A stretch of DNA of 63,617 bases, filler included, from Thraustochytrium aureum (taxonomy: Eukaryota), in the NCBI GenBank assembly GCA_012862495.1. It is 7 parts of 6 records of this genome, joined end to end, with 100 filler letters (N's around TTAATTAATTAA, not from the genome) between each part and the next. Parts side by side here need not be neighbours in the genome. Positions count along the whole stretch, not along the records: positions 26,324 to 37,742 come from BLSG01000250.1; 6 more parts are not named here. One strand, given 5' to 3'. Below are positions 1 to 63,617 of the stretch, piece by piece. The stretch's first letter is position 1. Every line of letters begins with the position of its first letter. The notes beneath the pieces are model-generated. The model saw only the letters and a list, made by a program, of their open reading frames with translations, did not search any database and was not told the origin of the DNA. Made by a program: the position numbers and the translations under genes.

Positions 1-1082
1 ACCTTGCATGGGACGGACATCCGTCTATCACCTTGCTTTGGCTGGCGAGGTTGGCTGGCTTGCCAACCTGAACCTGTGGCCAAGCAGCCTTCAAGCTTGA
101 AGGCGGCGGTCGGCCAAGGCGGTGGTCGGCAGGTTGAGCTCACGTCCGCGCGCGCGAGCTGCTGGCGCGGGCGAATCAAGCGAGGCGGCAAAAGTCCATC
201 CTTCGACTCGACGCGAATCCTCGTCGCCACCACCAGCCTTTTCGACTGCCTGCCGGCATGATTGCTACGCGAGCACTTGCATGGAGGAGTAGAGTAGAGT
301 AGCTGCAACACGCCGAGACGCGACAGCCTGCGGGTGGGCGCACTGGCGTTCCCGCCAGCCAACCGGGCGACGAAATCGGCTTACCAAACCGTCCTTGCAT
401 GCCACCGCCATCTTCTCTGTCGCCCGCGCCGAGCTGGCGGTCAATAGGGACGCGCGCGTAGCTCGAACTTCTTACGAAATGAAGAGGTCGGCGCGATTGT
501 CAGGTCCGCCTTGGGGCGCCGTGGGAGTTCGCACATCTGCGCCGCTCCCACGCGCTCCACGCTGTAGTACCCTAACCGAAAATCCAGAGCAAGTGGAATC
601 GCGTCGAGGTCGAATCTGGCACGATAAATCGGTAGGAGGTAGGAAGGACGCAAACGAGGAACTCGAATTCGCCAGGAGAAAGCAGGAGGTCGGGCAACGC
701 ACGCCGAGCGCCACTGCAACACCATCAATCGGTCTTCTCACCGGCAGCGGAAACACCCGCCAGTGCTCCCTCTCGCTGGAGGCGCGGGCAACCGAGTTTA
801 CTCATTCAATTTCAATCCTCCTTGGTTTACTCCATCACAAGAGCCTTGTCGTCGGTATCGTTATCGTTTGCCAACTCTGGCGCGCTGCCCTCGCGTGTAC
901 TGGGAGCACAATGACGGCACAAGGCCCCGATGCCTATCGCCAAGCTGGAAGATGACGGCCGGAGAAATGCCGCAAAGCGCCCACCGTACTCTCACGGCAT
1001 CCAAGGTCGGAGCTGTGCCCGTCAAGACCCAGCGCGGAAGGCTTGGCTTGGCGCCACGGACTCGGAGGAGCAGACACAGCGC

Positions 1083-1139
1083 GCCAGTGGCCGCGCTGCT
1101 CCTCTTGCCGCCAGCCAGTGGCCGCGCTGCTCCTCTTGC
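1083..1139. repeat. Tandem direct duplication (26-nt unit, 31-nt period)
   Basis: GCCAGTGGCCGCGCTGCTCCTCTTGC at 1083-1108 and 1114-1139. Confidence 0.85.
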
Positions 1140-2859
1140 GGCCACAAAGAATCGCTAGTCCGAAACCCGACGAGATCCCGGACCACTTGGAATTCTCTCA
1201 TCACTGCGTTCGGGCACGCCCAGCGCAAGTTCGTTTTGTACCCACTGCCAAGCCGGCCACGCGCGTGGCTCCCCGATGCGAAGAGGTTCGGTAGGGGACT
1301 TGATTACTTTATCGCCTACCGGTCGCTCTGCTCAGCAGAGTCGCTTCGTGGGTCGCCCGTCGCCGCCAATTGCGACTGCCCCGCACTCCCCTGCGCTTGT
1401 TCGCGCAGCGCAGCGCCGCCCTCGTCCGTGGACAGGCGCCTCCGAGTCCCTATCGCTAGATAGTAGGTAATGAACGGCCGTTCGCGACACGCTTTGGCCT
1501 TTCGCCTCACAGATGACGCACATCGGAACTCGGGCCATCAGAAGTGCTCATAACAGCAGCACTCCACTCTGAAGCAGCGCCAGCAGGCCAGACCTCCCGT
1601 CTCCGAACAGCCGCTGCGAGCAGACTGCCCGCTGCCAACCACCTCATCACCGTCGAGAGGGACACATTGCCCCCCCTCCCGCATTCAAGACTAATTCTTC
1701 CCACAACGCCTCCTCACGGGCGCGCGGAGGCGGAGAGGGAAGCCGCAGCCCACCGCGAGCCGCGGGCCTTGAGGAAGAACANNNNNNNNNNNNNNNNNNN
1801 NNNNNNNNNNNNNNNNNNNNNNNNNNNNNNNNNNNNNNNNNNNNNNNNNNNNNNNNNNNNNNNNNNNNNNNNNNNNNNNNNNNNNNNNNNNNNNNNNNNN
1901 NNNNNNNNNNNNNNNNNNNNNNNNNNNNNNNNNNNNNNNNNNNNNNNNNNNNNNNNNNNNNNNNNNNNNNNNNNNNNNNNNNNNNNNNNNNNNNNNNNNN
2001 NNNNNNNNNNNNNNNNNNNNNNNNNNNNNNNNNNNNNNNNNNNNNNNNNNNNNNNNNNNNNNNNNNNNNNNNNNNNNNNNNNNNNNNNNNNNNNNNNNNN
2101 NNNNNNNNNNNNNNNNNNNNNNNNNNNNNNNNNNNNNNNNNNNNNNNNNNNNNNNNNNNNNNNNNNNNNNNNNNNNNNNNNNNNNNNNNNNNNNNNNNNN
2201 CTTGAAAACCCGTGAGAAAAAGCCGTCTTCCTCCTGCGCAGCCTGCGCTCTTGAGCGGTCCATCTCCCTCCGCCTCTGTCCAGTCCCCTCACTCTTGAGC
2301 GGTCCACCTTCTCCCAAAGCCCGCCTCGCCCTGTGCATCCCTCGAGGGTCTGAGGAGGCGGACGGCAGTCAAGAGTCGCGCTGCTGCCGGCCAAAGCTGG
2401 ACCGCCCTTGACGCTGCGGGGAGGAGGAAGGGGGGAGGAGGAAGGAGAAGAGAGGCGCGCCGATGGTTGTTTGTTTCGATTGGTTTGTTTCTTTGTTTGG
2501 TGTCTGCTCCATTTCGTGTGCTTGCTGCTCTCGCTGCTTGACGAGGGCGCAGCAGAGCAGCAGAGCAGCAGAGCAGCAGCAGAGCAGCAGCTGCAGCAGC
2601 AGCAGAGCTCCAAACCGCGAGGCGTGCGGGCTGTGGCTTTCGCGTCCTGCGCGGCGGCTGCTGCAGTGGCGCGGCGCTGCAGACTGGACGCCAGGCGGGC
2701 GGTCAGGAACGAATCCAGGCTGTGACTGCCGACGCCCAGGAACGCGCCCGCTCGGACAAGGCGAAACTTGCGCGGCCGGCCGCCTGGCTGCTCGCTGGTC
2801 GTTCCGAGCGGCCTGCCGGCCGGGGTCTGTGCAACGGACCGCGCAGGCAGAGGCCCGGC

Positions 2860-4491
2860 ATGGGGAACCGGCTGTCTATGCGCGGTGGCGCGGCCGCGGC
2901 AGCGAGGGCAAGGGAGGAGAAGACCGCGGACCGCGTGACGCCTGAAGACGATGTTATGCTGTTCCACCCGCGGAAAAGGAGGCCAAGCGATCTGTCGATG
3001 CAGACGCTGCTCCAGGAGCCCGTGCTGTCTGGCGCGTTCAGGACTTTCATGATGGAGAAGTTCTGCGAGGAACTGGTCGTGCTGTGGGCAGACTTGTACA
3101 GCTACGAGCGCATTCCGTACGAGTCGCCCGCAAAGCTCGAGCGCGCGCAAGAGCTCTACCTTCGGTACTTTGACGAGCGGTCGCCGCTCACCCTGGCGCG
3201 AAGCGAGCACATCGACGCGGGCACCGTGCACAACCTGCGCCGCAACCTCCTCGTCGACGAGGAGGGCAAAGTGCAGCAGCGCAACCAGAGGATCCTCGCG
3301 AGCGCCTTCAAGTTTGTCTATGCCAAGGTGCTGACCGTGCTAAAGTTCGAATACATGCCGCAGTTCCTCGTCTCAGAGCGATTCTCGCGCCTGGACGAAA
3401 TGTCCACGTCGAGGCCTGCAGGCGCTCATGTCGTCGCCGATTCTCGCGCGCAGCGCGGCACTCTCCGAGACCAGCATGATATCCTCCTCGTCTTCATCCG
3501 ACGACCTCGCACCAGCAACCGAGGCCAGCGCTGAACCGTCAGGTAGCGCCGCACCACACGCGTGCGGCTCGCCCTCTGTGGATTCGACAGCAGCGTCTTC
3601 TGCGGCGTCGGGAGTGAACCTCGACGGCGACGAGGGCGCTGAAGCCGCCGCCGCCGCCGCGCCTTGGATCTAGTCCTGCCCGGATCGGACGAACTTGCAA
3701 GCGCCCCCAAACGCGCGCCAGCTGGCGGCGAGTCCCCGGCCGCGGCGCAGCCCTCGTCTCCACTTGGTTTCCAGGCCCGGAGCGCCGAGGAGGCGCGGCA
3801 ACTCAGCGTGCCGACGGTCCTCACCGACCCCTTCGTGTCGTCGTTCTTCCTCGAGTTTATCCACTCGGACGAGATCAGCAGCGCCGTCGACAAGCTCCTG
3901 GCTAGCGACGTGGACGCGTCCCCGACAGTGACTGCGAGGCGGTCCGTCTCCACGTCTTTCGCTTCCACCTGCAAGGCGCGCACCCGTAGCGGCAGCAGCT
4001 GCCCCGAAAGCTCCAGCAGCAGCGGCAGCGGCGGTGGCAGCAGCAACGCGTCCTCGGCACAGAGCCGCAGGCGACGCGGCATGCGCGCCATCGGACTGTC
4101 GAAATCCCTTCGGCGCCATGGCAGCGCCGCCTTTCGCAGTGTGCCCCGCCCCTCGTCGCTGCCTGTGGGCGTCGGCTTGCGCTCCAGCAAGAGTGCGAGC
4201 AACATCGCGGAACTCGCACGCAAGGCCGAACAAACCTCAGCCCAGGCCTTGTTCGGGGCGCTTTCGGTGCCAGAGCGGGTGGACAAGGCCCTTGCCTTGC
4301 GCAGCGCGCGCGACATGGTCGAGCTGTTCTTGGAGATCGAAGATTTCCGCAACGCCGAGTCCAACCCCAAACACCAGTTCGATCGCCTGCGTCGCATTTT
4401 TGTACAGTACGGCGGCGAGCGGCAGATCATCCAGCCCCCCATCGAGTTCCTCGAGCGCCACTTTGCGCACTTCGAAAAGAAGATTGCGCGC
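2860..4491 (+). CDS. Multi-RGS-domain protein (regulator of G-protein signalling); two frameshifts, 3' end in gap
   Basis: ATG 2860 gives MGNRLS. RGS-like box 1: LLQEPVLSGAFRTFMMEKFCEELVVLWADLYSY...AQELYLRYF...LKFEYMPQFLVSERF. The reading continues via the 3428 frame (Ser/Ala linker) and the 3664 frame, with RGS-like box 2: VLTDPFVSSFFLEF...VELFLEIEDFR...IFVQY. Confidence 0.75.
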
Positions 4492-5628
4492 NNNNNNNNN
4501 NNNNNNNNNNNNNNNNNNNNNNNNNNNNNNNNNNNNNNNNNNNNNNNNNNNNNNNNNNNNNNNNNNNNNNNNNNNNNNNNNNNNNNNNNNNNNNNNNNNN
4601 NNNNNNNNNNNNNNNNNNNNNNNNNNNNNNNNNNNNNNNNNNNNNNNNNNNNNNNNNNNNNNNNNNNNNNNNNNNNNNNNNNNNNNNNNNNNNNNNNNNN
4701 NNNNNNNNNNNNNNNNNNNNNNNNNNNNNNNNNNNNNNNNNNNNNNNNNNNNNNNNNNNNNNNNNNNNNNNNNNNNNNNNNNNNNNNNNNNNNNNNNNNN
4801 NNNNNNNNNNNNNNNNNNNNNNNNNNNNNNNNNNNNNNNNNNNNNNNNNNNNNNNNNNNNNNNNNNNNNNNNNNNNNNNNNNNNNNNNNNNNNNNNNNNN
4901 NNNNNNNNNNNNNNNNNNNNNNNNNNNNNNNNNNNNNNNNNNNNNNNNNNNNNNNNNNNNNNNNNNNNNNNNNNNNNNNNNNNNNNNNNNNNNNNNNNNN
5001 NNNNNNNNNNNNNNNNNNNNNNNNNNNNNNNNNNNNNNNNNNNNNNNNNNNNNNNNNNNNNNNNNNNNNNNNNNNNNNNNNNNNNNNNNNNNNNNNNNNN
5101 NNNNNNNNNNNNNNNNNNNNNNNNNNNNNNNNNNNNNNNNNNNNNNNNNNNNNNNNNNNNNNNNNNNNNNNNNNNNNNNNNNNNNNNNNNNNNNNNNNNN
5201 NNNNNNNNNNNNNNNNNNNNNNNNNNNNNNNNNNNNNNNNNNNNNNNNNNNNNNNNNNNNNNNNNNNNNNNNNNNNNNNNNNNNNNNNNNNNNNNNNNNN
5301 NNNNNNNNNNNNNNNNNNNNNNNNNNNNNNNNNNNNNNNNNNNNNNNNNNNNNNNNNNNNNNNNNNNNNNNNNNNNNNNNNNNNNNNNNACAGAGTATCC
5401 AGCCCCCTTGTACGTGCGTACTTGCGCGATGTCTTTCGCGCGCCCCAACGTCATTCGTCCCGCAACCCTCTCGCCTTTCAGCGAGCTAATGCCCGCGCGC
5501 AGCGCGGCCCGAGGCGCGCAATGGCGCCCGGCCGCGCCACTCGGCGGCGCTCCTGAAAGCGAGGGGTTGCAAGGGCGCCCTAGGGCCACTCCCAGCTCGG
5601 TTGTTGTGATCGAAACGATCTGCGCGGT

Positions 5629-5768
5629 CCGCCGCGCCCACTCCTGAAACGTCGCGCACAAGGCAGACTCGGGCTTGCGCGGGAAGCGCGCTGCTGTCGC
5701 CAGCAGCGCGCCCCAGTCCCGGCTACAAGCCTGTCGCCCGCTTGCGCGCGACTTGTGGGCGCGACGGC
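5629..5768 (-). promoter_or_regulatory. Long 3'UTR stem-loop directly after the TrxR stop codon
   Basis: Hand-paired helices on the minus strand: CCGUCGCGCCCAC/GUGGGCGCGGCGG; GUCGCGCGCAAG/CUUGUGCGCGAC; CGGGC/GUCUG; GGCUUGU/GCAAGCC; GGGA/UCCC; GCGCGCUGCUG-GCGA-CAGCAGCGCGC. Confidence 0.65.
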
Positions 5769-6766
5769 TTAGCCTCAGCATCCCGACTTGACGGCATCCT
5801 TGCCCGACGACTTGGCGATGGTCAGCAGGCAAAGCTCTTCGCCAATGGTGGGGTGGATCCCAACTAGCCCTTCGAGGTCAGCAAAGGTCATGCCGAGCTT
5901 GAGGGCGACGCCATAGGCCTGAATGATCTCGCCCGCCTCCGGCGAGCAGATGTGCATCCCCACAACGAGGTCGTTCTTGGACTTGTCCACAAGGACCTTG
6001 CAGTAGCAGAGGTTGTACTCGCGGTTCGCGGGCACGGTCCACTGCAAGGGCGTAAACTTGGTGTGGTACACGTCGAGGCTGTCGCCAAGCTGCTCGAGCG
6101 CGGCCTCCTCGCTCAGCCCGACACAGCCGTACTCGAGGCCTGCAAAGACGGCAGTGGGCACGCAGTTCATGTTGAGCGCGCGGGTCTCGTTCCCGTAGAG
6201 CCGCTGCGCAAGGTTGCGGCCCATCGCGATGGCAACGGGCGTGAGCTCGGGCACCCCAACGACGCAGTCGCCGATGCCAAACACCGACGGGACGCTGGTC
6301 TGGCCGTGGTCAGTGGCGAGCTTGCCACTGGCGTTGGTCTTGACGCCTGCCGCGCCGAGGTTGAGGCCGGCCGTGTCGGCGCCGCGCCCGATGGCAACCA
6401 AGACAGTGTCAAAGACGTCCTCGCCGCCGTCCCAGAACACCTTGAGGCGCCCATCGTCCATGCGCTCCAGCTTGCGCGGGATGGCGCCTCGGAGGAATTT
6501 CGTGCCCGCCTTGGCCATGCCCTCGGCGACGATCTCCGCCATCTGCTGGTCAAACCCGCGCAGGAAGATAGAGCGCACCATGACGGTCGTGTCGTAGCCA
6601 AACCCGGTCAAGAAGCTGGCGCACTCGAGCGCCACGTACGAGGCGCCCACGACGAGCGTCTTGCCCGGGGCCTTTTCCAGGTAGAACATGTCGTCCGAGG
6701 AGATGGCCAGCTCGCCGCCAGGGCACTCGAGCGGCTTGGGGCGGCCGCCGACGGCGATCAGGATGC
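5769..6766 (-). CDS. TXNRD: High-Mr thioredoxin reductase, selenoprotein (C-terminal G-C-U-G); 5' part in gap
   Basis: Motifs KTLVVGASYVALECA, VRSIFLRGFDQQMA, GDC...PELTPVAI, EYGCVGLSEE, GIHPT. The minus strand reads AAG TCG GGA TGC TGA GGC TAA, i.e. K-S-G-C-Sec-G-stop (TGA 5777-5775, TAA 5771-5769). Confidence 0.93.
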
Positions 6767-7746
6767 NNNNNNNNNNNNNNNNNNNNNNNNNNNNNNNNNN
6801 NNNNNNNNNNNNNNNNNNNNNNNNNNNNNNNNNNNNNNNNNNNNNNNNNNNNNNNNNNNNNNNNNNNNNNNNNNNNNNNNNNNNNNNNNNNNNNNNNNNN
6901 NNNNNNNNNNNNNNNNNNNNNNNNNNNNNNNNNNNNNNNNNNNNNNNNNNNNNNNNNNNNNNNNNNNNNNNNNNNNNNNNNNNNNNNNNNNNNNNNNNNN
7001 NNNNNNNNNNNNNNNNNNNNNNNNNNNNNNNNNNNNNNNNNNNNNNNNNNNNNNNNNNNNNNNNNNNNNNNNNNNNNNNNNNNNNNNNNNNNNNNNNNNN
7101 NNNNNNNNNNNNNNNNNNNNNNNNNNNNNNNNNNNNNNNNNNNNNNNNNNNNNNNNNNNNNNNNNNNNNNNNNNNNNNNNNNNNNNNNNNNNNNNNNNNN
7201 NNNNNNNNNNNNNNNNNNNNNNNNNNNNNNNNNNNNNNNNNNNNNNNNNNNNNNNNNNNNNNNNNNNNNNNNNNNNNNNNNNNNNNNNNNNNNNNNNNNN
7301 NNNNNNNNNNNNNNNNNNNNNNNNNNNNNNNNNNNNNNNNNNNNNNNNNNNNNNNNNNNNNNNNNNNNNNNNNNNNNNNNNNNNNNNNNNNNNNNNNNNN
7401 NNNNNNNNNNNNNNNNNNNNNNNNNNNNNNNNNNNNNNNNNNNNNNNNNNNNNNNNNNNNNNNNNNNNNNNNNNNNNNNNNNNNNNNNNNNNNNNNNNNN
7501 NNNNNNNNNNNNNNNNNNNNNNNNNNNNNNNNNNNNNNNNNNNNNNNNNNNNNNNNNNNNNNNNNNNNNNNNNNNNNNNNNNNNNNNNNNNNNNNNNNNN
7601 NNNNNNNNNNNNNNNNNNNNNNNNNNNNNNNNNNNNNNNNNNNNNNNNNNNNNNNNNNNNNNNNNNNNNNNNNNNNNNNNNNNNNNNNNNNNNNNNNNNN
7701 NNNNNNNNNNNNNNNNNNNNNNNNNNNNNNNNNNNNNNNNNNNNNN

Positions 7747-8898
7747 CTTTTTCTTCCCTTTCTTTCTGTTGCCGGTCTTGGCCTTGGCGGGGGCTGCGGC
7801 TGCGTCGGCCGATGGGCCCGCTGAAGCGTTGTTCGCCCGCCGGACCGGCACCGGCTGCTGCACAGGGGCTTGCGGGCTCCGGGCCGCGGTCGTTGCGTCG
7901 AGCGCGGCCGAGTCGCTCGCTTTGCCTTTCAAGACCTCCTCCCTCAGGACCTGGCATTGGTGGGCGATGTTGGTCATGCTCACCTCGCACCTGACCGTGT
8001 TGGCCAAGAGGTCCAGCACGTTGTCTTCGCTGTGCTCTTCGTAGTCAATGAACGTGTGGCACGCGTAAACCAGCGAGGCCAAAAGTAGCAGCGGGGTGAA
8101 CAGGTGGCGCAGAAACGCGAGGCGCTCATAGGTGGTCATGGAGGCAAATCCCGGCACCGAGTTGAGCAGGGCGTTGGAGCGGATGGAGGACATGTCGAGC
8201 GCGACCGAAGCGTCCAGGAAGAGGCAGAGCCCGATGGCCATGTAGCCCGTCGTGAAGGCGGGCCCGAACCGCGGCCGCATCGAGCAAATCAGAGAAAACG
8301 CCCAGGCCCAGAACAAGTAGTAGAGCAGCGCGCCCCTAGACGCCATCGCGATGTCGGCGAGCGTGCGGACGCGCGTTTCGGGGTCGCCGTAAATGTCGTA
8401 CAAGAGCCGCGCGTTCCCGTCGCGCAAGACCTTGTACACGGCGTCCTGCATTTCGGGCGATGCCCCGAGCTGCGGGTCGATGCCCCTGTCCAGCGCGCGC
8501 TTGATCTCCAACCCTACCGTTGGGAAGTCCAGCACGCGCGGAGCGAGCCCCACGAGCTCGAACAAGTTGAGCGGCTTGCTGACCAGCGAGCCGAGCATGT
8601 TGGCCGCGGACAGCGCGCCCATCAAGGCGAGCCACCTCACCATCCCGCCAACGCGCGACACCCACAGCGGCGCCCTGCGCCGCTGCTCCACAGTCTGGCG
8701 CGCAAGGCCGCCGATAAGCGGAAGATTTTCATCTAGCACTCGCAAGCTTTCGCTTCGCCTCGCCGCATCCTCGCTCTCCTCGCTGCTCTCCTCCTCGCGA
8801 GCCATCGCAAGCCAGTCCGCCGCGACGCCGCCGAACCACACGACGGCGACCTGCCCAACGAAGGCCGTCGAGCTCACGGGGCCGAGCAGGGCGTCCAT
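7747..8898 (-). CDS. Multi-pass membrane protein with degenerate J-like domain; stop in gap
   Basis: ATG 8898 (MDALLGPV...), several hydrophobic helices, segment NLFELVGL...EIKRAL...VYKVLRDGNARLLYDIYG, Lys-rich tail running into the gap. Confidence 0.65.
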
Positions 8899-9265
8899 TT
8901 CCCGCCTTGCACCAGCGGGCGCGCGACGCAGGGCCAAAAATCCCGANNNNNNNNNNNNNNNNNNNNNNNNNNNNNNNNNNNNNNNNNNNNNNNNNNNNNN
9001 NNNNNNNNNNNNNNNNNNNNNNNNNNNNNNNNNNNNNNNNNNNNNNNNNNNNNNNNNNNNNNNNNNNNNNNNNNNNNNNNNNNNNNNNNNNNNNNNNNNN
9101 NNNNNNNNNNNNNNNNNNNNNNNNNNNNNNNNNNNNNNNNNNNNNNNNNNNNNNNNNNNNNNNNNNNNNNNNNNNNNNNNNNNNNNNNNNNNNNNNNNNN
9201 NNNNNNNNNNNNNCGGGTCTGCCGCCACTTGCCAAGGCTGGACGTGCCGTGCTGGAGCCCGCCCA

Positions 9266-9519
9266 CGTCACGTAGCGGCCATGCGTGACGAGCCCCCTGA
9301 GCGAGGCGCAGCGCTTGCCGTCACGCGTCACGAGTCAACCACACGTGACGCGGCCCTGCGATTGCCGCATGACGTGGCGGGACCGCACAGCGTTACGTAA
9401 CAGATGAACGGTATGTGACGCGGTGGCGCGGATCCGGCCGCACGTGATCGGTCTCCCAACGTGACGCGGACCAATACTGATCGGACCAAATCCTACGAAA
9501 CAGAGCGCCCTACGTGACG
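9266..9519. promoter_or_regulatory. Cluster of CGTCAC/GTGACG (TGACG half-site) motifs in a divergent intergenic region
   Basis: Eight exact copies (9266, 9285, 9319, 9326, 9345, 9415, 9461, 9514), plus CACGTG at 9441 and CCAAT at 9471. Confidence 0.5.
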
Positions 9520-9740
9520 AGGGTGTGATTTCGTAAGGTGGGCTGAAGGCGATGGATCCTCTGGCCCGTGCCAGGGCCAGTCAGTTCGAAGAGGACACAC
9601 GCGACCTCGCAGAGCAGGCGGCAGTCGGAGGAGGCGCAGAGCCCAAACCAGCGAACAACGCGCCAGCTTTGCAGCATAGCAGCGGCGGCAGTTGCAGTTG
9701 CAGGTGCAGTTGTAGTTGTCGTGGTCGGGGCGGCGGCGCG

Positions 9741-11573
<1,833 letters not shown>

Positions 11574-11851
11574 TTGCCATGGCTGTCGTGCTTTGGATCG
11601 GCCGCTGTTGACACCCCTGTAAAGACATTGCCTTTTGTGTATTTTCTGCCGAGGCGCGCGTCGGCTGGCCCCACCGGCCTCGCCCTGCAATTGCGATTGA
11701 CTGTCAACTTGCCTTGCTTGCTGCTTCGGCAAGGCCTGCGTCGCGCCCCGGCCGGCTGGCTGTGTTTGCCGCGCGGCTGTCCATCGAACGCCAACAACCA
11801 CTGGCGCGGGACGGAAAAACACCAAGTAAAGGCGCAAAGTTCAGTCAATAC

Positions 11852-12812
11852 TTAGAACTTCATCAGGTGAGGGATCTGGCCCTTGGTGAGCGTGAAGCGG
11901 TTGCTGAGGTACTCCGCAAGCATGGGGACCTTGTTGACGGCCTCAATGAGCGCGGTGTCGACAGCCTTCTGGTCCTCCTTGCGCTTGGCGAGGTACTCGG
12001 GGTTGATCTTCTCCTGGGTGCTGAAAAAGCCCTCCTCGCCCTTCTTCGGGTTCTTGACGCGCTTGAAGTAGGCGTCGTTAATGTTCTCGGGGAGCTTGAC
12101 ACCGCTGATGTCGACGGTGGTCGAGGTGGCAATAACGTACGCCTGGTTGACACGGCGGAGCGGGACACCGTTGACCTTGTAGGGGCCTGAACACGAGCAA
12201 AGCAAATCGCGCGCTCGTCAGCCAGAGATCACGACAATAAACCAGACAGACCACCACCTCCCCAGGCAGACAACAAGACGAGCGCCAGGACAGGCGAGTC
12301 GCGCGGCAGGTGTCTCAGCTCTCATAATATGAATCACGAAGGAAACAAAGCTCCGCGCCCCGCCCGCGGCGAGAGCGACCGAGTCCCGAGGCGTCCCAAT
12401 CGCACGCTCGAGGCGCGCCAGGCGGCCAAGGGACAAGAGGTCATCCGGGCTCGATCGCGCGCAGGCCGGGGAGCAGGCCGCCCGTCATACCGCAGGTGTC
12501 GTCATCGAACACTGGTCTGCGCGCAGCAGCTCGTCCAGGCCTCCGCCACCGCCGCACGCACCCGCCCACCCACCCCACCGCCCACTTACCAGTCACGAGC
12601 AAGAGCCCCGAATCCAGCTGCTTGAGGAACACAACGCGGTAGCCCATGAACCGTCCGGACAGGATGATCAGCACCGTGCCCGGCTGGATCGACTTGCGCA
12701 GCTTGGTGGGCTTGAGCTTGCTCTTGCCCTTGTTGGACGAGATCTTGCGCGGCTTGTCCTCCGGCTCGACGTACTTGCCAGCAGACCAAGTCGACATCTT
12801 CTTGGACGGCAT
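11852..12812 (-). CDS. RPL6: 60S ribosomal protein L6 (eL6); exons 12812-12590 and 12186-11852
   Basis: [39 protein letters not shown] joined to [23 protein letters not shown]...PHLMKF. GTAAGT donor at 12589, TTCAG acceptor at 12187. The start codon is tentative. Confidence 0.93.
12187..12589 (-). other. Spliceosomal GT-AG intron of RPL6 (403 nt, phase 1)
   Basis: G|GTAAGT ... GCTGAC branch-like ... TGTTCAG|GC restores Gly-Pro-Tyr-Lys. Confidence 0.9.
12307..12514 (-). ncRNA. Candidate intronic box C/D snoRNA
   Basis: Terminal stem CAGUGUU/GACACCUG; box C-like AUGACGA (12505-12499); D'-like AUGA (12488-12485); C'-like GGAUGA (12446-12441); box D CUGA (12318-12315). Confidence 0.4.
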
Positions 12813-13525
12813 CCTCCCCTTCGCTCGCACGCACGCTATGCACTACGCAACACGCCCAACTACACCTCCAAACCCTGCCTGCCTGCCTGCCGTCGCTGCG
12901 CGCTCGCAAACTCCGCTTNNNNNNNNNNNNNNNNNNNNNNNNNNNNNNNNNNNNNNNNNNNNNNNNNNNNNNNNNNNNNNNNNNNNNNNNNNNNNNNNNN
13001 NNNNNNNNNNNNNNNNNNNNNNNNNNNNNNNNNNNNNNNNNNNNNNNNNNNNNNNNNNNNNNNNNNNNNNNNNNNNNNNNNNNNNNNNNNNNNNNNNNNN
13101 NNNNNNNNNNNNNNNNNNNNNNNNNNNNNNNNNNNNNNNNNNNNNNNNNNNNNNNNNNNNNNNNNNNNNNNNNNNNNNNNNNNNNNNNNNNNNNNNNNNN
13201 NNNNNNNNNNNNNNNNNNNNNNNNNNNNNNNNNNNNNNNNNNNNNNNNNNNNNNNNNNNNNNNNNNNNNNNNNNNNNNNNNNNNNNNNNNNNNNNNNNNN
13301 NNNNNNNNNNNNNNNNNNNNNNNNNNNNNNNNNNNNNNNNNNNNNNNNNNNNNNNNNNNNNNNNNNNNNNNNNNNNNNNNNNNNNNNNNNNNNNNNNNNN
13401 NNNNNNNNNNNNNNNNNNNNNNNNNNNNNNNNNNNNNNNNNNNNNNNNNNNNNNNNNNNNNNNNNNNNNNNNNNNNNNNNNNNNNNNNNNNNNNNNNNNN
13501 NNNNNNNNNNNNNNNNNNNNNNNNN

Positions 13526-13633
13526 TCCTGCGTGGTCGTCGTCCTGCGTGGTCGTCGTCCTGCTTGATCGTCGTCCTGCGTGTCGTCGTCCTGCGTGGTC
13601 GTCCTGCGTGGTCGTCGTCCTGCGTGGTCGTCG
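13526..13633. repeat. Degenerate minisatellite (unit about TCCTGCGTGGTCGTCG) abutting a gap
   Basis: About 6-7 imperfect copies next to the 12919-13525 N gap. Confidence 0.8.
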
Positions 13634-13867
13634 CCCATATCGTCTTGATCGATCGACCGTCTTGGTCTTGGTCGTCCAGCCGTCGTTGGTGTCGCTGTGG
13701 GCTGGCCTGGCTGACTGGGTGGAGAAGACGGGCCGTGGACGGCGGCGCGGCGGCCTGGTTTGGTCGAGCGAGACGGGGACCTGGGTTTGGCCCCAAAAAG
13801 GCGGGCAATGGCGACGCCTGGGAAGCGAGATGAATGGAGGGGCGCGCTGACGGGCAAGTTGCCCAAG

Positions 13868-14955
13868 ATGAAGCTGATGGGCAAGATCAAGGCCGCTTTC
13901 GCGGAGCGCCAGGCCAAGGCGAGGCTACCGCCAACAGAATCGCGAGCCAGGGAGCGGTGCCGCGAGTGCGGTCAGAGCTCCATCGAGACCGACGAGGCCC
14001 TCGGGTCGGTCGTTTGTACAAACTGCGGCGTCGAGGTGGACCGCGTGCGCAAGGACCTCACCTTTGGCGCAGGCGCGAGCCAGTACGCCGCCGCGGCCTC
14101 CAAGGACAGCTACGTCCTCGACACGATCATCCGCGAGCGCGCCGTGGGCGTCACCACGAAGGTGCACAAGGCGCGCCTTCTCCGGCGCGCCGAGCGCGAG
14201 ATCTTCAGCCTTCTCGGCGCGAGCGACTTTGCTGCTGCGCTCGCGCTCGACTTGTTTGAGGCCTTTTCCAACACTGTAGAAAAACTCCGCGGTTTTCACC
14301 GCGTGCTAGAAGCCTGCGTGGCCTGCGCGACGCAGATGCAGCGCAGCAGCGCAGCTGGGTACCCGGCGCACGTCTCGGCGCGTGCGCCGGGCAGCGCTCC
14401 TCCCGTTAGGGCGCCCTCATTTCCGTGCAGCCAGTGCGGGCTGGACTTTAGCTGCGCCAAGGATAAGCGGATGCACAGGTGCAAGGCGCGCCACCGCATT
14501 GAGCACCAGCGGGAGCAGCAGCTCGCCGGTGGTGCTTCGCCAAAGGAAAAACCGGACGCCGGCGGAGCACGCCCGCCCTCGCGCCGCCCGCGGCCCTCGA
14601 GAGCCCTGCGCCGCTAACAGTCGCTGCGAGAGAGCCCAAGGCCTTGTCTAGCGCTTGGAGCGTAAAGACGGAGGCTGGCTCTCCGCAACCCGACTTTTCC
14701 GACGAGGGCGCGGAAACAGCAGGGCCCAAGCCTAGCCGCGGCGAGCGGCTCAGCACCGACGAAGCGGTCGCTGACAAGGAGGTCGCTGCGAAGGCGGTCG
14801 CGCCCGAAGTGGTCGCCGCCAAGGCGGTCGCGCCCGAAGTGGTCGCCGCCAAGGCGGCCTCTTCGGCGCATCTGTCGACAACGGCCGCCGCAAAGCGCAA
14901 GAGCGCAGGCGGCCGCGCCGCATCCTCGAAGCGGCGGCGGCTCAACCGCGTCTAA
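13868..14955 (+). CDS. Protein with TFIIB-type Zn ribbon and C2H2-like finger; frameshift near 14578
   Basis: CRECGQSSIETDEALGSVVCTNCG; FPCSQCGLDFSCAKDKRMHRC; continues in the 14644 frame with (VAAKAVAPEV)x2 and a basic NLS-like tail KRRRLNRV. An upstream ATG at 13808 is also possible. Confidence 0.65.
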
Positions 14956-15414
14956 TCTGTAGCGGCACTGAGTGACGGCTCATGTAAAAACAAAGCACAG
15001 CCGTCCGAGCAGGCTCCCCGATCAACAACACCGTGCATTCCCTCCTTCATCGTCGACCTCGCCCGCACGCTGCGCAGGGCGTTGGCCCCACTTAGGCGCT
15101 GGTTCGCTCGACCAGCGGCCGGGGGGCCGAACGAACGCCGTGCCGCTCGATGCCAGCGCGCACGCAGGCCGCAGCGCGCAGGCGCCACGCAGCCCAGGAA
15201 GGATTCATGTCGCGTAAGTGCTCATGCAGGTCGATCGGCGGCCGCGTCGATGATCTGTAGACAGAGTCTTGCGTTGGCCCAAAATGAGTGTCATTCTGGC
15301 AAGTTGCCGAGCATCGAGCAGGCCAGAAACGCGCTCGGACGCAGCGCGCGGCGTGCGCCAGGACCCTGAGCAGCAGAGCTCGAAGCGCGAGCAGCAGGGC
15401 CCGGCACCGACATC

Positions 15415-17517
15415 ATGGTGACCGCCGGGCTAAGCAGCGGCGGCGGCGGCAGCGGCGGCGGCGGCGGCGGCGACAGAGTGGCGGGCATCGAGTCGGGGTT
15501 GGACGGAGGTCCCGACCTCTCCGCGCCTGTCGGCGGCAGCGGCGGCGCGAGAGTGCCGCGGTTTGGGCCCGCGGGAGGCGCCGCGCGAAGAGCCCTGCAA
15601 GGCAACCAGGTGCGCATCGGCACGTACACGAGGCTGGATGACGGGATTGAGTTTGACCGCGGGAGCAAGTGGACGAGGTTCAAAAAGTCGGCCCGCAGGC
15701 GGGCTGCGCGGTGGAGCAATTGGGCGGTTTTCCTCTGCATACGGCTGCTGCGCTCGTGTGGCTTTATGGTCGACCCGGTGGATGTGATTCGCGCCGGGCA
15801 GCAGGCGGGCGGAGGCGGCGGCGGCGGCGGCGGCGCGTCCTGGGAAAGCTCTGACGACGACGACGGCGAGTCCCAGGCTGGCGCAAGCGTTGTGTTCTGG
15901 CACAACGCCAGACTGGGGAGCGCCGCGTTGGCTCTAGGCCTTGTCACTGCGCTCGAGCCCATCTTGCTCAAGGTCATGTCGGACCACGCCATGGTGGACG
16001 AGCACCGCGACTACCGGTACGTCCTCTCGCAGCTGCTGCTCCTCAGCCATCTCCCGCTCGCCATGGGCTCTGGTCTCTGGTACGCAATAAAGTACTCGCC
16101 CACTGCCATGGAGTCGTGCGCGTTCCCCAAGATGTGGTTCATACTCCTCGCCTTCCTCAACGCGCTCCACATGCTCATGCTGTTTGTCCCGAGCGGGGCT
16201 GTGCCGGGCCCGCTCACCGTCCTCCTCGTCCACACCCAAGTCCCCTTTGTGCACGTGGTCTCGCTGGCGGCCTCCGCGGTGATGGGCTTTATCGAATTCG
16301 TTCTTCCGACGCTCCCAGTCATGTTCGACGACCCCGAGCAGGACCCAGACCTCTCAGCGACAGACCGCATGCTGTTCAACCAGTACGGCGTCGGCCCGGG
16401 TGGGCTGGACACCATTCAAGAGAGCGGCGGAGAGGGCGCAAGACGCAGCTTGGTAGCTCTGCCGCGAGCCCCATCAGGGGCGCGCAGCAGGGACCAGCGC
16501 AAGCGGCCTGGACTGTGGAAGCGGGGGCTCGAGTTTGTGAGGGCAAATATTTGCCCGCGCCCCGGCGCCGTGGTGTCGAGCGTGATCATTTGTGCAGGGG
16601 CCGCGATCGGCATGCTGCCGGTCTTGACCAAGAATGGGGACGCTCTCGGCTTCAACTCATACTGTTTCGTGTTTCACGACAAGTGCCTCATCAGCACCGT
16701 CTACTTTGTGCTGTCCGCGGCGCCCGCGGCGCTCTCCACCGTCTGCCTGGAGCGCACTCTGGTCGGCTATTCGGTCCCCGTCGCGCCGCTCCTCTCGCAC
16801 GCCTGGCTCGTGCCCATGCAGTTTGTCTTTGGCGTGCTCTTGGCGCCGGTGGGGCGCCACCTGCAGCACCCAGAGCGGCCTTGGGTCAACATCAGCACTC
16901 AGCTCGGGGACCTGGACACTGAGCTCGTCGCGGGGCTAAAGTGCGTCCTGCAGGGCAAGGAGACAGGGGTGGACCTCATCGGGTTTGCGGACCCGGACTG
17001 GTGCAAGCCCCTGTTGCCGCTGCTGGTCCTCTTTGTGGCGGTCAGCTTTTCGTTTCATATGCTTACGTTGTACGTGATGAAGCACGGCACGGAGGTTCTC
17101 TTGCGCCTTTGCACGGCTGGCGCGATCCCGTTCGGCTGGGGCGTGTTGGCTGTCTACGACCTCAATTTCCAGCCGCACGTCAAGCCCATTGTGCCGACGC
17201 AGGTGGTGATCTCGGCCTTTTCCAAGATCTCCATGGTTTGCGTTATGCTCGGCCTGCTCTTTCACACCACTGTGGAGGAGCCGGGAACAAGCTACGTGCT
17301 TACGTCGCCCTTCGAGGAGCGAGACCGCGTCTTTATCGAGGAGGCCTCAGAGCGTCATCGCCGCCAGCTCTTGGAGGCCAAGGCGCAGGCTCGCACTGCA
17401 GCAGAGGCCTCGATTGGCGCCGTTACCACGCAGGCTGTTGATTCCCTAGAGTCGGCCGTCGCGCGCAACGAGTGCGGTCAGGTCGCACTGTCGCAAAGGG
17501 CCTTCGAGGACACTTGA
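15415..17517 (+). CDS. CRT-like (chloroquine-resistance-transporter family, DMT superfamily) transporter
   Basis: About 10 TM helices; FPKMWFILLAFLNALHMLMLFVPSGAVPGPLTVLL and a GLKC...DWC loop resemble CRT/CLT proteins; intact 700-aa ORF. Confidence 0.75.
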   Translation: MVTAGLSSGGGGSGGGGGGDRVAGIESGLDGGPDLSAPVGGSGGARVPRFGPAGGAARRALQGNQVRIGTYTRLDDGIEFDRGSKWTRFKKSARRRAARWSNWAVFLCIRLLRSCGFMVDPVDVIRAGQQAGGGGGGGGGASWESSDDDDGESQAGASVVFWHNARLGSAALALGLVTALEPILLKVMSDHAMVDEHRDYRYVLSQLLLLSHLPLAMGSGLWYAIKYSPTAMESCAFPKMWFILLAFLNALHMLMLFVPSGAVPGPLTVLLVHTQVPFVHVVSLAASAVMGFIEFVLPTLPVMFDDPEQDPDLSATDRMLFNQYGVGPGGLDTIQESGGEGARRSLVALPRAPSGARSRDQRKRPGLWKRGLEFVRANICPRPGAVVSSVIICAGAAIGMLPVLTKNGDALGFNSYCFVFHDKCLISTVYFVLSAAPAALSTVCLERTLVGYSVPVAPLLSHAWLVPMQFVFGVLLAPVGRHLQHPERPWVNISTQLGDLDTELVAGLKCVLQGKETGVDLIGFADPDWCKPLLPLLVLFVAVSFSFHMLTLYVMKHGTEVLLRLCTAGAIPFGWGVLAVYDLNFQPHVKPIVPTQVVISAFSKISMVCVMLGLLFHTTVEEPGTSYVLTSPFEERDRVFIEEASERHRRQLLEAKAQARTAAEASIGAVTTQAVDSLESAVARNECGQVALSQRAFEDT

Positions 17518-19439
17518 CCTCGCAAACAAACAGACAGACAACCCACACCAAACCAAAGCAAGCGACCGTCTCGTCCAGTAGCCGGCCTGTAGAACCTTGT
17601 TGGGGGGGGGTGGCGACGCGACTGGGTGAAGTGGCGCCCGTTTTGCAGCATCAAGCAAGGACACCTTTTGTGCATTCCAAACCAGCCAACACGTGCTGAC
17701 TTGTGTCAACAAGGCGGGCGAGCGCTATTCAAGTTTCTCAACGAGGTGCTGCTTGGGCCAAGGAGGAGAGCGGTCTGCTCAGGAAAACTGACTGGCGACA
17801 AGCAAAAGGAGAAGATGGGAGCTCAGCCAGGATCGAGGGCTGCGCAAATAGTCCGGCGTGCCCGGGATCCCGCATAGTCGCCGTGGGGATGAAAAGCGAG
17901 ATCATGCGCCGCGCCAGATCATGCGCCGCGCCGACTGCATCCGGCCTTGCCATTTCGCGATGATTCCGCAGAGAACAGGCACGGAGGCGCTCGGCCTGCT
18001 TCTCGTGACCCGGAATGAGCGGCCACGTGCCCAGATCTGCTCGTTGATTGATCATGACAAGTGACGCCCAAAACGAGTTCAAACCCATCGTTGCGCCGAG
18101 TTGAAAGAGAAGGGTGGGCTCGCGAGGTTAGCCAGCCACCAGCGGAGCGCTCCCTCGGCGAGCGGCCTGTGCCGTACAAGAACAAAGCGAGAGCTCGCCA
18201 GCAGTCTCAATCAACAAAATGCATTTCTTTTCCACGTGCAGCTTCTTTCCAAAGGCGCGCGGGTCAACTCGTCGAAGCCAGTGCAATGCCGCGCCCGCCC
18301 TGCTCGAACGGTCGGTCCCACGGGTCAACTACTCCAGCACAATGTGGGCCAAAGCAGGGCATTTTCCCCCGTAAAGCAAGACCGTTAGCACCATGAGGGG
18401 TCGTCGCGCGTCCCAACGCGCCCCAACGCGCCGAAACGAAGCCCACTCGGGCTCCGACGACCGAAGCTCGGCCGCCGCCGGCACACCTCATCGCATCGGC
18501 ATCCGAATCCGAGCCAGGGAGAGACAGACAAGCTGCCAGGCGCGCTTGGCCAACGGCACTCGCCGCCAGCGTCGCGCAACGGACGAAAGTCACGAAACAA
18601 GAGGGGAAAAAAGGGCCACTCGGCAACGGACGGCGAGACCGCACGCCCTCGCCGCCGCTGTCGCAGGGCGCTTCCACGCCGCCCTGCATCAACTGCTGCA
18701 CCTCCTGCTGCTGGTGCTGCTGGTCTTCTTGCCGTTCGTCAGCGTCCTGGTCAGCGACGAGTTGCGCGGTGGGACAGGGACGGGACAAGCCAAAAGTGGA
18801 TTTCATAGGCGCCAAGGTGGCGTCAAGTTCATTCATGCCAGTGGAGCAGCAGACGCCGTTTGAAGCATTGCAGACACCAAACAGCAGCAGCGGCAGCAGC
18901 ANNNNNNNNNNNNNNNNNNNNNNNNNNNNNNNNNNNNNNNNNNNNNNNNNNNNNNNNNNNNNNNNNNNNNNNNNNNNNNNNNNNNNNNNNNNNNNNNNNN
19001 NNNNNNNNNNNNNNNNNNNNNNNNNNNNNNNNNNNNNNNNNNNNNNNNNNNNNNNNNNNNNNNNNNNNNNNNNNNNNNNNNNNNNNNNNNNNNNNNNNNN
19101 NNNNNNNNNNNNNNNNNNNNNNNNNNNNNNNNNNNNNNNNNNNNNNNNNNNNNNNNNNNNNNNNNNNNNNNNNNNNNNNNNNNNNNNNNNNNNNNNNNNN
19201 NNNNNNNNNNNNNNNNNNNNNNNNNNNNNNNNNNNNNNNNNNNNNNNNNNNNNNNNNNNNNNNNNNNNNNNNNNNNNNNNNNNNNNNNNNNNNNNNNNNN
19301 NNNNNNNNNNNNNNNNNNNNNNNNNNNNNNNNNNNNNNNNNNNNNNNNNNNNNNNNNNNNNNNNNNNNNNNNNNNNNNNNNNNNNNNNNNNNNNNNNNNN
19401 NNNNNNNNNNNNNNNNNNNNNNNNNNNNNNNNNNNNNNN

Positions 19440-20014
19440 AGAGCAAGGACAAGGCCGTAGCTGCCAAAGCCAAGCCGCAGAGCAAGGACAAGGCGAAGAG
19501 CGGGCCGAAGAAAGCCAGCAAAGCCGACACGCCCGTCAAAAAGCCCGCGGCCGCCGTGAACGACAAGAAACAGCTGGCCAAGAAGCCGAGCGGCAAGGCC
19601 AAGGCCCCCAAAACACCCGCAAAGGCGGTCACCAAGGAGAGCGCGCGCAAGGCGCTCGAGAAGGCCTCCGCCGGCAAGCGCAAAGAGGCGCGCGCAAACA
19701 AGCTGCGCAAGGCGCGGGCTGCTGCCGCCGCCGAAAAGCCCGACCAAGCCACCTTGGACCGCGAGATGGCCGAGTACTGGCACAAGGCAGGCAAGGGGCC
19801 GGACCCCCGCCTCGCTGACCTGAACGAGGACATGGACAAGTACTGGGACGCCAAGAAAGCCGCGGCAGACGTCGCGCCCGAGGCGCAGCTCGAAGCTGCC
19901 GAGGCAGCACCAGAGCCTGCTCAAGACGTCGCGCAAGACACAGAGCGCGCAGAGGCTGACGAGGGCAGCCTTGCGCCGGAAGCGCCCGCCGAGCTCGCCA
20001 ACCAAGACTTCTGA
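19440..20014 (+). CDS. Lys/Ala-rich protein with C-terminal duplicated FoP/CHTOP-type motif; 5' end in gap
   Basis: LDREMAEYW...LNEDMDKYW resembles the duplicated LD-x-E-L/M-D-x-Y motif of CHTOP/ALYREF-type proteins. Confidence 0.6.
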
Positions 20015-20034
20015 TTGATTGATTGATTGATTGA
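20012..20034. repeat. (TGAT)n microsatellite starting at the stop codon
   Basis: TGATTGATTGATTGATTGATTGA. Confidence 0.9.
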
Positions 20035-20803
20035 GAACAATGTGAATTGACCGACTTGCAACTTGACCTCTTGCCTCCTTGCCTCGCCCGTCCGTCTGCA
20101 CTGCGCTGTGCGCGCGCTGCGCGGTGGCGGAGAACAACGGCTGTTGCAGTTGCCGCCTCCCTGACCCTTTCCTCTCTTACTTACCTCGGAGTTGGTTGCG
20201 TTGGGGTCAAGGCGGTAGGAACAGCGAAAAAAGTCGATGTGGCAAGCTCGACGACGTGCAACCAAGTAACTGTTCGAGAGCGCGCGCGGAGCTGCCGAAA
20301 GTCAGCACGGGTCGTGCTACCGGTAAGTAGGCTAGTGGTACGTTACGTGGGTGGTAAAACTGCGCTGCACGTTATTCTCTCGCAGGGCGTCAAGTTGGGC
20401 GTGCGCGATTGGAGAAGGCGTTCGCCGTTGAAAACGCAGATTGACTGCTCGTCACCAGTGTATCGTGCGTGCCCCACAGTAGTCAGCAACTTCGTCCCGC
20501 GCAATGGGTCAAGTTCTCGGAGACTCTTTGCACGGACTGGAATTGCCGAAGCATTTGTCGATGCCAGTGCAGTTGCCCCGGCCAGAACGCCAAAGGCACA
20601 GGCCCGCGGACGATTTGCTGACAGCGCGCGCGAGGGGAACGGACGAAGGCCGCCCATCGCATGGCGAGCATGACCTGCACTCGCCGTCGCCGTGGCGAAC
20701 AGACCTTTAACTCATTTTAAACTCAGGGCGCGAGCGAGTCGAACAGGAGGCTCAAACAGGCCAACGTTGTTGTTGGCGGCTGCGCAGGTTCAGGAAAGGC
20801 CAG

Positions 20804-22549
20804 ATGACCGCGACACAAGCGGTTCGGTCGGCGTGGCGCTCGGCCACGTCGCTCAACTACTTTCGGCTCCATGTGCTGTACTTTGTAGCCACCACTCTCC
20901 TCGGGAGCGCCGCGCTGGTCGGCTTCGAGAAGGGAACGCTGGGCTGGGTGGACGCCTGGTTCACGACGGTGAGCGCGATGACTGTCACCGGCCTGGGCGT
21001 CGTGGACTTTCCCTCGCTCACGCTCCCGTCCAAGTCTGTCGTGTGGGTGCTGATCTGCCTCGGCGGGCAAACTGTCTTTGCACTTGTGCCGCTCATCCTC
21101 CGCAAGGTCAAGCAAAACGTGGTTACGTGCCAGCCAACAACGAAGCGAGGCAGCGGTGCGGCAGCTCCACGTCCGCCAGACCTGCACGCCACTCCGCCTG
21201 GCGACGGAGCGGCAGCTTCACTAGTGCACGCATCAGAGCAGGCGCAGCAAGGCATCGGCGCGCAGAACGGGCAGACGCAGAGCGACGCCGAAGCGATCGA
21301 GCAGCAACCAACGGATACCGGCTCGGAGGAAAAGGACTGCGTCACGCTTCTCTTTCGCGTTTATGTTGTGTACGGCGTCGTCTGCACGCTCTTTGGATTC
21401 GTCTCGCTCGCCATCTATTGCTCGTTTTCGGCGTCGGCGCAAGCCGTGCTGCAAAGCCAGGGCGTTGGGGCTGTCGAGTTTGCTGCGTTTACCGCCGTGT
21501 CGGGCTTCAACAATGCCGGCTTCTCCGTGTTTTCCTCCTCTCTCGTTCCGTTCCAGGACGACGCTTTCGTGGTGCTCATCACGTGCGTCCTGATCACGGC
21601 GGGGAACACCCTGTTCCCCGTCTTCATTCGCGGCAGCATTGTCCTGCTCAGCAAGACTCGCTACGGCGCTCGGCGCCAGGCCCTGTTCAAGGCCGTGCTC
21701 GACACTCCACGTAGCTACACGACCCACATGTTTGATCGACAAAGCTCGCTTTTCCTCCTGGGCCTCTGGCTCGTCGTGACCGTCTTCCAGTTCGTCCTCT
21801 ACACCGCGGTTCCTTTCAACGCGCCGGTTGAAGACCGGCTCGACTACAAAGCTCTCGACATGTTCTTCACAACCATCACTACGCGGACTGCGGGGTTCAA
21901 CGTCATCGACCTCAACGCCTTAAACCCTGGCATCCTCGTGCTGCAGGTCCTGCTCATGTACTTGTCGTCCTACCCGTTCATTGTGACGATCAAGACGACG
22001 GCCAGGACGCGGGCCGCAGTGGCTGCCCCGAACAAGGTTGACGGCGCACAGCAGTCGGGAGCCGGAGACCTGGAGCAGCAGCAAGTCAATCCGGCGCCAG
22101 ATTTGAAAGTTGGCGGTGAGGTCGCAGATCGCATCAAGAAAACGCTTTCCCAAGACCTCGTGTGGCTCGCGCTTGGCACGTGGCTCATCGCGATCGCAGA
22201 CCCGTCCCTCTCCATTGAGAGTCTCTATCGCCTCATCTGGGAGGTGACTAGCGCGTACGGCAACGTAGGCCTCAGTCTGTCAACCGCTGCGGACGTTGCC
22301 AGCTTCTCCAGTGGGTTCACCGCCTTCTCAAAGTTGGTTATCACGGCAGTGATGATTGCTGGCCGGCATCGAGGCATGCCTCTGCATCTCGATGCCGCCA
22401 TCGAGCTGATCGCGGTCAAGCAAGCACCCCAAAAGGCTCGCCTCCTGATTCATAGCCTCCCACCCGGTAGGCGGTTCCACACGATCGGGCACGGGCGCGA
22501 GAAGGAGCCCAAGCTCAAAGCCGACGTCCAGTCGCTCTTCCTCGCATGA
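20804..22549 (+). CDS. Trk/HKT family K+ (Na+) transporter
   Basis: Four pore-loop signatures: SAMTVTGL, SGFNNAGFS, TTRTAGFN, EVTSAYGNVGLS; C-terminal GRHRGMP...DAAI. Confidence 0.92.
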   Translation: MTATQAVRSAWRSATSLNYFRLHVLYFVATTLLGSAALVGFEKGTLGWVDAWFTTVSAMTVTGLGVVDFPSLTLPSKSVVWVLICLGGQTVFALVPLILRKVKQNVVTCQPTTKRGSGAAAPRPPDLHATPPGDGAAASLVHASEQAQQGIGAQNGQTQSDAEAIEQQPTDTGSEEKDCVTLLFRVYVVYGVVCTLFGFVSLAIYCSFSASAQAVLQSQGVGAVEFAAFTAVSGFNNAGFSVFSSSLVPFQDDAFVVLITCVLITAGNTLFPVFIRGSIVLLSKTRYGARRQALFKAVLDTPRSYTTHMFDRQSSLFLLGLWLVVTVFQFVLYTAVPFNAPVEDRLDYKALDMFFTTITTRTAGFNVIDLNALNPGILVLQVLLMYLSSYPFIVTIKTTARTRAAVAAPNKVDGAQQSGAGDLEQQQVNPAPDLKVGGEVADRIKKTLSQDLVWLALGTWLIAIADPSLSIESLYRLIWEVTSAYGNVGLSLSTAADVASFSSGFTAFSKLVITAVMIAGRHRGMPLHLDAAIELIAVKQAPQKARLLIHSLPPGRRFHTIGHGREKEPKLKADVQSLFLA

Positions 22550-22980
22550 CGTCGCGTAGCCATGCTGGCCTACGTGGCAAGAATAGGACGGGGCGACGAC
22601 GAGCATTCACTCTTCGATGCCCTTCTTCTGGCTAGTACGAAGGAAGGCCAACCACCTTGGCGGCCTCCTGGGCAGCAGCAACACAACCAACCACGCCCCT
22701 ATGCGCAAACTAGCTAGCTAGAGTATCTGTGAGAAGGGCCAAAGAGAGAAGTGCAGCCATTCACTCGGCAACCAAGCTGAGCCTCGAGTTCGATTGCCGA
22801 TCGTTGTCGTTGTCGACTCGAGATAGCCCGAGCCAGAAGCAAAACAGATGCAAAATGGGGTGATGGAGGGCTATGAATTCAGCTCCACATTAAAGTGTCG
22901 TTGCGCGACCAACAACGCGCGTGCACGAGCCGGAGCGGCCTTGCTCCATGCTGGCGCAAACCAACCTTTAGGTCTGGCCA

Positions 22981-24661
22981 CTACGCGGTCGCGGCGATGC
23001 GCAAGGCGAATTGTCGTCGATAATAAGGTACGTGGCGCATCCCAAAGTGCAGTGGCTTCCCAAAGCCCACAGTCATTGCGAAGAGCAGAGCGAAAACGCC
23101 GCAGTCGTACCCATTCGTCTGCATGGGAATGTCCTGGTGGTACACTTTTGCCCAGGCCCCCGTGTCGAGCTTCTCGCCTGTTTTATCCTCGACCTCGTCG
23201 GCGAGCCATCGCGCCAAGCCGTCCAGGCACACCTCGTTGCGGATGCCCAACGAGTCATAGTAGTGAAACGCCCGACCGCCGACGTCAATCACAGCGCACG
23301 ACCAGTGCGTCCCCTCGTGGATCGGAACCACGATGCGGTCGAGCTCGAGCACCTTGATCTTCTTCCTCTTTTGTCCAGCGCCGGACGTTGGCGTACGTGT
23401 AGGCTTTCACGCCCGTGTCGGCGCCTTCCTCGTGGTTCATCAGCTTGCGTAAAAATGGGTGTTCCCACACCCACACGCGGAGCCCGCTTCGGCCTGCCTG
23501 GCCCGCCCGAGGCTCCTCGTTCAGCTGGTCAAGGAGAAAGTTGATCACCTCGTCGTTCAGCCACTGCCCGTCTCGTAGGCACATGATCTGCTCGCGGTCG
23601 ATGGTGGTCGTTTTGTTTTTGCCAACGACTTGGTCCGCGTCGCTCTCGGTGTCCCAAATTTGCGCCAAAACCGCCTCTTCGGCGTTCGTGAGGCGCTCCC
23701 CATTCGGTCCCACGACGCCGCCCTCCCCTTCGCTGGGGACCCTCTGGATTTCGCCTTGGGAGCTCGGAGAGCTCGGCTCCCGTGAAACGGGCCGCCGGCG
23801 TGCGCGGTCCAGCTCGAGTGCGGCCTTGTACTCGGCAGCGAGCTTCTCGACCACATCAGCGCCGAGCGCCGGCACAGACGCACAAACGGTATGAGGCCGC
23901 CGCTCATCAAACTCCAAAGCAGCGAGCTCAGGGTTAGGCTCCGAAGCAGGCAACGCCGGGGGAGGACGGACGCGACGCAGGGTCGCCTCGACGTGGGACC
24001 TGTACCTCTGCACCGACATGGCCCGGAATGCGGTGGGCACGGTGTTGTACATGCGCGCAAAGGCTTGTTCTTGTAGCTCGCGCTCGAGCCGCGCCCGCCT
24101 CGCGCAAGCCTTGGCGATGGACTCCTCCTTCGCTCGCTCGGCCACGAGGAACTCTCGACGGACACTCGGCCGCCCCTTGCGGCGGTGCTGCGCAACAACC
24201 GATTGCGCTGACCCCGGCGCGGAGCCCAGTGACGTGGTATTTGCGAAGGTGCTGTGCATGTCGCCGCGGCCCACAGGCGAATACATCGACTCTGCAGAGC
24301 CTGCCGAGCCTGCCGAGCCTGGGCTCGTTTCCCGCCATCGCTTGCGCGAGCCGCCATTAAGCGCTAACATGTTGGGGTTTTGTGTGGACGAAGAAAGCGC
24401 GTGTTCGTCCTCCACCGCGGCCGCCGGCGCCGACAGCCGCTTCCTACGCTCCGCCTTGCGGCGCTTGGCAGCGCGTCGCTTTCGCTCGCTCGCCGGAGTC
24501 TGCGCGCGCACCAAGGCTATCAGTTCAGCGACAGACTCCGGCTCGCCCAGCACCTCCTGGATCAAGGCTTCCTCGTCAAAGGCGGCGTGGCCTGGCGCGC
24601 TCGCGCTGCCGGCAACGACGGTCGGCGACGCGCCTCTGGCTCGTTTAGCGGGTTGCTCGCC
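22981..24661 (-). CDS. Ulp1/SENP SUMO protease (peptidase C48); frameshift near 23365, 5' end in gap
   Basis: CLRDGQWLNDEVINF, YANVRRWT, then IVVPIHEGTHWSC, YYDSLG, PMQTNGYDCGVF (His-Asp-Cys triad). Confidence 0.9.
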
Positions 24662-25002
24662 NNNNNNNNNNNNNNNNNNNNNNNNNNNNNNNNNNNNNNN
24701 NNNNNNNNNNNNNNNNNNNNNNNNNNNNNNNNNNNNNNNNNNNNNNNNNNNNNNNNNNNNNNNNNNNNNNNNNNNNNNNNNNNNNNNNNNNNNNNNNNNN
24801 NNNNNNNNNNNNNNNNNNNNNNNNNNNNNNNNNNNNNNNNNNNNNNNNNNNNNNNNNNNNNNNNNNNNNNNNNNNNNNNNNNNNNNNNNNNNNNNNNNNN
24901 NNNNNNNNNNNNNNNNNNNNNNNNNNNNNNNNNNNNNNNNNNNNNNNNNNNNNNNNNNNNNNNNNNNNNNNNNNNNNNNNNNNNNNNNNNNNNNNNNNNN
25001 NN

Positions 25003-26099
25003 TCGAGGTCGAGTTGGGGGACGTTGATGTCGCCGGTCGCTGCGGGCTGGACCGAGCTGAGGCGCTCGACCTTGATGTGCAGTGGCTTGAGGAACAGGTC
25101 GAGCTGGCCGAGACGCGGTGGGGAGCTGGGCGATGCGCGACCGTTTCCTTTGATCTGGTGGTGCCCGCGCGCAACCCGCGCGTGCACGACGGCAAAACCG
25201 GTCTGCGGAAAAGGCTGTGGGACGGGAGGCCTTCCGTGGCAGTGCTGTGGGCGACGTGGTCGCCGCAGAGCCAGAGAGTTGTGGAGTCGTTGGCGCCGTG
25301 GGTGCGCGATCGTTGGCGCGGCGCGGTCGCGGTCATCGCGGTCGGTGTGGACGACGAGCCGCAGCGGCCACGAGCGTTTGTTGAGGGCCTCATCGCCGCC
25401 GCCCGCGCTGCCGCGGTGCCTTGCGCGTGGGCCGACCTGGACGGCGTAGTTTGGGCGGGGTACGGCCCTCAAGGCGACTGGCGGTCGAGCGAGGCCGTGC
25501 GCGCGTTTGCCACGGACGCCGTTCCCGCACTTGTTGTGGCCGACGCGGACGGCAACCTCGTGGAGGAGTGCTTGTTTGTGGACGAGTGCGCGCTTGCCGA
25601 GGATGACGGCGCCGCGTTTGCGCAGGCTTTGCATGAGGCGCGTCTTGCAGTAGAATCAAAGGTTGCTGCTATCTTGGCCGGCCTTCCTCCGCGCCCGGCA
25701 ACTCCCGGGGACAAGGGCTTGGGCGACGACGCAGGCGCTGCATGCTTTGCTTTGGTTGAGCAGCGCCAAGCGTGGGAAGATCGGGTACTGAGTCAACTCG
25801 ATACCGACGGGCGCGCATCGTATGCGGGCGTCGTGTTCGAGTATGATGAGGTTTGGGCTGCCGCGCAGCCCGCGCGGTTCCTCAAGTCCGCATTGGTAAC
25901 CGTCCGCGTGCTTGGGATTGCCCCAGAAGAATCTGCACCCGTGCTAGCCTTGTTTGACCGTGCGGACAGCCCGTGCAGCAGTTCGTGTATGCAAGTTGAG
26001 GCCAAGCAGACCGCCTTGAACTCGGCCGACGGCCAGGCCGGTTCGCTAGCCGGCAAGACCGGCGACGTCGCGGTGGTCCTGGGAGCGCCTGGTGCGTAG
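25003..26099 (+). CDS. Hypothetical protein with a redox-inactive TlpA-like thioredoxin fold; 5' end in gap
   Basis: GRPSVAVLWATWSPQSQ...VIAVGVD...VPALVVADADGNLV parallels TlpA GKxVxxxFWAxWCxxC...P.xxxxDxxG, with SxxS instead of CxxC. Confidence 0.55.
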
Positions 26100-26223
26100 C
26101 GACGGCCGACCGTACATTTTCAAGGGCAAGATCAAGCGAGGGAAGGCCGTTCGGCCGCCTGCCTGCTTGCCTGCCTGCCTGCCGGGCGCCAGTTCGGAAA
26201 GCTGTTGAATGGCAATCAGAGAA

Positions 26224-26323
26224 NNNNNNNNNNNNNNNNNNNNNNNNNNNNNNNNNNNNNNNNNNNNTTAATTAATTAANNNNNNNNNNNNNNNNNNNNN
26301 NNNNNNNNNNNNNNNNNNNNNNN
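26224..26323. other. Artificial contig linker N44-TTAATTAATTAA-N44
   Basis: 12-mer with stops in all six frames at 26268-26279; total length exactly 100 nt. Confidence 0.97.
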
Positions 26324-28813
26324 GGATCGTGCAGTTGAGCAGCATGCTCTTGGCCGACTCTGCCGATGGCGAGCGCCCTATCATCCCCCGAGCAATCCTC
26401 GCCCTTTCTCGTCGCTATTGCGACGAAATGGCGGCCCAGCAGGGGTCACCGAGCGGGAGCGGCGGGATTTCACCCCAGGCTGCGCAAAACGATCCGGTCG
26501 TCAAGCTCTCGTGGCTGCTCTTGCGAATGCTAGAGTTTGAGTCGGAGCGCGTCGTGGCGAGCGGCGGCGAGGACCAGCGAGTGAGCCCCTTGCTGTCCGA
26601 GAAATTGTTGCAAGCGCTTGCACGGTGGAGCGGGACGTTTCTGCTGCCAGAGAATGGGTTTTATGTGGGCTCGCATGCGCGGATCCAGCAGGGCCTGCCT
26701 GCGTCGATCCTGGTCAGCTTTGGTCCGAACGAGCAGGGCCTCCAAGTGATGGACTTTCTTGTCAAGCGAGTCAGCATCTACTTGTCGAATTGGGGCGCCG
26801 AGCACGCTGTGAACGAGCAGGCCCTCGGGCTCCTCCGGGCCACCGTGGCCAACCCGGGTGCGGGCGCCCCCTTGCTGCGACTCCAGTCCTGGGAAGAACT
26901 CTGCCAAGCGTACGTGCGAGCTTCGCAAGAGCCGTCGTGGGCGCCGCTAGGGAGCCTCACGCCTCAGGCTCACGGTGCCCTCGCGGAGATCCTGCTCAAG
27001 TCCCTCGAGGTGAGCCGCGATGCGCCGCATCACCAGCTCAAGGCGGTGGAGGCTCGTCTCGCATTGCTAACTCACCCCCTCGCCCAGAGGCTCGCTGCGG
27101 TTAGCGGTCGTGCGGTTCGCCAGTCACAGCAGGGCTCGGACGCCGGCTCGGCCGCCAATCTGCTCGCCGACCCGCAGTGGGCCGCCGACGTTGAGCGGCT
27201 CCACGAGGCCTTTCTTGGGATCGTGCGTGCGTCCGAGTACGGCCCGCTTGCGCTCGGGTGCCGCAGGCTGCTCATCGACGCGCTGCAAGGGCCCTGGACA
27301 GAGCTCGCCGGCGCTGCTCTGGTCCTGCTCAAGCGCGTGGGCGTCGCCTCTGCCGCGGGCGGCACCGCGAAGCGCGTGATTAGTGGTGTGCTCGAGCTCG
27401 TTGCGTCGTTCGCAGAGTTCCAGCTCCCCCTCACCTCGATTACGCAGCTGCAGCCGGTCTGGCAGTCTTGCGACCGCATGGTCCAAGTCTACCGCGAGTA
27501 CCACGCCGCGCTCGTTGCGTCTCGCACTGGCGGGGCGGTTGACGAGGAAGACTGGGCACGCGACGTTCTTGTGCTTCTCAAGATGCTTGGCCACGTCGCA
27601 TACCGCGATTTGATCGATATGTCCGAGGAGGACGATCAGCCGCAGCAGCACCCGATACAGCTGCAGCAGTCGGTTTCGGCACACAGATTGTGCTCCAGGG
27701 CGTTTCCTTGGCATTTCCGCTCATTTCGAAGGACTTGCTGCAGTACCCAGGGCTTGCTGAGCAGTTCTTTGAGCTCCTCACCAGCTTGGTCAATTCCTGC
27801 CCTGGCCAGGTGGCCACGCTTGGGAGCGCAAGCTTCCAGCCCATCGTCCAGGCGCTCGAATTCGGCATGGTTGACCACCGCACGCTGGTGTCGCTCAAGT
27901 CGCTGGAGGCGCTGGCCGCGCTGGCCGAGTTTCACGCCTCGGCGCTGCGCAAGGGAGAGCCGGGCTTGGGGGCCAACCTGCGCAGCCCAGACGGCCAGTC
28001 TGTTTTGCTTCGCTTGCTGCAGGAGGTTCTCAACTTTGTGGTGTTTCAGACCTNNNNNNNNNNNNNNNNNNNNNNNNNNNNNNNNNNNNNNNNNNNNNNN
28101 NNNNNNNNNNNNNNNNNNNNNNNNNNNNNNNNNNNNNNNNNNNNNNNNNNNNNNNNNNNNNNNNNNNNNNNNNNNNNNNNNNNNNNNNNNNNNNNNNNNN
28201 NNNNNNNNNNNNNNNNNNNNNNNNNNNNNNNNNNNNNNNNNNNNNNNNNNNNNNNNNNNNNNNNNNNNNNNNNNNNNNNNNNNNNNNNNNNNNNNNNNNN
28301 NNNNNNNNNNNNNNNNNNNNNNNNNNNNNNNNNNNNNNNNNNNNNNNNNNNNNNNNNNNNNNNNNNNNNNNNNNNNNNNNNNNNNNNNNNNNNNNNNNNN
28401 NNNNNNNNNNNNNNNNNNNNNNNNNNNNNNNNNNNNNNNNNNNNNNNNNNNNNNNNNNNNNNNNNNNNNNNNNNNNNNNNNNNNNNNNNNNNNNNNNNNN
28501 NNNNNNNNNNNNNNNNNNNNNNNNNCTCAACTTTGTGGTGTTTCAGACCTTTGATTCGAGCGTGCTAAACCCGGCCGCCAACGCAATGCTTGCCTTGATT
28601 GTCTGTGAGCAGCAGAGCCTAGCGCCGATGATTGAATCGCTCATCAACTCGCAGCAAGACCTGGCTCTGAGGGACCGGCTCTCGCGCGCTTTCACGGCGC
28701 TTCTCTCTGGCAATGGGGTGCAGATGACCTTTGACCGCGTCAACCGCGGCCGATTCCAGCGGAACGTTCTGGACTTTGTCAACGACGTTCGCGGGTTCAT
28801 GCGGAGCAAGTGA
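26324..28813 (+). CDS. XPO4: Exportin-4-like (importin-beta family), C-terminal part; frameshift near 27680; spurious gap
   Basis: HEAT-like helices; SPLL...LARWSGTFL; FPLISKDLLQYPGLAEQFFELL; C-terminus DRVNRGRFQRNVLDFVNDVRGFMRSK. Confidence 0.8.
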
Positions 28814-28965
28814 TGGAGGAATGCACTAAGCCCCTCATGCTGCAAAGCCACTCACGCAGGCGCGAGTGGTTGCGCGTGTGGGTGGTTCCTGCCGGCGCAA
28901 GCATCCAGGGATTTGGCTGTGCTTCAAGTTTTGGTAGCTCGAATCTATTCAACAACATCACTCCC

Positions 28966-29283
28966 TTATCCACCCACTACGACTCCGTACGTCGTGCAAA
29001 CGCGGTCCATGTGCTCGCTCGGCGCGCTCGCGCACTCCACACTGCACTGCGCGTCGCCGTTTTCTGAAATGATCACCACACAGTCTTCGCCCACCAAAAA
29101 CGGTCTCGAAAACACCGTCTTGAGCTCGCGCGCCGCCTCATCCGAATGCATCCGCCCTTGCAGAATCACGCGCCCGCCTTCAAGCCGACGCACCCCAGCG
29201 GTCTCCGCCGCAGTTGCGACGGCAGCGACGGCGCTGGCAAGCCCAAGCCCAAGCCCAAGCCCAAGCCCAGCCCTCATTCTCAT
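28966..29283 (-). CDS. Small hypothetical protein with signal-peptide-like N-terminus; may extend past a frameshift
   Basis: MRMRAGLGLGLGLGLASAVAAVATAA followed by RRL and a Cys-containing segment. Confidence 0.35.
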   Translation of the reverse strand: MRMRAGLGLGLGLGLASAVAAVATAAETAGVRRLEGGRVILQGRMHSDEAARELKTVFSRPFLVGEDCVVIISENGDAQCSVECASAPSEHMDRVCTTYGVVVGG

Positions 29284-30629
29284 CGACACAAACGCGTCAC
29301 AAACCAAGCATTGACCGCTCCTCCAGCCCAATCGACGAGCGTGCTCGACAGCCTGCGAGCGAGCGAGCTCGGCAGCCAGCGATCGTGCTCGGCAACGAGC
29401 TCCAAAACAAGTCAACTCACTTCTGGACGAGCATCATGTCCCATTCCAGTGGGACGATAACGAACACAACGAAGAGCTCGGCGACGCCTCCAACAGGACC
29501 ACCAGACGCAAACCCCACGGGCGGGCGACACCACGGGCGGGCGATAGACGCTCTGCTCCGCTCTGCTCCGCTTGTCACCACAGACTCTGGTCGGGGTGAT
29601 GGCAAGGCATGGTGATTGAGTAATGACTCGGATGTCGATGACTCGTTGGACGAGGGAGGTCGGGCACGCGCCGGCTGAAATTGCACGGCCGCGCGCGCTG
29701 CGTGCTGTCAGGTACCTACCTACCACGACGAATTTGAGAGTACAGTTGGCCTACCGCAGCGACGGAAACGCTTGGAGGTGTAAGTGCGTTTCTCGCGGCC
29801 GCAATGGNNNNNNNNNNNNNNNNNNNNNNNNNNNNNNNNNNNNNNNNNNNNNNNNNNNNNNNNNNNNNNNNNNNNNNNNNNNNNNNNNNNNNNNNNNNNN
29901 NNNNNNNNNNNNNNNNNNNNNNNNNNNNNNNNNNNNNNNNNNNNNNNNNNNNNNNNNNNNNNNNNNNNNNNNNNNNNNNNNNNNNNNNNNNNNNNNNNNN
30001 NNNNNNNNNNNNNNNNNNNNNNNNNNNNNNNNNNNNNNNNNNNNNNNNNNNNNNNNNNNNNNNNNNNNNNNNNNNNNNNNNNNNNNNNNNNNNNNNNNNN
30101 NNNNNNNNNNNNNNNNNNNNNNNNNNNNNNNNNNNNNNNNNNNNNNNNNNNNNNNNNNNNNNNNNNNNNNNNNNNNNNNNNNNNNNNNNNNNNNNNNNNN
30201 NNNNNNNNNNNNNNNNNNNNNNNNNNNNNNNNNNNNNNNNNNNNNNNNNNNNNNNNNNNNNNNNNNNNNNNNNNNNNNNNNNNNNNNNNNNNNNNNNNNN
30301 NNNNNNNNNNNNNNNNNNNNNNNNNNNNNNNNNNNNNNNNNNNNNNNNNNNNNNNNNNNNNNNNNNNNNNNNNNNNNNNNNNNNNNNNNNNNNNNNNNNN
30401 NNNNNNNNNNNNNNNNNNNNNNNNNNNNNNNNNNNNNNNNNNNNNNNNNNNNNNNNNNNNNNNNNNNNNNNNNNNNNNNNNNNNNNNNNNNNNNNNNNNN
30501 NNNNNNNNNNNNNNNNNNNNNNNNNNNNNNNNNNNNNNNNNNNNNNNNNNNNNNNNNNNNNNNNNNNNNNNNNNNNNNNNNNNNNNNNNNNNNNNNNNNN
30601 NNNNNNNNNNNNNNNNNNNNNNNNNNNNN

Positions 30630-31388
30630 AAGCTACTGTTCGAGTACAAGGCGGCCGAGTTTTCACTGGCCCCGCTGCCGAACGCCGAGCAGCTCCGCCT
30701 CATCGCCGACTTTATCGAGGAGAAGCCGCTGCGCCTCGTCGACCTCGACATGGCCAACTATGCGTCGGACCGCAACATGCCGCCCGCTGCGCTCGGCAAG
30801 GACGGGTTTTGGACCTGGCACTACCGGGTTGCCAAAGTGCAGGACTTGTACGAGTCGCTCATCAACTGCCACCTGGACGCGAACTTTGCCGACGAGGGGG
30901 CTCTCCTCGCAGACCAGACGTTGCAGGCTTGGTGGGCGGCCATGTACGTGCACGTCCCGGCTCTGCAGCGCACCACAGGCGCATGGGCGGACCCAGTTCT
31001 CTCCCGCGTGGGCCTCGTCAACGTCCTCAAGGTGTTGTTCACTTGGTTGAGCTGGGTGCACGAGGACGTGGGCCACAGTGCAGCCGCATATGTCTACAAC
31101 CCGGTCCACACCCCAATGGCTGTCCCAGCGGACGGCCGCGGTGTGCCGTTCAAGATGGTTTCCTTCAATGCTGCAGCGTACCGCGGCTTCGTGTTCCTCA
31201 ACCGCGCCAAGCTCCTCGACGCCGCGCCTTCGTTCTGGTTTGACGACTCGGCCAGCGACCGCCAGTGCTTTACAGCCTTCCAGGGTGCGCTGGCAGCCCT
31301 GGGGTCCTCCGACCCGGCATTCGCCAACTGCGACGACCGCGGCTTTTACTCGTGCGTGGACCGCGTCGAAACCGGCGTCTCCAGCTGA
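30630..31388 (+). CDS. Lipoxygenase-like protein, C-terminal half; 5' part in gap (possible ATG at 29804)
   Basis: ALLADQTLQAWW (cf. DxELQAWW), SRVGLVNVLKVLFTWLSWVHEDVGH (cf. TIIFTASAQHAAVN), YNPVHTP, C-terminus VETGVSS* (cf. IPNSISI). Confidence 0.72.
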   Translation, partial: KLLFEYKAAEFSLAPLPNAEQLRLIADFIEEKPLRLVDLDMANYASDRNMPPAALGKDGFWTWHYRVAKVQDLYESLINCHLDANFADEGALLADQTLQAWWAAMYVHVPALQRTTGAWADPVLSRVGLVNVLKVLFTWLSWVHEDVGHSAAAYVYNPVHTPMAVPADGRGVPFKMVSFNAAAYRGFVFLNRAKLLDAAPSFWFDDSASDRQCFTAFQGALAALGSSDPAFANCDDRGFYSCVDRVETGVSS

Positions 31389-32013
31389 GCTCGAGCGTCG
31401 CGAGCCAAAGCTCGAGCGTCGCGAGCTTGCCGCTGAACAATAGATAGTAAAGGGCTCCGGGTCCTCGCCAATTGACCAAACTGTCCATCGACTCGTGAAC
31501 TCTGCGCGCTGGAGAGGTCGGCTCGCGTGGATGGATGATCTCGACGCGCGTCAGACATGGAGCCCTGCTTCACCCTGATGAACGTTGCCACTCTCTGTAG
31601 ACAGCTCGAGCGCGCTCTCTCCTGGCTCCGCGACAGGCGCGCCCGAGTCGACAGAATGGATCGTCCGAGCGTCGAATCGCTGTGGCTCGGCTGGCTTTTG
31701 TTGAGGGAGCTCCCACGAATAAGTATGCGCCATCGCGTGTGCCAAGAGCGGACGATCGATCGCCACGTTGCGATTCTTGTGCGAATGTTGGCCAGCGCGC
31801 CCATCAGACCCGCAACGCCGCGGGCGCGAGCAGGACGAGCTGTCTGTGCGTCTGCGGGTTGCGTGCTCCGCAGTCGTTTTTCTTGTTGGCGTCGGCAGTG
31901 GGCGGCCTGAGATCGTCTCGTTCGTGTGATTGCCAGAGTGGACGTCGATTCGTGTCGCGTCCTGACGACGCAACGTCGTTCTTGTGTGCCGCGAGCCCGC
32001 GTGCGGCCAGAGG

Positions 32014-35000
32014 ATGGCGCCCGCAGGGCGGTTCAAAGGCGCTGCTCACAGGCTCCCTGAAGAGGACGGGACATTTGATGTTGTCGTGGCTGGGGCTGGG
32101 CCTGCAGGAGCCACCACGGCGTACTATCTTGCGCAGTACTCGCGGAACGTCTACGCGGGCACGCCGCTGCGCATCGGGCTGCTAGACAAGGCCGCATTCC
32201 CACGGGACAAGTACTGCGGTGATGCATGGTGCTTTAGCGCCCTTGAAATCATGGAAGACATGGGCGTGCTGCAAGAGCTTGAACGGGACGGTCTCGTCTG
32301 CAATTGCTTGTGCGGCGGGTTTGTGTCTCCGGCGGGCCACAGCTTCATCGCGAACGACCGCAACACGCCGCCCGAGAGCAAAAACATGACCACGCGCTGC
32401 TATGCGATCAAGCGCAAAATTGCAGACGAGCGAATCGCGCGGTGTGCGAGCCGGCAGGTTGGCGTCGAGCTCGTTGAGAACGCGATGGTGGAGACGGCAG
32501 TCCTGGACGACCTGGCCGGCGTCTGGACGGTCACGTGCGGGGACGGGCGCGTATTTCGCGCCCGTATGCTCGTTGCCGCCGACGGGGCGGCCTCTGCGAT
32601 TGGGCGGTCCTTGGGTCTCGTCACGAGCCCGCCTCAGGCCGTCGCTGGCCGAAGGTACGTCAAAGCCGGCACTCACAACTTCAAGGCGGACGGAGTTCTC
32701 TTGTACCCCGACTACACTCTGCCCGGCTACGCGGCCCTGTTCCGCCACTATGACGACTCGATCGACCTTGGGCTCTACTTGCTCCCAGGCGGCTCCGCCA
32801 AAGACAGCGACATCCAAGACATCTACGAGAACAAGCTCATGGCGGACCCCTTCGTGAGCCGCGCGCTCGGCCCCAACGCGCAGTTCAGCGAGCGCCTTAA
32901 GGTGGCCTCGCTGCGCCTCGGCGGGGAGCCGCGATCCTGGGGCAACCACATCGTGCTCGTCGGAGACGCTGCCGGCCAGATCGATCCCCTCACTGGCGAG
33001 GGGATCCACACGGGAATGATCGGTGGCAAGCTTGCCGCCGAGACGATCGCCGAGCTATTCCGCGAGGGCGACTTCTCCGACGCCGCGTGCAAGCGATACC
33101 ACTCCAGCTGGATGCGCGAGTTCGGCCGTGACTTTGCACTCAGTGCAGGAGCAGGCAAAGTTCTGCGCCGTGCGCCGTTCCTCATGGACGCCGTCCCCAT
33201 GGCCTCGATCGCCAAAGGGGGCAAGGCCGGAAGCGACTTTTTTGGAGACTTTGGCGCTGTGATGACGGGAGCGCTCCCGAAGAGCACCTTCTTGCGACCA
33301 AGCGTAGCGTGGCCGCTTGCTGTGGAGTCACTCAAGCAGTTTGTCAACCAGTATCTGCTAAAGTCCGAGCGCCGCTACTACACCGACCCTGCCCAGCTCG
33401 TCGCGGCCGAGGTCAAACGCCAGACCAGCTGGGACGCGCAGTGTCTGATCGACCCCACTGCGCCGGTTGGGAAGCCAGCGGAAGACGAAGGCGAAGGCCA
33501 GCTCGCGGAGGCCCACAAGTATGCTGACGACCGTCTGCCGCCGGCTCTCGTGCTCTATGGCACCGAGTATGGGTTTTCCCACGAGCTAGCCTTGAGCCTC
33601 TGCGAGCGTTTGGGGGAACGGGGCTCGTGCTCGCCGCGCTGCCTCAACATCGCGCACCACGAGCTCGTAAACTGGGATGAGGAAGACTTGCTCTTTGTTG
33701 TGTGCTCGACCGCGGGCGATGGCGATCCTCCCGTTGCCGCACAGCCGTTTTTCGAGGCGCTTCGAAACGGGGCCATGGCCGGGCGGCTCCGGGGCCTGCG
33801 GTACGCCGTTCTTGCGCCCGGGGACCGAGCATACCCCAAGTTTGCGGCGGCCGGCAAGGAGCTCGGGCGCTTGCTCGAGGGTGCCGGGGCGACCGCAGCG
33901 CTGCTGCTCGAGACTCTTGACACGGAGGACGGCCTCAAGGCGGTGCCGTGGTTCACGGCCTGTTGCAACCTGGATCCGCTGCCGAAGCGCGACCTCGGAC
34001 AGGAAGACTACCTCCGCCAGGTCCTGCGTGACAACGCGGTGCTTCTTGCGCCCACAAAGGGCGCCACGCGCGCTGCGCCATTCATGGCAACGCTCTCTGC
34101 GCGTCGCTTGCTGACATCGCTGGACCCTGCGGACCCTGACCCGAAGGAGACGTGGCATATCGAAATCGATTTGACGGACGACCTCGACGGCTTGGTAGAA
34201 TACCTGCCGGGCGACGCTCTGGGCGTTCAGCCGCTCAACTGTGAGCAGGAAGTAGATGCCATCTTGCAGCTTCTCAGGGTGCCTCCCGACGCTCGCGTGT
34301 CAGCCGAGAGCGCGCGCGAGCTCCTCCTCCGCAGCGACCTCCGCCTCTCCCTGAGCGAACTCAAAGTGGACAAGGACGAGCACGTGATTGATGTTCTAGA
34401 GCGTGACGCATCTGCGCGCTCTCAAGGTCTGGACATCTTGTCCAGGCTCAAGCCGCTGCAGCCGCGCTACTATTCGATTGCCTCGTGCCCAACCAAAGAC
34501 GCCGGCTCAGTGCACTTGTGCGTGGCGGCAGTGCGGTATTCCCTCCGAGAGCGCGGGCGGAAAGGCGTTGCGTCGACGTTTCTTATCGACAGGGTCAAGA
34601 TCGGGGGGCAGATTCCGGTCTGGGTCCAACGGAATCCGTCTTTCAGGCCAAAGGCGCGCTCCGTGCTCATTGGGCCAGGGACGGGCCTCGCGCCATTTCG
34701 CTCATTCATTCGCAACATGCCCGAAAGCGAGACGATGCTCTTTTTCGGGTGCCGCAACGAGGCACGCGATTTTTTGTACCGCGAAGAGCTGCGCTCGTGG
34801 GCGGCGGACAGCGACAACCACGACCTGCGACTCGCCTTTTCGCGGGACACGGGATCCAAAGTGTACGTGCAGAACCGTCTCGCGGAGCCCGACGTGGCGG
34901 CCAAGGTTTGGGGGCTTTTGAGCCGTTCTGACGACCCCGCGCACGTTTTCATCTGTGGCGAGGGGTTCCGAATGGCAGGCGACGTGAAGGCGGCCCTGTT

Positions 35001-35100
35001 TGCGCTGGTCGTCGAGCACTCGAATGGCGCTGTGGCAGACGAGGAGGCGGCTGCGAAGTTTCTCGAGGGCCGGCTTCACCTCGACGTTTGGGTCTCCTAG
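32014..35100 (+). CDS. Fusion of geranylgeranyl-reductase-family FAD oxidoreductase and CPR/CysJ-type diflavin (FMN-FAD-NADPH) reductase
   Basis: N-terminal half: FDVVVAGAGPAG, FPRDKYCGDA, ADGA, GDAAGQIDPLTGEGIH. C-terminal half: LYGTEYG, STAGDGDPP, GDRAYPKF, PRYYSIAS, GVASTFL, IGPGTGLAPFRSF, FFGCRN, AFSRD, KVYVQ, FICG, DVWVS*. Single uninterrupted, gap-free ORF. Confidence 0.92.
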   Translation: MAPAGRFKGAAHRLPEEDGTFDVVVAGAGPAGATTAYYLAQYSRNVYAGTPLRIGLLDKAAFPRDKYCGDAWCFSALEIMEDMGVLQELERDGLVCNCLCGGFVSPAGHSFIANDRNTPPESKNMTTRCYAIKRKIADERIARCASRQVGVELVENAMVETAVLDDLAGVWTVTCGDGRVFRARMLVAADGAASAIGRSLGLVTSPPQAVAGRRYVKAGTHNFKADGVLLYPDYTLPGYAALFRHYDDSIDLGLYLLPGGSAKDSDIQDIYENKLMADPFVSRALGPNAQFSERLKVASLRLGGEPRSWGNHIVLVGDAAGQIDPLTGEGIHTGMIGGKLAAETIAELFREGDFSDAACKRYHSSWMREFGRDFALSAGAGKVLRRAPFLMDAVPMASIAKGGKAGSDFFGDFGAVMTGALPKSTFLRPSVAWPLAVESLKQFVNQYLLKSERRYYTDPAQLVAAEVKRQTSWDAQCLIDPTAPVGKPAEDEGEGQLAEAHKYADDRLPPALVLYGTEYGFSHELALSLCERLGERGSCSPRCLNIAHHELVNWDEEDLLFVVCSTAGDGDPPVAAQPFFEALRNGAMAGRLRGLRYAVLAPGDRAYPKFAAAGKELGRLLEGAGATAALLLETLDTEDGLKAVPWFTACCNLDPLPKRDLGQEDYLRQVLRDNAVLLAPTKGATRAAPFMATLSARRLLTSLDPADPDPKETWHIEIDLTDDLDGLVEYLPGDALGVQPLNCEQEVDAILQLLRVPPDARVSAESARELLLRSDLRLSLSELKVDKDEHVIDVLERDASARSQGLDILSRLKPLQPRYYSIASCPTKDAGSVHLCVAAVRYSLRERGRKGVASTFLIDRVKIGGQIPVWVQRNPSFRPKARSVLIGPGTGLAPFRSFIRNMPESETMLFFGCRNEARDFLYREELRSWAADSDNHDLRLAFSRDTGSKVYVQNRLAEPDVAAKVWGLLSRSDDPAHVFICGEGFRMAGDVKAALFALVVEHSNGAVADEEAAAKFLEGRLHLDVWVS

Positions 35101-35232
35101 TTGGCAAGGAATAACGCTAAACGAATGTCTCAGAGGTTTGTCTCGCTAAGATAATCGCAGGCTGCGCAGTGCCGAGCGTGGCGCTGAGCGTGGCGCTGAG
35201 GCGAAGCGAGGCCACGCCTGCCCCAGGTGCTG

Positions 35233-36807
35233 CTATGTGGCGGTTACCTGCATGACGGGCGTCGGCACGGCTTCGCTGGCCTCGCTCGCCGACGCGGGCT
35301 GCGGGGCCTGACTTGCGCTGCCGCCCTCCTCGACTTGCTGGGCGTCGCTGCCGTCGCTAGCACGGTCAGAACCCGGCTCCACGTCTTCGCTCGGCAGGTG
35401 CGGGTGCGCCAGGTAGACCAGCGCAAAGGTTAACACTAACATGGCCACCGCAGTGCTTCCCACGGCAACGAGTTGATTGGTGCTCCACAGCGACTCGGCA
35501 ATGAGCGCGCCGATGGCACGCCCAATGAAATGGCACTGGAAATTGATCCCCGTGACAGTCGTGCGAAGGTCGGCGTCGACGAACCGGCCCACAACGGCGA
35601 TCTGGGACACCAGAAAGTACTCGCTCGGCGCAAACGCCAGGCTCGCAGACACGAGTCCTGCGGTGAGAGAAATGTGGCTCACTGCGGTAAAACAGGCCAG
35701 AATCACTGCCATCAACGCGCTCGAATAGTAGAGGCCGCGATAGATGCCAAACTTGTCTGCAAATAGGACGACGCTCCCCGAGCCGATGAGCTCGGAGACG
35801 CCGATTGCAACGCTCGCAGCGCCCATCTGCTCCGGGTTGAGGCCGTGCTCTTCAGCGGCCCAGTTTGCAAAGCCTATGAACAGCAGGTTGTTTGCGGCGT
35901 TGAAGCAGAGCGCAGAGCAGTTGAAGAGGAGAGGGCCCGGCGCTACCAGACAGCGCCAGTATCTCGACCTGGCGACCCGCCTCAGGGCACGTCGAGAAGC
36001 AGCAAAACGCCCCGCGGTGCGGTCTCCGCCGTTCTTCGGCGAGAGCGTACCGGCAGACTGCGCCGCGGCCACGTTGGCGCTCACACTCGCGCTCACGCTC
36101 GCGCTCGGCGCGACCTCATCCAGCTCGTCAGGGTCTTGTTCCGCGCCTCGGAAGGAGAAGCGCCCACTTCCGGACCGCGGCGTCGCGGCGATGTCCGGGA
36201 TCTCGATGGCTCCAGCTGGGTCTCGCGCGGCGCTCTTGGCGGCGCGTTCGTCTGGGTAGTCGAGGTAGATCTCCAGAACAAACAAAAACACGAGTCCAGA
36301 GGTGATGCCGAACGGGGCGCGCCATCCTACGTTGTTGTAGGCAACAGCCAGGATTGGGATCAGCACCAGGATCGAGAGCGCCCAGCCCGCTTCCGAGATG
36401 CCGGTGATCCATCCCGCCTTCTCTTGCGCGCTTGTGGCAACGAGCGTGGCCTGTGAAACGATCACATACACTGTGGCGGACAGCTGAAGAGCAACGCGCG
36501 AGCAGATGAGCCCTGCCAGCGTCGGCGGCGCCAGCATCGCTAAAGACGAGACGAAGAAGACGATGTACGACGTCACGCCCACCACCCGGTTGCCAAACTC
36601 GTCGCCAAGCGCGCTTAGGAAACCTCCCGGAATCCCTGCCAGTTCGCCAGCAGCAAGCACGAGTCCCATCTCATCTCGTGTGAGGTTCCAGTCCTCGGTG
36701 AGAAAGTTGATGAACGGGTACAGCATGCGCATCGACCCATACAAAAGGATTTTCGTTGGCAGCGTGCAGAGCATAAACCTCGACGGCCACTGCGTGGGAC
36801 ACCTCAT
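35233..36807 (-). CDS. Major facilitator superfamily transporter
   Basis: About 12 TM helices in two halves; motif-A-like LGDEFGNR and FADKFGIYR; GWRAPF; long central loop. Confidence 0.88.
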   Translation of the reverse strand: MRCPTQWPSRFMLCTLPTKILLYGSMRMLYPFINFLTEDWNLTRDEMGLVLAAGELAGIPGGFLSALGDEFGNRVVGVTSYIVFFVSSLAMLAPPTLAGLICSRVALQLSATVYVIVSQATLVATSAQEKAGWITGISEAGWALSILVLIPILAVAYNNVGWRAPFGITSGLVFLFVLEIYLDYPDERAAKSAARDPAGAIEIPDIAATPRSGSGRFSFRGAEQDPDELDEVAPSASVSASVSANVAAAQSAGTLSPKNGGDRTAGRFAASRRALRRVARSRYWRCLVAPGPLLFNCSALCFNAANNLLFIGFANWAAEEHGLNPEQMGAASVAIGVSELIGSGSVVLFADKFGIYRGLYYSSALMAVILACFTAVSHISLTAGLVSASLAFAPSEYFLVSQIAVVGRFVDADLRTTVTGINFQCHFIGRAIGALIAESLWSTNQLVAVGSTAVAMLVLTFALVYLAHPHLPSEDVEPGSDRASDGSDAQQVEEGGSASQAPQPASASEASEAVPTPVMQVTAT

Positions 36808-37232
36808 GGTTGTTGCTCCCGCTGCAACCTGCCCACCCACCTCACACCGTCAGCACAAACAGCAGTCCAACAGCGTCAGTAGCCACCACGTACACGAACA
36901 CGACCAGGATGCGCCCAGCGATCCCCGCAGCCATACGCACGTGCGCAGAGCCTCGGTCAACCAACCAACCCAGATTCCGCGACTGCCGCCAAAGCCGCTT
37001 CCCGCCGAACGAGCGAACGGCCGACTGCGCCAAGTTTGCCTGGCGAATGCCGCAGAACGCCGACGCGCGCAACGACAGAGCCCGTCCCTCGGAGCTCGCC
37101 GCGGGCCTCAATGCGCCTCTGCCGCGCCGCTCCAACCACCTTTCGCCCGCTCGAGGCTGACACGTTCTGGCATTGCTGCTCTTGATCAACAATCAATGAG
37201 AATTCTGAATCTGTTCTGCTGCCCCATTCGCA

Positions 37233-37544
37233 CGTCACTGGGACCTTATCGTTTCGGAGCAGCCGCCTCAAACCGTGGAGAGCGCTCGTCACTTTGTACG
37301 TAGCGTTTCGCTCGGGACAGTCACGACGCGCTTCTCGTCACCAGAAGTACAGAGTGTCGTAGAATCGATCGCGACATCGCGTCACACAAGCGGCATCGTT
37401 TCGGGATGCAGTCCGGTCTCGGGAAAACCGGAAACGGAAGCGCCCACGTCACATTGGGGGTTTAGTTTCGTGGCCACGGTTCGCGTTACTCGACCGTTCG
37501 GTTCTTGAACAATATTTAACGTGACAAAAGGGGGCTATGTGACG
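37233..37544. promoter_or_regulatory. Second CGTCAC/GTGACG motif cluster, upstream of the MFS gene
   Basis: Six exact copies (37233, 37287, 37336, 37380, 37447, 37539) plus variants. Confidence 0.45.
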
Positions 37545-37742
37545 TGGCGACGTGCTCGCGTCAAAGGGGGAAAAACCACCTGCATGAGCGAGCCGCAGTA
37601 CATGCGCGCAGGCGAGAACGAGGCAGCAGCTGCAGGACGAGAACGAGCAGGCGCCCGCGAACGAGCGGGGACTGCAGCTGTTGGCAGGGCAGCGGCGGGA
37701 ACTGCTCTCCGTCGCTGCGTTTGGCGTGCGCCAGTCTGTGTT

Positions 37743-37842
37743 NNNNNNNNNNNNNNNNNNNNNNNNNNNNNNNNNNNNNNNNNNNNTTAATTAATTAANN
37801 NNNNNNNNNNNNNNNNNNNNNNNNNNNNNNNNNNNNNNNNNN
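37743..37842. other. Artificial contig linker
   Basis: TTAATTAATTAA at 37787-37798 flanked by N44. Confidence 0.97.
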
Positions 37843-38318
37843 TCTGCGTCCTGGCGACCTTGACCGTCTTCCCGTCGGTGACGGCAATGGTCGTGTCGCA
37901 GCACCGCTGCAGCCCAGGGAGCTCGCGGTTTGCTGACGACCTGTTCACGCCTGTCCTGTTCCTGCTCTTCAACCTCGGCGATATGGGCGGCCGGGTGCTC
38001 GCTGGCAAGTGGCAGCCTCTCCGAGCGCGGGGCGTGCTCGGATTCGCGGTGTCGCGAATCCTGCTTGTGCCATTGCTCTGGCTGTGCAACGTTCGCGGTT
38101 CTGCGACGCCAGTTGTGTTTCGCAGCGACGGCTTCCCCGTGTTGTTTGTGTTGGTGCTGGGCCTGTCGAACGGGTTTATCGTCTGCGCCTGCTTCAACGA
38201 CGCCCCGGCGACTTGGCCGACCGAGTGCGCGGTGGAGCGTGGCTCGGCGTCGACGCTGATAGTCTTTGCTCTGGCCTTTGGCTTGCTGGCCGGGAGCGCC
38301 CTGTCCTTTGCCTTTTAG
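37843..38318 (+). CDS. Equilibrative nucleoside transporter (SLC29), C-terminal fragment
   Basis: TLTVFPSV, FLLFNLGDMGGR, SRILLVPLLWLCN, GLSNGF, GLLAGSALSFAF*. Confidence 0.88.
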
Positions 38319-38378
38319 TGGCGGCGCGGCCACTGGCAGGCAGGCCCGGGCCCGGTTGGTAGGCTTGTCGTCGGTTCC

Positions 38379-38464
38379 TTTGGCAACGTGGTCATGCTTT
38401 CTTTGGCAACGTGGTCATGCTTTCTTTGGCAACTTGAACGTGCTTTCTTTGGCAACGTGGTCAT
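38379..38464. repeat. Tandem repeat of about 22-23 nt (CTTTGGCAACGTGGTCATGCTTT), about 4 copies
   Basis: Visible directly; the third copy is diverged (CTTTGGCAACTTGAACGTGCTTT). Confidence 0.85.
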
Positions 38465-38645
38465 TTCATCAGGACGGCGCTTTGGCCCAACCAATCGAGC
38501 CAAGCTGGTCCGGTCCGTCTCCGTATCACGTACGGTGTGGATTGCGGCGCGGAGGATCCGGCACTTGTGCAGGTGCCGTGTCCCGCCTCGGTCCCGACAG
38601 GCCGACTCTTTCTCGTCGGGGTCAGCAATCCAGTCCCACTCTCAC

Positions 38646-38686
38646 TCTGGGCCAGCAGCATGTGCTGCACATGCTGCTGGCCCAGA
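38646..38686. repeat. Perfect 20-bp inverted repeat with 1-nt spacer
   Basis: TCTGGGCCAGCAGCATGTGC-T-GCACATGCTGCTGGCCCAGA. Confidence 0.92.
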
Positions 38687-40595
38687 TACGGACCATGACG
38701 TGTTCCGCTTGGTCCGTGCTCAAACAAGTCGGTTCGGAAAGATAGAGTACGTCAGGAGTTGGCCTTCGTACTCTCCTCGAGCCCCTGATGACATGCAGCG
38801 CGGCGCTCGCGTGCCGAGCGCCGCTGCGCCGCCCTTCGCGATCCACCGAGGCGGCCATGTTCAGCAGTCAGAGGTCAACAAGCTCTTGCAAGTGTCGATC
38901 ATCAGGCAGGATCATGATGTTCAAGTTGGTGAGAGTAGTAGAGTACTTTCAAGATCAAGAGTTGTGAATCCTCCGCGGCTCTGGCTCCTCAGCACGCGCT
39001 CGCTGGCCATCGATTGAAGGTTCTGGCTCGAATGTTCGGGACATTCTTTCCCTCTTTCTTTCTCCCTTCGTTGGAAAGCACTGCAAGCGAATTTGTGCAA
39101 TGTAAACTGCGTTTGTGAAGACACAGTGAAGTCCACTTTTGCTGTGAAGAGCAAGTACAAGCGTATGGCAGAGTACTCGAGTACTTTCACACGCTTGCTC
39201 GCTCGCTCTCTCTCTCTCTCTTGTATTCTTTCTGGAAGGAGTAGGTTTCCCAAACTCGTGCAGGCCTACTGCTCCTGCCCTCAAAAGCAGCCCAAAACGC
39301 AAACGCACGGAGGGCTACGAGGGACGACCACGCCGAACTCGGCGAATTCACGCGTAGCTACGACCTCGAGAGCTATGAAGAAGTATAGTGCCGTTACATC
39401 GCGATGATCNNNNNNNNNNNNNNNNNNNNNNNNNNNNNNNNNNNNNNNNNNNNNNNNNNNNNNNNNNNNNNNNNNNNNNNNNNNNNNNNNNNNNNNNNNN
39501 NNNNNNNNNNNNNNNNNNNNNNNNNNNNNNNNNNNNNNNNNNNNNNNNNNNNNNNNNNNNNNNNNNNNNNNNNNNNNNNNNNNNNNNNNNNNNNNNNNNN
39601 NNNNNNNNNNNNNNNNNNNNNNNNNNNNNNNNNNNNNNNNNNNNNNNNNNNNNNNNNNNNNNNNNNNNNNNNNNNNNNNNNNNAGCTATGAAGAAGTATA
39701 GTGCCGTTACATCGCGATGATCAGGAGGGGTCCCGGAGCGTGCCGTTCAGCGCGACCGGATGTCCGTCCGTCCGCTTGTCAGCACAAGCTCGGCGACAGA
39801 TTGACGGTCGAACGTGTTGAGTGAGGCGCGTCGTGCTGTGAGCCACACGAGCCACACCAACCGCGCTTTTCTTTTCATTCCTTCACGCGTTGTCGCCGGC
39901 CGCCGCTTCCCCCTCTCGACGCGGAGCGGTGATGAGCCGTAGCTGGTGAACAGAGGCAAGCGGCGATGCAGCTGGAGCGTCAAGACCAGAACGCCCCAAC
40001 ATAACCAGCAGCCACCCACTCACGTCTGACTGTGGACTTGGGGCTGATCATGATGAGCAGAGAAGACCGAACGAAATGGCGCAGCAGCGGCAGTGGCTCG
40101 CCGGTTTGCCTCAGCACGCGATCATCTGCCGGCCTCTTGAGCGGGTGCAGGCCTGGACTGCGCGAAAGCCAAGCGAATGCGTAATGGATTCCGCCGCGGA
40201 GTCTGATGTGGCCTTGTGCAACTGCGGCGCAGTCATGACCGAGCCCCTGAAGTTCAGAGAGGCGGAGCGGGAAAACCGGGCTGGCTGCTCCAAAGGGGCA
40301 GGCAGCAGCCCTCCTCCGAGTCGGAGTCGTCCTCATTCATCAGGCCCCTTGCGAGCCGCGCTGCGCTTGCGCTCACAACTACGCATACTTCCTTCCTCCT
40401 CTAGGTGCGACTCGCGAGAGAGGCAGAAACGATTGTCGCGCGTGTAATCGTCGACAGGACAGCAAGCAGCAGCGCCGGCGCAGGCAGCAGACCCGAAACG
40501 AAGCAGGCGAGTGGAACAAGCGCACGCCCGGCCAGATCGAGCAGAAGCCACTGATCGAGCAACAAGGTGCCCGTCTGACGAGCACCCGCGGGAAA

Positions 40596-42407
40596 ATGAA
40601 AGGCGCCGCCGTGTGGGCGGTGCTGGTCGGCTGCCTGGCCACCCTCGTGGCCAAGCCGGCCTCCGGCGAGGTCGTCGCGGAAGGGTTTGATGGCGTCGAG
40701 GTACTCCGCCGCGCCCTGGAGAAGCTAGAGGAAAGCGAGGAGGGCGAGGACGCGCGCCGCGACCTCCGCCGGCGCCGCAAGCGCCAAGCCGTGCTGCCGG
40801 CTGGGTACCAGACGCCCCTCCCCGTGAAGAAGTGCCCCAAGCCCCTCGAGCCCGGTGGCGACCCTGGCTCCGCCGGCACGGAGGACCGGTACTGCGAAAA
40901 ATCGTTCAAGCCCGCCGCGACCTGCGGGTGCACCGAGGTGTGCCACATCTGGGGCGACCCGCACGTCTCGCCGTTCTTCAGCGGCTGTTCGGAGGTGAGC
41001 ATGGGCAAAGTGGGCCGCTACACCCTCTACAAACTGCCGACGACCACGGAGCGCACGGGCATCCACATCGAGGGCGTCGTCAACAAGTTTGGCAAGTGGA
41101 AGTTCATGGACCAGCTGTACGTGAACGACACGGTCGTCATGACCATCGCCGACTGCAATCGCGACTCGAACTTTGTCAAGATGGACCTCATCCCCCTGGT
41201 CGCGGACTCGGGCCACGAGGTCCTCCTCAAGTACCGTGCCAACTGCAACTTTCGCCACAGCGTCCATCTCAACGTCACGATCGAGTTGCGCGACGGCATT
41301 GACGGCGCCGACACGGACGACGTTGGCGATCTCCTCGCCCAGGCCCGCGCCTCGCAGCCCGTTCGCCCGGGCGACCAGAACCAGGTGCCCGACTCGACCA
41401 CCTTTTTCGACGACGACAGCGGGCTCTGCGTCGACCCGCTCAAGTACAACAGGCCGAACGCGAATGGTGCGCCGAATGACAAGGTCAACTACGGCAAGAA
41501 TCCGTTCTGGCTCGCGGGGGAGAAGTGCATCCGCCCGAGCGGCTTGTCTGACGGCCTTGCCTGCTCTTGCAACACGCAGTGCGCTGCCTACGGAGACCCG
41601 CACGTGTACGACTTTTACCGCAAGCAGGCGAGGGGCAACGACTTCCGCGCCACCGTCAACGCCGCTGAGCAGCGCGTCTTTTACAGCCTCAACCCGTACT
41701 ACTCGGCGGTCGTCGGCGTGGACAACTGCGACTACATCACCACGTTCTGGGGCGTCTACCTGAAGGACTCTGTGGACCTGACTGACCCGTCCGTGGACTT
41801 GAACGACCCGGACAACTATCTCATCGCCAAGTACACCGCCGACGAGGTCTGCCAGGACGACGCCGACGTCGTCGACGGGACGCGCAAGAAGATCCGCGCC
41901 CCCGAGAGCGCCGTGAAGGCGGTCGACGACGTCAGCGCAATCAACATGCAGGTCTACGACCAGTCCGTTGATGGGTTCAACGTGGGCAAGTTTGTCAAGT
42001 TCACCGACGGCTCCATCTCTGCTGTGCCCCGCGCGCAGCAGAGCCAGGTCGGAGACTTTATCGTCTCGAGCGGCAAGACGGCCGAGTCCGTCATCTACTC
42101 GGGCGGCGTCACGGCGATCCTCAAGTGCCACATCACCAAGGCCAAGGGCAAGGAGCCGCCGCGCAAGTACTTTAACCTCTGCATCGAGCGCAACGGCGTC
42201 GACGTCGAAACCCCGACCGACGATGCCCGCCGCCGTACGGCGGCGACCCGCGACGACGCGGGCATCCTTTCGCTCAAGACGCTCGAGTCGACCCTTCGTA
42301 GCCACGGCTGGTGCTCGCTCGGGCGCGAGCTCAAGCGCGGCAACTTTGAGAACCGCGCCGCTGGCCAGTTCGACTTGTTCCCGGTTAACCCGGAGGCGCA
42401 GTCCTGA
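40596..42407 (+). CDS. Secreted Cys-rich protein with two VWD-like GDPH modules
   Basis: Signal peptide MKGAAVWAVLVGCLATLVA; polybasic RRRRKR; CHIWGDPH and CAAYGDPH; GLC/GWC at module ends. Confidence 0.78.
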   Translation: MKGAAVWAVLVGCLATLVAKPASGEVVAEGFDGVEVLRRALEKLEESEEGEDARRDLRRRRKRQAVLPAGYQTPLPVKKCPKPLEPGGDPGSAGTEDRYCEKSFKPAATCGCTEVCHIWGDPHVSPFFSGCSEVSMGKVGRYTLYKLPTTTERTGIHIEGVVNKFGKWKFMDQLYVNDTVVMTIADCNRDSNFVKMDLIPLVADSGHEVLLKYRANCNFRHSVHLNVTIELRDGIDGADTDDVGDLLAQARASQPVRPGDQNQVPDSTTFFDDDSGLCVDPLKYNRPNANGAPNDKVNYGKNPFWLAGEKCIRPSGLSDGLACSCNTQCAAYGDPHVYDFYRKQARGNDFRATVNAAEQRVFYSLNPYYSAVVGVDNCDYITTFWGVYLKDSVDLTDPSVDLNDPDNYLIAKYTADEVCQDDADVVDGTRKKIRAPESAVKAVDDVSAINMQVYDQSVDGFNVGKFVKFTDGSISAVPRAQQSQVGDFIVSSGKTAESVIYSGGVTAILKCHITKAKGKEPPRKYFNLCIERNGVDVETPTDDARRRTAATRDDAGILSLKTLESTLRSHGWCSLGRELKRGNFENRAAGQFDLFPVNPEAQS

Positions 42408-43237
42408 AGAGTCGGCACTTTGCCGCCGGCCAGCGCGACCCGCTCCACTTAGGGCCGCGTCGTTGTCGTAGTGAAAAAAGCAAACAAACCAAGTAGATAC
42501 ATCCTGGCACTCCCCGTCGTGCTTGCTGCTGNNNNNNNNNNNNNNNNNNNNNNNNNNNNNNNNNNNNNNNNNNNNNNNNNNNNNNNNNNNNNNNNNNNNN
42601 NNNNNNNNNNNNNNNNNNNNNNNNNNNNNNNNNNNNNNNNNNNNNNNNNNNNNNNNNNNNNNNNNNNNNNNNNNNNNNNNNNNNNNNNNNNNNNNNNNNN
42701 NNNNNNNNNNNNNNNNNNNNNNNNNNNNNNNNNNNNNNNNNNNNNNNNNNNNNNNNNNNNNNNNNNNNNNNNNNNNNNNNNNNNNNNNNNNNNNNNNNNN
42801 NNNNNNNNNNNNNNNNNNNNNNNNNNNNNNNNNNNNNNNNNNNNNNNNNNNNNNNNNNNNNNNNNNNNNNNNNNNNNNNNNNNNNNNNNNNNNNNNNNNN
42901 NNNNNNNNNNNNNNNNNNNNNNNNNNNNNNNNNNNNNNNNNNNNNNNNNNNNNNNNNNNNNNNNNNNNNNNNNNNNNNNNNNNNNNNNNNNNNNNNNNNN
43001 NNNNNNNNNNNNNNNNNNNNNNNNNNNNNNNNNNNNNNNNNNNNNNNNNNNNNNNNNNNNNNNNNNNNNNNNNNNNNNNNNNNNNNNNNNNNNNNNNNNN
43101 NNNNNNNNNNNNNNNNNNNNNNNNNNNNNNNNNNNNNNNNNNNNNNNNNNNNNNNNNNNNNNNNNNNNNNNNNNNNNNNNNNNNNNNNNNNNNNNNNNNN
43201 NNNNNNNNNNNNNNNNNNNNNNNNNNNNNNNNNNNNN

Positions 43238-45262
43238 CTGCAGTGGTTCAGGCTGCTCCGCGGGCGGGCGCGGCTGAACCAAATCGCTCGCATCCTGGTG
43301 GAGCTTGCACCGCAAAAGGTGTTGATCCGCGCGATATCTACGCCAAGTCAATGAAGGAGGAAGCCGCGGCTCGCCTGCTGGGGGGAGGCTCGCCCGCCGA
43401 CGAGGAATCTGCCGGCGCCGCCGCCGGCGGAGACGAGGCCGGCGAGGACGCCAGCAAGAAGAAGAAATCGGGCCCCGTCGCCAGCACGAAAAAGCTGTCC
43501 CGCAAAGAGCAGATCATTGCAACCAACAACGCCAAGAAACAGAAGGAGGCCGCCGCGCGCGACGCGGAGAAACTCCGCACGCTGGGAACGTCCGCGGGAA
43601 CCAACATCAAGCTTCGCACCGAGTCGGGCAAGCTGTTGCTGCTGCTCCAAATCCTCAAGAAGGCGGTGCAAGACAACAACGTGGTGGACACGATCGACAC
43701 CATGTACGAGATCGAGGACGTGGCGAAAGAGGTGGACCCCAAGGACGCCAAAGCCGCCTTCAAGCCGCACGCGGACGTCATCAAGGCCGCCACCGAGATC
43801 CGCAACGACCGCACCCAGCTCGGCGGCCTGAACCTCGTCGACTTTCAGCTAACTTCGATGAGCGACCGCCTGCCGCCGCTCAACCTGCACTCGCTGGCGG
43901 GCAAGTTCAAGCTGGACGACTGGCAGCTGCGCGTGATCCAGCTCATCAACGAGCGCAAGTCGGTGCTGATCACCGCGCCAACCTCGAGCGGCAAGACCGT
44001 GCTCTCCACGTATGTGTGCACTGCTGGCGTCGAGCGCGTGCTCTTCGTCGTCCCGAGCGAGCCCTTGGCCTGGCAGGTGAGCGCCATGCTGCGCGCGCTC
44101 AAGGTAGACATCGCCATCGTCGTGCCCACCCTCAACTACGTCCCGGCCAAATGGGACGTCTGCGTGGGCACCCCCCACGCCCTCGAAAGCTCGCTCACCA
44201 AGCAGATCGGCTTCAACTTTGAGTACGCCGTCTTCGACGAGGTGCACAGCCTCAACAACGACGACGGCGCGGCGCTGCAGCGCCTCATCCGCGCGATCCC
44301 GGCCTCCTGCCAAGGTGCTCGCCCTCTCCGCCACCATCGGCAACGCCACAGAGCTCATCAAGTGGTGGGAGAGCATTGTCGGCGAGGGCGAGATCGAGCT
44401 CGTCGACCACAAGTCGCGCTTCATCAACTTGCAGCGCTTCATCTGGACGGGGACGGCCCTCACGCTCACCGAGGCCGAGAAGGCGGCCGCCAAAGCGGCC
44501 AAGGCGACCGGCCGCCGCACCGACGAAGACGATACCACCTCCTCTGGCCTGGTCATGCTGCACCCGTGCGCCTCGCTCACGGTAGAATACCTCACCAGCG
44601 AGGCGTACGCCTCGTCCGACATCGCCTTCACCCCTGTCGACGCCTACAACCTGTTCAAGTCCATGGACGCGCTCGTCACCAATTGCTCGGTTGACGTGAG
44701 CGACCTCAAGCCCAAAAAGTTCTTTGCCGCGAACGGGACGAACCGCATCACGCTCATGCAGGCCAAAGAGTACGAGGACGAGCTGAAGAAGCGCCTCGTC
44801 GAAATCGCGCACAAGGAGCCGGAGTTGTGCGCCCTGCTGCTCGCCTCGCTCGTGCCTGGCGCAGACTTGAAGAAGATCAAGAAAGCGCGCAAGCCGGTGC
44901 TCGAAAAGTCCGCCGAGGAGCGCAAGGCCTTTGACGTCCAGGCGGCGGCTCTGGAAACCGCCTCCGTCGAGAAGGCGCTCTCCGACTCTGCTCACTCTAC
45001 CTCCAAGGAGTCGCTCGCCAACCTGTGCTTTGAGCTGCACGAGTCGGAGCGCCTGCCAGGCATTTGCTTTCAGCTCGACTCTGTGCGCTGCCAGGGCATG
45101 TTTGACGGCCTTCTGCGCGAGCTCGAGGAGCGCGAGCTCAGCGAGCACCCGGACTACCGCATCAACCTCGAGCGCCGAGCAAAGGGGCTCGAGAAGCTCA
45201 GGGAGAAGGCCGCCAAGCGCGGTTCCAAGGCCAAGAACGACGACGACGCCGCCGCCGAGGCG
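43238..45262 (+). CDS. DDX60-like Ski2-family RNA helicase, internal fragment; frameshift near 44310
   Basis: FQLTSMSDRLP, LDDWQ, APTSSGKT, VFDEVH, LALSATIGN, RFINLQRF, LHPCASL. Confidence 0.85.
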
Positions 45263-45362
45263 NNNNNNNNNNNNNNNNNNNNNNNNNNNNNNNNNNNNNN
45301 NNNNNNTTAATTAATTAANNNNNNNNNNNNNNNNNNNNNNNNNNNNNNNNNNNNNNNNNNNN
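45263..45362. other. Artificial contig linker
   Basis: TTAATTAATTAA at 45307-45318. Confidence 0.97.
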
Positions 45363-46161
45363 CACGCGACCTGCAAACTCAACCGGCGAGACCAAGCTCG
45401 TGTCGACTTGCACCCGGTCTTGCGGAAAGCACGCGTCCTGAAACTCTGCCCAGTCCCTGAGGGCATCATACACCACGCACCTTCCAGCCCGCGTCGCGCG
45501 CGTCCCGCGCAGCCCAGTCAGCGCGCCTTGCACCACACGCCGCAGGCAGCAGCGGGCCGCCGGGTCCAAGGTTCAAAATCACCACGACGACCAGACCCGT
45601 GAGGACGCGGCAAAAGCCAGTGCGCGGCGCCAGAATGCAAGAATGCACCTACCTGACCAGCACGCGAACGGCCTTCAACGCGTTCGCCGCGTCGACCGCC
45701 TCGCGGACCAGCACCACGCGGCCGCTCTCCACCTGCGCAAAGCTCATCGCCCTTCCTCGTCCGAATCTGTTCTGGTTGTGCTCCTCAAACTCGCTCATGC
45801 ACGCATCTTGCGGTTGGAGGCAACCCGCGCACACCCACGCCGTCCCACCCCAGGCCGTAGTCACCATACACCCCTAGATGACGTGAAATTACAACCTTCG
45901 GGAGACATAGCGGGACCCTTCGGTGACGTGGCGGGATTGCGTTCTCGAAGCCTCGGTGCGGTCTGGCCAAGACCCGACGACGGCGAATCCTGGTCAATGG
46001 GGCGACACGGAGAATGACGATGGCTGGTGTGGCGATGCCAGTTGCAGACCCCGAACACGACCAGCGGAATCTGCAGCACAAGAAGCGTCAGACAGTCAGG
46101 AGCGAGCAGGAGAGAAGCAAGTAGTTGCCTTCCTACCGGACGGAGAAAGACAGACAGCAAG

Positions 46162-46635
46162 ATGAGCCTCGTGGCGTCCCTGCCGAGCGACTTTGGGTGG
46201 GTCCCGCTCGCCGTAGTCGGGTCGTACATCGGCGTGATGTCCCTGGGCGGTGCCGTGATGGCGGGGCGCAAGCAGTTTGGCGTGCCGTACCCGAACATGT
46301 ACGCCACTGTGATTGATGTCAAGGGCGAGAAGTACACGAACGCCAAGTCGGTGGAGGGCGCCGAGAAGTTCAACTGCGCGCAGCGAGGACACCAAAACAC
46401 CCTCGAGAACCACTACGCGGTCTTGGTGATGACCGTGCTCGGCGGTCTGCAGATGCCGCGCGTCGCGAGCGCTTCGCTGCTGCTGTGGACGTTTGGAGCG
46501 ACCATGTACGCGAAGCAGTACTGCGCCAGCGGCGCGGAGGCCCGCAACAACGGGCTTGCGCTCGCAAAGTACATCGGCCTGCTCGGCCTGCTCGGCTGCA
46601 ACATCGCGTTCTCGTACGAGCTCCTCAGCAAGTGA
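46162..46635 (+). CDS. MGST3: MAPEG family microsomal glutathione S-transferase 3-like
   Basis: VMAGRKQFGVPYPNMYA...FNCAQRGHQNTLEN; ATG 46162. Confidence 0.92.
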   Translation: MSLVASLPSDFGWVPLAVVGSYIGVMSLGGAVMAGRKQFGVPYPNMYATVIDVKGEKYTNAKSVEGAEKFNCAQRGHQNTLENHYAVLVMTVLGGLQMPRVASASLLLWTFGATMYAKQYCASGAEARNNGLALAKYIGLLGLLGCNIAFSYELLSK

Positions 46636-46738
46636 GTGCCAATAAGGCCGCCGTTTCTAAGACATTTATTATACAATTTCCCCGCTTGGGAGCAATGTGT
46701 CGGCCCGGTCTAGAGGTCGACCTGGCATTGCGGGCGAA

Positions 46739-47489
46739 TCAAGGCGCGTCGGCGCCCTCCAGCACGCCGTGCCTCCGGCCCGTTGTGCGCCGTCCGGGCT
46801 CTGCCGGCCGGAGGAGCTTGCGCAACCGGCGCGCCTCGTCCCCCCTGCTACCTTTCAGTGGCCGCGGCGCGCACTCGTGGGCCGTGTCGCCCCAAAAGTC
46901 TACCTTGCGCCGACTCGCGCCGCGGTCCAGCAGCAGCTGCGCCGCGTCCGTCCGCGACTCGATCGCCGCCAGGTGAAGTGCGGTCCAGCCGTTTGTGTTT
47001 TCGGTCCGGCCCACCAGCGCACCCTGCTCCAGGAGGAACTCCATCGTGTCAAGGTGCCCTTTGGAGGCGGCCCACATCAAAGGTGTCCATCCGTGCTTGT
47101 CCGGCCCGTTCACGCTCAGTCGCGTGCCTTCCTCGTCCTCGCGCCCCTTCAGCAGTTCCTTCGCCTTGCGCACCGTGCCGTGAAACGCATGCCGGAGAAG
47201 CAGCTTGTTGGAGACCTCATCCAGTTGGGTCAAACCGTCGTCCTCAGGCTCCGCTTCGGTCCCAGCCTCGCTCTCCTCGTCGCTGCGGCCTTGCTCGCTC
47301 TGGGCTCGGGCGCGAGCGTCCTCCTCGTCGACCTCGTGCACTGCGTCAACCAGCGTCTTGGCAGCCCGTGAGTGCCCTGCTTCCCGCTCCTCTGCATCGA
47401 CTTGGGCGACGCTGCGCATGAGCTCTGATCGCACTGTGCCAGCACCCCCAGCCCGCCTCGGTCGCGCCCCGTCCGACGCAAAGTCATCG
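46739..47489 (-). CDS. Ankyrin-repeat protein, C-terminal part; possible N-terminus at 48570-48271 across the gap
   Basis: DKHGWTPLMWAASKGH, NTNGWTALHLAA, DFWGDTAHE. Confidence 0.85.
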
Positions 47490-48786
47490 NNNNNNNNNNN
47501 NNNNNNNNNNNNNNNNNNNNNNNNNNNNNNNNNNNNNNNNNNNNNNNNNNNNNNNNNNNNNNNNNNNNNNNNNNNNNNNNNNNNNNNNNNNNNNNNNNNN
47601 NNNNNNNNNNNNNNNNNNNNNNNNNNNNNNNNNNNNNNNNNNNNNNNNNNNNNNNNNNNNNNNNNNNNNNNNNNNNNNNNNNNNNNNNNNNNNNNNNNNN
47701 NNNNNNNNNNNNNNNNNNNNNNNNNNNNNNNNNNNNNNNNNNNNNNNNNNNNNNNNNNNNNNNNNNNNNNNNNNNNNNNNNNNNNNNNNNNNNNNNNNNN
47801 NNNNNNNNNNNNNNNNNNNNNNNNNNNNNNNNNNNNNNNNNNNNNNNNNNNNNNNNNNNNNNNNNNNNNNNNNNNNNNNNNNNNNNNNNNNNNNNNNNNN
47901 NNNNNNNNNNNNNNNNNNNNNNNNNNNNNNNNNNNNNNNNNNNNNNNNNNNNNNNNNNNNNNNNNNNNNNNNNNNNNNNNNNNNNNNNNNNNNNNNNNNN
48001 NNNNNNNNNNNNNNNNNNNNNNNNNNNNNNNNNNNNNNNNNNNNNNNNNNNNNNNNNNNNNNNNNNNNNNNNNNNNNNNNNNNNNNNNNNNNNNNNNNNN
48101 NNNNNNNNNNNNNNNNNNNNNNNNNNNNNNNNNNNNNNNNNNNNNNNNNNNNNNNNNNNNNNNNNNNNNNNNNNNNNNNNNNNNNNNNNNNNNNNNNNNN
48201 NNNNNNNNNNNNNNNNNNNNNNNNNNNNNNNNNNNNNNNNNNNNNNNNNNNNNNNNNNNNNNNNNNNNNNGAAACTTGCGCGGCATGCAGCGCTTCGCAG
48301 AATTGCGTGCAGCACGATGCGCTTCTTGTCCGCGCCTGGCGAAACGATAAAGCGCTCTGCCTCGAACGCCAGCGCTGGCAGGAGCCGCACGATCGAGGCG
48401 ATAACTTGCGTAGCAGTCGCAATTCGATCTGCCCCGGTGGATCCGCCGGGCCCAAGCAGCTCGCGGACCACAGTACTGACCGTCTCGCGCAGCTTGTCCA
48501 GTACGTTCTGCACCGAGTGCATCTCGCTCGCGGACCAGGCAGTGTGCGTGTTGATGATATTCTGCGTCATTTCGCCACTTGAACCTGTTGTGCGTCCTCT
48601 TGCTTTCGTGGGCAGTGCAGGCTGACGAGTCGGCGGTCGCCCCTCCCCCCTCCGGCTGCAAATCAATCTGCGCAAGCAGTACTTTCCCTCGACGCGCGGT
48701 GGTCTACGAAAAAAAATTTGGCGCAAATGACCATCCTTCCTTTCTTGCTCTTGATCTCAAGAGAAAGAAAAGATCAAACGAGAGTA

Positions 48787-48886
48787 NNNNNNNNNNNNNN
48801 NNNNNNNNNNNNNNNNNNNNNNNNNNNNNNTTAATTAATTAANNNNNNNNNNNNNNNNNNNNNNNNNNNNNNNNNNNNNNNNNNNN
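48787..48886. other. Artificial contig linker
   Basis: TTAATTAATTAA at 48831-48842. Confidence 0.97.
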
Positions 48887-49257
48887 CACGCGACGGCCCA
48901 GACCTGAAAAGCTCGATCAGCGCGGTGACGACGGATTTTGCAAGAATGGCGGCGGAACGGGGGCTGCAGCGCCTCTTCGCGCCGCGCCGCGAGGGCCTTC
49001 GGACCTCCTGAAGGACGGAGGCCTGCCCGGAGCTGCGCCACAGCGGTGCGCGCGGCGAGGAGGCGGCAGGTGGGCTCGCTTGGCGGCGAGGCTGGCCGCC
49101 GCGTGTTCAGTCTTGATCAAGTGGGCTCAGACCGTCAGTCCTTTCCCATCCAATCCAAACCAGACCAGACCAGCTCAGCTCACGGACGGCCCTCGTGGGT
49201 GCGCGCGACGACTGCCAGGGACGCCCGTTGGCGTGAACGGTGGAGAACATTGGCGGG

Positions 49258-50204
49258 ATGGCGGCGCCCGGCGGCGACGGGCTGCTGTGGAGTGCGCTGC
49301 AAGTTGGCCTGGCAGCGGCTGCCCTCGTCGCTGCGGCCGCAGTCATACTGGTTGTGACAGCTTGCCTGGAATCGAAGCGCGAGCTGCAGGTTCTCGCTGC
49401 GCGCGGCCGCGAGCTGCAGTCCAGAATGCCCGGCGGAAGCCGAAAGCCCAGGCGCGACTGCTTGTGCTGGCTTGGGACCTCGAACCAGAGCGCGGCAAAG
49501 GTTCCCGCGTGCGGCGGCTGCTCGGCGTTGGCAAAGCACTCCTTCACAGGCACGACGGCCGTGTAGCGCACACGTGGTACATCGACGACCCCGAGGTGGA
49601 CGTCCCCTCGTGGACGCTCACGTCGACGCCGATGTGCGCCCCAATCGACAGCGTCCTGATCGTCGACGATGAGTTTGAGGACCCTCGCGTGCTTCAACGG
49701 GCCCTGGAGGACGTGGCGTTTCGCGCGGCGATCTATCGGGTCGAGTACAGTGTGTACACCAACTATGGCGAGTACGGCGGGCCTGCCACGCGCGGCTGGG
49801 ACCCGGCGTCTTCATGCCAGCGCTGGAAGGACGGCACCCGAACGCCGCTCAAGGTCAACTTGACCGGCTTTCCGAGGCGGGCGGATCTCTCACAAGCAGA
49901 CTTCCTCCGCAACTGGCATCACGTGCAGTCGCCCATGTCCGAGGTCATTCAGCCGCGCGCCAAGTACACGCGGTCAGTCGTGCTCGAAGCTCTCACGGAG
50001 GACGCGCCGAGTTTCGCCGGCTTTGCGATGGAGGCCTGGCCAACCGCCTTGCACGTACGCGATCCATTTTTGTTTTTTGATGCGCGCTCGCCGTGGCGTC
50101 TTGCGCTCAATATCTGCGTCATGGTCCGCAGCGTGGTCGGCTTCACCGCCTTGCTCCGGGCGCAAGGCGCCACCTACGGCGAGTACATATTTGAGTCCTC
50201 GTAG
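49258..50204 (+). CDS. EthD-like (dimeric alpha/beta barrel) protein with N-terminal TM anchor; frameshift near 49450
   Basis: MAAPGGDGLLWSALQVGLAAAALVAAAAVILVV; C-terminal RRADLSQADFLRNWHHVQSP...YTRSVVLEALTEDAPSFAGFAMEAWP. Confidence 0.6.
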
Positions 50205-50219
50205 TTGGAGCACTTGCCC

Positions 50220-50329
50220 GGAAACGTCAAGGCCAACAGAACCAAGCATACGAGCACTGTTGACGCCGCCAGATCGGAAACGTCAAGGCAACAGAACCAA
50301 GCATACGAGCACTGTTCACACCGTCAGAT
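50220..50329. repeat. Tandem duplication, about 56-nt unit x2
   Basis: GGAAACGTCAAGG(C)CAACAGAACCAAGCATACGAGCACTGTT at 50220 and 50276. Confidence 0.88.
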
Positions 50330-50502
50330 GGATATCCCTTCTGCTTTGTATGTAACTCAACATGTCTGGGCGATCAGCGCGAGCCCAAAAGCTCGCCCGG
50401 CCCACATCCGACTCCCCCACGAGGTCGCCTGCCAGCAAATAAACACTGGGCAACGGAGCCAACGCCGTTGCCTCCGAGCCGTTTGCAGTGGGCGTCGCTC
50501 TG

Positions 50503-51948
50503 TCACTCCATCCGTTGGACGTGCACCGCCTCAACAGCGTACTCGCCCTCCTCGAGAGCACAGCTTGCGACACACGTGTAGACGCAAATCGTCCCAAAGT
50601 CAGCTTCCAGTTCGTTGAGGTAGTACAGGGCCTGTGGCAAAACCTGCATCTCAAACCGGCGCTCAGCGCTGCATCGCGGGCAAGGAGAGACGGACCCGGC
50701 GCGGCCTTGCTCGGCCAGCCATAGCGGACCGAGTGCCGCGGCGCCACCCTCCTCCTCGTCTTCTGCATCCTCGTCGTAATTGGAGCCGGCATCAAGCCCT
50801 GGCTGACCCGCCCATCGGCAGTACCTAATGCANNNNNNNNNNNNNNNNNNNNNNNNNNNNNNNNNNNNNNNNNNNNNNNNNNNNNNNNNNNNNNNNNNNN
50901 NNNNNNNNNNNNNNNNNNNNNNNNNNNNNNNNNNNNNNNNNNNNNNNNNNNNNNNNNNNNNNNNNNNNNNNNNNNNNNNNNNNNNNNNNNNNNNNNNNNN
51001 NNNNNNNNNNNNNNNNNNNNNNNNNNNNNNNNNNNNNNNNNNNNNNNNNNNNNNNNNNNNNNNNNNNNNNNNNNNNNNNNNNNNNNNNNNNNNNNNNNNN
51101 NNNNNNNNNNNNNNNNNNNTGCGCCTCTGCCGTCCCTGCTTGTAATCCGGCTGCGCCGCTTTCGAGGGGCTCGTCGCCTTCGTCGCTGTCGTCTAGCGGT
51201 TTTGAGAGCTCGCGCTGCAAGAGCTTGCAAAGCTTCTTGTGACGCGGCCAGTGCGCCTTTTGGTGCTCTTTGCCGCAATAAGAAACGACCCTACAGGCCA
51301 CACAACGGGCTTCGCTCGGAATAAAGCAGACCGCGCACTTGCCGGTTCCCGCCTTCGGTTCGCTCTCGGACACGATTCTCCGCCTCGGGAACGCGGGGCC
51401 CAGCTCGAAAGCTGGAAAGGCGCTCTTGCGATCGAAAAGCGGGTCCACCTCGTCGTCAGCACTAACGCACGTTGCTGCATACAGCGAGTTGTGTCGCGGG
51501 AGCTGCGACCGAAGCACTACAGCCTGGGAGGCGCATTTGGGGTTGCGGCAAAGAAACACGAACAGCGTCCTGTGAAAGGCGCGGGCGCACGCTTCCTCGT
51601 CCAGCGGGGCGTACACCTGCAGCAAAAACGCATCGGTCGCTCGCACTCCTTGCACCTGATCAGCTCCTTGACCGCCTCAACATCCTTGAAGGGCACGAGC
51701 CAAGCCGGGCTCGGTCCGCCAGCGAGCCCCTCGTCCCAGCGCATCCAATTCCCATCCTCATGCATCGCAAGCTCTTCCTGCCCCTGCTCCTCATCGTCAA
51801 ACTCCTCGAAGAATCCGAGCTCCATCGACTTCATCGTCACCTTCGCCAAGTAGTTCTCGTCACCAAGCACCGTGCCGCCTTCCAGGGCCACGTTCTGCGG
51901 GGCAACGGCCTCCGCAGGCGGCTCCTGCCCGTCCTGGAGCGCCTCCAT
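50503..51948 (-). CDS. PDCD2: PDCD2/Tsr4-like protein (zf-MYND plus PDCD2_C); frameshifts and gap
   Basis: GGPSPAWL...CKEC...LLQVYAPL...FHRTLFVFLC...RSQLPR; MYND CAVC...CVAC...YCGKEHQKAHWPRHKKLC; manually read C-terminus FEMQVLPQALYYL...DFGTICVYTCVASC...VQRME* (TGA 50505-50503). Confidence 0.88.
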
Positions 51949-52831
51949 GGCGATACTATCGTGCGGGCCTCCTCAGCTCCCCAACACAAGCGCGCTCCGG
52001 TCGGGGCTCTCCTCCTCGCGCACTGCGTCCGCTGCACTTGGAGCTCTGCGCACTCGCGCACTCGCGACTCGCGACCACCATTCCCCCGGGCGCACCCTAA
52101 CCTAATCTAACCTCCGGAACCCAACCCAACCCCGCTACCTCCTTGCCTTTTTCTTGCTAACTCGCCATCCACCCCTCTACTGCCCCCATTCGGCGCTTTT
52201 CCAGGATTCAGCTGTGGTCTCGAAGGCAATTTGAGCGACCTTTACAATAATATCGGCGAAAGTTTGAAAGGTTCTCATCTAGGAGTAATATGCGGTGTTT
52301 CCGTTTTTCCCCGAGAGGCAGTGTAACGGTAACGTGGAAAGAATTGGGCCCGGAAAGAAGAGGAGAACAGGGCGGAGCAGCAGAGGCCCAACGGAGGAAG
52401 GCGCTCGCTCGCGCACGACGGAAGGCGCCAAGGGAGCAGTAGCCGCAGGTCTGTCTCCAGCAGCCAGCAGGCGGGACGCTGCGGCAGCTGCTGCTGCCTG
52501 CCGCTGTTTGGCCGCATTCGCGCTTTTTTTGCGGGTGTTCCACGCTCGCCGCGCTGTTTGTCGCCTCGCCTCGACGACAACCAACAACAGCATAGCGCCG
52601 CCGTCAGCTGGCCGGATAGGTTTGGTTGCAGACGAGGACTGGAGAGCTAGCTGGTGGCTACGGCAGAGTCACGGGATACCGGGCGAGGAGTCGCAGGCTT
52701 GACGCGAAAGGCTGCACCGGAACGGCGAGCTCGCGAAACGCGAACCCCGGTGGCACAGAATCGGCTTCGGCTGCGCGTCAACCAAGCCAGCCACTGCGAC
52801 GACGGTAGTGGCGCCCTAGCTCGAGGACGAG

Positions 52832-55800
52832 ATGGATGAGGCGGGGGTCGAGCGCAAGGCAAGGCGCCGGTCGAGGAGCCGCGGCCCGCCAGAACGGTCG
52901 TCAAGCTCTAAGAAACGGGACGGGTCGAGGTCACGGCGATCCAGCAACGGCGAGGGCGAGAAGGAGAGAAAACCAGAGCGGCGCAGCTCGCTGAAACGGT
53001 CGCCGTCCTCGTCGTCCCGAAAGCGGCGGTCAGAGAGTGAGCTTGACGCACGAAGCAGCGAGAAGGGTGCCCTTCGGCGCAGCGAGTCAGAACGCCGGTC
53101 AAGGCGGGACAGCACCGCCTCGAGCAGCAGCGGAAAGAGCAAGCGTAGCTCGAGCAAGCGCCGGCAGTCTTTAGGCCGCGAATCCTCCTCGGACAAGGTC
53201 AAGTCCAAGCCAGCATCAAAGCGCGACCTCGCCGGGCTTGGGGCGGCGGAGGATGGCAAGAGCAGCAAGTCAGCGTCGGAGGCCGGATCAAGCACCGGCA
53301 GAGCAAGGAACTCGAGCAGAACATCGAGCAGCGCAAAACGAGAGGGGAAAACCAAAAGGAGCAAAGCCAGGGCAGACACGGCGGAGCAAACCAGTCTGGA
53401 CTCGGACTCTGACAATTCGGGCGCGCGCAATGGCTCCGAAAAGCGCGAGAAAGCTGGAACGCGCACAGTGATCGAGGCGCTGAACGGGTTTAGCCTGTCG
53501 GCAAGTGTGGCAGAGCTCAGTAAAAGCGCGCTCATGGGAGCCCTGCGCTCCTCAGTGTTAGGAGGGCTCACAGAGAAGCTCACGGGAGTCGGCCTGAGAC
53601 CACCCGCTGGGACCGACGAGCGAGGGTCAAGGGCGCCCGATGGCATCCCTGTGAACGACTCTGACGAGTCGGACGACGGCGACGCAGACGAGAACGAGCC
53701 GGTCCTGCGTGTTCAGGTTTGCGGAGCCGACCACCTCGAGGGCGATGGCTGGGTAGCTCACCCCGTTGTTCGAGTCAGCCTGGTCGACGCGGCAACGGGC
53801 CGGTACCTTCGCAAGCGGCGGCCAAAGACCTTTGCAGTCGGACAACGCGAAGGGTCCTCTAAAGCCCGGTCGGCGCCAACGGGTACGAGGGACGGCAAAG
53901 CGCGGGCCTTCCGCTGCACACGCGAGTCCGTTGTCTGCGCGAGCATCCCTCCCCAGGTCACAGAACCGTGCGACCTGGCTGCTGGCAAAGGTTCCAGAAT
54001 GAAGGCATCATGGGCCGACCAAGCCCCGCTTATTTTCAATGTGCCGCTCAAGACCGTTCTCACGCCATCGGCCGTCCTATTCTTTGAGATTCTCGACTTT
54101 GGGCCCAGCCTGGAAAAGGAGATTCTAGCCGCCTACGATGGCTTTCTGCCTGTCGCGTGGGGCTTTCTCAAGCTCACCAACGCAGCCGGCGCCCCAAACG
54201 TGGTCGGCCAGGTCCAGGACCCGAGCCAAGTCAGGCCGGTTCGGCTGCAGCTCTTTCGCTTCCCTCGCAATTCTTGGGCCTTTCGCGCGCTCGCAGAAGC
54301 GATTGAGCGCGAGGTTGGCCCCGGTGCGGGGCCTCGCGTGTTTCACGCGTTCCGCTTGAAAGCCCGCGAGCGCTATCCGTCGAGCATTGACGTGGCAGTT
54401 AGCGCTTGCGCGCGACCGCAATCTGAGCCAGTGCTCCGGCGCCCGCGCAATGCACTTGAACAGGAGCGCGCAGACGTCAACTTGGACGAGCTCCTCAGCG
54501 GCGGGGGTCTCGCTCAGTTGGTTTGCGACGCCGGAGCGCAAGACCCCAGCGGGGCTGCTGTCCTTGGGGCGAGGCGGCATCGCATGCGGCATGAGCCCTG
54601 TCTTATCCCCACTCGGCTGGTCAGCCGCCTGCATGCTGGTTCGTGCGGGAGCTTTGACGCACAGTTCTCGCCGGACGGCCAGTACCTCGCTGCCGCGTGC
54701 TGCGACGGGGCCAGCTACCCCATCAAAGTCTTCGACGCCTCCACCCTTGCGCTGCGATACACGCTGCAGGGCCACCAAGCCATCGTGTACCAGCTCTCCT
54801 GGCAGCGTGTCGACGCAGAGGCGCCAGAACCCAACCTGCGGCTCGCCTCCGCTTCAGCAGACGGCACGGCTCGAATCTGGCTCGTGCCAAACCACGAAAT
54901 GCTCGCCAGCAATGCGCCAATGTCTCCCACACTAGAGGTAGGGGGCGCGCGGAAATCCGCAACGACGTCAAAGGATGACCAAGCGGATTCCGATGACGAG
55001 CTTTTGGGCGAGAAGGGCCCTAAGAGAGAAGGGCCCATGACGAAACCAAAGTACGCAAGGGGCGGGGATGGGCTGCGGTCCGAGGCTGGCTCCTCCTCGA
55101 GCTCTGGCGCTCGATGCGAGATGGTCCTCCAGCACTCCCCGCCAACCTACATATACACTGCCCAGTTCCACCCCCAAGCAACCGAACCGCCCATCCTCGC
55201 AACGGGCTCCTACGACGGTTTCGTGCGTCTCTGGGATTGCAGCACTGGGCGACTGCTGGGCAAGACCGGCAAGCTCGACTTTGGCCGCGCGCACCACAAG
55301 AGCAACGTCAACTCGCTCTGCTTCACACAAGACGGCAACCGTCTCGTGAGCGGCGACGCGGACGGCGTCGTTGTCGTGTGGCGCTTGGAAACAGGCCGCC
55401 AGCCTTCAAACCCGGACTCGTGGCACGTTGCTCGGAAAATTGACGATCCCGATTTGCGCGGCCGCGCAATCACTGCAGTTCACGTGCATCCAGTTGAGCG
55501 CATCCTGCTTGTAGCAGCGCAGCAGAACGTGATTCGATTGTTCGAACTGCGCAGGTACACTCGCGTTCACGAGGGCTTTTTCGGCGCTCCGGTGTCGCGC
55601 AGCCTCATCCGGGCATGCTTTTCCCCGGACGGCAGGTTTGTGATATCTGGAAGCGAGTCGGGCAAGCCGTGCGTTTGGGACACCAACACCGCCGTGCCCA
55701 CTGGGGGGCGCTGGAGTGTTGGATTCCCCAAACCGATTTGCTCGATTGCTTGGCACCCTGCGCAGCACCTCGTGGCATTTTGTTCGTTCAACGCTGGGTC

Positions 55801-56262
55801 GCCGATCCTGCTCTACGAGGCCCTTCGTGATACACGGGACGTGAACGCGCGGCCTGTCAAGACGGTTGCAGAAGTCGATGCCAAGCCCGACGAGGCCGAA
55901 AAGGCGGACAACGTCGAGCGGCAAGCCGGCGAGGAAGCGCTGAAGCGCGCTGGCGTGGCTGCGTTCGTGTCAGCGGCAAGCGCGACGAAGGCCACCCCCC
56001 AGGGAGCCAGCGCGTTCGCCGTCTTTCGGCCCGCCTGGATGCGCTCGACTCGAGCGACGAGGAGCAGCCTGCTGGGATGGGTCGCTTACGTAGCAACGAG
56101 AATGGCGGGGCACTTGGCGCGAACAGCCCGCAGGCCTCGGCACCTCGAATGCAAGTCAAAGGCATCGACTCGCTCCGCGAGCGCCTCGCTCGGCGGCGAT
56201 CTGTGGACGCAGTTAGCGGGGGGCACGAGTCCGCCAGCCCTAGTAGTGCTGATTCGGACTAG
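52832..56262 (+). CDS. AHI1: Jouberin (AHI1)-like ciliary transition-zone protein: C2-like domain plus WD40; probable late frameshift
   Basis: LRVQVCGADHL...HPVVRVSLVDAATGRYLRK, LFFEILDF, VAWGFLKL, VRLQLF, YPSSI; WD40 repeats (GHQAIVYQLSW, ASADGTARIW, YIYTAQFHP, GSYDGFVRLW). The C-terminus probably lies in the 56077-56262 frame. Confidence 0.85.
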
Positions 56263-56577
56263 AGTTAGAGAGGGCGCCCGGACCAAAGCGGACTGGATTG
56301 TGTTTTTTTGTAGGCGTTGGTCAAGANNNNNNNNNNNNNNNNNNNNNNNNNNNNNNNNNNNNNNNNNNNNNNNNNNNNNNNNNNNNNNNNNNNNNNNNNN
56401 NNNNNNNNNNNNNNNNNNNNNNNNNNNNNNNNNNNNNNNNNNNNNNNNNNNNNNNNNNNNNNNNNNNNNNNNNNNNNNNNNNNNNNNNNNNNNNNNNNNN
56501 NNNNNNNNNNNNNNNNNNNNNNNNNNNNNNNNNNNNNNNNNNNNNNNNNNNNNNNNNNNNNNNNNCGCGCAGCAAGA

Positions 56578-57960
56578 CTACTGCATGATGCTTGCAAAGG
56601 GGTCAAAGGCCCCACTGTTCGCTTGCTGTGCTTGCGGCTGCCGCTGCTGCTGCGGGGGGAACTGGCCCGGCATCATTTGCTGCTGCGGCTGCTGCTGCTG
56701 CTGCATGCCCATCGGCTGCAGAAAGCCGTTTCCCTGAGTCTGCGTTGCAAACGCGTGCTGCGCGGATTGGCCGTGCATGAACTGTTGCATCTGCTGCGGT
56801 TGCTGGTGGGCGTTTTGTTGTTGTTGTTGTTGTTGCGTGGGAAACCCGGTTTGCTGCTGGTGATACATCAGCGGCTGCTGCGCGTGGCTGGCCGCCTGCG
56901 GAAATGCTTGTTGCCCGCTAAACGCCTGCTGGCCGCCAGACAACCAAATTGCTGCTGATGCATCTGTTGGGCGAACTGCTGCGGCTGCTGCGGCTGCTGC
57001 TGCTGCTGCTGCGGAACACGTTGAGCGAACTGCTGCTGCTGCTGCTGCTGCTGGGGCGGCGGGAACTGCCCGGGATGCTGCTGCAACATCGGCTGGCCCT
57101 GCACGCCGTAAGGCATTCCCCTGCCATAAGTCGTTCCGGCGGCACTCCCTTGCTGGTAGAGTGACGAGAGGTCGATGCCAGCTTTCGGCTGCTGGGGCGG
57201 CGGAGCTGCGCCCCCAACCTGCATTGCGCCCAAACCGTCCGCAACCTGCTGCACGGCTTGCGGCGTGAATGCAGCGCCGTTGCCCGCTTGGGCAGCAGCA
57301 GAGTCTGAGCTTACAAAGTCGCCGAATAGATCGACCTCATCGCTTGACGCCGGCGCCGGAGCAGGCGCTGCCGCAACCGCCGGGCGCGCGGAGAGCGTTG
57401 GCTTGGCACCCGCAGACACTTTGGCCGCGCGGCGCGCCTCTTTGCGCTTCGCCTTCTCACGGCGACGGCGCTCCTCCTCGTCCTCACTAGAAGACGATGA
57501 AGATGAGCTGGAGCTCGAGTCGCTGTCGCTCGACGAGTCCTCCGCGGCGGCCTTCGACTTGCTCTTGCCTTTCGACTTGGGCGCCGAGGCGCTCGGAATC
57601 CAAAGCTTCTTCTCGTACTTGTCCGTGATGAACTTTTTCATCTTGTACGAGAGCGACTCGGCTTCTGCGGCAGTGGGGCGCCCCGAGAAGCTCTTGGGGA
57701 GGCGGGCCTCCCAGTACTCGTTGGCCTTGGTATTGCCAATTTTCTTCATCACCTCGTACCACTCCTTTTGCCACGTGTCCAGCTCGGTGGACCGCACTTT
57801 GGAGATGTGCACGCCTAGGTTGCGATGGATGCCCGAGCACTGCAGGCACACAAACACGCCGAGGTTGATCGACGCCCACGTTGGTCCCTTGATCGGGCAG
57901 TCCGCGCAATACTTGTTCTCTGGCAGTTTCAGCAGCGCCCGCAGGGCCTTCTTCACCTTG
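56578..57960 (-). CDS. ArfGAP (SMAP/AGD5-like) with poly-Gln tail; frameshift near 56945, 5' end in gap
   Basis: LLKLPENKYCADCPIKGPTWASINLGVFVCLQCSGIHRNLGVHISKVRS; FITDKYE; DLF and DPF endocytic motifs. Confidence 0.93.
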
Positions 57961-58691
57961 NNNNNNNNNNNNNNNNNNNNNNNNNNNNNNNNNNNNNNNN
58001 NNNNNNNNNNNNNNNNNNNNNNNNNNNNNNNNNNNNNNNNNNNNNNNNNNNNNNNNNNNNNNNNNNNNNNNNNNNNNNNNNNNNNNNNNNNNNNNNNNNN
58101 NNNNNNNNNNNNNNNNNNNNNNNNNNNNNNNNNNNNNNNNNNNNNNNNNNNNNNNNNNNNNNNNNNNNNNNNNNNNNNNNNNNNNNNNNNNNNNNNNNNN
58201 NNNNNNNNNNNNNNNNNNNNNNNNNNNNNNNNNNNNNNNNNNNNNNNNNNNNNNNNNNNNNNNNNNNNNNNNNNNNNNNNNNNNNNNNNNNNNNNNNNNN
58301 NNNNNNNNNNNNNNNNNNNNNNNNNNNNNNNNNNNNNNNNNNNNNNNNNNNNNNNNNNNNNNNNNNNNNNNNNNNNNNNNNNNNNNNNNNNNNNNNNNNN
58401 NNNNNNNNNNNNNNNNNNNNNNNNNNNNNNNNNNNNNNNNNNNNNNNNNNNNNNNNNNNNNNNNNNNNNNNNNNNNAAGCGAAGCGGCTTGGCGGTGGCG
58501 GCGAAGCGAAAATGAACCGCCTTGCACAATTGGTCAAGGCAAGGAAGGGGGCTGGAAATCGAAAAAAAAACGGTGCTGTCATGAGTTCGTTTGGCTCGAG
58601 ACGCCTTGACACGCCGCAAGCCGACCCCAACGCGAGGGGGCCTGGCCGAGTCCACTTGCGGAACGCCCAAGAGACAGACCCGCAGGCGTCG

Positions 58692-60099
58692 TCAGGACGA
58701 AGGTTTCGGAGCAGCCCACAATCCGTCCACTGGAGGAAGCGCCAAGAGCGCCGCGTAGAACACGGGCAGCGTCAGGTTGTCAATCTGCTTTGTGAAGGCC
58801 TCGAGAACGCACGTCAGCAGCGTCGCAAGCACGAGCTGCTCGGCGCGCGACCAGGTGGGCGGCCCGCGAGCCCCAAGAGCGAGGTCGAGACCCGCTAACG
58901 CCGCGAGCGAAGCCAACATCGCAGCGACAGTCCCTTCGAGCGTCTTGCGGCCGTTCGGCCAGTAGACCCGCCCAAGCGTGGAGCCAACAATGGCGCCCGC
59001 GGCATCGCCAGCGCCAAGCACCACCAGCCCACCAAGCGCCGCGAAAGACTCTGTGCAGCACGGGTAAAGCCACAACGGGAGTGCGCAGCCGACCAGGAGA
59101 TAGATGTGCGTCAAGATCGTCGTGCCTTCGTCGCGCGAGTCGGTATAGCTCCGCAGGTAAAAATGTATCCAGTTTCCAAACGGCGGGACGCGACAAATGC
59201 GAACGTACTCGATGAACAAGAGCAAGGCGCATGCGATCCCAAACGAAAGCGCCAGGAAATCTGGTGCAGCCACAAGTGCCGGCCCAAACATCGCCAGCGC
59301 CAGCAGGTGGTATAGCTTGCGCGTGATTATGAGCGGCCAGCTCGTGTGGGCGGCGACGAGGTGGATCAGGGGCAAGCCCACCGCAAGGCTCGCACCCAGT
59401 ACGCGAGCGTCAGCAGGTGTGCCCGCTCCCCGAAAGTGTAATCTCGGACCCACAAGATCGGGTTTACCCCTCCCAATAGAATGGTCACCCAAGGAGATAC
59501 CACGCCGACAAGCCAGCCAATGGCCCCGCCGTAAAACAGGGCCGTCCCACGGGCCCCAAGCGTTCCGCTGGCCCAGTCAAAGAGCGGTATGGTCTGCGAG
59601 TTTGCTCTGCGCCGTTCTAAATGCGCAGGCGAAGGCCCCGACCGCGGGTCGACGTCAACTGTCTCGTTTTCAAGCACGGCGTGCCGCTGAAACAAGTGAA
59701 ACAGAACGAGTGGAATCGCGAGGACGCCCAAGATCCCGCCCTGCAGCGCGATCGCAAGCTCGCTGCGCGGGGCCGCGCTCGGCCCAGTCACAGCGCGCAC
59801 TATGGAAAGACCGAAGAAGTCGCTCACGAAGAGGGCCATGGCGTCGATCACGAGGAACGCCTCCCCGATCGTGAAAGACTTGCGAAGCGCGCCCAGCCAA
59901 ATGTGAACGAGGACACGGCGCGCGCAAAGCGCTGCGAGAACCAGAGCCGTCTCGCCCCCAAAGCTACTTGAATCTAGCTCCGCCCCGGGACCGCCAGCTA
60001 CGAGGCGCGCGAGCGCAGCCCCGAGGGCCAGAACGACGTCGACGGGGTCGACTGTCAGCGCAGCGCGCCATGGTCGGGCACAGTCGAGGAACAAATCTG
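58692..60099 (-). CDS. DOLK: Dolichol kinase (SEC59/DOLK); frameshifted, 5'-truncated
   Basis: SFTIGEA; RKLYHLLA; DSRDEG..ILTHIYLLVGCALPLW; GDAAGAIVG..LGR..WP..RKTLEGT; QIDNLTLP. Confidence 0.92.
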
Positions 60100-60199
60100 N
60101 NNNNNNNNNNNNNNNNNNNNNNNNNNNNNNNNNNNNNNNNNNNTTAATTAATTAANNNNNNNNNNNNNNNNNNNNNNNNNNNNNNNNNNNNNNNNNNNN
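60100..60199. other. Artificial contig linker
   Basis: TTAATTAATTAA at 60144-60155. Confidence 0.97.
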
Positions 60200-60826
60200 G
60201 AGAGCCTCAGCTCCACCAGCGCGCCCCCGCGCAGCCTCTCGTCCCGCAGAGCCGCGCGCACGCAGCTGAGGTCGCGTGCAAGTCCGAAGTCCGTTTCCTC
60301 GGCGCGGGCCTGGTCGAGCGACACGCCGCTCGAGTGCCACGGGAGCGGCGCCGTCCACCGCGCAGAAACCAGGCGGACCTCCACCGTCCGTGGCGAGCAC
60401 GCCATGGCAGCAGGCCGGATGCGAGACTCGACGTCGCGCGACCTGATGAACCTGCTCGACTCGTCGTCGGCGCGCGACTCGACTCGGACCCACCAATCGA
60501 TCAACCTGCACAGGTCATCCCACACGAGCGAGGCAGCGCAGACCACGAGTCTTGACGCTCCACACCTCCTCGCGGCAGGCAATCGAAGGCGGTCTTGATT
60601 GATTTTGAATTCAAGAAAAACTCCAAGCGTAACGGTGCGAATGTGCGGGCGGGTCGCTCCAGAGCGCTGCGCGTCTGGCGCTTGCTTTCCTGCGTAGAGC
60701 CCTGTGCGCTCGCTGCTCATGGCGTCCGTTTCTGCGAGCATCGCAAGGGGTTGGAACACAGGTGGGGTGGAGTACGAAGGTGGAGGACGCATTTAGGCTT
60801 TTCGATGTGGGCTCGGCCAGGGGTTG

Positions 60827-61912
60827 TTAGTACGGGGCCGGCGTGGGAGCCTCAAGGCCCTCCCCAGGACTTTCGAGCGCCGCTTCAGCGGACAGTTCGA
60901 TCTCGGCGAGGCCCTTGGCGACTCTCCTCACGCGGTCTTCCTCCAGCTCGCGCACCGGGGGCTCTTTTGCGTCGCCGTCGTCAGCACTTGTCTTCTGTGA
61001 GGTGCGGGCGTCACACGTTTGCGAGAACCCGTTGCTCGCAGCGTCGTTGCCATGCGTGCGGACAGGGCCGGTCTCTCCGCAGCTCAGTATCTCGTACGAT
61101 CCGCACTCCGAGCAAACGCTCTCCGTGTCAGACTCTTGCTCCTGCTTCGTGCTTTCCAGCGGCCCACAACCACCCTCAGGTTTGCTCGGCCAGAGGAGGG
61201 TCTCAATGTCCAGATCACATTTGACGACCTCCGTGCCGAGGAGCTGGCGCCAGAACACAAGCTCTCCAGTCAGTAGCTTGTTGGCGCAAACGGCCACACG
61301 GCAGAGGCCGAACATGGCCGCGCGGTAGGTTTGGACGGCGAGTGGGTCTTGGGCAATCGAATTTCCGTCTCGGACACTCAGTGGGAACTCAAAGTCTTGC
61401 AGTTCGACCAGCACAAAGCCTTTGTTCTGCTGTCGGCCTTCGACCTCCACGAACACGGGCAGCACTGTGCTTACGTTGAAGCGAACGGCCTTGATGTTGG
61501 TGATGTCGTCGCCCGGCACGTACATGTGGACCGCGAGGGGCGCGAAGGTTTTGTTGTCCGCGAACGCGCGGTACGTCGCCAAAAGTAGTCTGAAGCGATC
61601 GATTTCGCAGTTCTTCTCCTGCCGAACCGAGGTCACGGTGCCGTGGTACAGGAGGACGTCGAGGTCGTTCTTGTAGGCGAGGCCGTCGACACGTCGTCGC
61701 TCGGCGCGACTCGGTTCATAGCGATCGGAGAACTGAAGCCCGCACTTCATGAGCAGAAGGATCAACGTCGGCAGCCCTACGCGGTTGTCAAAGTAGCTCT
61801 GCGTCTCGCCAGGGTGGCCGCCGCTCATCATCGTGACGTTTTCGTGCAAGGCCGTCAAAATCGCTGCCACTTCTGCGAGACCTGGTCCTTCACGACCGTC
61901 CTTGTGGTCCAT
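60827..61912 (-). CDS. Hypothetical protein (361 aa; may be 5'-truncated at contig edge)
   Basis: Long ORF with globular-like composition and an acidic tail; no family recognised. Confidence 0.55.
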   Translation of the reverse strand: MDHKDGREGPGLAEVAAILTALHENVTMMSGGHPGETQSYFDNRVGLPTLILLLMKCGLQFSDRYEPSRAERRRVDGLAYKNDLDVLLYHGTVTSVRQEKNCEIDRFRLLLATYRAFADNKTFAPLAVHMYVPGDDITNIKAVRFNVSTVLPVFVEVEGRQQNKGFVLVELQDFEFPLSVRDGNSIAQDPLAVQTYRAAMFGLCRVAVCANKLLTGELVFWRQLLGTEVVKCDLDIETLLWPSKPEGGCGPLESTKQEQESDTESVCSECGSYEILSCGETGPVRTHGNDAASNGFSQTCDARTSQKTSADDGDAKEPPVRELEEDRVRRVAKGLAEIELSAEAALESPGEGLEAPTPAPY

Positions 61913-61927
61913 GAGGCACGTTCTGGC

Positions 61928-62027
61928 NNNNNNNNNNNNNNNNNNNNNNNNNNNNNNNNNNNNNNNNNNNNTTAATTAATTAANNNNNNNNNNNNNNNNN
62001 NNNNNNNNNNNNNNNNNNNNNNNNNNN
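61928..62027. other. Artificial contig linker
   Basis: TTAATTAATTAA at 61972-61983. Confidence 0.97.
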
Positions 62028-63476
62028 GGAGGTGCAGAGCACAAAGGACGTGCTGAGCGCCAAGCCGCGCTCCGCAGCGCAGAGGCTGCTAAAGGCCCTA
62101 AGGACACTCGTTCGGGCGCTAGAACTCGCCCTGATCTTCTCGCCCTGCGTGCTGTCCCTGCCCGCCTGGCTCCTCGTCCCTGTGCCGCAGAGGCATCGCG
62201 ACTGGTGGCTCCACCTTCTCGTCGCGTGTCTCCAGGCGGCAGGCCCGATGTGTATCAAGCTCGGCCAGTGGGCGAGCACGCGCGCCGACCTCTTCCCCGA
62301 CAGGCTGCGGCTCGCCCTGCGCATTCTGCACGACCAGTGCAACCTCGAGGCTGGGCCCAGACAAAGGCCACTGTCGAGCGCGCCTTTGGAGGCAGACTCG
62401 GCCTCGAGGACCTCTTCGACGAGTTTGAGCGAGAGCCCGTCGGGGCGGGCTGCATCGCTCAGGTGCACCGCGCGCGGCTCAAGGGCTCCGGCCGCTGGGT
62501 AGCTGTCAAGGTCAAGCGCGAGCGCGTCCAGCGACTCATCGAGCTCGACCTGGCCCTGATGGACCAGGCGGTCTGGTTTGTCACGAGCGTGCTTCCTGCT
62601 TCACTCGTTGACGTCGTCAGCCTGCGCGAGTCTGCCGACCTCTTCAGTCTATTTATGGCGCAGCAGATGGACTTTGCGCAGGAGGCGGCCAACCTGACCA
62701 AGTTTCGCGCAAACTTCGCGGGAAGTGCGCTTGCCGTCCGCTTCCCCGAGCCGGTGGCTGTAGCGCCGCATGGCGAGGTGCTGATCGAGTCACTCGAGGA
62801 GGGCGTCACGCTGTCACGCCTCTTGCACGAGCGCGGGCAGGCCGCGCAGCGAGTCAAGCACCGCATCGGTAGCCTCGGGGTGCAGTCCTTCCTGAAAATG
62901 GTCCTCGTCGACAACTTTTGCCACTCCGACCTGCACCCGGGCAACATACTCGTTCGCCTCGACGAGTCCAAGCGTGCGGCGGACGGCTCCATCACCGACG
63001 AGTGCCTCGAGGGCCTGACGTTCCTCGACGTCGGCCTCACCACGACGCTAACAGAGCGCGACCAGCGCAACTTTGTGGACCTCTTCGCCGCGGTGGCCAC
63101 GGGCAACGGCAAGCTAGCAGGTGAGCTCATGATCGAGCGCCAGGACCCAGCTCGCCTCGTCCGTTGCACCGACCCGACAGGCTTTGTGCGCGGGATCGAG
63201 CAGGTGGTTTCGCGCGTCAAGCTGGACTCGTTCCGCCTCGACCGCGTGCAGATCGGCAGCGTGCTCGAGCAAGTCCTCTCGCTTGTGCGCGACTACCAGG
63301 TCCCCGTCGACCCGAGCTTCACCAGCCTCATCCTCAGCATCATCGTGCTGGAGGGGCTCGGTCGCCAGCTCGACCCCACGCTCGACATCTTCCAAGAATC
63401 GCTGCCCATCCTGTTCAAGCTGGGCAAGACCTGGCGCATCGCGGCGCTCGACGCGCTCGTGCGCCGGCCGCCGTAG
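62028..63476 (+). CDS. ABC1/UbiB atypical kinase (ADCK2-like); frameshift near 62343, 5'-truncated
   Basis: AGPMCIKLGQWASTRADLFP; PVGAGCIAQVHRA; VAVKV; DNFCHSDLHPGNILV; FLDVGL; LEGLGRQLDP. Confidence 0.92.
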   Translation, partial: GGAEHKGRAERQAALRSAEAAKGPKDTRSGARTRPDLLALRAVPARLAPRPCAAEASRLVAPPSRRVSPGGRPDVYQARPVGEHARRPLPRQAAARPAHSARPVQPRGWAQTKATVERAFGGRLGLEDLFDEFEREPVGAGCIAQVHRARLKGSGRWVAVKVKRERVQRLIELDLALMDQAVWFVTSVLPASLVDVVSLRESADLFSLFMAQQMDFAQEAANLTKFRANFAGSALAVRFPEPVAVAPHGEVLIESLEEGVTLSRLLHERGQAAQRVKHRIGSLGVQSFLKMVLVDNFCHSDLHPGNILVRLDESKRAADGSITDECLEGLTFLDVGLTTTLTERDQRNFVDLFAAVATGNGKLAGELMIERQDPARLVRCTDPTGFVRGIEQVVSRVKLDSFRLDRVQIGSVLEQVLSLVRDYQVPVDPSFTSLILSIIVLEGLGRQLDPTLDIFQESLPILFKLGKTWRIAALDALVRRPP

Positions 63477-63617
63477 CAGCCAGCCATCCGCCCTGCGCCA
63501 CCGGCGTCGCGCCAGCGTCGCGGCCAGGATGGACCGCGCCATCCACTCTCGCTCCAGAATCCAGCCCAGCGCAGCGCCCGCGAGCCCTCCCGACAGCGCC
63601 GCGCGCGCACGAGCGAG

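Follow-up and report, generated by a model that had tools for sequence, protein, structure and literature searches.

A conserved fusion of a GGR-type FAD domain with a RedA-type diflavin reductase in Thraustochytrium aureum, a possible NADPH-fed reductase of sterol C=C bonds

A single open reading frame (ORF) of Thraustochytrium aureum, at positions 32014..35100 of the 63,617-nucleotide stretch of DNA that we analysed (the window), joins a geranylgeranyl reductase (GGR)-type FAD domain to a RedA-type diflavin reductase. Is this one genuine gene, and if so, which reaction might its product catalyze? The ORF, like every feature described below, lies on the plus strand, and its two-part identity rests on its translation, profile matches, an AlphaFold model and a contig bridging the junction. 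We predict that its product draws electrons from NADPH to reduce an unactivated C=C bond, one that likely belongs to the side chain of a sterol, and we give this reading a probability of about 0.45.

The ORF runs from an ATG at 32014 to a TAG ending at 35100 and encodes 1028 amino acids with no internal stop and no N, in agreement with the initial annotation of one gap-free, frameshift-free ORF of about that length; all of the motifs named in that annotation were located in the translation. What could be said for an assembly chimera, or for read-through joining two adjacent genes, is limited to N-runs elsewhere in the window (9105 N in all) and to the absence of an identical protein sequence from the protein collection searched. 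Against this, a 1755-nt contig from another run, X2 (which, like run X3, we guess on a weak hint to be RNA), covers 33172-34926 unbroken and so bridges the junction; 60 of the 71 homologues retrieved with the N-terminal half alone are full-length fusions (at least 950 amino acids, same domains); and a bacterial copy is 42% identical along its entire length. These observations rule out a chimeric join for practical purposes and leave it a negligible probability. Among the differences listed across four runs there are no indels inside the ORF; of its 31 substitutions in that listing, beyond which lie 4 further differences, 23 are synonymous and none creates a stop. The GC3 of the ORF (0.77) is similar to that of three neighbouring genes (0.67-0.76). 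Runs X2 and X3 belong to one study; their coverage lies on genes and ends in intergenic DNA where run X1 goes on, and a spliced joint is visible in a neighbouring gene in X3.

The N-terminal half (residues 13-452, 32050..33369) is assigned to the GGR superfamily by TIGR02032, structure match and trees, and it groups with uncharacterised proteins, a clade in which stand-alone members bear the automatic name 'CMF receptor 1'. It contains GAGPAG at residues 27-32, RDKYCGDA at residues 64-71 (32203..32226) and, by motif search, the FAD-binding motif GDAAGQIDPLTGEGIH at residues 317-332 (32962..33009). Cys68 within RDKYCGDA corresponds by motif to the active-site cysteine of GGRs (Cys47 of SaGGR) and is kept in 60 of 60 full-length homologues. 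In GGRs, feeding by a ferredoxin system is thought to pass through this cysteine (PMC6309074). Four profiles had been expected in the ORF; Flavodoxin_1, FAD_binding_1 and NAD_binding_1 each exceed their cut-offs, whereas TIGR02032 scores 147.6 bits on residues 21-345, under its cut-off of 158.8. When seven clade members were tested with the same model, four passed (171-187 bits) and three scored 153-158 bits. Pfam FAD_binding_3 is also above cut-off in the ORF. The AlphaFold model has a pLDDT of 90, and the best structural match of the N-terminal half is the GGR fold of 3oz2 (Z 33.4, rmsd 3.0, 376 residues aligned), followed by FixC (Z 31.4), halogenases (Z up to 28.9) and squalene epoxidase (Z 24.5); a sequence search of solved structures places FixC on top. 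A single-sequence fold of this half reached a pLDDT of 36 and was left out of the analysis.

At residues 239-245 (32728..32748), YAALFRH stands in place of YxWxFP, the motif usual in GGRs. The alteration had been remarked upon for this one protein and proves to be a signature of the whole clade: 57 of 60 fusions have a YxALFRH-type motif, as do 118 of 119 stand-alone relatives, and neither set has a single YxWxFP (0/60 and 0/119), while outgroup GGRs hold YxWxFP in the same alignment columns. The motif of flavin-dependent halogenases, WxWxIP, which is also visible in a PltA alignment, is found in 0 of 60 fusions. Profile scores, fold ranking, the invariant cysteine and the trees together support the earlier assignment of this half as GGR-type and not a halogenase or monooxygenase.

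The C-terminal half carries Flavodoxin_1 (73 bits; a predicted FMN domain, residues 513-630 by Pfam, 33550..33903), FAD_binding_1 and NAD_binding_1 (residues 885-992) in that order, with an FNR-like FAD/NADPH module at 34039..35091 as judged from Pfam, structure match and residue positions. Its motifs are RYYSIAS (818-824), GPGTGLAPF (887-895), AFSR (941-944), KVYVQ (949-953), ICG (980-982) and DVW (1024-1026). S821, C981 and D1024, which we take to be the diflavin catalytic triad, are present, as are the C-terminal aromatic residue W1026 and the Ser-Arg-Lys set for the 2'-phosphate (S943/R944/K949). Roles of the Ser-Arg-Lys residues and the C-terminal Trp of diflavin reductases have been published. 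The FAD/NADPH module matches 1ddg with Z 35.7 (rmsd 2.5, 335 residues). The diflavin layout of the complete CPR-type reductase that had been proposed is there, but the kinship is different: among solved structures CysJ (190 bits) scores above CPR (161 bits), and the closest stand-alone relatives are eukaryotic RedA-like proteins named 'NADPH oxidoreductase A', which carry a GTEYG FMN loop (280 bits, versus 200 bits for E. coli CysJ). The FMN phosphate loop of the ORF (33559-33579) is likewise the variant GTEYGF that is common to RedA-like proteins, instead of the canonical S/T-x-T-G. A G[TS]E[YF]G loop is shared by the query and 56 of 60 fusions, and 91 further matches of this half divide into 65 with that loop, 21 with the canonical loop and 5 with neither. 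The CysJ model TIGR01931 gives 276 bits against a cut-off of 668. In a FastTree analysis whose members do not include true CPRs, the C-terminal half lies outside the CysJ branch (SH 100), and eukaryote-type fusions, RedA-like stand-alones (SH 94) and CysJ meet in a three-way fork.

Between the halves lies the short acidic linker that had been described (about residues 481-510, 33454..33543). It is preceded by a junction motif, T[SA][FW]xxxCL[IL]D (33424..33453), that is present in 39 of 58 fusions, 67 of 113 bacterial-type stand-alones and 0 of 11 stand-alones from eukaryotes or Asgard archaea. Homology of this motif to the SFD[AS]FL of RedA N-terminal linkers was considered but not borne out: 4 of 58 fusions exceed the 95th percentile of shuffled sequences. 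A predicted complex between the GGR half and the FMN domain, computed without an alignment, scored 0.15, the mark being 0.34, and carries no weight either way.

The architecture is not a one-off: 60 or more clusters, from both eukaryotes and bacteria, make up a conserved fusion family. Sterolibacterium denitrificans carries two of the full-length fusions, SMB21208.1 and SMB26542.1, and these share the name 'conditioned medium factor receptor 1' with a clade member from Paratrimastix. Deeper members of the clade come from one Asgard archaeon and from Paratrimastix, lineages that are not known to make sterols. Stand-alone members of both halves come from chlorophytes and amoebozoans, at the level of these wider groups rather than of single species, and many eukaryotic stand-alones of either half have N-terminal hydrophobic segments. 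The fusion has no such segment, and its reductase module is C-terminal, so there is no CPR-style membrane anchor. Separate trees of the two halves, a check that had been proposed, were built with FastTree and show groupings that are alike by eye. In a maximum-likelihood tree (a 39-row IQ-TREE run), fusions and bacterial stand-alones form one branch (96/93) inside the eukaryotic stand-alones. Two eukaryotic genes, one CmfB-like and one RedA-like, probably fused a single time; the fusion then probably passed to bacteria that use sterols, and in some of these the reductase half would later have been lost. Our literature search found no description of a GGR-diflavin fusion, in keeping with the initial annotation's statement that no characterised example was known; the accessions and names of the S. 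denitrificans fusions were not found in the publication supplements searched, and an ESM Atlas search yielded nothing beyond generic clusters of GGR and diflavin proteins.

Bacterial carriers offer a clue to the substrate. In the G001 family, 6 of 301 genomes have the fusion gene, and all six are among the nine with steroid C25 hydroxylase-like genes (at least 71% identity); the fusion occurs in 0 of the 292 others. Since the six carriers are probably close kin, the Fisher p of 9e-11 overstates this link, and three of the nine S25DH-positive genomes lack the fusion. G002, from a different class, has both the fusion and S25DH-like genes (72%). Sampling across the phylum found the fusion in the centre genome alone (1/401). 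The link does not hold within the order of G002, where the fusion (4/301) and S25DH-like genes (7/301) overlap in the centre genome alone (p 0.09; 1.0 without it), and KstD-like genes occur in 87 of 301 genomes and 3 of the 4 carriers (p 0.07). In G036, a second fusion copy is directly followed by three paralogues of delta-24 steroid desaturase subunits, the first of which shows 39% and 30% identity to two genes that agree in their starts with the beta and alpha chains as published. L104, examined as a possible subunit of a delta-24 desaturase, proved not to be one.

These observations fit a scheme in which NADPH would supply electrons to FAD, then to FMN and finally to the catalytic FAD, all within one polypeptide, and the catalytic FAD of the GGR half would hydrogenate an unactivated sterol C=C bond, probably one of the side chain. 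Unactivated double bonds are what GGRs reduce, with dithionite as the usual assay reductant (PMC6309074), and the GGR-family enzyme Bsr reduces a sterol C24 bond (PMC12004948). We infer that electron transfer in the fusion is intramolecular; the diflavin half very probably replaces the ferredoxin-type donor used by GGRs, and the N-terminal half quite likely reduces rather than oxygenates. That the substrate is a sterol is an even bet. The C22 and delta-24 bonds are unlikely targets, because extracts of S. denitrificans grown on stigmasterol left the C22 bond unreduced and delta-24 is a required intermediate in this organism. Against the sterol reading, Schizochytrium is already equipped with DHCR24- and DHCR7-like genes. 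Sterols of green algae and Acanthamoeba are made via 25(27)-olefins (PMC6278499, PMC6495176); the 25(27) isopropenyl bond is our guess for the target, a doubtful one, with 24(28) and ring-B 7(8) as alternatives. The substrates proposed initially (prenylquinones, squalene or carotenoid intermediates, oxylipins) gained no specific support. The comparative evidence leans to sterols; the ORF upstream of the fusion gene has no Pfam or PDB match, which leaves the oxylipin link unsupported.

The same electron path might instead serve a non-sterol isoprenoid or polyene, such as a prenylquinone side chain, a polyprenol or a carotenoid-like lipid. Linear prenyl chains are the substrates of most characterised GGRs (PMC12004948, PMC6309074), MenJ is the best-scoring equivalog for the N-terminal half (85 bits, cut-off 700), CrtI-like genes lie upstream of the fusion in L002 and L026, and the clade includes the Asgard and Paratrimastix members. 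In addition, loss of redA arrests Dictyostelium development and leads to accumulation of an unidentified yellow, chloroform-soluble compound (400 nm), as an unreduced polyene might (PMC2257935). However, YxWxFP, which aligns linear prenyl chains, is missing clade-wide, the bacterial distribution tracks steroid C25 hydroxylases in one family, and one fusion copy is flanked by sterol-desaturase paralogues; we therefore regard a non-sterol substrate as rather unlikely.

Two further alternatives would give the N-terminal half another kind of chemistry, and we consider both improbable. It could be an O2-using epoxidase, hydroxylase or halogenase supplied by the diflavin half, much as squalene epoxidase is stated to get electrons from CPR; the fold family is shared, halogenases are among the best matches in both profile and structure comparisons, and Schizochytrium lacks a canonical squalene epoxidase. 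Yet the GGR cysteine is invariant, WxWxIP is absent, GGR models score 148 bits against at most 57 for monooxygenase models, the DGGR match (Z 33.4) beats squalene epoxidase (Z 24.5), and the steroid chemistry of the best-known fusion carrier is oxygen-independent. A role as a FixC/ETF-QO-like quinone reductase, or in nitrite or hydroxylamine detoxification, would accord with the rank of FixC (first by sequence, second by fold), with NarK-like transporters beside the gene in L006, L018 and L083, with adjoining nitrate reductase alpha genes in L003 and L006, and with a flanking hybrid cluster protein in L007. This nar context may be one arrangement inherited among close kin, though; it is found at neither G036 copy, nitrogen genes are neighbours at only L018 among the metagenomic loci, and the conserved cysteine and model scores suit a GGR better.

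Sterol reduction by the fusion would have its precedent in Bsr, a GGR-superfamily enzyme with the active-site cysteine and a reaction of the proposed type. By description, Bsr is stand-alone, keeps YxWxFP, measures about 370-380 amino acids (an estimate based on the gene coordinates that Table S2 of the study lists) and is reported in bacteria only, absent from eukaryotes (PMC12004948); because of its YxWxFP and its absence from eukaryotes, it is not an orthologue. Archaeal DGGR/GGR (3oz2; 3atq, Z 29.2), MenJ and ChlP have the fold, cysteine and FAD motifs in common with the fusion at about 20% identity, with all equivalog cut-offs far off; the fusion differs in its replaced YxWxFP and its fused donor. 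CysJ, CPR, P450BM3 and NOS share the FMN-FAD-NADPH layout and catalytic residues, and BM3 and NOS also the logic of a self-sufficient fusion, but that class serves haem or cobalamin whereas the acceptor here would be a flavin. RedA resembles the C-terminal half in the name, GTEYG loop and DVW end of the closest stand-alones, one of which is a 631-residue Dictyostelium protein of RedA's length, D. discoideum RedA itself being outside the comparison; RedA differs in being stand-alone with an N-terminal hydrophobic segment. The available part of its description assumes that RedA serves P450s, the acceptor not having been demonstrated (PMC2257935). For Dictyostelium CmfB, the likeness is that of a shared database name, its sequence being outside the comparison. 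CmfB is described as a receptor, and we know of no enzyme activity for it.

Both modules of the fusion are of kinds already known; their conserved fusion, of which the papers searched gave no description, would connect two poorly understood proteins encoded separately in other eukaryotes. A soluble, single-chain, NADPH-driven GGR would be a useful catalyst and would give a direct route to studying GGR flavin re-reduction. Should a 25(27)-sterol prove to be the substrate, the fusion would fill a step that has no named enzyme in the available portions of the literature on it. On a joint reading that we hold to be a long shot, RedA would be the dedicated donor of CmfB-like GGRs, the two forming a sterol 25(27) reductase that completes the 24-beta-alkyl sterols of green algae and amoebae, and anaerobic sterol degraders would have adopted the pair to repair side chains closed to their C25 hydroxylases. 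Were this true, RedA would not be a P450 reductase, and the 'CMF receptor 1' of Dictyostelium would act as a lipid reductase. From the fusion one would predict that RedA has a partner and that proteins currently named 'CMF receptor' have an enzymatic role; the fusion also offers a cheap test of RedA function.

The fusion is encoded on the plus strand between an ATG at 32014 and a TAG at 35100. As the initial annotation had claimed, it is a single unbroken ORF of 1028 amino acids with no internal stop and no N, although 9105 of the 63617 bases in the window are N, in many runs; all of the motifs previously named are found in its translation. The region 33450-33550, for which a check of reads had been proposed, is passed by a single contig of sequencing run X2 (33172-34926) that bridges the junction, and the differences listed for four runs include no indel inside the ORF; 23 of the 31 listed ORF substitutions are synonymous. 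The GC3 of the gene (0.77) is like that of three neighbours. The host is eukaryotic, judging by nearby genes that Pfam assigns to ArfGAP, WD40, CRT-like and ankyrin families and by a likely intron in the adjacent MFS gene. A convergent MFS transporter gene lies on the minus strand (35233-36921). Run X3 skips 65 nt of this gene (36827-36891); read in the direction of the gene, the skipped stretch is bounded by GT..AG, and the listed GTG start at 36840 therefore falls inside a likely intron. A C-terminal gene piece on the plus strand (30669-31388), the upstream portion of which is N, resembles a lipoxygenase C-terminus by eye; Pfam and PDB searches with this piece produced no matches.

Of the expected domains, Pfam identifies Flavodoxin_1, FAD_binding_1 and NAD_binding_1, together with FAD_binding_3, but the NCBIfam model TIGR02032 scores 147.6 bits on residues 21-345, under its cut-off of 158.8 bits. 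NCBIfam CysJ models match the C-half, every one below cut-off. When the N-half was searched among proteins of 565-1799 amino acids, 71 matches were obtained, 60 of which are full-length fusions (at least 950 amino acids, identical domain set), and a structure model from a 61-sequence alignment has a mean pLDDT of 90. Sterolibacterium denitrificans has two fusions (SMB21208.1 and SMB26542.1), both annotated as 'Conditioned medium factor receptor 1 (modular protein)', and over its full length the query shares 42% identity with SMB21208.1 but has a shorter connecting domain. Further named carriers are Rhodocyclaceae MAGs and KAH9260384.1 (P0007), a chytrid by label. P0007 falls in the query's branch, and its assembly, whose proteins we take to be often labyrinthulomycete-like, is possibly mislabelled or contaminated. 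Other fusions occur among distant GGR-family proteins, P0069 with a methyltransferase and P0070 (Ruegeria) with a polyprenyl synthetase domain. The novelty claimed for the architecture survives in part: the literature searched, which takes in little of the subscription literature, holds no description of it, and among the papers listed none pairs geranylgeranyl reductase with Sterolibacterium, CmfB or diflavin/flavodoxin, but the family is conserved and already present in databases under automatic names. The fusion is real, conserved and uncharacterised; both modules are of known kinds, and the novelty is the variant combining them.

The proposed GGR-family identity of the N-half is supported by its best fold match, archaeal DGGR 3oz2 (Z 33.4), and by the GGR cysteine, present in 60/60 fusions. 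FixC (Z 31.4), SaGGR (29.2), the halogenase Bmp2 (28.9) and squalene epoxidase (24.5) rank lower by structure. Sequence-profile scores put FixC and two halogenases marginally ahead of DGGR, so sequence alone leaves the class unsettled. The alteration noted in the YxWxFP motif extends across the family, since neither YxWxFP nor the halogenase motif WxWxIP occurs in any of the 60 fusions and 57 carry a YxALFRH-type motif. Stand-alone relatives number 593 (263-839 amino acids, E 1e-40 or better); those named among the 120 matches listed are from Deltaproteobacteria, Binatia and Myxococcota. Remoter stand-alones, based on 20 proteins identified, come from Tetraselmis, Chloroparvula, Clastostelium, Cavostelium, Willaertia, Apiculatamorpha, Digyalum, Paratrimastix and an Asgard archaeon.

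The C-half had been described as a complete CPR-type diflavin reductase. The diflavin domain set is present and its catalytic residues are intact, but among solved structures CysJ outscores CPR (190 versus 161 bits) and the nearest non-fused proteins are RedA-like. In a large protein collection these relatives are eukaryotic (dictyostelids, chlorophytes, red algae, molluscs, Branchiostoma and Balamuthia), many of them named 'NADPH oxidoreductase A-like'; from their names and the 631-amino acid length of a Dictyostelium member we take them to be the RedA group, D. discoideum RedA itself lying outside the comparison. BLAST of the C-half gives 280 bits for a Dictyostelium protein versus 200 bits for E. 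coli CysJ. Among 91 further C-half matches surveyed for the loop of the FMN domain, 65 have the G[TS]E[YF]G form seen in the query, 21 are canonical and 5 are unmatched; the named matches with the canonical loop are bacterial. Hydrophobic N-termini are found on many eukaryotic stand-alones of both halves and not on the fusion. The N-terminal linker of RedA-like stand-alones (P0343-P0433) has a short motif of the SFD[AS]FL type ahead of the FMN domain, filled in 61 of 62 rows and repeated in some chlorophytes; it is possibly a partner-docking helix. According to the available portions of the sources, Dictyostelium that has lost RedA develops no further than the mound stage and contains a 400-nm pigment soluble in chloroform (PMC2257935), and a Dictyostelium P450 was driven with RedB, RedA being outside that trial (PMC6524965). 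GGRs are thought, in the accessible part of PMC6309074, to be fed through their conserved cysteine by an NAD(P)H/ferredoxin system. In the simplest reading of the fusion, single electrons would pass from NADPH through FAD and FMN to the catalytic FAD, which would then transfer hydride to the olefin.

Separate trees for the two halves, as had been suggested, were built. In a 39-row IQ-TREE of the N-half, the query's branch holds 7 fusions (support 100/99), the query and P0007 being its only known eukaryotic members. This branch and 13 bacterial-type rows, fused and stand-alone, form one group (96/93) that sits among eukaryote-type stand-alones, and the GGRs that have YxWxFP fall outside. A 149-row FastTree agrees; E. 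coli CbrA is the sole characterised GGR in these trees. The C-half tree is an open fork of CysJ (SH 100), RedA-like stand-alones (SH 94) and eukaryote-type fusions (SH 100), with bacterial fusions beyond. A junction motif is present in 39/58 fusions, 67/113 bacterial-type stand-alones and 0/11 eukaryote/Asgard stand-alones (from 62, 118 and 16 proteins, respectively, leaving out rows without the anchor). Given the tree nesting and the distribution of this motif, these sequences would fit a history in which the halves were fused once and some bacteria then lost the reductase half.

Gene neighbourhoods and genome content bear on the substrate. Downstream of a second fusion copy in genome G036 (L081:9246-12458), and on its strand, lie genes for three flavoproteins that are paralogues of delta-24 steroid desaturase, and these are the strongest local clue to a sterol substrate; upstream are SnoaL, amidohydrolase and SDR genes. 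The paralogues (L081:12610-18023), which are uncharacterised, are related to delta-24 steroid desaturase/limonene dehydrogenase subunits and include two that are 84% identical, are candidates to act on ergosterol- or brassicasterol-type side chains. Some loci have SnoaL, DUF1295, MMPL, thiolase, acyl-CoA dehydrogenase or CrtI-like neighbours, others narK/narG or hcp, and at many loci surveyed the neighbours have no match. In two genomes (L097:8922-13785 and L098:7053-11901) the fusion precedes a 140-150 amino acid protein, 76% identical between them and without Pfam matches, and then a sulfotransferase. In the family of G001, 6 of 301 genomes carry the fusion, and all 6 are among the 9 with S25DH-like genes (at least 71% identity), S25DH being the steroid C25 hydroxylase; the p value of 9e-11 overstates this link because the carriers are probably close kin. 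G036 has four S25DH-marker paralogues, 70-82% identical, near the identity range given for S25DH1-4 in the available part of PMC6016249. A second lineage, G002, also has both genes. In its order (301 genomes), the fusion occurs in 4, S25DH-like genes in 7 and KstD-like genes in 87, including 3/4 fusion carriers; fusion and S25DH-like genes meet only in G002, and neither association is significant. These S25DH-like genes (G002, G346, G381, G467, G509, G535 and G566; 68-74% identical) belong to genomes from beyond the family in which S25DH was described. A phylum-wide sample yielded the fusion in 1/401 genomes, the centre genome.

That a GGR can reduce a sterol C24 bond is known from Bsr, the bacterial sterol C24 reductase, which retains YxWxFP and, in the available text, is reported in bacteria only (PMC12004948), whereas the query lacks YxWxFP and is eukaryotic. 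In the accessible part of PMC11061730, C22 reduction was not seen in extracts of stigmasterol-grown S. denitrificans, delta-24 is a pathway intermediate, and delta-24 steroid desaturase refuses ergosterol-, brassicasterol- and fucosterol-type substrates; the remaining target bonds are therefore 25(27), 24(28) and ring B. Schizochytrium has DHCR24- and DHCR7-like genes, per the available part of PMC10174431, and in hosts of this kind reduction at 24(25) by the fusion would therefore be redundant. Routes through 25(27)-olefin sterols are described in Chlamydomonas and Acanthamoeba (PMC6278499, PMC6495176), and the accessible portions of these sources and of PMC8172173 and PMC2817430 name no 25(27)-bond reductase. 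It is doubtful that RedA is the dedicated electron donor of CmfB-like GGR enzymes and that the pair is a sterol 25(27) reductase, as the fusion would imply by Rosetta-stone logic. For the fusion itself, we tentatively propose, with a probability of roughly 0.45, that it may be a sterol hydrogenase.
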